Below the pieces are notes generated by a model. That model was not told the DNA's origin and searched no databases. It saw only the letters and a list, made by a program, of their open reading frames with translations. A DNA stretch of 64,000 nt. Origin: Cyanophora paradoxa CCMP329 (taxonomy: Eukaryota; Plantae; Glaucophyta). How positions within the stretch are numbered: the first letter of the stretch is position 1; each line of letters begins with the position of its first letter. Shown piece after piece: positions 1 to 64,000 of this stretch. The stretch spans positions 2,567 to 66,566 of the forward strand of contig QPMI01000279.1 in assembly GCA_004431415.1 (NCBI GenBank), read 5' to 3'. The position numbers were made by a program, and so were the translations under genes.

Positions 1-1034
1 GGCCGGCCCGGCGGGGCGGGCCCCGGCGGGGCGGAGAGGGCGCGCCATGGACATCGTCATGCTCGCCGGGTCGATCGTCTGCAGGCGGCGATCTGAGAGG
101 CGGGGCGGGCGGCGGCGCGGGCGGCGGGTGAGGGGCGCGCCTGCACGTTGAGGTACACGGAGGTGGTCGCGGCGCTCGGGTCCACGGGGGCGTACGTCCG
201 CCCGTCCACCACCTCCGTCTGCGCCGCCCTCAGCCGCGCCGCCGGCGGCGAGGCGGGCCACGGCGGACCTGCCGGAAGAAGTGGAGGGTCACGCTGAACG
301 CGACGGCGAGCAGCACGGCGAAGATGATCGTCATCGTCCTGCGCGGCGGCGCCCGTGAGCCGCAGGCGGCGGCGCGGCGCTCAGCCGCGGCAGCAGCGTC
401 CCCCCCCCCTTAGGCCCGCGCGGAAGCGCAGCACGCCGGCGCTGCCCCTCGACCGCGCCCGGAATCTCGTACGCACCCCTTGGCGATGATCATCTCCTTG
501 TTCTTCTTCACGAACTGCACGTTCTGCTCGTGCAACTGCTTCGCCGTGGCGAGTGGGTCCTTCACAAGCCCCGTCGTAAAAGCTCCGAACTGTGGCGCAG
601 ACTCGGCGTCAGCGGGGGCGGGGTGCAGCAGCGCAAGTGGCGGCCAGCCCGGTCAGCGGCGCTCTGGCGCAGCGGTGCAGGTCGCGGGGCCGCAGGCCGA
701 CTGCATTCAAATACAGTGGAACGTCCAAGCACCTTCTGAAAGTTTATGAATGTCTCGCCCATCAACGAGAGGAACACCTACAGGCGGCGCGAATCGGTGA
801 AGGCGCGGCGCGAGGCGCGGCGCGAGGCGCGGCGGTGCGCACCTCTTGTGCTGTCTTTTCTATCTCTTCCTGTTCTTTCGGAGTCATGGCACGCGCCGCG
901 GGAAGGTCATCCGCCTGCACGCCAGCGGACGGGCCGGCAGCTGATGCCTTCGCATCTGCTATGGCTGGAGGATCCGGCTCCTTCGACTGGTCAGGCTCCG
1001 ACGGGCCCGGCTGCGGCCCCGCCGCCTCGGCCAT
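1..1034 (-). CDS. Hypothetical membrane protein (multi-exon, 3' end beyond window)
   Basis: ATG at 1034 (MAEAAGPQPGP...). Spliced exons give FTTGLVKDPLATAKQLHEQNVQFVKKNKEMIIAK, a TM segment TMTIIFAVLLAVAFSVTLHFF, then TEVVDGRTYAPVDPSAATTSVYLNVQ|TIDPASM. GT/GC-AG introns. Confidence 0.6.
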
Positions 1035-1210
1035 GCTTCTGTTGCGAACGAAGGAAAGCCTACCCGTCGAAGTCCATCCATCCGTGCCATCTCCCCTCGT
1101 CATCGCTCCCAGGGCCTTTCTACGCGCAAGTGCGGCTTTATGGATTGTAATGAAGCTCGCGCCGTCGCTCACTCACCGCTTCCCGCAGCTCGATCTAGGC
1201 GGTCGGCAGG

Positions 1211-1782
1211 ATGGCGAAGCACCATCCCGATTTGATTATGTGCCGAAGGCAACCGGGCATCGCCATCGGTCGCCTCTGCGAGAAGTGCGACGGGGTGAGC
1301 GACGCACAGGCCGCGAACCCTCGAGAACCCATTCGGGCGAGCTAACACGTGCCCCGGCGTTCGCTCTCGCAGAAATGCGTCATCTGCGACTCGTATGTGC
1401 GCCCCTGCTCCCTCGTGCGCATCTGCGACGAGTGCAACTACGGATCCAACACGGGTCGCTGCGTGATCTGCGGTGGTGCGCATGCCACCCCCAGCGTTCC
1501 TTTAGCTGGCCCGCGTTGGCCTTGCTCACCTCCTTCGCTCAGGGCCTGGCATCTCCGATGCGTACTACTGCAGAGAATGTGTGATCATGGAGAAGGACAG
1601 AGACGGGTGTCCAAAGATTATCAACGTAGGATCTTCAAGAGTCGACTTATTTTACGTGCGTGCTGTCCCGGCGCGGGCATGGTCTTCACATGGCCCTCGC
1701 CCGAGCAAGTCAGTCTGCCCCATCAGCTGTTCCCTGATCCTCCTCGCAGGAACGAAAGAAATACGGATTCAAAAAGAGGTAG
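1211..1782 (+). CDS. PHF5A: PHD finger-like domain-containing protein 5A (SF3b14b/Rds3), 4 exons
   Basis: Spliced: [110 protein letters not shown], near-identical to canonical PHF5A. Confidence 0.98.
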
Positions 1783-2263
1783 AAAGACCTTCAAAGCCAC
1801 ACCACTCAGCGGTCCCGCTCCCTTCTCGCCCGACCCGCCTGCTCCCCTTGCGGCACTCGCCCTACCGCCCTCCCGCTCTGATCCTCCTGTCTTCGCTTAT
1901 CTCTTGTCCGCTCTCTTGCCCCCATCCGTTGCCATCGCCTGTTTTCCTTTCCTTGTGATCAATTCTCTTCCGAACTTCCGAAGTTCGATCCCCCGGCGTC
2001 AGGCGTTCCAGCTGCAAAGTGCATTGGGGGTGCATGTGCAGCTAGGGTCGATGCACTTGCTCCTGCCCAGGCGTCGCATAAGCTTCCTCAGGGCCTCACT
2101 GAGTCACCCCGCTTGCCACGGAGGACAGAACAGAGACTACCCCCCCTCGCCTAGGAGCCGCAGCGTTAGGGCCAGCCACGGATGCGCAGTGTGATAGCCG
2201 GCTTAGCTATATAGCGACGGAGCACGCCTAAGGCGAGCGGCGCGTGGCGACGGCGGCGGAGAG

Positions 2264-5200
2264 ATGCTGCGAAGGCCGGCCACGGAAGCCCTCGGCGGCC
2301 GCAACGTGTGCAGGCGCGAGGCGTCCTGCGGAACCGGTACAGCGCTGACAGTTATCTTGATGCTATGCGCGGTCGCCCTTTCCGCTGCAGCGGGACCGAA
2401 GTCTTCAACGGGTTGTGCGTTCGATTTCGAACGGCGCCGGTCCCCGCCGGTTGCCGCGCGTATGTATGACGTTCTGCAGATCCCATATCGCGCTGCATCC
2501 CCGCGCGGACAATCCTGTCGGAGACGAACCAGACGCGCGCCCTCAACTTGACGGCGCGCCTCGCGGGCTCCTCGCGCTTCCTCGACACGCGGTGGCACTC
2601 GTTCAGACCCGTCGCGGGTGCGTCCTATCGCCCTTAGCTGCAGGGCAGTTGGCAGTGCTCGGCACCCTAACGCTCATTCATACGCAGCGCGGAGCGCGGA
2701 ACCGATGCTTGCCACGGTGCGCCCCCGAGATGCCGACCGCGTGCGGCTTTCGCTTCGCGACTGAGCTCTCGCTTCCAGCTCGGCGGGGACGTCGGAGAGA
2801 TAGCGCTCGCCCTCGAGGCGCACGGGGCCGTCACGGGGCGGCACGGGGCCGCGCGGCGGGGTCCCCCGCAGAGCGCGAACATGAGCGCGATGAGCGCCGT
2901 CTTCGAGGCGTCGGCCGAGTCCCTGGTCCGCCCGCCCGCCCGCCCGCGCTCGCGGGGGCCCGGCCGGGACGCGCTGAGGGCCGGCCGCGGGGGCGCAGGT
3001 CTCGGCGTTCGTGGCGCGGCAGGCGGTGCCCGGGCAGCGGCCCCTCTACGCCTGGATCGAGCGCTCCGCCGTCGACGCCATCCGCGCCAAGGCGCGCCGC
3101 CGCCCGCCGCCCCGCCCGCCCGCCGCCGCCCGCCGGCTGACGTCGCTGCCAGCTGCCAGCGCCGGCCGGGGCCGCGGTGGACCTGGCGGCGCCGCCGGCG
3201 GAGCTGCGCGAGGCGATCCTCGAGCTCGTCGTGCAGCCGGAGCTCGCCGGGGAGGAGTACCGGGCGTGGGCGCTGGCGGCGGAGGGCCCGCGGGGGCGGC
3301 GACGGCGGCGGCGACGCGGGCGGCGACTCGGGCCTTCTTCCGCGCTCTGTGGGCCGCGGGGCGTCCGGCGCCGTGCGCCTCGAGGTCTCCCCGGAGGCCC
3401 CGCCCGCCCCTCGCCGCCCTCGTCACCCTCGACTCCTCCGGCTGGCCCGCCCCCGGCCCCGCCCGCCCGCCCCGCCCCGCCCCCACCTCATCTGAGCCGG
3501 CCCTCCCCGCAGCGCGAACCAGGCGGTGGGGACGGCGGTGCGGGGCGGCGTCGGGTCGTGAACGCGGCCCTCGCCGCGCGCTTCCTGCGCCGCTCCCTCG
3601 CCGCCCTCGCCTGCCGCACCCTCGCCGGCTGCTCCGACTCGGCCCCCTCGCCGCGCGCGCCGAGGCCCGCGCCGCCGAGCTCGTGCGCCCCGCCCCGCGC
3701 CCGACCGCCCCGGCTCGCGCCCGACCGCCCCGCCCCGCCCCACCCCGCCCGCGCGCAGCTGGACGTGTACTCGCGGGCGGCGGCGGCGGGCGGGGCCGTC
3801 CTCGCTTCCGCCTCGGTGGCGGCGCACAGCGGCTTCGGGGGGATGCCGGGCGGGGCGGGGCGCATGGGCGCGGCGCGGAAGCCGCCGGAGTGCGTGGCGA
3901 CGCACGTGGGGACGGAGCTGGAGGCGGCCCCGGGCACCATCCCGCCCGACGCCGACAAGCTCGCCGCCTTCGTCGCGGCGCAGGAGCTGACGTTCGTGGA
4001 CCCGACGGAGCACACGTGGAGCTGCGTCGACGGGCGCACCGCGCACCCGGCGCTGGGCACCCCGGGGGGCACCCTCGCCGAGTTCCTCCTCGCCCTCTCC
4101 GCCTTCGAGCGCGCCGCCGTCCGCCCCGCCCCGCCCCGCCCCGCCCCGCCCGAGGCGAGGCGAGGCGGGCGCGCAGCCGAGCTTCGTGCTGGACGAGGAC
4201 ACCGTGCAGGCCCTCCTCGACGAGTTCGTCGACCGGTGCGCCCCCGGCCCGGTCCCGTCCCCTCCGCTGCGCCCCGGTCCCACGCGAGGCGGCCGCGCAG
4301 CTACGCGCTGCCGCCGGGGCGGCAGTTCTACGCGCACACGTCGGTGCACGCGCAGGAGGACCTCGCCGCCTACGTCGCCGCCGCCCAGGCCGCCGACGTC
4401 GCCGCCGCCGAGCCGCCGGCCGCGCTCCGGCCCGCCCTCCTCGGCGCCGTCGCCCTCATCAAGTTCATCGGCTGCTCGCACCTCCGCTACATGCTCATGC
4501 AGCCCGAGGCACGCCCCCGCGCCCCGCCCCGCCCCGCCTCGCCCCGCCCCGGAGCCGCCGAGCGAGCGGGCGAGCGAGCCGGGGAACGTTCGTCAGGTGT
4601 ACCGGACGAACCCGGCGGTGGTGGGCTGGGCGGTGCGGAGCTTCTACCGGGCGCTGTGGGCGGACGGGGCGCTCGGGGGCGGGCGGCTCCTCCTGGAGGT
4701 GCTGGAGGGGGACCACGCGGAGGGCTTCCTCGCCGTCGTCTCCACCGCCGGCTGCCCGGGCCACGAGGCCCCCTTCAACCCCACCCCCCTCGGGCCCCCC
4801 GCCTTCGACTCCTCCCGGTCCGCCCCCGCCCCCGCGCCCCCGCGCCCCCGGTGCCCCGGCCTCGCCGCGACCTTCCGTCCTTGCAGGCCCGAGGCCTTCG
4901 TGCTGCACGAGGCGAGCCTGCGGGCAATCCGCGGCTACACTGCCTCCTTCTTCGCGGGGGCGGCCCCCAACGTCTCCGCCGCCGACCTCGCCGCCGACAT
5001 GCAGGCCGCCTTCCCCGCCCAGGCCCGGCCCGGCCCGTCCCCGCGCCCCACCCGCCCGCCTGACGGGGCGCAGGTGGAGCACACGCTGGCGGCGCTGGCG
5101 CCGGGCGTGGCGCGCGTGCACGTCCTCGTCTCCGCCGCCCCCTCCGCCGCCCTCTTCGACGCCCTCGACGCCGACGCCGCCGCCGCCAGTCCGCCCCCGC

Positions 5201-6374
5201 CCGCCCCGCCCCGCCCCGCCGCCCCTGAGGCCGCGTGCGCGCGGCAGGCGGGCGCCACGTCGTCGGCTTCGCGCTGGCCCTCCCCTCCGTCCCCTGCGCC
5301 GCCCTCACCGTCCCCGTCCTCGCCAACCTCAAACCCCGCGTCGCCGCGTGCGCCGCCCCTCCCCGCCCCCGCCCGCCCGCGACGGCGGCTTAGGCGGGGC
5401 AGGCGCCTCGACCTCCCGCCCGAGGCGGTGCTCATCACGGGCCTCGAGTGCGGGGCGGGGGACGAGAACGCCACCGCCGCCGCCGCCCGCCTCACCCTCG
5501 ACCTCCTCGTGCCCCGCTTCACCGGCTCCTCCGGCGCGCGCCGCACCCCCCCCCCCCCCCCCGCAGCTCCCAGCGTGGCTGACGCCGGCGCAGCGCTCTG
5601 GGCCTCGTCCGACCTGCTCGCCCGCCTCCGCTCCGCCGCCGGCACCGGCGCCCTCTCGGGCTCGGCCCGGCGGGCGCCCCCTCGGCCCCACGCGTCCCCG
5701 TCGAGGCGGCCGAGGCGGCGGGGCTGCCCCGCGTCCGCCCCCTCGCGCCGCCCCCCGAGGACGCGGCCGCCGCCCGCTCGGGGGGGACCCTCGCCGCCCC
5801 GAGCCGCTGGTGGCGGCCGACTCGCTGGCGCGCGCCAGCGGCGCCCTCGCCGCCCTCCTCGCCCTCGTCGGCGTCGCCCTCTCCGGCGCCGCCTGCTTCC
5901 TCCTCCTCCGCCCCGGCGCCCCCCGGGGCCGCCCCGCGGCCCCGCCCCGGGCCCGGCCTCGGAGGCCCCCGGCGAGGTCGACCTCGAGGCGGGCAAGGCG
6001 GGTGCCGACTCGGAGCCGGAGGGGCCGCCGGCGCGGGCGGGTCGTACCCCGGGCAGCGCTCGGGGCAGCGCGGGCGCTCGCTGCCGCCCCCGGGGCGCGC
6101 TTCCAAGTCCTTCTCCGAGGGCGCCTCCCCCGCCTCCGCCTCCGCCGGCGCCTCCCCGCGCCTCCCCGAGGCCCCTGCCCCCGCCCCTGCCCCCGCCCTC
6201 TCCTCCGGCCGCGCCACCCCGGGCCCCGCCGTCTCGCTGTACCCACCTGCCGAGCGGGAGAACCCCTTCGCGTACGCCGAGGGGCGCGACACGCTCTTCC
6301 TGAACCCCTTCGCCGAGCCGCCCGGCGGGCCGGGCGCCGGGCCCCCCGCCGCCTCCCTGCCCCCGCAGCTCTAG
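2264..6374 (+). CDS. Type-I membrane protein with zeta/cadmium-type carbonic anhydrase-like domain(s)
   Basis: Hydrophobic N-terminus (ALTVILMLCAVALSAAA). Motifs WSCVDGR...GTPGG.LAEF (4017-4085), FYAHTS (~4326-4343), IGCSHLRYML (~4467-4496), LEGDHAEG. TM LAALLALVGVALSGAACFLLL (~5845-5908). Pro-rich tail ending ...NPFAYAEGRDTLFLNPFAE...PPQL*. Some apparent frameshifts in G/C runs. Confidence 0.7.
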
Positions 6375-6457
6375 GCGGGCCTCTTTCAAGTTTCCTTATC
6401 GATACCAATATCGAGCGCGCTGTGCTTGCTTGTTGTTATTGCAGTCTTGCAGACGCT

Positions 6458-8150
6458 ATGCGCAGCTGCAGCTTCGGAATTCCGTGCACGTGCATGCATG
6501 CGCGCGCACCGGTTCGAGCTGCAAGGAGTCGGCCGGCGCAGCGCCTACTGGGAGGCGGCATGCTGATTTTGCGTACCCGGCGTTCTATGACGACGAATTG
6601 CCAAGCGACGTGGAGTCATCAGTGGAGATCCGAGAAGCTGACGGCGAGAACGTCGCGCTCGGCGGCACTCGAGCTCGGCAGAAGCTGAAGGCACTCGGCA
6701 GAACTGTCGGCAGTGGCTCGGCAATCGACCCAGCTTAGGGCCAGCTAGCGGTGAGAACTTCTTCGGAAGGTACCAGTGGAATGGAAGGTGCAGCCCGGCG
6801 GAGTCCCGCAGATGACCGCGCGTAGCATCGGCGGAGCGCAACCGAGCTAGGAGAGGATGAGCTACTATCAGCAGCAGTGCTACCGGCGGCAGGACTGCGT
6901 CGGGAGGTCCTGGCCCGTTGAGTCATTTCGCGAATGCGTCGAGTCCGGGGGCTGGTCAGTGGACGACGGCCAGTGCTGGAACCTGAAGGTCATGGCCACC
7001 AAGTCGCGCGTCGCCCGGCCGCCGCGGCCGGCCCCCGAGGAGGAGGAGAATTCCTGGGAGGAGGACGAGGCGCGGGAGCGGGAAGAACTGCTGCAGCTTC
7101 GCCGGGAGCAGGCCGAGGCCCGCTCATTTGAACGTGCGCGCGCCGCGCCCGCGCGCCGCGGCGCGAGCGGCGCGCCGACCGCGGGGCGCGGGGCAGCGGA
7201 GGTGCAGCGGCGGCACGTGGAGCGGTACGAGGCGCGGGAGGTGCCGCCGGCGCGGGACTCGCGGGTGGAGGCGGAGGCGGAGGCGGCGATCGCGGAGCTG
7301 GAGGAGGCGCTGCGGGCCGGCCGCGCCGAGGTCGCCCGCCTCCAGGAGGCCCTCCGCCGCCCCGCCCGCCCCGGCGAGGCCCCCGAGCCCGAGCCCGAGC
7401 GCGAGCCCGAGGCCGAGGCCGACGCCGACGCCGAGTTCAATCTGGAGCTCGAGCTCGACGCGCTGGAGGCCGGCTTGGACGCCGACGGCGCCGCCGCCGC
7501 CCTGCTCGACCACGAGGTGCGCCGCCGCGCCCCTCCCGCGCTGCCTCCTGCTGCCGCCGACCCTTCCGCAGCTCGCTTTCGACTCCTTCCCCGGCTGACA
7601 GCCGGCCGGAGATAAGGGTTTAGGCCCCAGGGGGAGTGGCGGTCACGGAGGACGCGTAGCGCGAGGCGGACTCCGGGGCGGAGTGGCCCAGTGGCGGCCT
7701 CCTATCATTTGACCCCGAGGCGCGAAGCGCGAGCACCTCGACGGCTGGCAGCCGGCCTCCGACCGCCGGCGCCTTGCAATTCAACCATACCGTGATGTGG
7801 AGGCCCCGCGGACTTGCCGGACCCGTCGCGGGGGCCGGTGCCCGCCGAGAGCGCGGCGCCGGCGGCAGCGCGGGGGGCGCCGGCGCAGCAGACCACCGCC
7901 GCCTTCCACGCCATCCCGGCCTCGCCCTCGGCCGCCCAGCCGCCGGGGCTCCCAGCGCCCGGCCGGCCCTCCCCTCGGCAGGCCTCCCGCGACGCATCCG
8001 AGGGGCTGAAGCGGCTCCAGCCCCCCTTGGGCCCCCGCGGGGCCGCCTACGAGCCCGACGCTCGCCGCGAGCCCCGCGGCGCTCGGGGGCGTCCGGAGCT
8101 GGAGCTCGCAGCGCTCACAGCGACGTCGATCAGCCTGCCATTCGCTGCTA
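6458..8150 (+). CDS. Hypothetical acidic/coiled-coil protein (structure uncertain)
   Basis: Coding-like exon 6970-7516 (CWNLKVMATKSR...EEDEAREREELLQLRREQAEAR...AIAELEEALRAGRAEVARLQEALRR). Start and end are not resolved. Confidence 0.35.
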
Positions 8151-9001
8151 GTGGTGTCTTATATAATTATTGCGCGATACCCTATTTGAAGCATAGTATT
8201 AGAGTACACTAAATTATTCTTAAGTTATTCCAGCTATCTGAGTTTCAATTCAAACAGTGCACTTTCAATCTGGCAATTTTCTCGGGACTGAGCTTGTCAG
8301 CGGCTCAAGACTCGGGAGTCGGGACTCGGGAGTCCTGGCCATGGAGTCCCGGAGCCTCGGCCTCGGAGTCCGACATTGTCCGACGCCGTGACGGTCGAAC
8401 GTTAACATCGTCGAGCTGAGCCTCGGAGCCTCGGAGTAGCCGAGTCGATCGGATCGCGCATCATGTCCGACCGTCGGACGGTCCCGCTAGCTATAGCTAG
8501 CTATAGGCTATACTACTACTACTACTATGATAGCCTTCAGGCTTTCAAATTTAGCTTGGACTTCGAATCACTGAATTTCGATTGACTCAGTGGAAGTTCC
8601 GTCGCTCAGCGGCTAAGACTGCGGCGGCCATTCGCTGCTAGTGGTGTCTTATATAATTATTGCGCGATACCCTATTTGAAGCTTGGCCATGTCGGGCTCG
8701 GGAGTCCTGGCCATGGAGTCCCGGAGCCTCGGCCTCGGAGTCCGACATTGTCCGACGCCGTGACGGTCGAACGTTAACATCGTCGAGCTGAGCCTCGGAG
8801 CCTCGGAGTAGCCGAGTCGATCGGATCGCGCATCATGTCCGACCGTCGGACGGTCCCGCTAGCTATAGCTAGCTATAGGCTATACTACTACTACTACTAT
8901 GATAGCCTTCAGGCTTTCAAATTTAGCTTGGACTTCGAATCACTGAATTTCGATTGACTCAGTGGAAGTTCCGTCGCTCAGCGGCTAAGACTGCGGCGGC
9001 C
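8137..9001. repeat. Imperfect tandem duplication (56-bp block + 305-bp block), palindrome-rich, lower GC
   Basis: 8137-8192 = 8627-8682 and 8325-8629 = 8697-9001 (identical by eye). The ~130 bp between the blocks in copy 1 is replaced by ~14 bp in copy 2. Confidence 0.9.
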
Positions 9002-9423
9002 GTCACGGTCGCCGCGCGCGGGGCCCCGCGTGCACGCTTAAATTAAAAATTTTCTGCGGCTGCGGCCACGGCAGCCGAGGGCGGCGCGCGCTCGTGCGAT
9101 TCGATCGCCGCACAGACTACGCCTCATGATCACTGCAAGTCGGGCGAATTCGGACGAGCCTCGGAGATCCACTGCATATTTCTGAAAGAAGCTATCTAAA
9201 TGCCTAGCCGTGTCCATGTCTAAACAATTTTGAGAGTTTTATAGCTTTACTTGAAAAAAGGGGATAAAGTCTGCGGGGGCGGCGGCGCGCGCGCCATGGC
9301 GGGGCGAGCGGCGGCGCCCGCGTACGGTAAGGGGAGAGAAAGGGGACGTGGGAGACTCGAGGGGGACGGGGGCGGGTGCGGGGTGCGGGGCCGGGGCTAG
9401 GGGCGGGCGGCGGGGGCGGGCGC

Positions 9424-11709
9424 TCAGTCGAAGAGCTTCTCGCCGGTGGCGAAGGCGTTCCAGAAGATGGTGCCGAAAATGTAGAAGCCGATGACGGTGT
9501 AGAAGACGACGTTCCAGGACTTGAAGGTGTCGAGGATGTAGCCCGTGAGGGCCACGCCGACGATGCCGGGGAGGGCCCCCGCCGTGTTGCTGATGCCGAG
9601 GAGCACGCCGGCGTACTTGGGGGCGATGTCCTGCGCGTTGCAGTAGAGGCCCGAGAGGTTGAAGGAGGAGAGGGCGAGGCCGAGGGTCAGGCAGAGGAGC
9701 GCCGGCACCGCCGCCGTCGTCCTCGTGAGGAGCGCCAGGAAGCACGCCGGCCCCAGGAAGGCCACGCTCTGCATGAACTTGCGCACGAAGGTGATCGACT
9801 TGCCGCGGCTCACGAGGAAGTCGGCGAGCAGGCCGCCGAGGGAGCCCGAGACGGACATGGTGAGGTAGGGGAGCACGGAGAGCAGGCTCGAGTGCTTCAC
9901 GTCGAAGCCGAGGTGGTCCGAGAAGTACGAGGGCATCCATGAGAGCAGGATGTAGTACCCCTGCGCCCCCGCCCGCTCGAGGCGCCCCGGGGGGAGGGGA
10001 GGGTGCGGGTGCGGGCGGACCCAGTTGCCGCAGAAGTGGGCGACGATCTGGGCCCAGACGGCGGGGGTGCGGAAGAAGGTGGCCCAGGGGACGACGCGCG
10101 GCTCCGCCTTGGGCTTCTTCGGCGGCGGCGGCGTGAACTCCTTCACCATCGCTGCCCCGCGAGGTCGGCCCCCGATGGCGCGCGGCGCGCCGGCCCGGGG
10201 CGGGGCGGGCGGACCGACGATGGGGTTCTCGCCGGGCGCCGGGGTGAAGGGGCGGCCGGCCGGCGGGTCGCTGGGGACCCCGGCCGGGTTCTTGAGCAGC
10301 GAGTCCCGCGAGGGCGGGCAGTCGCGCTGCAGCCCGATCTGCGCCCGCGCGTCGGCCAGTTCCGGCGCGGGCGGGCTCCCGGGGGGAGCGGACCTGGGCG
10401 TTGCCGGGGAGCGGGGGCGGGTGACGGACGGTAAAGGTCCAGATGAAGTACCAGATGACGCCCACCAGCCCGAAGACTGCCCGGGCGTCGGCGGCCGGCG
10501 CCCGGGCCGGCGCGGGGCGGGGCGGCGCGGGGGCGGGGGCGGACCGTAGAAGACGGCGGGCCAGCCGTAGCCGTCGATGATGTAGGGGGCGAGAATGAGG
10601 CCGGCCACGGAGCCGACGTTCATCCCGCTGAACACCAGCGCCGTCGCCCGCGAGCGCTCCCGCACCGGCACCCACCTGCACCCCGCCCGCCCAGCTCGGC
10701 CCCGCGGCGAGCGCGCCGGCAGCGGGCGCGGGGGCGGACTTGGAGAGGAGGTTGGTGATGGCCGGGGGCGCGACGCCCTCGCCGAGGCCGACGAAGACGC
10801 GGGACAGGAGGAGGAGCCAGACCGCCTTCTGCGAGGCCCACGGCACGACTGCCGTGAAGATCGACCACCAGAGCACGCCCATCCCCAGCACGAGGCGGCC
10901 ACCGAAGCGGTCCGCCAGCGCCCCGCCCGGCGTCTGCGTCAGGATATAGCCGTAGAAGAAGGACGACTGCACGATGCCCATCTGCGCGCGCGACGCCGCG
11001 AGCGAGCTCCCGGTTTAGTGTAGGAGAAAAGAAAGGCGAAGGTAGGCGGCAGCGGGCCCGCACCGTTGTCGCGCTCCAGCCGTACTCCTTGGCCATCGGT
11101 AAAATCGCGACGGACATATTGACCTGCGATCGTCCGAACGAAGCAGCGAGGTCAACAAGCAGAAACAAAAGATTGAGCGTCGCGTCGCGAGAGCGACGCA
11201 GCGGGAGGCTGACCTTGTCCATGTTGCAGACAACTATCATGCGTTCGGAAGCGAGGGCGGGAGGGCGACGGAAGGGATCAGCCCGATTGAAGAGGTCACT
11301 AGAGCGGGTTGGGACGCGATCGTGGCGCACGGAAGGCGAGGAAGGTAAGGGCAACGACGACGTAGCGCGCAGGCAACGCCGGCGGCTCATCGGCATTGGC
11401 CTCATCTAGCGAAGAGGGAGGCGGAAGAGCGCTGACGATCGAACGCAGCCAATCCGCTTGCCTCTGGACGGCCACCGCTTCCTGATGAGAGCGGCCAAGC
11501 CTGAACTTTGCTGAGCGCGAGCCGTCGAAGAAGAAGGAGCTGCTAGACTTCAGTGTCTCCGGACTCGCGCGATGCCGCAGCTGGCCGACAGCGAAGTTCC
11601 GGGACGGTGCGCAGGCAAGCCGGCCAGCGGCGACGGAGCCGCCGGCGTGCGCCGCATTCACGACGCCGCGGCCGGGACGAACCACCGGTATACTGGCGAA
11701 CGCCTCCAT
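9424..11709 (-). CDS. PHT4: PHT4/ANTR (SLC17-like) MFS anion/phosphate transporter, plastid-targeted
   Basis: MEAFASIP... transit peptide. Exons CNMDK|VNMSVAILPMAKEYGWS, GIVQSSFFYGYILTQTPGGALADRFGGR, VGLGEGVAPPA, WVPVRERSRA, HFCGNW|GYYILLSWMPSYF, QDIAPKYAGVLLGISNTAGALPGIVG...ATGEKLFD*. Confidence 0.93.
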
Positions 11710-12661
11710 TGTGATCTGCTCGCCTGGATCAGCGCGACATTCGCGCCGGGAACAAATCCGATGCCCGGCACGGCATGTGCGAGAAAGCACCAGTCGGCGC
11801 TGTAGCAAGCGCACCTGAAGTCTGCCCTGCGGCGTCGCAGGGCTTGGGTTGGAGGTGCTACGGTGGTGCTGTACCCAGGCGCTATTATGATCGCGCTGAT
11901 GCACCTCTGCTCCGTGCAGCGCTTGCGCCATACTAATGATGATGCTGCGCGCGAGGAACGCGTCCGGACACCACGCCGAGCCCGATGGCCTGAGATTTCG
12001 AAATTGATCCGTGCCCGACGGTCATGCCGTGCCGCAGCCTGGCAGTGCGCGCGCTACGGTTCGGATCATTAAGATTACCTCCGCGGGAAGCGTGCCACAG
12101 CGCGCGGCGCTATGGAGCGCTAGCGATCTAGATCTAGCTAGCTCTGCCCGACATTCAGACGCTGCTAGCGCTCGGCCCTCCTGGACTTCGCATGCGGATT
12201 GCCCCATTCCAGGTGCGCGGAACGGGTAAGTTTTCGGTGTCATTCACAATATATCAAGGCGACCAAGCAGCAAATACCTAGTGCACTACGGAAAAAGGAT
12301 CGAAAGACTGCTGAGAAGCACGTCCAAAACGAGCTCGCTCGATATCCAGGCGTACCACCTTGGAATCCTAACGTACGTTACTACTCTATTCCCCCTACAC
12401 CCCCACGAACTATGGAAAGAGGCATCGCGTACAAGGTGGCGAGCGGCTGGGAAGACATATCAAGAGACGGAGATAAATACTGCCCTCACTCCTGAAGCGA
12501 AATTGAAAGGGAGTCGCAACAGACTGGGTCCCAAAATCTCCGGGAAGGAGAGGAGGAAGCAAAGGAAGCGAAGAGAATCCAATCCACAAAAAAGACATGG
12601 CTGAACTACCCTATTGCAACCGGGGACCGCCTGCGGACGGAAAGACCGACGGCTACGGCGC

Positions 12662-13326
12662 TTACGCCAGCGCCGTCTTCAAGGAGTCCGACCGCTGGAG
12701 TGCCCGGCGGGGAGACGACACGCTGCTGCCGCCGAACGATGCTGACCGCTGAAGAGGAGCCCGCCCACCTGGAGACATAGACATACTGCGGAAGGAGGAG
12801 AGGAGCTTGTCGACCGGCGACGACGGGGTGGCCGCCCGCGGATCGGCCGCAAGGGCTGAGGAGCTGGCTGACCGCGGAAGGGAGCTGTCGCTGAACGCCA
12901 TCGCGCTGGCCGTCTCCGCGCGGCCAAGGACCTCCACCTTCACGGGGACTACGCCGCGCCCAAGCATCCCGATGCTGCCGGCAGCCGCCCGCGAAAGGTC
13001 GATCACACGCCCGTGGCAGTACGGTCCACGGTCGTTCACCCGCACGACCACCGACTGATCAGTGATGGTGTTTGTCACACGAACACGCGTTCCGCACGGC
13101 AACGTGAGGGGCTCCGGTCAAGGAACGTGCGCGTGATTGCGCGCCGCACAACCGCGCGGGGCGGCGCGTTTGCGGCGCAAGGCAATTTTGGCGAGCAGGG
13201 GGTGTCAAAAGGATATGTTTTGTGCGCCGCCGTGAGGCCATTCTGGTCGAACCGATCACCGCACGCCGTCCTCCTGCCTTGAAACTTGTTGCTGTAGAAA
13301 CTTGCCTGGCCCACGATAATCGACAT
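12662..13326 (-). CDS. rlpA: RlpA-like double-psi beta-barrel (DPBB) lytic transglycosylase with Ser-rich tail; 2 exons (13326-13217, 13103-12662), 183 aa
   Basis: GQASFYSNKFQGRRTACGDRFDQNGLTAAHK|TLPCGTRVRVTNTITDQSVVVRVNDRGPYCHGRVIDLSRAAAGSIGMLGRGVVPVKVEVL matches the RlpA signature (ASWY..G.TA.GE.FD...LTAAHRTLPFGT.VRVTN...V.VRVNDRGP...RIIDLS). Confidence 0.93.
13104..13216 (-). other. U12-type (minor spliceosome) AT-AC intron, 113 nt
   Basis: 5' site ATATCCTTTT. Branch site TTCCTTGAC (13125-13117) lies 13 nt from the 3' end. 3' end ...CCTCAC. Removal joins AC|G to restore AAHKTLP in frame. Confidence 0.93.
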
Positions 13327-13671
13327 CCTGAAGCTAATCCCGCGGTGCGGGCGAACAGCGGCGAGGCCGCGAGGGGAAGATGCGGAATCTGATAGCTAAG
13401 CACTGGTACCCCCGGTTCCGTCCCCCCTGGTCTATTTGCACGCTTGCAATTGATCATGCACGCCGCGCCGGCCGCACGCCGCACATGAAATTAGCGTGCG
13501 TACGCGAGCTGCTAAGCATACATGCGATGCTAGTAGTAGCCTAGTACTCGGCGAGGCTCGCACGTGCACATGAATTCGCACGAGCGTCGAGGCGTTACAT
13601 ATGAAGTAGGCCGCAGTAGGCGTATGCTACACCTCTATAGCTAGCTATCGGGACTATAGCTAGCTACCGGA

Positions 13672-15901
13672 CTAGGGCTGCCAGGGCTTGTCCTCGAAGG
13701 AGAACCTGCACGCCAGAGGGGAATGGTCGCTCCCGAACTCGCGCAGGGACCACTCCGCGCGCCCCTGCTGCCCACCCCCGCCCGAGTACTGCGGAACGTG
13801 GAACGAGACCTGCGCCCGAGCGGCGTCGGATCGGGGTCCGACAGGGGCGCGCCCCCCCGGCGGGGGCTCGGAGGAGTGGCGGTGCAGCGCAGGCCGCCGC
13901 CGCGCGAGCGCGCGTGCGCACCCCCGCCACGTCGCCCTTGAAGAGGATGAAGTCGACGCGGGACGGGCCCCCGCCCGCCGACGGGTTCGCCGGCGCGTAC
14001 CTGCCCCCCCCCGGCTCGACTGGGGCGCGAGGGGCGGGCGCCGGCTGGGGGCCCGGGCGCGCACGTGGGCTCGCGGGCCTCCGGGGCGGCGGGGTCGGGC
14101 CCGGCGGCGGCGTCGCGGAAGCCGTCCTCGAGGACCTCCCGCATCGTCTCGGAGGCGAGGTCCGCGTTGAAGTCGCCCACCCTGCCGCCCCCCGGCGCCG
14201 TCGGAAGGCAATGCGGAAGGGTTCAACTGGGGGTTCAATTCGGATGGGCACCAGAGGACGATGTCGGCGGGCTTGGCGCGGAGGAAGTGCCTGACGCGGT
14301 GGACGATGCGCTGGGCCTGCTTGAGGCCGTGCTTGCCGACGGCGAGGTGGCAGTTGACGAGGCAGACGCGGACGAAGGCGAGGCGCCCGGCCACCTTGCG
14401 CGTGCACAGGACGATGTTGCCGGCGGAGCCCTCCTCGTTCCACACCTGGTTCTCCACGTCGAAGTCCGGCTCGAAGAAGCGGCTCCGCAGCAGGACGACG
14501 CAGCCGTTGTCCACGCCGGCCGCCGTCGGGCTGTTGTACGCCAGGCTCGTCGCGAAGTAGAGCGGCCGCTCCTCCGTCCGGAAGCGCTCCAGCAGGTACT
14601 GCAGCTCGCCCCGCTCCACCTGCCCAGCCCCGTCCCCGCGCCCCTTAACGGGTCCCACCGCGGGGCGCCGGCGGGGCTCGGGCGCGCCTCCTGGAGGCAG
14701 ACGATGTCGGCGTCGTAGGCGGCGATGCGGTCCATGACGATGTGGCGCCGGCGCGCCGGGTCCAGCAGCGCCGCGTCCACGCCCTCGTACCACTCCGGCG
14801 TCACCCAGCAGTTCGCCAGCACGTTGTGCACCAGCACGCTCACGTTCCGCCCCGGCGGGTGGCCCTCGACCGCCGCCGGCACCGGCACATCCGGCTTCGC
14901 CACTGCGCGCGCGGCGCGTCAGGGCGCGGGCCGCCGCGAGGGAGGCGAGGCCGGGCGCCCGCGCCTTTCCAGGTGACCGGCTGCTCGGGGGCCGGCTCCG
15001 CGGTGGGGGCGGGCTGGGGCTCGGGCGCGGCCTGAGCGGCCCGGCCCTCCGAGGGCGGGCGCTCGGGCGGCGGGGCCTCCGCCTGCTGGGAAGGGGGGCG
15101 GGACGCGGGGCGGGCCTCCCCGGCCGTGGGCTCCGGCGTGGCGGGCTCCGGCGCCAAGATGTGCCCGGGGGTCCCCTCGGGGGTCGGAGTCCTGGCAAAG
15201 TCCGAGCCGGGCCGTGGAGGGGAGGCTTCCGGCTCCGGGCTGGCAGCATTCTGTGCGGAACCAGGGCGCTCCGCCGCCGCAGAGGCAGGACGCTCAGCCG
15301 CCGCAGAAGCAGGACGCTCAGCCGCCGCAGAGGCAGGACGCTCAGCCGCCGCCGAAGCAGGACGCTCAGCCGCTGCCGAAGCAGGACGCTCAGCCGCGGC
15401 AGAAGCAGGATGCACAGCCGCGGCAGAAGCTGGCCGCTCCGCCGCGGCAGACGCTGGCCGCTCTGCCGCCGCAGACACTGGCCGCTCCGCCGCACCAGAG
15501 GCCGGGCGCTCCGCTGCAGCAGAAGGTGGACGCTGCGCTGCTGCGGAGGCCGGGCGCTCCGCCATGGCGGAGGCCGGGCGCTCTGCTGCAGCAGAAGCTG
15601 GCCGCTCAGCTGCCGCAGAGGGCGGGCGCTCGGGTCCCGCCGACGCTGGTTCCTCGACCGGCGCCACAGGAGCCGGACCGTCTGTGGAATCTTGCTCAAC
15701 TCCTGCCTCTACAGCTACTTGGGCCTCGCCATCCCCAGCGTCCGTCTGGGCAGGCTCGCTCGCAGGTGCTGGCGCTTCAGCCACATCTTCTGCGTTCTGC
15801 GCACTGGGATCCGCATCCTGCGCTTTCTCTGCCGGACCCACCGCCTCTGCCGTTGCCTCGGCAGCGGCGGCCGGCTGCTCCGCGGCCTCCTCCGCCTCCA
15901 T
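13672..15901 (-). CDS. Endonuclease/exonuclease/phosphatase (EEP; CCR4/nocturnin/PDE12-like) with long low-complexity N-terminus
   Basis: Motifs VLVHNVLAN, DADIVCLQE|V, NGCVVL, VNCHL, GDFNA, RVDFIL, GSDHSPL. The N-terminal Ala/Glu/Pro region carries an octapeptide repeat. Confidence 0.85.
15258..15640 (-). repeat. Coding 24-nt tandem repeat, ~16 x (AAAERPAS)
   Basis: Visible in ORF 14840..15901. Third positions have diverged while the amino-acid repeat is kept. Confidence 0.92.
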
Positions 15902-16203
15902 CGCTCAACGAATGAAATTCGCGTGAACGAGCGATCTGTGCATCCGTATGCGCCCTCGCCGATGTGCGATTGCGCGGTCGCGTCGAGGCTCAATTTGGGC
16001 GCTCGATTGCAGTACCCCCGGAAGAGCAAGCTGGGCAGCTGTTTCGTGTTGCGGCCCGCCTGTGGAGTCCCTCTACTGCCAGTCGCTAGCTAGTATACCC
16101 GCACATCCCCGCACAGCTTGAGCCAGCTTGCTGGGAGCTTGCTGGGAGCGCCAGCAGGAGTGCGAGTGCGCATAGCCGCAGCGGGTCAGCTGCGGCGCAG
16201 ATC

Positions 16204-17497
16204 ATGCCTTACGCGAGATTCATCGGCAAGGAATTCCAGAAAGAGCTTATCGGCTACCAGTCGCCGGGTGCGGGGCATGCTGTTACCTGTCCTGCTGACC
16301 GCTCGGGGCGCGATGCGCGTCTAACCCACGGCGCAAGGCCCTGCCCGGTATGCACACCAAAGAAGCAGCTTCGGCCGGTGAGCGGCCTCTCACGGCGTTC
16401 CTCGTGACCTAAGGTCTGAGGGGGTCTGAGGTTTCCCCCAGGCTTCCAAGCGGGCACGAGGAACCGAGCTTCAGCTTTTCTCAGACGAGTGCGCTCCCGC
16501 CCCCAGGCGTCGATATTCTGGCAGGGCGCCTCATTGCAGCGGGGCGCAGATCGCGATGAACCTGGACGTTCGCTCGGGCCGTCATTCGCCGTCCGTCCTC
16601 CCAACTCTCTGTCCTCGCAGCTCACGAAGACGCTTTGCAGGTTGCGGATATGGGAAGGCACTCGCCGGGGCCCGGTGCGTCACGCGCACACGCTTACCCC
16701 GGCGCTCGCCGCTAGCGCTGACGCTCTCCCGTGTGCAGTGTATAAAGATCCGGTGCGGCGGTCGGGATGCGGGCGCGGCCTCCCGCTGACTTCTGGCTGC
16801 AGCGCGAGGCGATCGGTAGGAGTGAGATCGGCGGGATGAGAAACGAGCCGAGTTTCACCTTCCCGCACGGCCCCCGCGCCGAGAAGGGCGCGCGCCCCCT
16901 CCGCCCTCCCTGCTGCGTCGCTAAATGGCAGCAGGCCGCTTCATTTCGAAAGTGCACAGCGCGGTGGAGCGGCAGGGCCTGCACAGCCCCGGGTGTGCGG
17001 CGCGCGGGGCGGGGCGTCGGGGACGCGCTGCGCTGAGGGGGCGGGGCGGGGCGGCAGGCCGGTGTACAGCACAAAGTCGAGCCTGGAGGAGCAGAACGAT
17101 TCGTCGCGGCGCACGGAGCCGTCCTTCTCCTTCGGCGCGGAGGGCCGCTTCACCCAGGCCGTCTACATCGGGTGCGCGCGCCGCCCCCGCCGCCCCCCGC
17201 CCCCGCCAGCGCGCGCCCCCGACCATGAGCCGGCGCAGTCCGCTGCACAGCAAGGTGCAGGGTATCGGGGAGGCGAGCCCGGGCCCGCGGTACGCGCCGC
17301 CGCCGATGACGGGGATGAGGTCGATGGTACACTCGACGGGGCCCTCCTTCTCCTTCGCGGGGCGCGACCGCGAGATGCGGCTCGACGGGTACGGCCAGGA
17401 GGAGTTCTTCGGGATCCCCGCCGAGCCCGCCTCCCCCGTCCGCCTCCCCAAGCTCGCTCGCTCCAGCCCCAAGCGCTCCCCGGGCGGCGGCATGTAG
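16204..17497 (+). CDS. SHIPPO/ODF3-like (SPGP-Y repeat) flagellar microtubule-associated protein
   Basis: Repeats of ...RFI.K......G..SPG|P.Y....PSF(S/T)F: GYQSPG, HSPG|PVY, NEPSFTF, GRFISKVHSAVERQGLHSPG|PVYS, TEPSFSFG, EASPGPRY, GPSFSF. Confidence 0.75.
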
Positions 17498-17777
17498 CCC
17501 ACCGGCCCCTTTGCGCCCCGCGCCGCCTCCCCTTTTTCCAGACCCTGCCTCCCCTCCCGGTCTATGCTTTTTCTTTTGATTATTTTAGAAAATACATAGC
17601 TATTTCAAGAGGCGATGGGGGGGGGGGGAAGGGGGAGGGGGGCGCGTTAAGAACGAGAGGCGAGAGGCTTGCAGGCTGATCGGGAGGACCTGGAGAGAGC
17701 GGGGAGCGGGTGCATTCCGAAGGGGGGCAGGCTCGGGGGCAGGAAGAGACGGGGAGGGTGGCGAGGGCGCCGGGGCG

Positions 17778-19300
17778 CTACCGGCGGGCGAGGAGGATGA
17801 CGAAGAGGCAGACGATGAGGACGGAGAGGAAGACGACGCAGACGATGAAGCGGCCGCCCTTCTGGTACTCCTCGGCCTTGCGCAGCTCCTCGTTCGCCGA
17901 TGTGATGTTCTTCTCCGTGCGCTCCATGTTGTGGTCGATCTGGTCCAGCAGCGTCCCCTGGTCGATCACCAGGGTCGAGATGTCCTGCCCCACCGAGCGT
18001 CAGCGCGCGTGCAGCGCAGAGCGGACGGCGCGCGCCTTCGTGATTTCCGCCAGCTCCGCGATGGACTGCGCGACCTTCGCGATCTCCGCCGAGCGCTCCC
18101 GCACCCGCCGCTCCATTTCCCGCTGGCCCGCCAGCCCCTCGGGCCCCCCGCCGTCAAGCAGGTCGTCCTGCCCCCGCGTCGGGCCCGCCCCCGCGGCTCG
18201 GGCGGGCGGGCGCGCACGTCGTCTATCCTCTGGTTGTCGCTCTCAAGGCCGGCGAGCAGCGAGCCCGTCTGCGCCGACGTCGCCTGCGCCCGCAGCTCTG
18301 CGCCCCGTCAAGCCGCGCCGCAAGGCGCGGCGCGGCGCGGCGCGCGGCGCGCACTGGCGGCGTAGTCGCTCTGCTCCCTCCTGAACTGCACGCTGAGCTC
18401 CTGCAGCTGCGCAGCCAGCGCCTTCTGGACGTTCTGCGGCGCGCCAGCGCTGAGCGCGCAGGGCGAGGAAGGGAAGCGAGCCGGGGCGCACCTGCGTGAC
18501 CACGAGCTGCTCCTGCTGCGCTTGGCGCTTCGCCTCGCGCTCCTCTGGCCTAAGCGGAGCGTCGGTGGGCGTCGGCGCCGCCGGGTCTGGTCGAATCATT
18601 TGCAGCGCCTGCTGTGCCCTGCTGAACAGCTGCGGCGTCGAGACGGGTGAGCGGGGCCGGCACGGGCGCCGAGAGCGCGGGGCGGACTTGCGTGACCGCC
18701 CGCGAGTCCCTGTCGATGATCGCCTCGAGCTCCGCCTCCGACGGCCCCTCGAAGCGCGGAAGGAGCCTCTGACCCTGCTGTTTCCGCAGCTCGGGCACTG
18801 CGAGAGCGGGCGGAGTGAGTGCGGCGGGGCCGCGCGGAGCGGGGCGGTACACACGCCGCTGCTTGATCAAGTTTAACGTCTCCTGCACGTCCTGCGCCCT
18901 CGCCGCCCACCTCGGCGTTTCGTCCGCGAGCGTGAGTTCTCGCTGTTCGTCTGCATCTTCCAGCAGCGGCCTGTAGCCGTTCTTCTTGCGAGCACCGAGC
19001 GATTTCAAGCGCCCGAGCTTGCTGCTTCCGGCCCCTCCGGATGCGTACTCTTCCCCGAGCTGGCTTCGGAATGTCCTGCGCGTTGCCGGGAGGTGGTGCG
19101 GACATCAGCCCCGGCCGAGTTGCAGAAATCGGTCATTGCGCTCGTAAAGCAGCTAGCGGTGCGTTGCCGGCGCGCTTCAAGTCGGCGCGCGGCGGCGCGC
19201 CCCCCTCGGGGCGCATTGTTTTCGCAGAGAAGGCCCTACGCACGCACCTGATGCGGTCCCGGTGCCTCACGAACTCGAGGGTGCGGTTCCTGGAGGCCAT
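17778..19300 (-). CDS. STX16: Syntaxin-16 / SYP4 / Tlg2 (Qa-SNARE)
   Basis: N-peptide MASRNRTLEFVRHR. LRKQQGQRLLPRF. SNARE motif ERSAEIAKVAQSIAELAEITK|DISTLVIDQGTLLDQIDHNMERT. C-terminal TM FIVCVVFLSVLIVCLFVILL. Confidence 0.88.
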
Positions 19301-19362
19301 CACGGTTGACCTGTACCCCACGATCGCAGAGCCCGCCAGTTCCGGTTACCGCCGGCACACAC

Positions 19363-21884
19363 ATGCCGGAGTCGGGAATGCCCAGCAGACGCCTGGCATT
19401 GCTTTTGCCCAGCTACGAAGGCAGCACGTCTGCAGTCGCAAATCTCGACCCGCCGAGATCCCTGGATCGCCTTCTGCCCTCCGGCTGGACATGCGAAACC
19501 ATTTTCCTGACGAAGAGCACAGTCAACAAGACGATCCGCCGCCGCAAGAAGGACTTCGATGTGTACGTCGAGCTTGCGGCCATTCCAGCGCCGCCGGGCC
19601 GCCCTCGCTGACGTCGCCTTCTCCTGAACGATATAGCTTCGTCAACTTGTGCGATGGTACGCGGCCCTCCGTGACGCGCCGTCGCCGCCGACGCATGACA
19701 CGGACCCGACTCCCGCAGGCGCCTGGGACGAGGTGCGGCGCCGCCGGCGGCCTTGCGGCGGCCGACGATCGTATCTAGCGTTTTATTGACTTCGATCGCT
19801 TCTCCGGCTCGCCCGCCCTTGCAGGACACTCCCGGCGTTGATGTCGTGCTGGCCATGGAGAAGGAGAAGCTGGCGTTCACGGGAGCGAGTTCGCTCTTCT
19901 ATGATCCTACGGTGTGATCGGCACCCGCCGCGCCCGAGTCGCTCGCGTGCCGCTCGAGGTGATGGGCGGGCAGCGCGAGGGCATGAAGAAGGCGTGCTTC
20001 GCCTGCAGCGTGCCGACGCCGCGCTACGCTTTCGCGGAGACCGTCGCAGACTGCGACACGATCGCCAAGCGTCTCAACTTCCCCCTCTTCGTAAAGCACC
20101 ACCACTCCTACAACTCGAGTGCGGCCGCCCCGCCGCCGCCCCGCGCCCGGAGGCGCCCGCGCTCACTCCCCCCCAGTCGGCGTGACCACCAAGTCCAAGG
20201 TGGCCAACCTGGAGCAGCTTCGGGAACAGGTCAGCGGGCGCGCGGGGCGCGCGGCGGCGCCGGGGGGCGCCGAGCGGGGGGCAGGTGGCGGGGATGGTGG
20301 CGGAGTTCGGCGGGGCGCTGGTGGAGGAGTTCATCCCCGGGCGGGAGTTCTCCGTGCTCGTCTCGTCGAACCCGGCGGACGAGCGGGAGCCGTTCGTGTA
20401 CCTCCCCGTGGAGTGCACCTTCCAAGAGGGCCAGCCCGACTTCAAGACCTTCGAGATGAAGTGGGTCCACTCCTGTGCGCCGCCCCCGCCCCGCCGCCCC
20501 GCCCCCCGCCCCCCCGGCCGGGCGGGGCCGACGGGAGGCGGGGCAGCGAATCACTGGGTGGCGGCGAGCGACGCGAAGGCGGTGGAGACGATGAAGAAGT
20601 ACGCGAAGGAGATCTACGTGTGCCTGGCGGGCCAGGGCTACGGCCGCTGCGACTTCCGCATGGCCCCGGACGGCAAGATCTACTTCCTCGGTGCGAGCGC
20701 TGAGGAGCGCCGGCGAGGCGGCCACCCCCGGCGCGGCCTCACGGGCGGGGGGCGGCAGAGATCAACCCGAACTGCTCGGTGTTCTACGACCCGTCGAACG
20801 GGGGCACGGCGGACCTGATCCTGGAGCTGGACGGGACGGGCCAGGCGGCCTTCCTCCGCTCCATCGTCGACTTCGCCCTCGCGCGGCAGCAGCGGGAGTA
20901 CTTCGGCGAGCCGATGGCCTTCGCCCCGCACGCCGACCCCGCCCTCGGCGGCGGCTCCTTCGCCACCCGCGACATCGCCCCTGGCGAAGTGCCCCGCCCG
21001 CCCCGCCCCGCCCCGCCCCGCCCCGCCCCGCCCGCCCCGCCCCGCCCGCCCCGCCCCGCCCCGCCCCGCCCCGCCCCGCCCCGCCCCGCCCCGCCCCGCC
21101 CCGCCCCGCCCCGCCCCGCCCGCCCCGCCCCGCCCCGCCTCATGCGCCGCGCCAGATCGTGCAGCGGAACGAGGAGAAGCAGCTCATCCTCGCCTCGCAC
21201 AGCCACATGAAGCGGTGCCGCCACCCCGACTCGGCCCCCCGCGAGCCACGCTCAGGCGCAGGGCGCAGGAACTGGCCGAAGCACTACTACGAGATGTACG
21301 AGCACTACGCGTGGAAGGTCTCGGAGGGGGTGCGCGCCTCCACCGGCCTCGAGCCGGGCCGCCTCGAGCCCCCCGCCGAGCGCCCCCGAGCGGGCGCGGA
21401 GCGAGCCGGCGGGTGGGGCGGGGCGCAGGTCTTCGCCCTCTGCTCCTCGCTGGACCCGGAGCGGTGGCAGCCGATCAACCACAGCTGCGACCCGAGCTGC
21501 TGGATGGAGGGCCTCAACCTCGTCGCCCGCCGCCCCCTCCGCAGGGGCGAGGAGGTCACCATGGACTACTCGTCCGCCCCCGCCGCCCCCGCCCGCCCCC
21601 GCCCGCCCCTCACCGGCACCCCGGGGGCCGAGCAGGACGATGTACACGTCCTTCCCCGTGGACTTCAAGTGCGCGTGCGGGGCCGCCGCCTGCCGCGGCC
21701 GCCTCACCGGCGAGGAGTACAAGCAGGTCCGCCCCCGCCGCGCCACGCCGCACCCTCGCCCGCCCGCCCGCCCCCGACGCGCCCCCGGCAGGCGTGGTTC
21801 ATCGAGCGCTACGGGGACGAGCACGTGACGGACTACGTCCGCTCCCGAATGCGCGAGGCCGCCGTCCTCGACGGCGTCTGCTAG
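19363..21884 (+). CDS. D-Ala-D-Ala-ligase-like ATP-grasp enzyme fused to SET/post-SET domain
   Basis: FVNLCDGAWDEDTPG, AFTGASS.FYDPT, VPTP, FPLFVKH..SYNSIG, LVEEFIPGREFSV, YGRCDFRM...IYFLEINPN. Then GGSFATRDIAPGE, INHSCDP, RRPLRRGEEVTMDY, FKCACGAAACRG. Confidence 0.88.
20992..21139 (+). repeat. (CCCCG)n intronic microsatellite
   Basis: ~150-nt run of ccccg/cccg units immediately after a GT donor. Confidence 0.9.
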
Positions 21885-22010
21885 CCGCGCGGCGCCGCCC
21901 CCCCGATCCTCTCGCGCCTCCTCCCCTAGCATGCCCTCCCCGCCTCATCGTTTCCCCCTTTCCTCAGTATTCTTACATGAACCAGCCGGGCCCCCTGGGG
22001 GCCCTGGCCC

Positions 22011-23515
22011 TCACGTTCCGCCGCCGCCCGGGGCGGGGGCCGCGCCAGCGTCGACGTCGGCGGGCTTGCCGGGGCCGGGGCCGGCGGCGCGCCGCTTGGC
22101 GATCTCCGCGAGGTTGCACTTGCACTTCTCGCCCACGCGCTCGACCACGGAAAGCGCGAACGCCGACTGCGGAAGGTCGTCCCAATCAGCTCCTCGACCG
22201 CGCAGGCTGCGGCGCGCGCCGGCGTGCACGTGCACGCGCCTTGAAGACGTCGAGGAAGACTGTGATGGAGGGGTCGCGCAGGTCCACCGCGTGCCGCCCC
22301 TCGATCGCCGCCGCCGCCGCCTGCGCACCCATCCCCACCCACCGTGGCACGCCCTCAGCTCGCGCGCGCGCGGGAGGCCAAAAGGGGGCCGGGCGCCCGG
22401 GGCGGGCCTTGATGGCGTCGTCGCGCTTGACGCGCTCGTTGTTGCGGCCCTTGAACTGCACCGCGTACGTCACCGGCCCCGCCAGCGCGCCCGCCCCGAA
22501 GACCGGCGGCAGCTCCGCCGCGCACAGCCGCTCCACCGCCCCCATCTGAGCGGGTACCGGTGAACGAGGACCCGACGGGAGCCCGGCTCGAGCGCAAGGA
22601 GGCGCGCCTCGGCGACGCAGGTGGCGATGACGGGGAGGAGGCGGTACGTGAAGCGCGGGGGGCGGGCGAGGGCCCCCGCCCCCGCCGCCGCCAGCAGGTG
22701 GTCCACGATCACGCGCACGTCGAGCCAGGCTGCCCGCGCCGCCACAAAGACCAGGCCCGACGTCCCCGTGTCGATCACCCGCCAGCTGCGCCGCCGCCTC
22801 AGGAGTGCAGCCGCCCCGACGCAGGTCGGGGCCGCACTGCCGTGGGGCGCCGGCTGCGGCCGCGGGGCCCGGCTTGTCAGCGGCCCCGGCCTCCTCTCCG
22901 TCCTGCGGATCTGCCTCCTCTTCTTCCGACTCACTGCCGCCCCCTTCCTCCGTGTGCGATGCCGCTACTGCCTCCGCGGGCGCCTTCGAATTCGGCTCCG
23001 CGCCTGGACCGTCCGGTCGACTCTGCGACCCCGCCTCTCGCTCCGCGCCTGGACCGTCCGGTCGACTCTGCGACCCCGCCTCTCCCTCTGCCGCCGCGGG
23101 ATGCGCTCTGGGCTTCTTCGACGCCGGCGCTGGCGCTGGCTCGGGCGATGGGACGAGGCGCCCGCTCTCCACGAGCTGGGCGACGGCGTCCTTCAGCAGA
23201 CTCGTGAGCTCCGACAAGCACTGGGGTTCCTTGTTGGGGTCCGTAGACGCCAGAATCCCGCTCACGCTGCCATGATCGAAGACGCGTGCGTGCTTGGCTC
23301 TGCGGGCCGATCGTGAGCGCTAGCACAGCCGCCTGGATGCCTCACGATCGGCAAGCGGCGGTTAGCTAGATCCCGACAGTTAGCTGGATAGCTAGATCTG
23401 ACGCGTTCTGAACGCACGCGAATCGCTTCCGTACGTTCGCCCGCCCGAACGAGTTGGCCATGTGCTTCTTTCGGGGCCGGTCACCGCCGCCATCCCCGCC
23501 CGCGCGCTTCCCCAT
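22011..23515 (-). CDS. THUMPD1: THUMP domain-containing protein (THUMPD1/Tan1-like)
   Basis: MGKRAGGDGGGDRPRKKH, GILASTDPNKEPQCLSELTSLL, IDTGTSGLVFV, RFTYRLLPVIATC, TYAVQFKGRNNERVKRDDAIK, HAVDLRDPSITVFLDVFK, ALSVV...KCNLAEI. Internal 45-nt duplication at 22995-23084. Confidence 0.8.
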
Positions 23516-23630
23516 TCGCCGAGACGCCCGAGCGATAGCTTAGCTTAGCTAGATCAGGTTGCGACAGGTCGACGTCGACGTCAGGGCGCCGTACCCCTGC
23601 TGCCTTGCAATTGGAGTCTTGGACCGGCGA

Positions 23631-25509
23631 ATGGCTCCAGGTGCGCGCGCGTCAACATTGATTGCAAAGGATTTAGCTATCCAACGAAAGAGCTCTCTGA
23701 GCAGGCGTACGCGGCGCTGACGGGAAGCGCGCAGAAATTCCGGGTTTCGTCTACGATGAGGCCACAAAGCGGTACTACAAAGCACCAGCGAACCCCCGCG
23801 CGGCGCTCCTGCAGCTCAGCAAGCGCGCGAGAGCGTCGGCGGCGACTGCGAGCTCGCGCTCGTCGACGGCATCGGCAGCACCACCGGCCCCAGCGGAAAC
23901 AGGCGTGCGGCGCGCGCGATCGATGACAAGAGAGCTTGCGGCTCGTGAGGTGGACGTCTCCTGCTGCTCGAGGCGGCGCCTGAAGGACTGCGCCGTGGCG
24001 TCCGCCTTCGCCGCCGCCCCCGTCCTTCGCTTTCCCGACGCCCTCGGCGACTCTCGGGGAGCTTGGAACGCCGTTGGCCCGCAGGAGTTCAACAGGCACG
24101 ACGCGGACATCGACGTGCACCCGTCGCTGCCCTTCGTCGCCACGGGCGGCAGCGCCGGCTCCCTCTCCCTCTTCGAAGTCATCGACCTGGAGGGCGCCCC
24201 CGGGCCCTCCGAGGACCCGCCCCGCGGCTTCTTCCGTGGCGAGGGCGGCGCCGGCGTGGCGGCCCCCGCGCCGCCCGCGCTCCGCCTCTGCCTGCGGTCC
24301 CAGGCGACGTCCAGCGTCTGCACGCCCGTCTCCTCCCTCCGCTGGGGCGCCGGCCTCGTCGCGCACGGCGACGCCGTCCTTGCGTGCGCGCCTTGCTCGC
24401 CCGCGCAGCTGCTCGCCTAACCCGCGCGGGGCTGGGCCGCTCACGGCGGCCCGGCCCGCCCGCGCAGGACAACGGAGCTCGGGGGCGCCTCCTCCTCCGG
24501 CAGCGCCGTTGTCTGGCGCGTGGGTCAGGCCAACGGCGCACTGGGGCCCGAGGCGCCGACCCTCTCCGCTCAGGCCAGCTTCGGCAAGGTGCGGGGTCCA
24601 TCCATCTTTTCCCCGGCGGCTTGTCCGCAAACCGAGCGCCCCGCGCGCAGGCGTCGGCGTGGAGCTGCGCGTGGCAGCCGGGCCCGCCGAGCCTCCTTGC
24701 CGTCGGAGCCGACGGCGTGTACGCTTGGGACCTCACTTCCGGCCGGACGCGGCGCCTGCAGCCGGCGCCGGCGCCGCCGGCCCCCGGGGCCGGCCGCCGC
24801 AGCGATGTCTTCGCCCTCGCCTTCTCTGACGTGCATGCGCTCCGCCCCGGCACGTGCCCCTAGCTTCCGGGTGGGCTGAGGCGCACCCACGCAGGCAAAC
24901 ACTGTCCTTTCCGGCGACCGCAGCGGCGCGGTGCTGACCTGGGACCTCCGGTTCGCCCCCTCGTGCCCCCCGTTACCTGGCGCCCCCCCGGCTCACATGC
25001 GCGTGCACCGCAGGGCGGGCCCGCGGGAGGCGCGGGCCCAATCGCACGCCCCGCCGCTGCTGGATGGCCCCGACCCGCCGACCCCGGCGCGCGGCCGCGT
25101 GGCGCGCTCCTCGGTCTGCTCGCTGCGGCCGCTCGCGTCGGCGCCGCACGCGGTGCTCGTCTCGGCGACCTCGCACCAGCTGCTGCTGCTGGACCGGAGG
25201 CGCCCCGGGGCCGGGGCGCGGCTCGAGGGCCACCGGAACGAGTGCACGACGACGCTCCGCGCGGCCCTCGACCCCTCCGAGGCGTACGCCGCCTGCGGCG
25301 GGGACGACGGCCGCCTCCGCGTCTGGTGCCTCCCCTCGGGCCGCCTCCTCGCCTCCTGCCCGCCGCCCGCCGTCGACGTCGAGGAGGAGGGGGGCCCCCG
25401 GCCCGTCTGCAGCCTCGCGTGGCAGCGCCCTCCGCACTGCGCCGGCCCGCCCGCCGCCGCGTGGGGCACGCACACGCGCGGCGTCCTCGGGCTCGGGCGG
25501 CAGAGCTGA
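23631..25509 (+). CDS. WD40 protein, DCAF4/WDR21-like
   Basis: MAP|EIPGFVYDEATKRYYK (DCAF4-type N-terminal motif). WD repeats AWSCAW, VYAWDL, VFALAF, VLTWDLR (DWD box), LEGHRN, GGDDGRLRVW. Confidence 0.75.
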
Positions 25510-25586
25510 CGAGGCAATTGTACACGTACTATGATACATTTATTTACACGAGCCCCGGGCAGCGCCAAGCGGCCGCGCTCAGCATA

Positions 25587-26167
25587 TCACGCGGGGGAGA
25601 AGGAGGTCAGCGAGAACTGCCCCTGCAGGTTCCGGTACACGACCTGCGAGCTGGGTCAGCCAAGGTCGCGGCCGCGGCCGCGGCGAGCGTCCTACCGCGT
25701 TGTAGATTTGATTGTTCTTGTCGCCGGTCGTGACCGAAAGCTTTAAGTAGAAGTTCAGGCCTGCGACGACCTGCCTCTGGACTTCGAGCACCTGTTTGGT
25801 TTCGAGTTTTTGATTTTGTTAAACCTATATTTAAATCCCAGATTATAGCACCTGCACGAGGTCCAGCGATTTCATGCTGTTCGACCGATTCCTGCGAGTG
25901 CATTACGCCGGCAACAACGCCGGCGGGAGAGCGAGGGCGCACGAGATCTCCTGCACGGCGAACTGCAGGACAATTCATGAGCAGTCGAGCAAGAGGGCGC
26001 GGGCCCGGGGCGCTAACCTCGGCCGCCTCTGTCACGCCTTCGTCCTTTGCAGAAGCGGGGAAGAGACCACCGGGAAGGCCGGCGCCAGGAGGGCTCATCT
26101 TGGCAAGGGCCACGTGTACGGAGAACAGAGCGAGAAGCAGAAATGTGAGGGAGGCCGCCTTGTTCAT
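25587..26167 (-). CDS. Secreted cystatin (cysteine protease inhibitor)
   Basis: Signal peptide MNKAASLTFLLLALFSVHVALA. LPGG, FAVQEISNRSN, QVVAG motif (QRQVVAGLNFYLKL). Includes a 20-nt micro-exon. Confidence 0.9.
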
Positions 26168-26246
26168 GCGTGCTGCGCGACTGTACCCGGGCAGTCTGCC
26201 CCATTGCAGCCCCGACTTCAGAGCCGGCGAGCGAGCGTGAAGAGCG

Positions 26247-27656
26247 ATGGTAGGTACGCGCTCGGGAAGCAAAGGAAAGCCGGCGGAGGAGGCCCCGGCC
26301 CCTGCGGAGGAAAAGCCTGCAAAGGTCCGACACGTAGCGGCGCGCGCCAGCGCATCCGCGCGCTCTCAAGTAATCTACGCCTTGCAGACGACCCGGAAGA
26401 CGAAGGCCAGCACCTCCGCGGAGAAGCCTGCCGAGCCTGCCGCGCCCACAGAGGAGCCCAAGGCCAAGCAGCGCGCGGCGTCGAGCCGATCGAAGCGGAA
26501 AGTTGCAGAAGAGGATGAACACCACGAGGAGCAGGCTGCTGCTGAGGTGATCCGCCGCCGGCGTGCATAGCTAACGATCGCGCGATCACCGATCCCGATG
26601 ACCGCAGCCCGCCCCCACGGCACCTCCCGCACCTGCTCCCGTAGCGGCAGCGACCGCTGAGAACAGCGACGACGAGGCGCCCGAGGCGGTGAGCCTGTCC
26701 ACGGGCAAGTCGCAGGCTCTGCAGCAGCGCCGCGAGGAGGCTGCAAGCGTCAGCAAGTATGCCAGTGCAATCAGCCTCGCTGCGGCTTTCCCTGTAGAGC
26801 GCTAACCTTCTGACGCCCGCAGAGTAGTTGCGGAAGCGAGAGAGCGCCGCAAGCAGATAACCGTTCGCAAGCCTCGGGTGCGCGGCGCCGGCCGGCCACG
26901 CCGCTGGGGAGCGCCCGCTCATCGCATCGCTCGTGCAGGCCGTCGCGGAGGGGGAGCTTCTCCCAGAAGCTATTCTGCAGCGCGTCGCGAAGCTAGAGGA
27001 GGAGTGCGTGTGGCCATGAAGCGCTCCGCGCTCGATCCGCTGGCCGGCGTAGCTGACGCTCGCCCCACAGGAGGAAGGAGAGGGGCGCAAAGGCAGCGGG
27101 CGAGGGAGGCGCAGCCGGCGCATCCGTCGCCGAGGGTTCGCCCGCGCGCGACGGCGGGTGGCGCTCCAGCGCAGCGCCGCCCGCTCAGCGCCGCGCGTGC
27201 GCAGCAGCAGGGGCGGCGCCGCCGAAGAAGAAGGCGAAGAGGCTGGTGGACCCCGTCAAGAGCCGCGAAGTGTACGCGGCGCCCCCGCATCTAGTATCCG
27301 ATCCGCCCCGAGCTTCGCTGAGGGGGCGGGGCCCGGGGGCGGGCAGGGCGAACTTCAAGCTGGTGGTGCTGGAGCGCCCGAACACGGAGCGGGACGACAT
27401 CGCGAAGAAGGCGCGGCGCTACGAGGAGCGCCGCCTCTTCCGCGGCGCCAAGCGGCCCTCGGAGGGCTACGGCAAGCCGCAGCCGCCGCCGCTCGCCCGG
27501 AAGCAGGAGCTGCGGCAGGGCGGGGCGGAGAAGAAGAAGGGCAAGAAGGCGGCGCGCTGGCAGAAGCCGAAGCGCGTCGCAGCCGGCGTTGCGGCCGCGC
27601 GGCAGCGCAGCGGGCGGGGGCTCGGGCCCGCCCTTGGCTTCGCGCGCAGCTCGTAG
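26247..27656 (+). CDS. Hypothetical Lys/Arg/Glu-rich (probably nuclear/nucleolar) protein
   Basis: MVGTRSGSKGKPAEE..., LLPEAILQRVAKLEEE, NFKLVVLERP...EERRLFRGAKRP, ...GPALGFARSS*. Canonical short introns. Confidence 0.55.
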
Positions 27657-27798
27657 CTGCGGATCCTGTTCTACTTCCGAATCGCGCTCGCATTGACAAG
27701 CACAAGTCATGCACTTCAACAATCGAAGGGGGCGGGGGGCCGGGTGATGTGGTGGGGTCGAGATGGAAGAGGGAGACGAGGGAAGAGAGTGCGGAGGA

Positions 27799-35565
<7,767 letters not shown>

Positions 35566-35835
35566 GGCCGCTGGCCCGCTGGCTAATTGCTCGCGGCTGG
35601 CGGCTGCGCCGGCTGGTTTTGGCTGGGTACAGCTTCTCGACGAAAAAACAGCGCAGCACCAGTCCTTGAGCCTCGGTGCGCCGGCGCGCTTCCATCTGCG
35701 ACGCTAGATCAGCCAGAGCAGCGGCAGGCTCCGAACATAATGCTCCGAAGCTCCCCGCGCGGCCTGAATTAGACCACCCCGACCAGCGAAGTAGGAGCAG
35801 CAGGCGGCAGGCTAAGTGTACAGCTTTGCTTGAGC

Positions 35836-37715
35836 ATGTCGGCTGCGGTAGCGAAGCCGCCGCTGCCAGCCATGGCGGCTCGAACGTCTCCGCGAGCCGT
35901 GTCCCCGTCCTCGCTGCCGCCCGTCAACTCTGGGCGGCAAGAGCGGGCCGGGGCGATGCCAGAGAGCATACTTCAGAAGACCGCGCCGAAACCGTCGTCC
36001 GCGGGATCCGCCTCGCGCGGCCACATACCGAAGGGCCCAGCCAAGCTGCAGCCGCTGCAGCGTCCGCCCTCCGGCGGTGCAGCCGCAGATGGCATGGGGT
36101 TGGATTCGTCGATGGTGCCGCAGACGCCCCCGCCCGACGCCAGCATGAACGCTGTCGCCACGGACAAGATGTCCCTCTGCTTGGAGATCTTGCTCGCCGG
36201 CAACGTGCAGTCCTTTATCGACTTCTTTTACCTCACGCACAAGGTAGCTGCTCTTGCGGCTGAGTATGCGGTCCTAGCTAACACCTGTTCAGGCCGAAGG
36301 AAGCGACGCACCGCCTCAAGACGCGGAGGAGCCCAGCTCGAAGCCGGTGGTAAAAGAAAAACCGTTAGCTGCGGACAGCTCCAAGCTTCTTTTCATCAAG
36401 GATCACCTCATGCGCGCCGAGAACGCTCAGCGGCAAGGTCCGCGCCTGAGTTCGCAGACTCTCCCCGCGTTTGACCAGGTTCGCCCCCGGCAGGTGACCT
36501 CCAGCAGGTCTACGAGAGTTACGAGACGCTAGCGCGGTTCTTCGAGCAGGAGGATGACCAGAAGCGGGCCGTCAAGTTCTACGAGCAGGTCCGTGGCCTT
36601 GTCGGGGCCTCGCTTCCTTGTCGGCGGCATGACAGGCGCGCCGCAGTGCCTGGACGTGGCGAAGCTCACGGCGGACCCGCATCTGGAGGGGCAGGCGAAC
36701 AGGAACCTGGGGGCCAGGCACGAGATGCTGGGGGACATCGCCTCCGCGATCCGCTTCTACGAGCGCTGCCTGGTCCTCGCCGAGCAGGCCCAAGAGTGCG
36801 GGGTTCCTCCGCCCCCGCCGCCCCCCGCCTTCTCTGACTCGCCCCGCGTAGCATGGCGGACAAGCAGTCGGCGACGGAGCGCCTCGTTGCGGCCTACAAG
36901 GAGTTCGCGGAGCGCTGCGAGCGGCAGAGCGACTATGAGCAGGTGCGCGGCGTCGGCGGCCGCTCGGAGGCCGCGCGGCGCTGAGGGCGGCGGGGGGCCA
37001 GGCGGTGGTGTTCCACGAGCGGTGCCTGAGCATCGCGACGGCGGACCGGGACGTGGGGACGGCCACGCACCGGGTCGGCCTCGCCTACCAGAAGCTCGGC
37101 GACCAGGCCAAGGCCATTGACTACCTCCGCAAGTACCTCGAGGTGCGCCCGCCCCCGCCCCGCCGGCCGCCGCCAGCTGCGAGGCCCTCCCCCCGCCCCG
37201 GCCCCCCTCACCGTGCACCCCGCGCAGCTGTGCCGGCTGAGCAACGACCCCGTGGGCGAGGGCACGGCCTGCCAGGCGCTCGCGGCGGCCTACCAGAGCC
37301 GCGGCGACACGGGCACAGCTATCCAGGCCCGCCTGCCCGCCCCCCGCCCGCAGAGGAAGTGGCTGCGCCGCCTCGCGCTTACCCGCGCCCGCAGTACCTG
37401 GAGCAGTTCCAGGAGCTGGCGCAGGCGACGGGGGTGAGCGACGCGCAGGCGCAGGCGTGCGGGGCGCTCGGCATGATCTACATGAAGCGCGGCGACTTCC
37501 CCCTGGCGGTGCACCACTTCGAGAAGCAGTTCGAGCTGGCGCGCTCGCTCGGCCAGCGCGCGATGGTGGATAGCGCCCGCGTCAACCTCGGCATCGCGCG
37601 GGGCCACCTCAACCTCTCCCCCTTCTTCCAGGCCGTCGCCAGCGACCTCCCCTCCCTCCTCAAGTGGAAGAACAAGCGCATTCCCCTCCCCGACCACTCC
37701 AACGTCCCCAAGTGA
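35836..37715 (+). CDS. TTC29: TPR protein TTC29-like (axonemal)
   Basis: DKMSLCLEILLAGNVQSFIDFFYLTH, LLFIKDHLMRAENAQRQG, several TPRs, C-terminal ARVNLGIARGH...DLPSLLKWKNKR. Confidence 0.8.
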
Positions 37716-38443
37716 CCGCCCCGCCCCCGCTTCTCTTCTCCGATGCTCCTCTCTACATCTCTTCCCACACATCCCCCCTTCTGTGCACAGTGGCACCCCG
37801 TCCTCCCCCGGGTCGAGTTTTAGGCTCCTCTTTGTAATTCGAGCAGAGCGCCTCGAGCTACCCCAGAGCTCGAGGGCGAGCCCTGCACTGGTGGCTGTAA
37901 ATGAATTCGCAGAGGGCGAGCCCTGCACGTGCGCGCATGCGCACGTCCTTATAAGTCGACGTTGCGCTGGGTGGCACATTGATTACACAGACATACTAGC
38001 TGCGGACCACGCAAGCTAGAAGCGGCGGTGCTACCTACGGGGCGAGAAGCCGCGGACGACGCGGCAGGGCCCTCGAGCTCTGGGGGGGGGGGGGGGGGGG
38101 GGCGTGCACTCCCCCGGGGCCCTGGGTTCCCGGAGTCCTACAAACTACGATGGGGCCGGCGCCGGCCACGGGACGGAAGCGGAGGAGGGCCCCGCTGCGG
38201 GCCGGCCTACCAGAGCCGCGGCGACACGGGCATGCGGCATGAATTCGAACGTTTTTTAACATTGCAATTGCGCGTTCAGGAGGCCTTGACCTCACGCGTA
38301 GGCGCCGAAGTCGAAATTAAGCTATACCCCGTTCGCGAGGCAAATCGCCCGTCCGCTCGTGCACGCCCCGCTCGTCGCGCGGCGCTGCCAGCAGCAGCCC
38401 GAACAAATATCTCAGCGCCAGCAAGCTTTTCCGCACGTATCCT

Positions 38444-39466
38444 ATGGCGGCGTTCGTGGCTCCTCTTCCGCTCGTGCGCGGCGCGGCGGGCGTCACCCAT
38501 CAACAGTCGCCTTCCCCGGCATGTTCAGCACTTAGTGGCGCGGCTATGCGCAGCGCCGCGCTCGCCCCGGCCCCTCGTGTCGCACGCACGTTCTTCGTGG
38601 GCTCCACCGCTTCGTTCCGGCCTGCGCTTCGTGTTGCCCCAGCACCCGCAACCTTTTCTCCAGTCGCGAGCGGCAGCGGAAAGCCCGCCGAGGAGGACGA
38701 CGTTTCCCTCGCGCCTGCGGAGGAGGTCCAGCAGACGGCCTTCAAGCTCTTCAGCTTGACCGCGCCCCTGCTCCTAGCTGCGGGCAGCTTTGATATCAAC
38801 TCCCTTGCCACCATCGGCGGCGTCCCGCTGTCAGTTCCCATCACCATCGGCTTCGCGATTGCTATGGAGTGGGTCGCACAGTTCCTCCACGGCCAGATCT
38901 GGCACAAGTGGCTCTACTGGGTTCACGAGAGCCACCACCGGCCGCGCAAGGGCCCGTTCGAGTTCAACGACGTGCTGGCGGTCGTCAACGCCCCCATCGC
39001 TATTGCCATGATCTGGTACGGCACCAAGGTCGCGGAGGGCACCTTCTCCGGCGAAGTACTGCTCGGAATTGGCGCTGGTATGACGATGTTCGGCATGGTA
39101 AGCCGCTCCCTCTCCGGTTTTGCGCGACCCGGTCCAACGCACGGGTTGCACGTGCAGGCCTACCTCATCTTCCACGACGGCTACGTGCACCGGCGGCTGC
39201 CTGTCCAGTTCTTCTCTCGCTTCGAGTACTTCCGGCGCATCCGGGAGGCCCACCTCGTGCACCACGGCGAGTCCCTCGGCGCCGAGCCGTACGGGTTCTT
39301 CCTCGGCCCCGAGGAGCTGGCGGCGCACAAGGCGAAGTGCGAGCGGGAAGAGAAGACTCGCGCGGAGCAGCTGCGGAGCCGGATGGCGCAGGACTGGCTC
39401 AGCCCCGAGGAAGAGCTCGCGCTCAAGCGGGAGCGGGTGCCCGAGGAGGTCGCCAGCCGCAAGTGA
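38444..39466 (+). CDS. crtZ: Beta-carotene 3-hydroxylase (BCH/CrtZ-type non-heme di-iron), plastid-targeted
   Basis: MAAFVAP... transit peptide. His boxes HGQIWH, HESHHRPRKGPFEFNDV, GM|AYLIFHDGYVHRR, AHLVHH, then PYGFFLGPEEL. One in-frame 60-nt intron at 39098-39157. Confidence 0.93.
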   Translation: MAAFVAPLPLVRGAAGVTHQQSPSPACSALSGAAMRSAALAPAPRVARTFFVGSTASFRPALRVAPAPATFSPVASGSGKPAEEDDVSLAPAEEVQQTAFKLFSLTAPLLLAAGSFDINSLATIGGVPLSVPITIGFAIAMEWVAQFLHGQIWHKWLYWVHESHHRPRKGPFEFNDVLAVVNAPIAIAMIWYGTKVAEGTFSGEVLLGIGAGMTMFGMVSRSLSGFARPGPTHGLHVQAYLIFHDGYVHRRLPVQFFSRFEYFRRIREAHLVHHGESLGAEPYGFFLGPEELAAHKAKCEREEKTRAEQLRSRMAQDWLSPEEELALKRERVPEEVASRK

Positions 39467-40610
39467 TTCTGTTTTGCTGTGCTCCAGCCTCCTTCAGCCA
39501 CCCCGCCGAACCAAGACCGTATCGCTCCTCACCATCTCCCTTCTTCTTCGCTCTTTGTCGTTTTCAGTCCAGACCCATATGTTTTTCAGGAGAGAGGTAG
39601 TCGGAAAGTCTTCTTTTCAATCTGCGCGCCACTCGATCCAGATTTTCTTTCCTGCTCTCGGCTCCGTGTGCCGATTGTCGTGCTCTGCCGCGTACTGTTC
39701 CGATGTACCACTAAACCAATTTTCAATAGCTCAGGTCCCCTCGCTGCTCGTGCTTCACTGCCTCAGTCATTTTTGCGTCGGCGGTTTTGGGCCTCTCCAT
39801 TTTTGCATGAGGGCGGCGTGGTGCCGGCGGTGGGGATTGGGCCATGGCTGGGGCCGGGTAGGCGCGTTCCATCCTGTTTTAAAGTTTAGTGGGGCCCTGT
39901 GCCTGCAGCTCGGCAATTTGCAATATCGATAGCAGCATGCATGCGCAAGGCTCGAGGATTCGAAGTCCCGATATATAGCTAGCCCGCCAGCTGGGGGTGC
40001 ACATGCATAGTCCGACGGTCAAATTTAAACTTGGGAACTTCGCCGAGTCGGAAGAGCAAGTCAAATTTAAACTTGAAAGCTCCAAGCCTTGAAGCTTGAT
40101 CATGAAGGCCGGCTCACTGAGTCACTCAGTCAGCGGCTCTCCCGGCCCGGCCTGGCCCCGGCCTGGCGCCGGCTCGGGGGCCTGCCGCAGTGCGAGCCTC
40201 GGAGGGCCCGTCATGTGCACACGGCGTCGGACCATGCATGCACACTGGCACACTGTGTGACAGCTGCAGCTCATGATCATCGCATCGGCGGGTCACTGAG
40301 TCACGATCGATCATGCATGATCATGCAAATGACGCATGCAGCCTGGCAGCATGCGCAAGCCTGGCAGCCTGACACTAGCAGTGTCGCAATCACGGTGCTC
40401 TGCGGGGCGTAGGCTTGTAAAGCGTTAACTGTCACTGTGCCGCTGGGTTGCTAGCTCACTGGCATGGGCCAGTCAAGATCTGCCAGGCTGCCAGCCTCAG
40501 GGCCTGGCAGTCAATGAGTGGGGTGTCGAGGGACCCGCGCTACATTCGCTTAATAATAGAAATAATCGTTTTTAAACGGGGGCGGGCAGCGCGGGGGCCC
40601 CGCGCGGGTC

Positions 40611-42267
40611 CTAGTTGGAGGTGGCCCAGATGATGTCGTCGAAGGCCGCGCCGTTGACGAGGGGGATCTTCTCCCGCATCCGGTCCTCCCCGAAGTCCGC
40701 CGGGCCTGTACCCCCCGTCGACGCCGGGTGGGAGGACGGGGGGGGGGGGGAAGGGGGGGGGAGGGAGGGAGGGATTGTGTGGGGGCGGTGCGCACAGTAT
40801 TCGTTCGAGGGGGCGGCCCCCGGGCCGCTCGCGATGACGCCCAGGCGCTGCGGGGGCGGGCCCCGGGGCAGATGTGAGGCGCGGGGCGGCCTCGAGGGGG
40901 CGGCGGGGCGCGGCCCCACCTGGAACGTCATCGCCACGAGCTCCGAGCAGAAGAGCGACGTCTCGTCCGCCTCGTTCCGCGTCGGCTGCGCGGCAAGCGA
41001 GCCCGGCCTCGTCGGGCGGGGCCGGGGTGCGCGGGCGCGGGCTCGGGATTCGCGAACGGTCGCACGTTCCAGAGGCACCTGCACGGGGCGTCAGGCAGTG
41101 AGCGGCACGCCGGGGCGGGACCGGCGCGGGGGCCCGGGGCGGGGGCGCGGGGCGCGGGGCGCGAACCAGTCGGCGTCGAAGCAGTCGATGGCGCTGTTCG
41201 CCATCTGCGCAGCGCTCACGCGGCGTGAGCCCCCCGCCTAAGCTCGCGCGAGGGAGGCAGAGGCGGCCTCGCCTGCAAGAAGTTCTTCTCGTACTCGCGA
41301 TCCTTGACCTGGGGGCGCCCCCGAGGTGGCCCGGGGTGGGCGGGAGGCACGGGCGGGAGCGGCGTCAAGCCTTCAGCAGGGGCGGACCTCGTGCCAGAGC
41401 TGCTCCATCCTCATCAGGAACTCGGGCGTCCTCCGCACGTTCTGCGGGGCGGCGGGTTTCAGGCCCCTCGCCCCGTCCGCCGGCTGCGACGGCCGGCGGC
41501 GCGGAGGCCGCGGGGGCCGGCGGCGCGCCTTCAGCCTGCGGATGCCCATCGCGCGCGCCGCCTTCCCCGGGCGGAGGTAGCTCGAGATGCGCCAGGGCAG
41601 CGGGCTCAGGTTCATCCCTACGCGCCCCCGCCCCCAGTCGGCCCTCGCCAGGGGGCGCCGGCGGCAGGAAGGGGCGCGCGGGGCCACCGTTGAAGGGCGG
41701 GCGCGTGGGCGTGCCGAGGATCTGGCACGCCTCGAGGAGGTATACCGTCTCCGGATCGTTCCTCTCCTGCGTGATCCTGGTGAGCCTTGGAGCCGGGCGC
41801 CGGGCGCCGGCGGGCTGGCCCGGCCCAGGGCGCGCGCGCCTCGTGCCACTTGTCGCGGGAGACGTTGTACTTGCCGTCCCGGCGGTAGACGACGCCAACG
41901 TGCGTCCAGCGGCTCCCCTAGGGACGCGCTCGGGATGCGCGACAGCTCGATCGGCCGCTCGAAGCGCGGGGCACCTGGACGAGGATCGAGTGCAGGCTCC
42001 CCGGCGTGCTGGCGAATGTCAGCAGGCGCAGATCGAGGGCTGGGCGGACGGCAAACTCGCCACATCATCACCAAATCGCCTGTCTGCCGTCGCGTACGGA
42101 AACAGGTACGTTAGCTTGTTGCATCAGCTGCATCAGCATCGGGCAGTTACCTCGAGGGTTTTCGATAGCTCGACAAGCTGCTCAGCGGAGACCTTGTTAT
42201 GCGGCTTGCCGAGCCCAAAGAAGCCGGCCGAGGCGGGCTCTGCGTCCTTCGACGATTGCGCTCCCAT
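40611..42267 (-). CDS. Permuted papain-like NlpC/P60 (YiiX/YebB-like) amidase, N-myristoylation motif
   Basis: MGAQSSK, LE|TGDLVMM, SRWTHVGVV (His), VYLLEA, IRRL, REYEKNF, SLFCSELVA (Cys), SNEY.PADF. Confidence 0.78.
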
Positions 42268-42578
42268 CTCCGGGCGGGCGACGGGGACGACTGGAGGCGG
42301 TTGGATTGGGGTTGGAAGCACGTGTAGCTCTCCGGAACGCGGCGTACAAGGGGATCGGGGCTCCGAGTCAGCCTTTTCTGTTTCTCACTCGGGGGGGGGG
42401 GGTAAGGCTTGAGTTCGCAGGGTACGCGTTCAGTCGGGGGCGCGAGTGACAGCCGTTCAAGGTCGGCGCCCGTCTTCCCCTCGCCCTCGGCGCGGCCTCA
42501 AGGCTCGCGCCCACTTTTCGGCGCTCTCTTCTGACGTGGCGTTGCTTCCCTGCGGACCTCTTCGCCCTGTTTTTGCAG

Positions 42579-43486
42579 ATGGCGGACGCTGCCGCCCAGA
42601 TGGTCAAGCTCAAGTCGCAGAGTGAGGAGATCTACGAGGTCCGTGGATCTTCGCTCTCAGCCCGCCGCGGCGTTCCGGTTGCACCATTCGCATGACCTCT
42701 CCCACCGCAGGTGGAGAAGGAGGTTGCTTGCATGAGCACGACAATCAAGAACATGCTCGAGGGTGAGTTCTCGTGAGAACGTTCGCGCGGTTGGGTTGCC
42801 TCTCCCTAATCCGGTTCCCGCGCTCTTCCCAGACACTGGCTCGGACGCCCCCATTCCCCTTCCGAACGTTTCCTCTCCCATCCTGCAGAAGGTCGTCGAG
42901 TACTGCCGGTACCACACCACGGTCTGCAATTTTTCGGAACGGCTGAAGCATGAAGACCGGACCTGACCCGACACGTCGGGTGGCGCTCTTTCGATTTGCA
43001 GCTCGCGAAGAACCAGAGCGAGGATGACCAGAAAACGTGGGACAAGGAGTTCATCAAGGTCGAGCAGGGGCCCCTCTTCGAGCTCATTCTGGTACGTATG
43101 AACGACTGCCGCATTGTGGCGCACGCTCGCGCATGCGCGCGTTCTTATGCGCGTTTTATATGCCCAGGCGGCGAACTACCTCGACATCAAGCCCCTCCTG
43201 GACTTGGGCTGCATGACGGTCGCCGACATGATCCGCGGTGCGCCCGGCCACATAGTCACGCGTTAGAAATCTCGTCCAGTTTATGCATATGTTGCATCTT
43301 CGAGTCCCTGTCTCCGTTTTCCCAGCCTTGCCTGGATCATCGGCTTCCCCCCACTACACGCTTATCTCTCGAATCGCAGGCAAGACTCCCGAGGAGATTC
43401 GCCGCACGTTCAACATCAAGAACGACTTCACTCCGGAGGAGGAGGAGGAGATCCGCAAGGAGAACGCGTGGTGCGAGGAGCGTTAG
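42579..43486 (+). CDS. SKP1: SKP1 (SCF complex)
   Basis: [112 protein letters not shown]. Confidence 0.98.
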
Positions 43487-44008
43487 CTTGCGACGGAGTC
43501 AATTGTTCGCGCCCATTGGGGGCGTGCGGAGCGGGCGCGAGCGTCGGCTGCGCCTAGAAATATCTTCAGCAGCTCGCGTGCAGTTCGTGCAGTGTGCGGC
43601 TGCTGCAATAGTGGAGGGTCTCGTGCGGGCCGGACCCTCGTTTGAACTTTCCGCGTGTCGTGTATAGAGGAGTGTCTACTTTCTGTTAGGTCGAAAAACG
43701 AAAATTCCGAGCGCTGGCCTGCTGCCGGGTTGGGCTATAGCTAGCTGTTTCTTCTCTCACGAAATAGGCGGCTGCGTAAGCGCGCGGCATTTTTCACCAT
43801 TTTTGCACATGTACACCTGACTCGACGAGCCCCCCCCGAAGTCCTCCAGGGGCCCCGAAGTCCTCCAGTGTCCCGAATCCCAGGAAACCATGCACTGCAG
43901 CTAGCTATATAGCCGGCGCGGGGGGCTCGGTTTGCGGCGGACCGTCGGAACATGTACAGAGAGGAGTCTATGTTACAGTACACGAGCGAACGAGGACGGC
44001 CGGGGAGG

Positions 44009-45986
44009 CTAGGCGAAGTAGTTGAGGGAGGCCTTCTTCTTGGCCTGGACCTGAGAGATGCCCTCCATAAAGTCCTCGTGCATGATCATCGTCGACTCCC
44101 TCCGGAGGGCGTTCATGCCGGCCTCCACGCAGACGGCCTTCAGCTGCGCCCCGTTGAAGTCGTCCGAGCACCGCGCGAGCTCCTCGAAGTTGACGTCTGC
44201 CGCAGAGGCTTGCGGGGCGCGAGTGTAGCGAGGGCGGGGGCGCGGGGGAGGGACGGCGCACCGGGGCTGCAGTTCATCTTGCGGGAGTGGATCTGCATGA
44301 TGCGGGCGCGGGCCTCCTCGGTGGGTAGCGGGAACTCGATCTTCCTGTCCAGCCGCCCGGAGCGCAGGAGGGCCGGGTCCAGAATGTCGACGCGGTTCGT
44401 CGCCGCGATGACCTTGATCCGCATGTCCGACGAGAAGCCGTCCAGCTGGTTCAGCAGCTCGAGCATCGTCCGCTGCACCTCGCGGTCGCCTGCGCGGGGG
44501 ACGTGACGACGAGCGATGAGGCGAGGCGCGAAGGCGCCGCACCGCTCAGCTCCGAGTCGAAGCGTTTCGTGCCGATGGCGTCCAGCTCGTCGATGAAGAT
44601 GATGGCCGGCGACTGGGGAGAACGGTCAAGGCTTCGGGGCGACCAGGGCGAAAGGCGATGTGCGGGCCGGACCTTCTCCTTCGCGAGGGCGAACGCGTCG
44701 CGGACCAGCTTTGCTCCATCTCCAATAAACATCTGCACGCAGCGCCCGGTCGGCTGAAGGCTCAATTCCCGGGAAAAAGAACGCGCTGCTGACCTGTACA
44801 AGTTGGGGGCCGGCGAGCTTCAGATAGCAAGCGTTCGTCTGCGCTGCGCATGCCCTCGCGAGCAGCGTCTTTCCGACACCGGGCGGGCCGTACAACAAGA
44901 CACCTGCGGCGGACAGGCCATCAGACGTGGGCTGAGGCGGAAAGCAAGTTAGGGCACCCACCCTTCGGGGGCTGAATGCCAATCTTATCGAACCGCTCTT
45001 TGTGCGTCATGGGCAGCACGACAGCCTCAATGAGCTCCTGGATCTGCTTGTCAAGCCCACCGACGTCGCTATACTCCTCTGTCGGCTTCTCGTCGACCTC
45101 CATCGCCTTCACGCGCGAGTCGTACCTGAGCAGGAGAAACGCGTCACTAGAGAGAATAAGAAAGTATAGCGTGAGGCTGAGCGCACTCCGCGGGCAGCGT
45201 GTCCAGGATGAGGTAGGAGTCCTTGTTCACGCCAACCAGGTCGCCAGGCTTTAGCTTTGTCGCATCGACGAGGCCCACGACTGGAAGGAAGATGGTCTGC
45301 ACGCGTGCGGCAACGTAGCGAGCGCAGCGTGAGGCTACAGCACCGGCGGCGGCGAAGGAACCAGAACAGGGGCACCTGTCTCGTGGAAGTCTTCAGCACG
45401 ACGCACTTCCCCTTGCGTTGCGAGTCCAAATCAACGTTAGCGCCATCCTCCTCGGCCTCATCTTCAGGATTGATGTCCAGGATCTGCGCAGGGCGGTCAT
45501 ACGCGGAGCGCACGAGCTGACAGCAGCGCAGGATGTGGACCTCGACGACGTTGCCGACCAGGTACGGCAGCTGCTTGTTGAGCTTGATCTTGTCATTGTT
45601 CTCCTTGATCTTCTCCTTCATGGCCTTCTGCTCGTGCGTGAGCCTCAGGTTCTCGTTCTTGTACACCTTGATCTCATTCTCCAGCAGGCGCGTGCGAACA
45701 ATGATGTCTTCTGCGCTTAGACTGCGCAAATGACATGCCGCTCAGCCGAAGAACCGAGCGCAATGGCGCGGCGGCCCAGTGCGCTTTCCTAGAGAGCGCT
45801 CCAAGCGCCTCCATTGGGGCGTACGCACCCCATAATCTCCGCTCCCAATTCGTCATCGCCACCGAAGATCTGCAAGATGGACACAGCGTGGGTTGCGCGG
45901 AGGGCTGTCATCAGGATGAGGGAGCTCGATGACCGGTACTCGCGCACCTCGTTTGCAGACAACGAAGCGCCGCTGGGCTTGGCCAT
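44009..45986 (-). CDS. PSMC3: 26S proteasome AAA-ATPase subunit RPT5 (6A)
   Basis: [114 protein letters not shown]. Confidence 0.97.
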
Positions 45987-46242
45987 GGCTAGCTGGGCGA
46001 GCGAAAAGATGCTGGTCTTGGGGTACGCGGTGAAACTCGCTTCGAACGCCGTCTAGCTCTGCGGACACCGGAAGCTTTTAAGCTCACTTCCACGGTCGTC
46101 TCTCTCTCTCTCTCTCTCTCTCTTGCTCCGTCGACGTCTCTCTCCGTGACTTGGTAGCCGCTCATACCTCAGCAAGCACAGCCTGTGCATACGAACGCCC
46201 CGTGCCCCGCAGTCACGGGGTCGGCGGCCGGCGTAAAGAACG

Positions 46243-47848
46243 ATGTTGAGGAGAAACTGGCACACGGCGGCCGCGCTCATGCTGCTGCTGCTGGCGGCGC
46301 TGCAGGCCATTGCGAGCGCCGCCGCTGACGACGCGCAAGCTTCGCGCGGGGCCCGTGCCGCGCGGAGAATCATCGCAGTGGGGTGCGGCTTCCGCTCAGA
46401 ATCGCTGCGGCCCTGCAACTAACTACACGAGCAGCGACTTGCACGCGGACCTAGAGCAGGCGCTGCGCGTTTTCAAGCTGGCCGGGGTCATAAACGAGGA
46501 GACCGACTGGGCGCTAGGGGCTGCAACGCTGGTGTTCACGGTCTGCTGATCCCCGCCGAGGCGCCCCTTGTGAGCCTCTCGTTATCGGTTTCTCAGGGAG
46601 ACATCACGGACCGAGGGGCGGATCTGGAAGCCTTGCAGGACCTCATTGTCAAGCTAGAGGGGCAGGCGAAGGAGGCAGGCGGGGCCGTTGTGCAGGTCCG
46701 GATCCGCCACGTGGACTGATTCCGCCAGCTTGGCTGCCGCGCAGCTGAGGCGCCCCTCGCGCAGCTCGCTGGCAACCATGACGTGATGAACTTGCAAGGT
46801 GACTGGCGATACGTGAGCGCGCGCGACCTCGAGGCGTTCGGAGGGCACGAGAATCGCACGCTGGCCCTTCTTCCGGACGCTCCCCTGGGCAGCCGCCTTC
46901 GCTCCCTCAAGCTGCTGCACGTCATCGGCGACGTCGTCTTCGTGCACGGCGGTCTCCACCCCTCCCTTGCCTCCCTTGTTCGCCCCCGCCCGCCCCACCG
47001 CCCCCTCCCGGCCCGGCGCGCTCTGCACTAGACGCTGCCCGCCGACGCCGGTGGTCCGCAGGGCGTGGAGGAGCTAAACGCGCAGCACGCGGGTCTCGCT
47101 CCGCTCCTCGGCGTGGGGGATCTCACCCCCGAGCAGCGCCGCGACGCAAGCGTACGCCCCGGCTCAAGCCAAGCACGCACCCCGCCCCTCCATCCCTTCT
47201 GAGGGCTAGCAGGCGCTGTACTCGGACTCGGGGCCGGTGTGGTACAGGGGGCACATCCTTGACAGCGAGGAGGAGGCGTGCCCCGTCCTCCAGCAGAGCC
47301 TCGACGCCCTTCAGGCCAGCTCCCTAGGGGCTCCGGGCAGCGCGAGTGCGGGGCGTTCTGACCCCGCATTCAGGTGAGGCGGATGGTGGTGGGCCACACG
47401 CGGCAGCCGGGGCGAATACTCACCCGCTGCGGGGCGCGCGTTATCTGCATCGACGGTGCGCCGCGCGCCGGTGCCCGCTGGGTCTTTGGCCCGCATGCCG
47501 CCGAAGCAGGGGCCGCGCAGTCGGGATCAACAGCAAGTACGGGGGCAACCAGGGGGCGCTGGAGATCGAGCAGGACGCGGATGGGGTGACGCTCTCCGTT
47601 CGCGCCATCTACCCCGCCGGGCGCGAGGACCTTCCCGAGGCTGCGGCGGGTGCGCCCTGCGATGCCGCCAGCTGGGGGGAGCGGGAGCTGTGAGCGGCGC
47701 TGGCCAACCTCCAGGCTCCCGCTCGCGAACCGCCCCAGGTACCTCGGCGGTGATCCTCTTGACAGCCCTCAAGGCTCTCGTCTCGCTGGCCATCGCCGCA
47801 AGTGTCGGCGTCGCCGTGTGGGCAATGAAATCAGCATCGATATCGTAG
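46243..47848 (+). CDS. Shewanella-like (Shelph/SLP) calcineurin-like metallophosphoesterase with signal peptide and probable C-terminal TM
   Basis: Signal peptide LMLLLLAALQAIASA. Motifs DLHAD, GDITDRG, GNHDVMN, FVHGG, GPVWYRG, RMVVGHT, ICID|VG. Confidence 0.87.
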
Positions 47849-48785
47849 CTCAGGTTAGGCAGTCGATCGCCCTCATCAGATTCCTGAGTCAAAGAAATCG
47901 AATGCGAACAAGGTATATATTTGGTGGAATGTTCGTATACCGTGCAGCAGCAGCTGGCCTAGCTACAGAGCTATAACTTGGTGGCCTGCGGCCAAAAGGT
48001 CGGCGCTAGCCGTTCTTGCTTGAGCTTTGAGCTTGAGCTCGATCTTGAGGCTCGCGATGAAGTCTGATGGTTTGAGCATAGAGCTTGAGCTCAAGCCGCA
48101 AAGCCTGTGCTCAAGCGCAACGCGCTTGACGGCGAGCCAAGAGGCTTAATGTAGAGCTCGAGCTTGAGCTCGAGTTTGAGCTCCATGGCCAGCTCGACCG
48201 GCTTCCTGTTATTACCGAGTATCCCGTCACTCGCGATCGATGTCTGTGCATGCTGTGCATGCGCAACGAGTCGCTTCTCTCCTTGCGCGCGGGGGCGTCC
48301 TCGAGCACTCAGTGACTGAGCATGTCGGGCATCAACTACATCTACGATTTAGATATTTGAACGCGTTTCGGAGCTCCCACCGTGCCCGTATCGCGCAGAC
48401 GAGTCGCACACACATCGCGATCAGCAATTTTTTAGGCGAAGGCCTGTTTTTACGTGTAACTTAGTAATCGCGTCTTTCGACGGCCACGCTTTCGGATCTG
48501 AGAAAACGGTCTTGAGATATTGACCTCCTCTACTCTTTGAACGCGATTCCTGTTCGTCTGGTTCGTTCCTAGTCGAGTGCGCTCTTGCCAAAGAATTTGT
48601 ATGAGAGCCATGAACTTAGAAGCAATTAACGGCTAGCGCCGAAAAAAGTGTCCAGGGGGGTACAGGGCTCGCAATCCGTACTGAAAAACGGCCGGCGGGC
48701 CACGCTAGCGCTGTCTAACGTGTGCATCATGATGCCAGCACTGGTTTGGGCTTTGTAGCAAGCAACAGATTCCAGAGCAACCGCG

Positions 48786-51700
48786 ATGTCGCTGGCCGCG
48801 GTGGTTGCTCTGAAGCTGCGGGCCGCGGCCGCTGCCCAGGCTGAGGAGCAGCGATCTTTAGAAGCACAGCTGATTCCCGCCGCCCTGCCGAACAGCACCG
48901 TTGGTTTCGAGGGCCCCGTGCCGACGGCGAAATCCGTCAGCGAAGCGAACGCTAGCGATGCAGGCAATGGTGCGAGTTCGTGCTTCGGGCCGGCCATCGT
49001 CGCGCCCGAAGCCGTGCCTGCAGAAGCCCCGGGAGGGCACGTCGAGGACGGAAGCACATGGACGAAATACTTGGTTGAGAACAGCATGCTCACTCTTTCG
49101 CATCGTTTCAAAGATTCGGAGACAGAAGAGCGTTACCGCGAGTGGCACACCCAGGTTCGCGGCTCGCATGTGCAGTCGCGACTAGCCTGACCCGCCCGCC
49201 CCTGCGCTGCGCAGAGACATTTGTCTATTGTCCGGATAGCGACGATGTGGGGCATCCCGTTCCATTGCCTGCTGAACCTGGGTGCGTTGCCTTCTGCCGG
49301 CGGAACGGCCGTCGTTGCTCTAGCGTCCGCGGGCCAGCTTCGCGCTGCGCGACTTGCGCCATCCAGCTAACGCATGCTTACGTTCGCAGCGCTTATGTTC
49401 AAGTCTCCGGCGGAGGACCGAATCCTGATTCTCGTGTCGCAGTCCATCCCGCTGGCCATCACTCTGATACTGATCGTGATGCTCCTCTGGCTGAAGGACA
49501 AGCTTAAGTGGCATCGCTGGCAGCAGATAATCCTCGCACTCGTCCTGATGTCGTACGGCGCCGCCGGCCTCTTTCTTGCCGTCATAGTCGGCCCCGCGCG
49601 AGCCGGCGGCATGCGTATGTACTACGCCTCGACGTGCTGCATCGGTGCGGTCACCGTGCCGCGCGCCCTCGCCGCTCGCGCCGCCGCTCACGCGCGGCGG
49701 CGCAGGGGTCCTCTCGTCGAATGTGTTCCACCTGAGCGCGCGCCTCGTGCTCCTAGTTCTCGTCTCCCTGTGGGCGCCCCTCTGGATCTGGGGTGCGCGA
49801 AATCGTCGGGGGCGCTCTGCGCCGCGCGTGCTGAACCGGGGACGCAGGCCCGCTCTACCCGTTCACGGTGACGCTGCACGAGTTCTTCAGCCAGGCGCTG
49901 CTGATGGTCTTCCTGGTCATCGTCGTCACCAGCGCGTGGGGCAGTGATCGCCGCCACCGCGCCGAGTACACCAACGTCCACACCATGCAGTCCAGGGTCC
50001 GCTCCGCCCCGCCCCGCCCCGCCCCGCCGCGCTGACGCGGCGCAGTTGCGGACGGCGTCCCGGAAGAACCAAGAGCTGCACCGGCAGCTGGTCAGCCTGC
50101 AGCAGATGGAGCTCGCCGGGCGCCAGGCCGTCGACGGCGTCGATTTCGACTCTCCGTGCGTCGGGGCCCCGCCGGGCGCGCGAACGGCGCCGCTGAGGCC
50201 GGCACAGGCTGGACAAGGCGATCGGGATGCTTGATGACCTGCGGACGAATCTCGCGGCGCGCTTCGGGGCGCTCGCCGGTGCCCGCGCCGCCCGCGGCGA
50301 CGGGGATAGCGGCGAGGAGGACGAGGACGCGACGCTGCTCGGGATGAGCGAGGTCGACGGTGCGCTGCGGCGCGCGGCGGGCGGCGCGTCTCCCCCGGGC
50401 CTCACTCGGCGGGCGGCAGCGGCGTACGTGTCGGTGATCGACCAGGTCATCACGATGCTGCTGGGGAGCAGCCAGATGCACGTGCCGGACCTCGCCCAGC
50501 AGGCACGCGTCGCCCCTCGCGCGCGCCCCGCCTGGGCGGCCGGCGAGCGGGCGCCGGCAGGTGCGGGACGGGACGCTGCAGCTGGACCGGGAGATGAGCC
50601 GCTGGCTCTTCTCGGAGATCGCCCCGGGGCAGCTCATCTCGGACCACGGTGAGGGCTTCGAGAACTACGAGGAGGAGCCGCAGGGGAGCGGCGGCGTCGA
50701 GGGCGACGAGAACCGCGGCCGCGCCCGCCCCGGCATTCGCCGCCTCTCCGTCAGCGACGCCTTCGGCCGCACGCCCTCGCCCCAGAGCGGCTCGCACAGC
50801 CCCTCGGCCGGCGACCGGCACCTCCTCTCCGCGCCGGCGACGCCGCACGGCTCGGACGGCGGCTCCCGGGTAACCCTCTCCATGCCGGCCCTCAACGCCG
50901 CCGCGGCCGCCGCGGCGAGCCTGCAGCACACGAACTCGGCCGGCGCCGCCATCGCTGGCGGGGCGCGCCCGCCGAACCTCGGGACGATCACGCGGCACCA
51001 GCGCGGCTCCTTCTCGCAGGGCAACCCGATGCCCGGAGCGCGCCAGATGCACCGGCCGCCGTCGCAGGGCCACCTCCCGACCGCGGCCGAGCTCGCAGCG
51101 CTGCACGCGGCGGCGGCGGCGGCGGCTGCGGCGCCGGCGCCGCGGGCGCTGCCGACGTACGACGAGGCGGCGCTGGCGAAGCACCTGGAGAAGCTGGGCG
51201 AGTGGGAGGCCTTCGACATCTTCGAGGTGGCGGAGCGCGCGAACGGCTGCATCCTCGCCGCCGTCCAGCTCTCCCTCTTCCGCCGCCACGGCCTCCTCCA
51301 CGAGTTCCACCTCGACGAGAAGAAGGCCCGCCCGCCCGCCCGCCGCAGCGCCCCTCCCCGCTGCCTCTGACCGCACGGCAGCTCCTCTCTTGGTTCCTCA
51401 CCATCGGCTCCGGCTACCGCGAGTCCAATCCTTACCACAACCAGGCGCCCCGCGCCGCCCGCCCGCCCTCGCGCCGGCCGCTCACGCGCACCGCTAGATC
51501 CACGCCGCCGACGTCTCCCAGTCGTTCGAGGTCATCCTCCAGCGCGGCCTCGCCAAGTGCGGCCCCGCCCGCCCCCTCCGCCTGCTCCGCCGCGGGCCGC
51601 TCTGAGGCGGCCGGGGCAGGCACCTGACGAAGCTGGACCTCCTCGCTGCCTTCATCGGCGTCGCCATCCACGGTCCGCCGGCCCGGTCGCCCCGCCGGCC

Positions 51701-53607
51701 CTCGCCCGCCCCGCTGACCCCTCCCTCGCAGACTACGAGCACCCGGTGGGCCCCCAAGCGAGGGCCCCGGGGCCGCACGCCGCTGAGCTGACGGGCGCTT
51801 TGGCGCAGGGCCTGAACAACAACTTCCAGGTGACGACGGGCTCGCCGCTCGCCATCCTCTACAACGACCGCTCGCCCCTCGAGTCCCACCACGTCGCCGT
51901 GCGGCCAAGCCCCGGCCTCTCGTCCGGCTCGCCCGGGCGCCCCGCTGAGCGCGGGGGGGCGCAGGCGGCGTGGCGCTCGATCCGGGAGCCGCAGCACGAC
52001 TTCCTGCGCTCGCTGCCCAAGAGCCAGTACCGCGAGCTCCGCCGCCTCGTCATCGACATGGTGCCCCCCCCCCCCCCCCCCCCCCCGGGGCACGCCCCGC
52101 GCCGCCCCAGCCCCGCTCACCCCGCCGCCCCCGCCAGGTCCTCTCCACCGACATGGTACCCGGCCTCGGAGGGGCCCTCGCCCGCCGGCCGGCCGGCCCG
52201 CGCTGAGGCCGCCGGGGCGCGCAGACGCAGCACTTCGAGGTGCTGGGCCACTTCAAGCAGCGCGCCGCCGTCAAGTTCCGCTCCGACGCCGGCGCGCACC
52301 CCGTCTTACCCGTCCTGTCGCCCCCTCCCGCCCCGTCTGAGCCCCCCGTCTCTGCAGACGCCGCGAAGGAGGCGGCCAAGGAGGAGGCGTCCGGCAAGCG
52401 CGGCGGGCGCGACCTCAAGACGGCGGCCAAGGCGCGCCCGCCGCGCTCGCTGCACTCCAGCTCTGCACTGAATCTTGGGCGGGGGCGCAGTCGGTGCTGG
52501 CGAGCGTGCGGATGCGGCGGGTGAGCTCGCGGAACCTGCGGCCTTCGTCGACGGTCGATGTCGCAAGCCAACGGGGCCTCGAGGCGCAGGCGCTGGGCGG
52601 CACCTTCAGCCTCAAGCAGGAGGCCGCCTCCATCGCGCGCTCGGCGAGCAGCGGGCACATCCCCGGCTCCGTCGCCGACCGCGCCGCCCAGGCCCTCGCC
52701 GAGATCAACCGCGCCTCGTGCGCCCCCGCAGCCCTGCCCCGCCCCGCCCCGCGCCGGCGCCGGCGCGACGGGGCGGGGCGGGGCGGCAGGTCGGCGGGCG
52801 AGGCGGGGCACGAGCCGGAGTGCCTGTTGCCGCCGGCCGAGGAGCTCGACGCCGACTCGCGCCGCCTCCTCGTCTCCACCGCCATGAAGGCCGGCCCCGC
52901 TCCCCGCCCCGCGCTCCCGCGCCGCCCTGCAGGCGGTCTGAGAGCGGCGGCTGCAGTGCGTGGACATCGGGCACGTCGCCAAGCCGATCGAGCTGCACAA
53001 GGAGTGGACCCGCCGCGTCCAGGACGAGTTCTTCGCCCAGGCGCGCCCCCCGGGCCCTCCCGCCCGCCCCGGCCCTGCCCCCTGAGCCACCCGCGCAGGG
53101 CGACCGCGAGCGGCAGCTCGGCCTCCCCATCTCCCCCTTCAGTGCGCCCCGCAGCGCACGCGTGCCCGCCCCCTCGGCGCCGGCCGCCTGAGCGCTGCGC
53201 AGTGGACAGGCAAACCACGCAGCTGGAGTCCTCCCAGATCGGCTTCTGTGCGCCGCCCGGGCCGGGCCGCCCCGCGCCGCGCGCCGTGCACTGCCTGATT
53301 GCGGCTGCGGCAGGCGACTTCATCGTCTTCCCGCTGTTCAACGCGTGGGCCTCCGTCTTTCCCTCCGCCGGCGAGCTACTGCTTCGCGGCGTCCAGGTGC
53401 CGGCCGCGCCGCTCCGCGGGGCCGGCGCCGGCTGAGCGGCCGGCAGCGCAACTACGCGTACTGGAAGGAGCGCAAGGCGGAGGCGGACGCCAAGGCGGCG
53501 GCGGCCGGGGGCACGGGGACGAGCCCCGACAAGGGCCCCGCCGGCGCCCTTGCGAGCCCCCGCGCGCGCTCGTCGAGCCTGGGGGCGGGCGGGAGCCCGC
53601 GGGGGCC

Positions 53608-53645
<38 letters not shown>

Positions 53646-53683
53646 CTAGCCCGCGGGCGGCGGCCACGACAAGCAGTGCCTAG
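48786..53683 (+). CDS. Multi-TM class I 3',5'-cyclic nucleotide phosphodiesterase
   Basis: N-terminal LSHRFKDSETEERY plus ~5-6 hydrophobic segments. Catalytic NPYHNQ|IHAADV, AIH|DYEHP|GLNNNF, YNDRSPLESHH, STDM, CVDIGH, EFFAQ|GDRERQLGLPISPF, SQIGF. Confidence 0.9.
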
Positions 53684-56600
53684 AGACACTTAGTAGGCGC
53701 GTAGGACGCACTAGGGCAGGACAGCGCGCTGCGGCGCCCCGCAGCGGTAGGAGGTAACTCTTCGCATGTTTCATCAAACGCAGGCTTTCTTTCATCCGCA
53801 GCGACGTGCGAGGGGGCGGGGGCGAGAGGGGTCCAAGTCGAAGGGGCAGGTGCAAGGTGATCGGATGGGGATAGAGCAGGAAGTCGGATGGAGCGAGGAG
53901 GTTCGACGAAGAGATCGGGTGCGGGCGCGCGCGTCGTCGCGAGGGGAAGGGGGGCCAGTCGGGTGGCCGGTGACTCGTCAGCGGGACTCGCGGAGGCGGA
54001 GGAAAGGGTCGGAGCGGACGAGGGCAAGCCAGTCGGAGGAGCCCCTCGCCGCCGCTGCCGCCGCCGCCGGCGAGCTGCGCGCGCATGTGAGCCGCTGCCG
54101 GCCTTGGATGGTGGGAGGGGGCGGGCGCACGGGGGGGCGGGGGCCTCGGGGGGGCCGTGGCCCTGGCCGTGGCCCGGGGCGGCGGGGTCGGGCTTGGGGG
54201 CGCCGAGGGCCTCGAGGAGGTCCCACGTGGCGGCGTCGCGCGGGTGCGGGGCGGCGGCGAGGGCCTTCGCCCCCACGAGGCGCGTCTCGATGAAGGCCCA
54301 GTACTCGGCCGCCAGCGAGACGGGCAGGTCCATCCCCCGGTTGCTCGCCGAGACGGTGAGCGTGAGGGACGAGGGGTCCGCCTCGGAGACCTCCCCGTTG
54401 GGCGTGTCGAACCCGAGGCGCCGCAGGATGCGCTCCGACTCAGTCCGGTTGCGCAGCCGCCGCCGCGCGTCGTCCCCGGGGCCCCCGAAGAATGACCCCT
54501 CGATCTCGAAGGCGAAGCAGACCTGGTCCGGGGCCGGCGGGCCCGGCGCCTCCCCGCCCTCCTCCCGCTTGACGGCGGCGGGGGCGTGCGCCGGGCCGGC
54601 GGGGCCGGCGGGGCCGCGGGAGTACTTGTAGAGGAAGCGCGCCATCTCCTCCACGAGGCGCCGCGCGATGCGGTTCAGGCCCCGCGCGTCCACCGCCGCC
54701 TTCACCAGCTGCCGCCCCCGCGCCCCCTCAGCCCGGCCCGCGGCGGCGCGCCGGGGCCGGCCGGCAAGGGCGCGGGCGGCGCTCACCCGCTCGAGCTGGG
54801 CGCGGCGCAAGGGGAGCTCGCGGGCCTCGTACTGGCCGGCGCGCAGCTCGCGGACGGTCTCGAAGGGGGTCGGCTCGAGGGTGACGCGCCCGGCGGGGTC
54901 GACGGAGCGGGCGAGGCCGAGGCCGGCGGCGAAGGGCCGCGCCACCTCCGCCTCGAGCTGCACCGCGCAGCCGCGGTACAGCCGCTCCAGCACGCGGCAC
55001 ACCGTCTCGCTCCACACCCGCTCCACCAGCCTGCGCCCCCGCCGTCGGCGGCGGGGCGGGGCGCGAGGCGGCGCAGGTGGCCCTCCGCACCTGCGCCGGG
55101 CCTCCTTCTCCTCGGGCCCGCCCGGTGGCGGGGCGGGGAGGAAGAGGGGCGGGGAGCCGCCCTCCGGGGCGAGATCAAAGACGGCAGCCGGGGAGGGCGG
55201 GAATGGAGCCCCACAGGAGAGGATCAGGCGGGCGCGCAGCGGCGGCTTCGACGGGTCCCCCTCGTCCCGCAGCTCGCACAGCTCGCCTGCGCGCGCCTCG
55301 CAAGGAGCGCGAGCGCAGGGAAGAGCCGCGCACCCTCGCGCATGCCGCGGACGATGACTTCAGCCCCCGCCCCGAGCTCGGGCATCGCTGCCGGGGGTGA
55401 GAGGGGCGGCAGGGACGGCGCGGGGGGGGCCAGGCGGGCGCACGAGGCTCGAAGCCCGGGGAGAGAAGGCGGCGGCGGGGGTGGGACCCCGGCACCAGCA
55501 CCTCCACTGCGGAGGGCTCAGCGGCCGGCGGCGCGGCGCACACGGGGGTCGGCGCACCGCAAAGGGCGTTGGAGGGCTTCGGCGGGTCCCCGCGCCCGTT
55601 CACGAGGATGCGCTTGGAGATGGGGATGGCCTGCAGGGGGCGGTGGTCCTGCCCCTGAGCCGCCTCTGCGCGGCGGCAGGGTGAGGCCGGGGGCGAGGGG
55701 AAGGAGGGGGGCGCACCCTCGGGCTCCAGGAGGGCCTCGAAGGGTGCGGGGCCGCACTCGGAGACGGCGCGGACGTTGGCGGGGGCGAGGAGCGCGGCGG
55801 GGACGCCCGGCAGCTGCGCGTTGTGGAAGATGCGGCGGTGCGCGATGACGACGCGGCGCAGGGGCGGGCGCGAGCCCGGCCACGCCGGCACCGCCTCGGC
55901 CGGCGGCTCCGCCTCCGCCGCCACGACCGAGCCGACGAGGGCGACGCGGACGCGGGCGGGGCGCGTGGCCGGCGGGCTCGCCGGGGGCGGCGGGGCGGGC
56001 TGGCCGGGGCCGGGGGGCGGGGCGGGGTCGGGGAGGGCCTGGACGCCCCAGACGAGGAGGAGGAGGTCGCGGGGGGCCAGGGCGGCGAGCTCGCCGGGGA
56101 CCTCCGCCTCGACGGCGCCCGTGAGGTACGAGAGCGCCAGCCGCGCCTTGTGCTCGTGCGTGTACGGCATCCGCACCGCAAAGTACCGCTGCGCCTCCCG
56201 CTCCGCCCCGGGCCCCCCCGCCCGCCCCTTCCGCCGCTTCCCCGCCCCCTGCGCCGCCTTCCCCGCAGTCAGAGCTCCAGCGCGGGACGCCGGCCCCCGG
56301 CCGCGGGGCGCCGGGCGGCGGGGGGATCGGAAGGGAATGGGAGAGGGTGGGGGGAAGGAGAGGGAGAGGGGGGGGCGGGCCTTGGCACAGGGGCCGCAGA
56401 GGAAGTCGGCAGAGGGCCGCGAGAGCGGCGGGACGAGGCAGTAGCAGTGCCAGGCGGCGCCGCAGGCCCCGCAGCATACGAACGACTCCGTTTCGTTGAT
56501 CCCCTCGCACGCCTGGCACGCCTGCGCCCGCGCCGCTCGCCGGCAGGCGCCCCCGGCTGCGGCGGGCCATGCGTACCAACGCGTCCGATGCGGAGCTGCC

Positions 56601-57062
56601 CTGCGACTTCGCGCTTCCGCTCGGGCGCTGCGGGCGGCATCAACGGCGGCTTCGCGGCGCCGTGTGAGCGCGGCGGCGCGCCTTCGGCTTCGGGGCCCTC
56701 CCTCGCTTCCGCTTCGTAAGGGGCCGGTCGTCGTCGTCATCGGGCGGGGGAGCGGCCGGCGCAGGCGCGGCCTGCCACTCCTCCTCGGGCGCGTTGCACG
56801 CGACTGCAGCGAGCGCCTCGTCCCACCTGCGCGGCCTAAGCAAGCGCAGCAGCGGCGGAACCGGAGCGCGACCGCGCTCACCAGGTGTCCGAGCATTTCC
56901 AAGTGTCTGGTAGCGAGCTTGGCTCCACGTCCGACGGCAGCCTCCGCCATCTGGCCGGGAGAAGCTGAGCGGCGCATCGATCGGGGAGCGCGGGAGCATG
57001 GCGCACTTCCCGCAGCCATCGCACTGCACCCAGTTCAGTTCCGCGCCGGCGGCGCCCTCCAT
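53680..57062 (-). CDS. Chromatin reader with zf-CW and PHD fingers plus unknown C-terminal domain
   Basis: LNWVQCDGCGK ... WDEALAAVACNAPEE (CW). ACQACEGINETESFVCCGACGAAWHCYCLVPPL...FLCGPC (PHD). KRKRGRAPK basic motif. Confidence 0.75.
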
Positions 57063-57310
57063 ATTCCAGCAGCGCTAGGTCTCGACAATCGATACCCCTT
57101 CCGCGGCCCCGTCGATTTCCTTGACTCGCGGGTTCGAATCTTGGCTTGCTCCCTCTCCCTCAATCGAGCTCTCTCGATCCATAGATCGACATCTTGCTCG
57201 AATCGGCCCGCAGTGCCCCGCACCCCAGAGGCGCACAGCGGAGCGTGCACAGCTGCGCCCGAGGTCGGTTATCGTTGCACCATCGAGCGCTGCGCCCGAG
57301 GTCGGAACTC

Positions 57311-57436
57311 TTACTGAGCTACTAGTGATCGTAATCGTAATCGCAGATCGTAATCGCGCGCCCCAGCTCGAGCTCGAGCTCATGTGAACTCTTATAAAAA
57401 TTACTGAGCTACTAGTGATCGTAATCGTAATCGCAG
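57311..57436. repeat. 36-bp direct repeat in divergent intergenic region
   Basis: ttactgagctactagtgatcgtaatcgtaatcgcag at 57311-57346 and 57401-57436. Confidence 0.9.
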
Positions 57437-57618
57437 CTCTCTAATCACAACCCCTGTGCAGGCTATGCGCAGGCCCTGAGGGGTTGGAGTGACACGTTCA
57501 AGTTCCACAACTATCGGTTGGACCCAGCAGCACCCAATCTCGTCGCGTAGATGACAGCAGTGCACGCTCGTAAGATCGCTAGAATACGCGCTCGCGCATA
57601 GTTGTCGCCACGTGTGTC

Positions 57619-60600
57619 ATGTACGATCAGCAGCATGCTTGGGTCGCCTGCAAAATCCTGCGCTATCAGCGTGCGTTTCGTATTCCGAAAACCTGAACCC
57701 CCGGTTTCTTGACGAGCGCACGCAGCCGACAAGGAAGGCACCCACCCTCAGTGGAGGGAGGTGCAAGGGGAGCCAGAGCCTGGCGAGCGTGCGTGCTGCA
57801 CCTTCGAGCTGCAGCTGTTCAGGAGACACAGGTCCGCTACGCGATCGTCCGGCGAAGGCGCGTGAGCGCGGGCTAAAGTCCAGGCGCTGCTCCGCAGGCT
57901 GGTCCTCGAGCCGCGGGTTCTTCCGCCCCAGTTTGCGGGCGGCGTCATCTGCGTGTCCATGGTGCAGTCGCTGACCGGCGCGCCGATCCTTGGGGAGAGC
58001 CGCCTCCTCATCGACTACGCGAGCCGCCCCAAGGACGCTGTGCGCTGGCGGCGGGGACGCGGGTGGCCGCCGGCGGGGCGCCGACACCTGGGCGGGGCGG
58101 GCGCAGAAGGACGACGACGCGGGTCTGCGGGCGGCGGCGAAGCCGTCGATAGAGCTGCGGGTGGGCCCGGGCGGCGAGACTAGCGACTTTGGAGTCGCCA
58201 TCTCGAGCCACCACTCGTCGCGGCGCGCAGAGCCTCGCCCTCTCGCTCACCCGCGCGCCCCTCTGAACCGCCTCTGCAGACGCCGTATGATGAAGTTCTG
58301 GCTGCGCGTCCACTGGCGCACCCCGGGGGACGCAGGGCTACCGCCTGCGCCCCCCGCCCCCGACGTCTTCGCGCCGTTCAAGCTCTATGTCGTGGCCAAG
58401 GTCAAGGCACGGCGCGCCTTCGTTCAGGAGCCGATCGGCGGGGAGGCCTCCGAGGCCGCCCCCGGCCCCGCCCCGGGGCCCTCCTCCGCCCCCGCCTTGG
58501 CCACCGGGCAGGGCGCTCCCTCCGCGGGCCCCTTCCTTCTCTCCCCTGAGCACGTCGCCTTGATCCAGCAGTCCGCCGCCCAGTACACGCACCCCGTCGG
58601 CTTCTTCCACCCAGGGCCGCAAGCGCCGGTCGCCCAGCCGCCGCCGGCGCGGCAGGGCGGGCAGGGCCGGGCGGCGCCGCCGGCGAGCAAGCGGGCGCAG
58701 GAGGAAGGGGCCGAGGAGGGCCGCGGTGCGCCCTCCCGCAGGCGCCCCGAGGCCGCCGCGCCCGAGCCGCTGCCGCCGGGGCCGGGGCCGGCGCCGGCGC
58801 CGCCGGCGGAGGCGCCGCGGCCGGAGGGCCTGGAGGAGCGCTTCTCGCGCCTCGCGCTCGCGGCGACGGCGCTGGTGGCGGCCCCCGCGCCGCCGGCGAC
58901 GGCGACAAGCGAGCAGGTCTCCTCGCTCAAAGGTGCCCCCCGACGGGCTCCCCGCTCCCCCCCCTCGCCCCCCGCCGAGGGCGTGTGCGGGGGCAGAGTA
59001 CTCGGCGTCGCTGGACGCGTACTCGGGGAAGCTTGAGGCGATCGTCGCGCGCCTCGGCAGCTTCGGCCATGCCCGCGCCGAGGCGCCCGCCCCGCCCGCT
59101 CCGCCCCCCGCCCTCCCGCCCGACGTCCTCGGCAGGTCAAGGGCGAGCCGGAGGGGGACGATGCCTCCGCGGGGTGCGTCATCGCCAGACCCGCCGCACC
59201 GCGCCGCGCATGTCGCGTTGGAGCTGAGGCGCGCCCCCGCAGGGCGCCCGACGTCTACATGGACCTCATTGAGATTCACAGGCGGTGCGCGGCGCTCGGC
59301 TGGGCGGGGCCGGAGGGTGGCGGGGCGAGCGGGCGCGAGCGGGGCGGGGTGCAGGGTTCCGCTGGCGCACGACCTGATCGTCTCGCCGGCGGTGCCGCTG
59401 CTCGGGGAGGCGCCCCGCTTCCCCTGCCTCCTCGCCCCCGCCCAGGTCGTCTCCCTCGAGGAGCTCCTCCGCAGGGTTCGCCCGCCCCGCCCCGCCCCTC
59501 CCCCCGCCAACCGGCGGCGCAGCTTCACGCCGAGGCGGCGGCGGCGGGGACCCCCGAGGCGGCCGACCGGCTGCGCGACGCGATGTGCGCCCTCCGGCGG
59601 GCCGTGTTATGGGGGAGCGGGGCGCGTTGAGGCGGGCGGCAGGGCGGACGTGCGGGTGCTGGCGACGGGGATCGTGCAGGACGAGATGGGCGGCATCGAG
59701 TTCAAGGACATGCTGCAGGCGCCCAGCCCGCCCTCGGGGGCCCCCCATTCCCAGGCCTCACCCCACGGCAGACGGTGCGGGCCTCCCGGCGCTCCGACGC
59801 CGGCCCGCGGGCCGTCGTGACGACCCTCCTCCGGGCCGTCCTCGCGCGGTGCGGGCTCCGCCACGCGCACCTGCCCGCCCACTCTTACGCCGGCGCGCGC
59901 AGGCCGCCGAGCGCCATGGAGCCGTGCGCGGCCGCCGGGGGGGCGGGGCGGCGGGGGGCGGGGTGAGTGGCGGGGCGCAGGGGGGAGCTGGAGGCGTGCG
60001 CGCGGCAGGCGACGGCCTTCCTCGAGTGCGGCGCCTCCATCTCCCGCAGCGCCGTGCGCCCCGGCCCGGCCCGCCCCGGCGCGGCGCGCCCCGCGGGGGC
60101 CGAGCGGGGCGCAGATGGACCTCTGGCTGCTCGACGCCGACTCGATCGACGCGCTGGCCTCGCTGCTGCTGGAGGCGACGGCGCTGCTCGGGGAGCCCGA
60201 GGCGGCGGCCCGCGCCGCGGCGGCGACGGGCTTCGCGATGGCCCTCGTGCGCCACACCTTCGACGACGCCCTCCTCCACCGCCTCCTCGAGGCCTGGGAG
60301 GCCCTCCGCCGGACCGGCCGCGTCCCCTCCCGCGCCGAGGTCGAGCTCCTGCGCGCCACCATGCAGACCCTCATGCGCCTGTCCGCCCCTCCCCCTCCCC
60401 CCTCCTCCCCGGGGCCGAGCGGAGCGGGGCAGGTCGGCGGCGAACGGGGACCGGTACGAGGTAGTCACGCGGCACGTCTCCCTCGCCCTCTACTGTGCCC
60501 CCGCGCCCCGCCCCGCCCCGCCCCGCCGCCGCGGCGCGCCGGGGCCGAGAGGCGGGGCGGCAGGGTACGCGGGCGGGGAGATGCGGGACAGGCTGAGCGA

Positions 60601-61077
60601 GGTGGTGATGCGGCACCAGCTGGCGCACCTGGCCCGGGCGCAAGGCCAGCGGGGGGCGGACAAGCAGTACGAGGAGCTCGAAGCGCTCGTCTTCTGCGAG
60701 CCCCCGCCCCGCGCCATCCACTGCGCCGCCTCCTTCGCCATCCTCCACTACGACCAGATCGTCCACTGCGTCAAGAACCGTCCGCCCCGCCCCGCCCCGC
60801 CCCGCCTCCCCCGCCCGGCAACGAGCGCCGGGGCGGCAGTGAACATCGTGCGGGCGGTGGGACTGCTGCGGGCGCACCTCGCCTTCGAGCGGCGCTTCCG
60901 CATGTACCACCACGCCGCCGACGACTGGGTGAACGTCATGAGGCGAGCGGCCCGCCGCCCCTCTGCCTCGGGAGGGGCCGCCGAGCCGGGGGCGGGGGCC
61001 AGGTACTGGTGGCGGAGCTGGAAGCCGACGACCCTCGTGCGCGTCATCCGCGTCCTCGCCGCCCTCTACCGGGTCCG

Positions 61078-61108
<31 letters not shown>

Positions 61109-61610
61109 GCGCCCTGGTAGGACGCTGGGCGAGGCGGGGCGGGGCGGGGGCGCAGATGCTGGGTTCTGGGAGGAGTCGCCCCACTCGGCGCACCTGCTCT
61201 TCGCCCTCGGCGACCTCTCCGCCGCCACCGGCGACCACGCCCGCGCCCTCGAGGCCCGCCCGCCCCCGCCCCGCCCCCGCCGTGGCCCCGCCCTCCCTCA
61301 CGCCCGGCTCGCGCGCACAGGCCTTCGAGGAGTGCATCCAGATCTACGGCCTCTTCGACGCCTTCTTCCCCCCGACTGCCGCCGCGTGGCCGCCGCCCGC
61401 GCCGCCCTCGAGACGAGCCGGGCGGCCGTCGCCGCCGCGAGGACGCCGCCTTCGGGGGCGGACTCGCGGGGCCCGCTGGCCTTGGACGGCGGCTCCCCGG
61501 GCCCCCTCTTCGGCTGGAGCTTCGCCTCCCTCTTCAGCCCCGGCGCCGGCACCGGCGCCCGCTCCGAGGAGCCCGACGCCGACCCCGCCGCCCGCCGCCC
61601 CGCCGCGTGA
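57619..61610 (+). CDS. Hypothetical multi-exon protein (beta-rich N-terminal domain, helical/TPR-like C-terminal region)
   Basis: Splice-consistent exons MYDQQHAWVACKILRYQ|P..., CTFELQLFRRH|RLVLEP, FGVAISSHHSS|RRMMKFWLRVHW...FKLYVVAKVK, then helical exons ending ...AARRPAA*. Confidence 0.55.
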
Positions 61611-62139
61611 TTCATCGTCACGTGGCTCTCCTCTGGACGCGCCGCAGGGAGCTCGAGCAGACGCGCCGGCCTGCTATAGCCATGCCGACCGCATCGTTAA
61701 CTGGGACATATACTCGATATTATTGTTCTATCATTGTATTACTCTCTGAGTGGAACTTTTCTTTTGAAGAGCAGCATCTATATCCAGAACTTCTCTTTTT
61801 CGGAACTTCGGCCTCGGAATTAAATGCCATGATGCGCGTCGACGTCGAGTACGTATACACTAGCAGACCGCGCCCGGCCCTGTGCAAGTGCAGCAAGTGC
61901 GGGCCGCGCGCGGAGGTGCAAGGGGGGGTACTTGTACACATTGCAGGGTACTTGGAAAGGGGGAGGGGTAGGGGGGGGGGGGGGGCGAGTGGGGGGCAGA
62001 GAAGCAAGGCTGGCGGCCGGGCCGGGCGGGCGGGCGTTGTGGCGAGGCTGGCGGGTGGGGTGGCGAGGCGGATGGGTGGGGTGGCGACGCAGGCGAAGGC
62101 CGGGCACCAGCGGGCGGGCAGGGAGGGCGGCGGCGGGCG

Positions 62140-63172
62140 GGAAAGCGGGCGGAGCGGGAGGTGGCCGGGCCCCGCGCATAGCCTGCGCATGCGCAAGGAG
62201 CGAGGCGTCAGTTGCCCCGGACAGCGGGCGTGCGGGGGCGGGGCTGGCCGCGGGCCCAGCGGGGCGGGTCAGGTGCGCAGCAGCAGCAGCGGGGCGAACC
62301 TGGAGTCGACGAAGCTGAAGCAGCCGGCAGGGCGGCGGGCTAGGAAGCGGGCGGAGCGGCAGGTGGCGCCGGGCCCGCGCATAGCTATAGCCTGCGCATG
62401 CGCAGAATTCGAACCGAGGCGTCAGCTCGCCCGGACAGCGGGCGTGCGGGGGCGGGCCTGGCCGCCGGGCCCAGCGGGGGCGGGTCAGGTGCGCAGCAGC
62501 AGCAGCGGGGCGAACCTGGAGTCGACGAAGCTGAAGCAGCCGGCAGGGCGGCGGCTAGGAAGCGGGCGGAGCGGCGGGTGGCGCCGGCCCCGCGCATAGC
62601 TATAGCCTGCGCATGCGCAGAATTCGAACCGAGGCGTCAGCTCGCCCGGACAGCGGGCGTGCGGGGGCGGGGCCTGGCCGCCGGCCCAGCGGGGCGGGTC
62701 AGGTGCGCAGCAGCAGCAGCGGGGCGAACCTGGAGTCGACGAAGCTGAAGCAGCCGGCAGGGCGGCGGCTAGGAAGCGGGCGGAGCGGCGGTGGCGCCGG
62801 GCCCGCGCATAGCTATAGCCTGCGCATGCGCAGAATTCGAACCGAGGCGTCAGCTCGCCCGGACAGCGGGCGTGCGGGGGCGGGGCCTGGCCGCCGGGCC
62901 CAGCGGGGCGGGTCAGGTGCGCAGCAGCAGCAGCGGGGCGAACCTGGAGTCGACGAAGCTGAAGCAGCCGGCAGGGCGGCGGGCTAGGAAGCGGGCGGAG
63001 CGGCGGGTGGCGCCGGGCCCGCGCATAGCTATAGCCTGCGCATGCGCAGAATTCGAACCGAGGCGTCAGCTCGCCCCGGACAGAGGGCGTGCGGGGCGGG
63101 GCCTGGCCGCCGGGCCCAGCGGGGCGGGTCAGGTGCGCAGCAGCAGCGGCGGAGCGAACCTGGAGTCGACGA
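62140..63172. repeat. Tandem array of ~215-bp GC-rich units (about 4.7 copies, first one degenerate)
   Basis: GAATTC recurs at 62405, 62620, 62833 and 63049. Each unit has gcgcatagctatagcctgcgcatgcgc and gcagcagcagcagcggggcgaacctggagtcgacg. Confidence 0.93.
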
Positions 63173-64000
63173 CGGCGCACGCCCGATAGCGCGCGAGCTC
63201 GCCTTCCGGATGGGATCTAGAAGATGCGCAAGACGAGTTGCTCAACGACATGGCAAGATCTGCACCGAGCGGCCTTGTCAGAGCCGTCGGCGAGCTCGAG
63301 TGTGCATTCCCAGCTCGGATTGCCGGGAGGCGCGCGAGCTCACCTAGGCCTTCCATCTGGCAAGAGTGTGGCATGTTTGAAGAGATCGCATTCGCGGAGC
63401 TCGGATCTGCAGCTGCGGACGGCGGGCGCGGGCACTCGCGGGCGTCGCGGGCGCCTTCTTCCTGCACTCTCGCACTCTCGTCCGGATCCGGCCGAGTGCA
63501 TTTGCCGCCCGGATGGCAGCTCTGTCGGCTAGCTTGCCGGCTTAAAGCACGGGTACTGCAACACGATATCGCCTCCATTCCCCCTGCTCGAGTCTCGATG
63601 CGCCTCCAACTCTCAGGAGCGGCGCCGGTACAGCAGGTACTTGAGGCGGTCTAGCGCGCCGCACGCCGCTTCTTGAGCCCGGGCATGTATGACAAAGTTT
63701 GTAGAGCGCATCGAGAGCAATCAGGAGCACGTGGTCCGGCGCATATAGCAATAGCAGGTGAGGCGCGACCTCGACATGTTTGCGCAGCCCCGCCTCTGCA
63801 TTTTTTTCCGCCGCTCGCAGCGGCTACGATGCGATCACACCTATACGAGAGCGCATGCAAAGAATCGCATCTTACAAAAAATGTTAACACAGAAAGTACG
63901 CCGCACCAACTCACCAGGGGAGCAAGGGAGGGGGTACCCCCCCTTGCAACGTCTAGGCTTGATGTCCGCGTACCAATCACGCGTACGTGCTTCATCTGCT

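Follow-up and report, generated by a model that had tools for sequence, protein, structure and literature searches.

A U12-type AT-AC intron in a prokaryote-derived RlpA-like gene of Cyanophora paradoxa coincides with splice signals that the RlpA coding motif can spell

The glaucophyte Cyanophora paradoxa has been reported to carry 77 minor introns, and of the minor snRNAs only U11 was detected in it (PMC10639083). A survey of 3000 genomes yielded very little evidence that new minor introns are created de novo (PMC10639083), and a chance origin of their strict motifs is considered improbable (10.1101/2020.10.12.336362). Minor-intron gains later than LECA have been proposed on several occasions (PMC6865273, PMC2831892, 10.1101/2020.10.12.336362); among them, the 55 human candidates are age estimates that come with no mechanism (PMC6865273). 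For U2 introns, a duplication model is established, in which an exon segment containing AGGT gives rise to the new intron (Rogers 1989; ATP2A1, Hellsten 2011; PMC4974935).

The intron described here lies in a window of 64,000 nucleotides of C. paradoxa CCMP329 contig QPMI01000279.1, to which all coordinates refer; it interrupts an RlpA-like gene on the minus strand, as do all features of this gene given below. The sequence and RNA-like contigs together define a U12-type AT-AC intron of 113 nt (13216-13104) in phase 2; the gene has no other intron. Its 10-nt 5' splice site (13207-13216) agrees with the U12 donor consensus [AG]TATCCTT (9/9); read in frame, it would encode T-Y-P-F as the continuation of the protein, a variant that occurs naturally in RlpA. 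The 9-nt branch-site consensus (13125-13117) is followed by exactly 13 nt up to the intron end, within the 10-20 nt before the acceptor that characterize U12 introns, for which no pyrimidine tract is needed. The acceptor is AC (13104-13105), and as exon 1 also ends in AC, the intron is flanked by a direct repeat of 2 nt. Exon 1 comprises 110 coding nucleotides, so that a Thr codon is split, and excision yields the sequence A-A-H-K-T-L-P-C-G; without splicing, the RlpA frame is shifted and meets a stop after 83 amino acids. The initial annotation had claimed a 113-nt AT-AC segment with U12 donor and branch consensus, the removal of which exactly restores the AAHK-TLP motif, and its coordinates, spacing, termini and restored motif were all recovered. 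Within the window, the U12 donor occurs once, in this intron, against 0.12 occurrences expected, and the complete layout of donor, branch site and AC was present in none of 150 simulated windows. An Rfam search of the window found nothing and hence no snRNA gene.

The joint 13103/13217 is present in contigs of RNA-like runs from three studies (X15, X17 and X19), and it is absent from a DNA run (X5), in which the sequence is continuous through the intron. Because exon 1 and the intron end in the same dinucleotide, the position of the joint is ambiguous by 2 nt, and only one of the three registers, AT-AC, has canonical ends. Six RNA-like runs contain 79-84% of the words of the region, approximately as expected with the intron removed. 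None of the contigs spans the intron interior, which gives no sign of retention, though contigs lose rare forms and are no measure of it. The regulatory control by the minor spliceosome that the initial annotation had inferred finds no support. Splicing at alternative GT-AG sites was considered and rejected. Among the GT-AG pairs near the site, none rejoins the frame while retaining both halves of the domain, one pair of 41 nt falls entirely within the 113-nt intron, and the contigs use the AT-AC joint, at the 13217/13103 junction that the initial annotation had put forward for checking. The intron is therefore confirmed as genuine, and it is excised exactly at AT-AC in RNA-like contigs. It is scarcely credible that the major spliceosome or some altered machinery processes it, or that the joint is an artefact. 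The detection of U11 alone in C. paradoxa would fit such a reading, as would the fact that the runs are assembled contigs whose RNA status is a guess. Against this stand the perfect donor and branch consensus in their proper spacing and the identity of the joint in three studies. Moreover, six GT-AG introns of neighbouring genes (64-112 nt) are likewise missing from these contigs, none of which covers the intergenic stretch 11968-12209, so that they behave as RNA.

As had been claimed, the host is a bacterial-type RlpA gene: both exons match consecutive parts of the family profile TIGR00413. Coding exon 1 (13217-13326; 36 codons plus 2 nt) encodes the first half of the RlpA double-psi beta-barrel and matches profile positions 1-31 (E 6e-10), and the second half, encoded by the first part of exon 2 (12917-13103), matches positions 33-112 (E 3e-23). 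The matches are colinear and the split codon corresponds to position 32; therefore, nothing has been gained or lost in the RlpA domain. Exon 2 alone reaches 82.9 bits with a cut-off of 82.15, and with exon 1 the match also covers positions 1-31. Among solved structures, that of the stand-alone protein PA4485 is nearest (E 5e-30). The exons were searched separately, with glaucophyte orthologues standing in for the joined protein, and the tree row based on exon 2 only is unreliable.

The best match of exon 2 among 5.8 billion proteins comes from the glaucophyte Cyanoptyche gloeocystis (73%), and a second glaucophyte orthologue belongs to Glaucocystis incrassata, from which it follows that the gene arrived before the diversification of the glaucophytes. 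In the same protein set there is no near-identical full-length protein (80-285 amino acids), and exact pieces are absent as well. Public gene models probably miss or mis-build the gene, in line with the earlier expectation that gene finders restricted to GT-AG would miss or split it. Among the approximately 470 homologues listed, glaucophytes are the only labelled eukaryotes, the other labelled matches being bacterial. Trees on 92 columns do not single out a bacterial donor, and the AU test does not reject a placement in one clade with cyanobacteria (p 0.44). A grouping of the glaucophytes with bacteria that have the same pair of cysteines is lost once the Cys columns are masked; this kinship was rejected and the resemblance is treated as convergence.

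Since the host gene belongs to a prokaryotic family, its ancestral state was intronless and the intron was gained after transfer. Very probably, the nucleus of a glaucophyte ancestor received a stand-alone RlpA gene from a prokaryote, and this gene later acquired the AT-AC intron that is now removed exactly, and there is good reason to place the gain after LECA. Of the earlier proposal that the intron was gained after transfer, the gain subsequent to the departure of the gene from its prokaryotic source is upheld, but 'after transfer' does not equal recent: the gene is common to three glaucophyte genera and the gain may be very old. It could also be imagined that the gene entered before LECA, for example with the mitochondrial ancestor, that its intron shares the age of other minor introns, and that glaucophytes alone kept the gene. 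Most minor introns are indeed ancient, and the tree, which cannot name the donor, is accompanied by alphaproteobacteria among the top matches. This history is nevertheless very improbable in view of the restriction of labelled eukaryotes to glaucophytes among the approximately 470 listed homologues, the 60-75% identity to bacterial domains, the cyanobacterial clade that is not rejected, and a metagenome scan in which none of 86 matches is an intron-bearing eukaryotic copy.

The intron sits where the RlpA coding motif has latent U12 signals, an observation that is new here and goes beyond the initial annotation. In a survey of 408 non-redundant homologous domains and 280 junction positions (278 for AC plus donor), only nine of the 280 positions allow the donor to be spelled in even one of the domains, and the intron junction ranks first with 38% of the total. 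AC plus donor can be spelled at a single position of the 278, which is the intron junction. The branch core can be spelled mainly (64% of the domain total) at [A/S]-L-T codons that end 15 nt upstream of the junction, compared with 13 nt in the actual intron. In the Cyanophora gene this site is occupied by Gly-Leu-Thr codons (13232-13239), which would represent a decayed copy of the parental branch core. Reading of exon 1 into the intron gives T-Y-P-F-D-T, for which the RlpA counterpart is T-L-P-F-G-T; Tyr follows the junction in 14 of the 408 domains, and Leu in all three glaucophyte proteins.

Real DNA gives a similar picture. In a set of 57 non-redundant bacterial genes assembled without regard to the pattern, the junction is second of 246 positions by combined score (z 3.5), preceded only by the adjacent base. 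In the metagenome scan, about 30 RlpA genes without interruption, all of 26-46% GC, have the donor at the same base, and in 17 of them it is preceded by AC; a perfect branch core at -15 is found in 4 of 80 genome loci. One uninterrupted metagenomic gene, L067, has the full set of U12 signals minus one base, and another, L057, a T-Y-P-C variant with the Cys pair, has nearly the whole set; no natural gene was seen in which all signals are perfect together. The chance of hitting the top-ranked site is about 0.4-3%, or roughly 1%, a post hoc figure, the pattern having been noticed before the test. That the intron is located at the sole spot where the coding sequence can spell all signals points to short DNA duplications as a way in which minor introns can be created from scratch.

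The motif [A/S]-L-T-A-A-H-K-T-Y-P-[F/C] is able to encode a U12 branch core and, 15 nt further on, an AC acceptor followed by a perfect AT donor. Duplication of at least about 30 nt of this motif, either in plain tandem or as an insertion flanked by a long duplication, would place the donor of the first copy before the branch site and acceptor of the second. The minor spliceosome could then excise the intervening DNA, and the original protein would be back at once. Subsequently, the spare signals in the exons would decay, by replacement of Tyr by the family-usual Leu in exon 2 and by synonymous drift in exon 1, and the interior of the intron would diverge. We infer a duplication, an ancestral Tyr allele and later decay; as Leu is found in all three glaucophyte proteins, the duplication model dates the gain before the split of the three genera. 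Such a duplication, the U12 counterpart of the Rogers/Hellsten model, appears on balance to be the best mechanism, and chances seem about even that it made a canonical AT-AC intron in one step, by a transposon-free and sequence-encoded route. Against it, no residual repeat is left, and the required ancestral Tyr allele is rare and occurs in none of the three glaucophyte proteins. No similarity between intron and exons was detected beyond the fixed motifs (p 0.09-0.75, with shuffles that keep the U12 motifs). A candidate residual duplicate, consisting of a Leu-Pro-Cys reading and an in-register Cys-Gly within the intron, vanishes in comparison with the motif-keeping shuffles and was rejected.

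The unrelated interior of the intron and the 2-nt AC repeat at its borders would equally suit the insertion of a ready-made U12 intron, by intron transposition, or of a Physarum-like DNA element with U12-like ends, the match with the coding motif being coincidental. Transposon-driven creation of U12 introns has been proposed for Physarum. However, the sequence ends of the intron do not form terminal inverted repeats, and the insertion would have had to land by chance on the top-ranked site, so this explanation is considered unlikely. Still less likely is the gain of a U2 intron that was later converted to the U12 type by mutation or by activation of cryptic sites. Its neighbours are rich in GT-AG introns of similar length (64-112 nt), and U2-to-U12 conversion has been reported for Drosophila dURP and inferred for some human introns, but many exact changes would have been needed, at both termini among others, conversion is held to proceed mainly from U12 to U2, and the position would be left unexplained.

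Upstream of exon 1, the 5' UTR extends at least over 13327-13416 in contiguous RNA contigs. It has no ATG and contains an in-frame stop (13398-13396), so that there is no N-terminal extension. A hidden transit-peptide exon, joined through the AG at 13328-13327, was rejected on the basis of this stop and of RNA contigs that are unspliced there, although contigs can lose rare forms. Downstream of the barrel, exon 2 continues into a low-complexity tail of 84 amino acids (12662-12916) with 27% Ser and four R-x-x-S motifs, followed by the stop and a 3' UTR (12225-12661) covered by RNA contigs.

In two runs, gap-free RNA contigs (13284-13807, minus strand) lead from an upstream gene of the exonuclease/endonuclease/phosphatase family (PF03372, stop near 13672) into the RlpA 5' UTR. 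The 3' end of this gene probably overlaps the RlpA start, and owing to the overlap gene finders could fuse both genes. Further upstream, a low-complexity frame with many Ala/Glu/Arg/Pro/Ser repeats and no Pfam match (14840-15901, minus strand) forms the start of the upstream gene. On the other side lies a major-facilitator transporter gene (PF07690; 9239-11931, minus strand), from which several GT-AG introns are spliced. The RlpA gene has on both flanks short stretches (12100-12200 and 13520-13680) that are richer in AT and contain repeats of palindromic words similar to TAGCTA; they are possibly promoter or 3'-end elements. Elsewhere in the window, the GC content drops to about 50% at 30000-34000, compared with 60-80% in the remainder.

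In all three glaucophyte proteins the barrel starts directly, with the domain beginning at residue 5-9, and a Ser/Arg-rich tail forms the end. They have in common two cysteines, the first of which is encoded by exon 1, that are rare in bacteria. The pair covaries: among the 408 domains both are present in 8, the first only in 4, the second only in none, and neither in 396. It probably forms a disulfide. Exon 2 retains both Asp residues (codons 13033-13031 and 13000-12998), including the Asp of R-V-I-D-L-S. Judging from its spacing, we take the Asp encoded by 13000-12998 to be the counterpart of D168 of P. aeruginosa RlpA. The latter residue is catalytic (PMC9712689).

The initial annotation had proposed a peptidoglycan-remodelling function, which finds no support: a signal peptide, lipobox, transit peptide or SPOR domain could be recognized in none of the three glaucophyte copies, the C-terminal tail being of low complexity. 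By contrast, of 398 homologues that have a leader, 362 show a hydrophobic stretch. Most likely, the product resides in the cytosol or is imported by a non-canonical route, and is a barrel that would bind or cleave glycans and could be phosphorylated in its tail. The Cys pair would suit an oxidising compartment, and the tail would suit cytosolic kinases. A function at the plastid peptidoglycan is a tentative and rather doubtful option; it would need non-canonical import, since there is no targeting signal and the 5' UTR, which is not spliced, contains an in-frame stop. A single-sequence structure model of the Cyanoptyche protein (pLDDT 36) was set aside, and no literature was found that links RlpA to Cyanophora biology. 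The RlpA-like protein (12662-13326; P0001, P0288), with its covarying Cys pair and phospho-motif tail and without targeting signal, occurs throughout the glaucophytes, an algal group whose plastid retains a peptidoglycan wall, and it appears to be undescribed and unannotated.

The interest of this locus is that in a gene derived from a prokaryote the ancestral state must have been intronless, which makes for a clean case of gain. Furthermore, the position of the intron supplies a concrete mechanism, which is amenable to tests at the bench and across other prokaryote-derived genes with U12 introns; L057 and L067 are natural templates with a near-complete set of U12 signals in coding sequence. 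In the literature covered, with key subscription papers outside the search, no report was found in which a gene of prokaryotic origin carries a U12 intron or in which such an intron is traced to a duplication.

In its textbook donor, branch site, spacing and termini and in its non-zero phase, the intron conforms to the U12-type AT-AC class, and minor introns are known from its lineage. Unlike typical U12 introns, it resides in a prokaryote-derived host, so that its position could not be inherited from a eukaryotic gene family, and it is probably absent from public gene models. The gene product shares the double-psi barrel, the conserved His and both Asp residues with the RlpA family (TIGR00413, PF03330; PA4485, PDB 4AVR; septal RlpA, PMC9712689). 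It differs from septal RlpA in being nuclear-encoded, in the lack of a signal peptide, lipobox and SPOR domain, in a Cys pair that is rare in bacteria and in its Ser/Arg-rich tail. The intron shares its probable post-LECA appearance with dURP/Zrsr2, Physarum and the human candidates. However, Drosophila dURP/Zrsr2 represents a conversion inside a U2 intron (PMC2831892), while the RlpA intron was gained from a necessarily intronless state, and the Physarum introns are ascribed to a transposon-linked burst with altered motifs (10.1101/2020.10.12.336362), while the motifs of the RlpA intron are canonical and the Physarum-type terminal inverted repeats with TA target duplication are not seen. The closest parallel is with the gains described by Rogers and Hellsten, in which a branch site, acceptor and donor are likewise latent in coding sequence and the protein is unchanged. 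In RlpA these latent signals exist at the level of the family and not in the present glaucophyte exon 2, and they are of the U12 AT-AC type. The intron does not resemble its flanking exons, a likeness that is expected to be lost if the gain is old, and with no residual duplicate the evidence for this kinship with the Rogers/Hellsten gains is positional.
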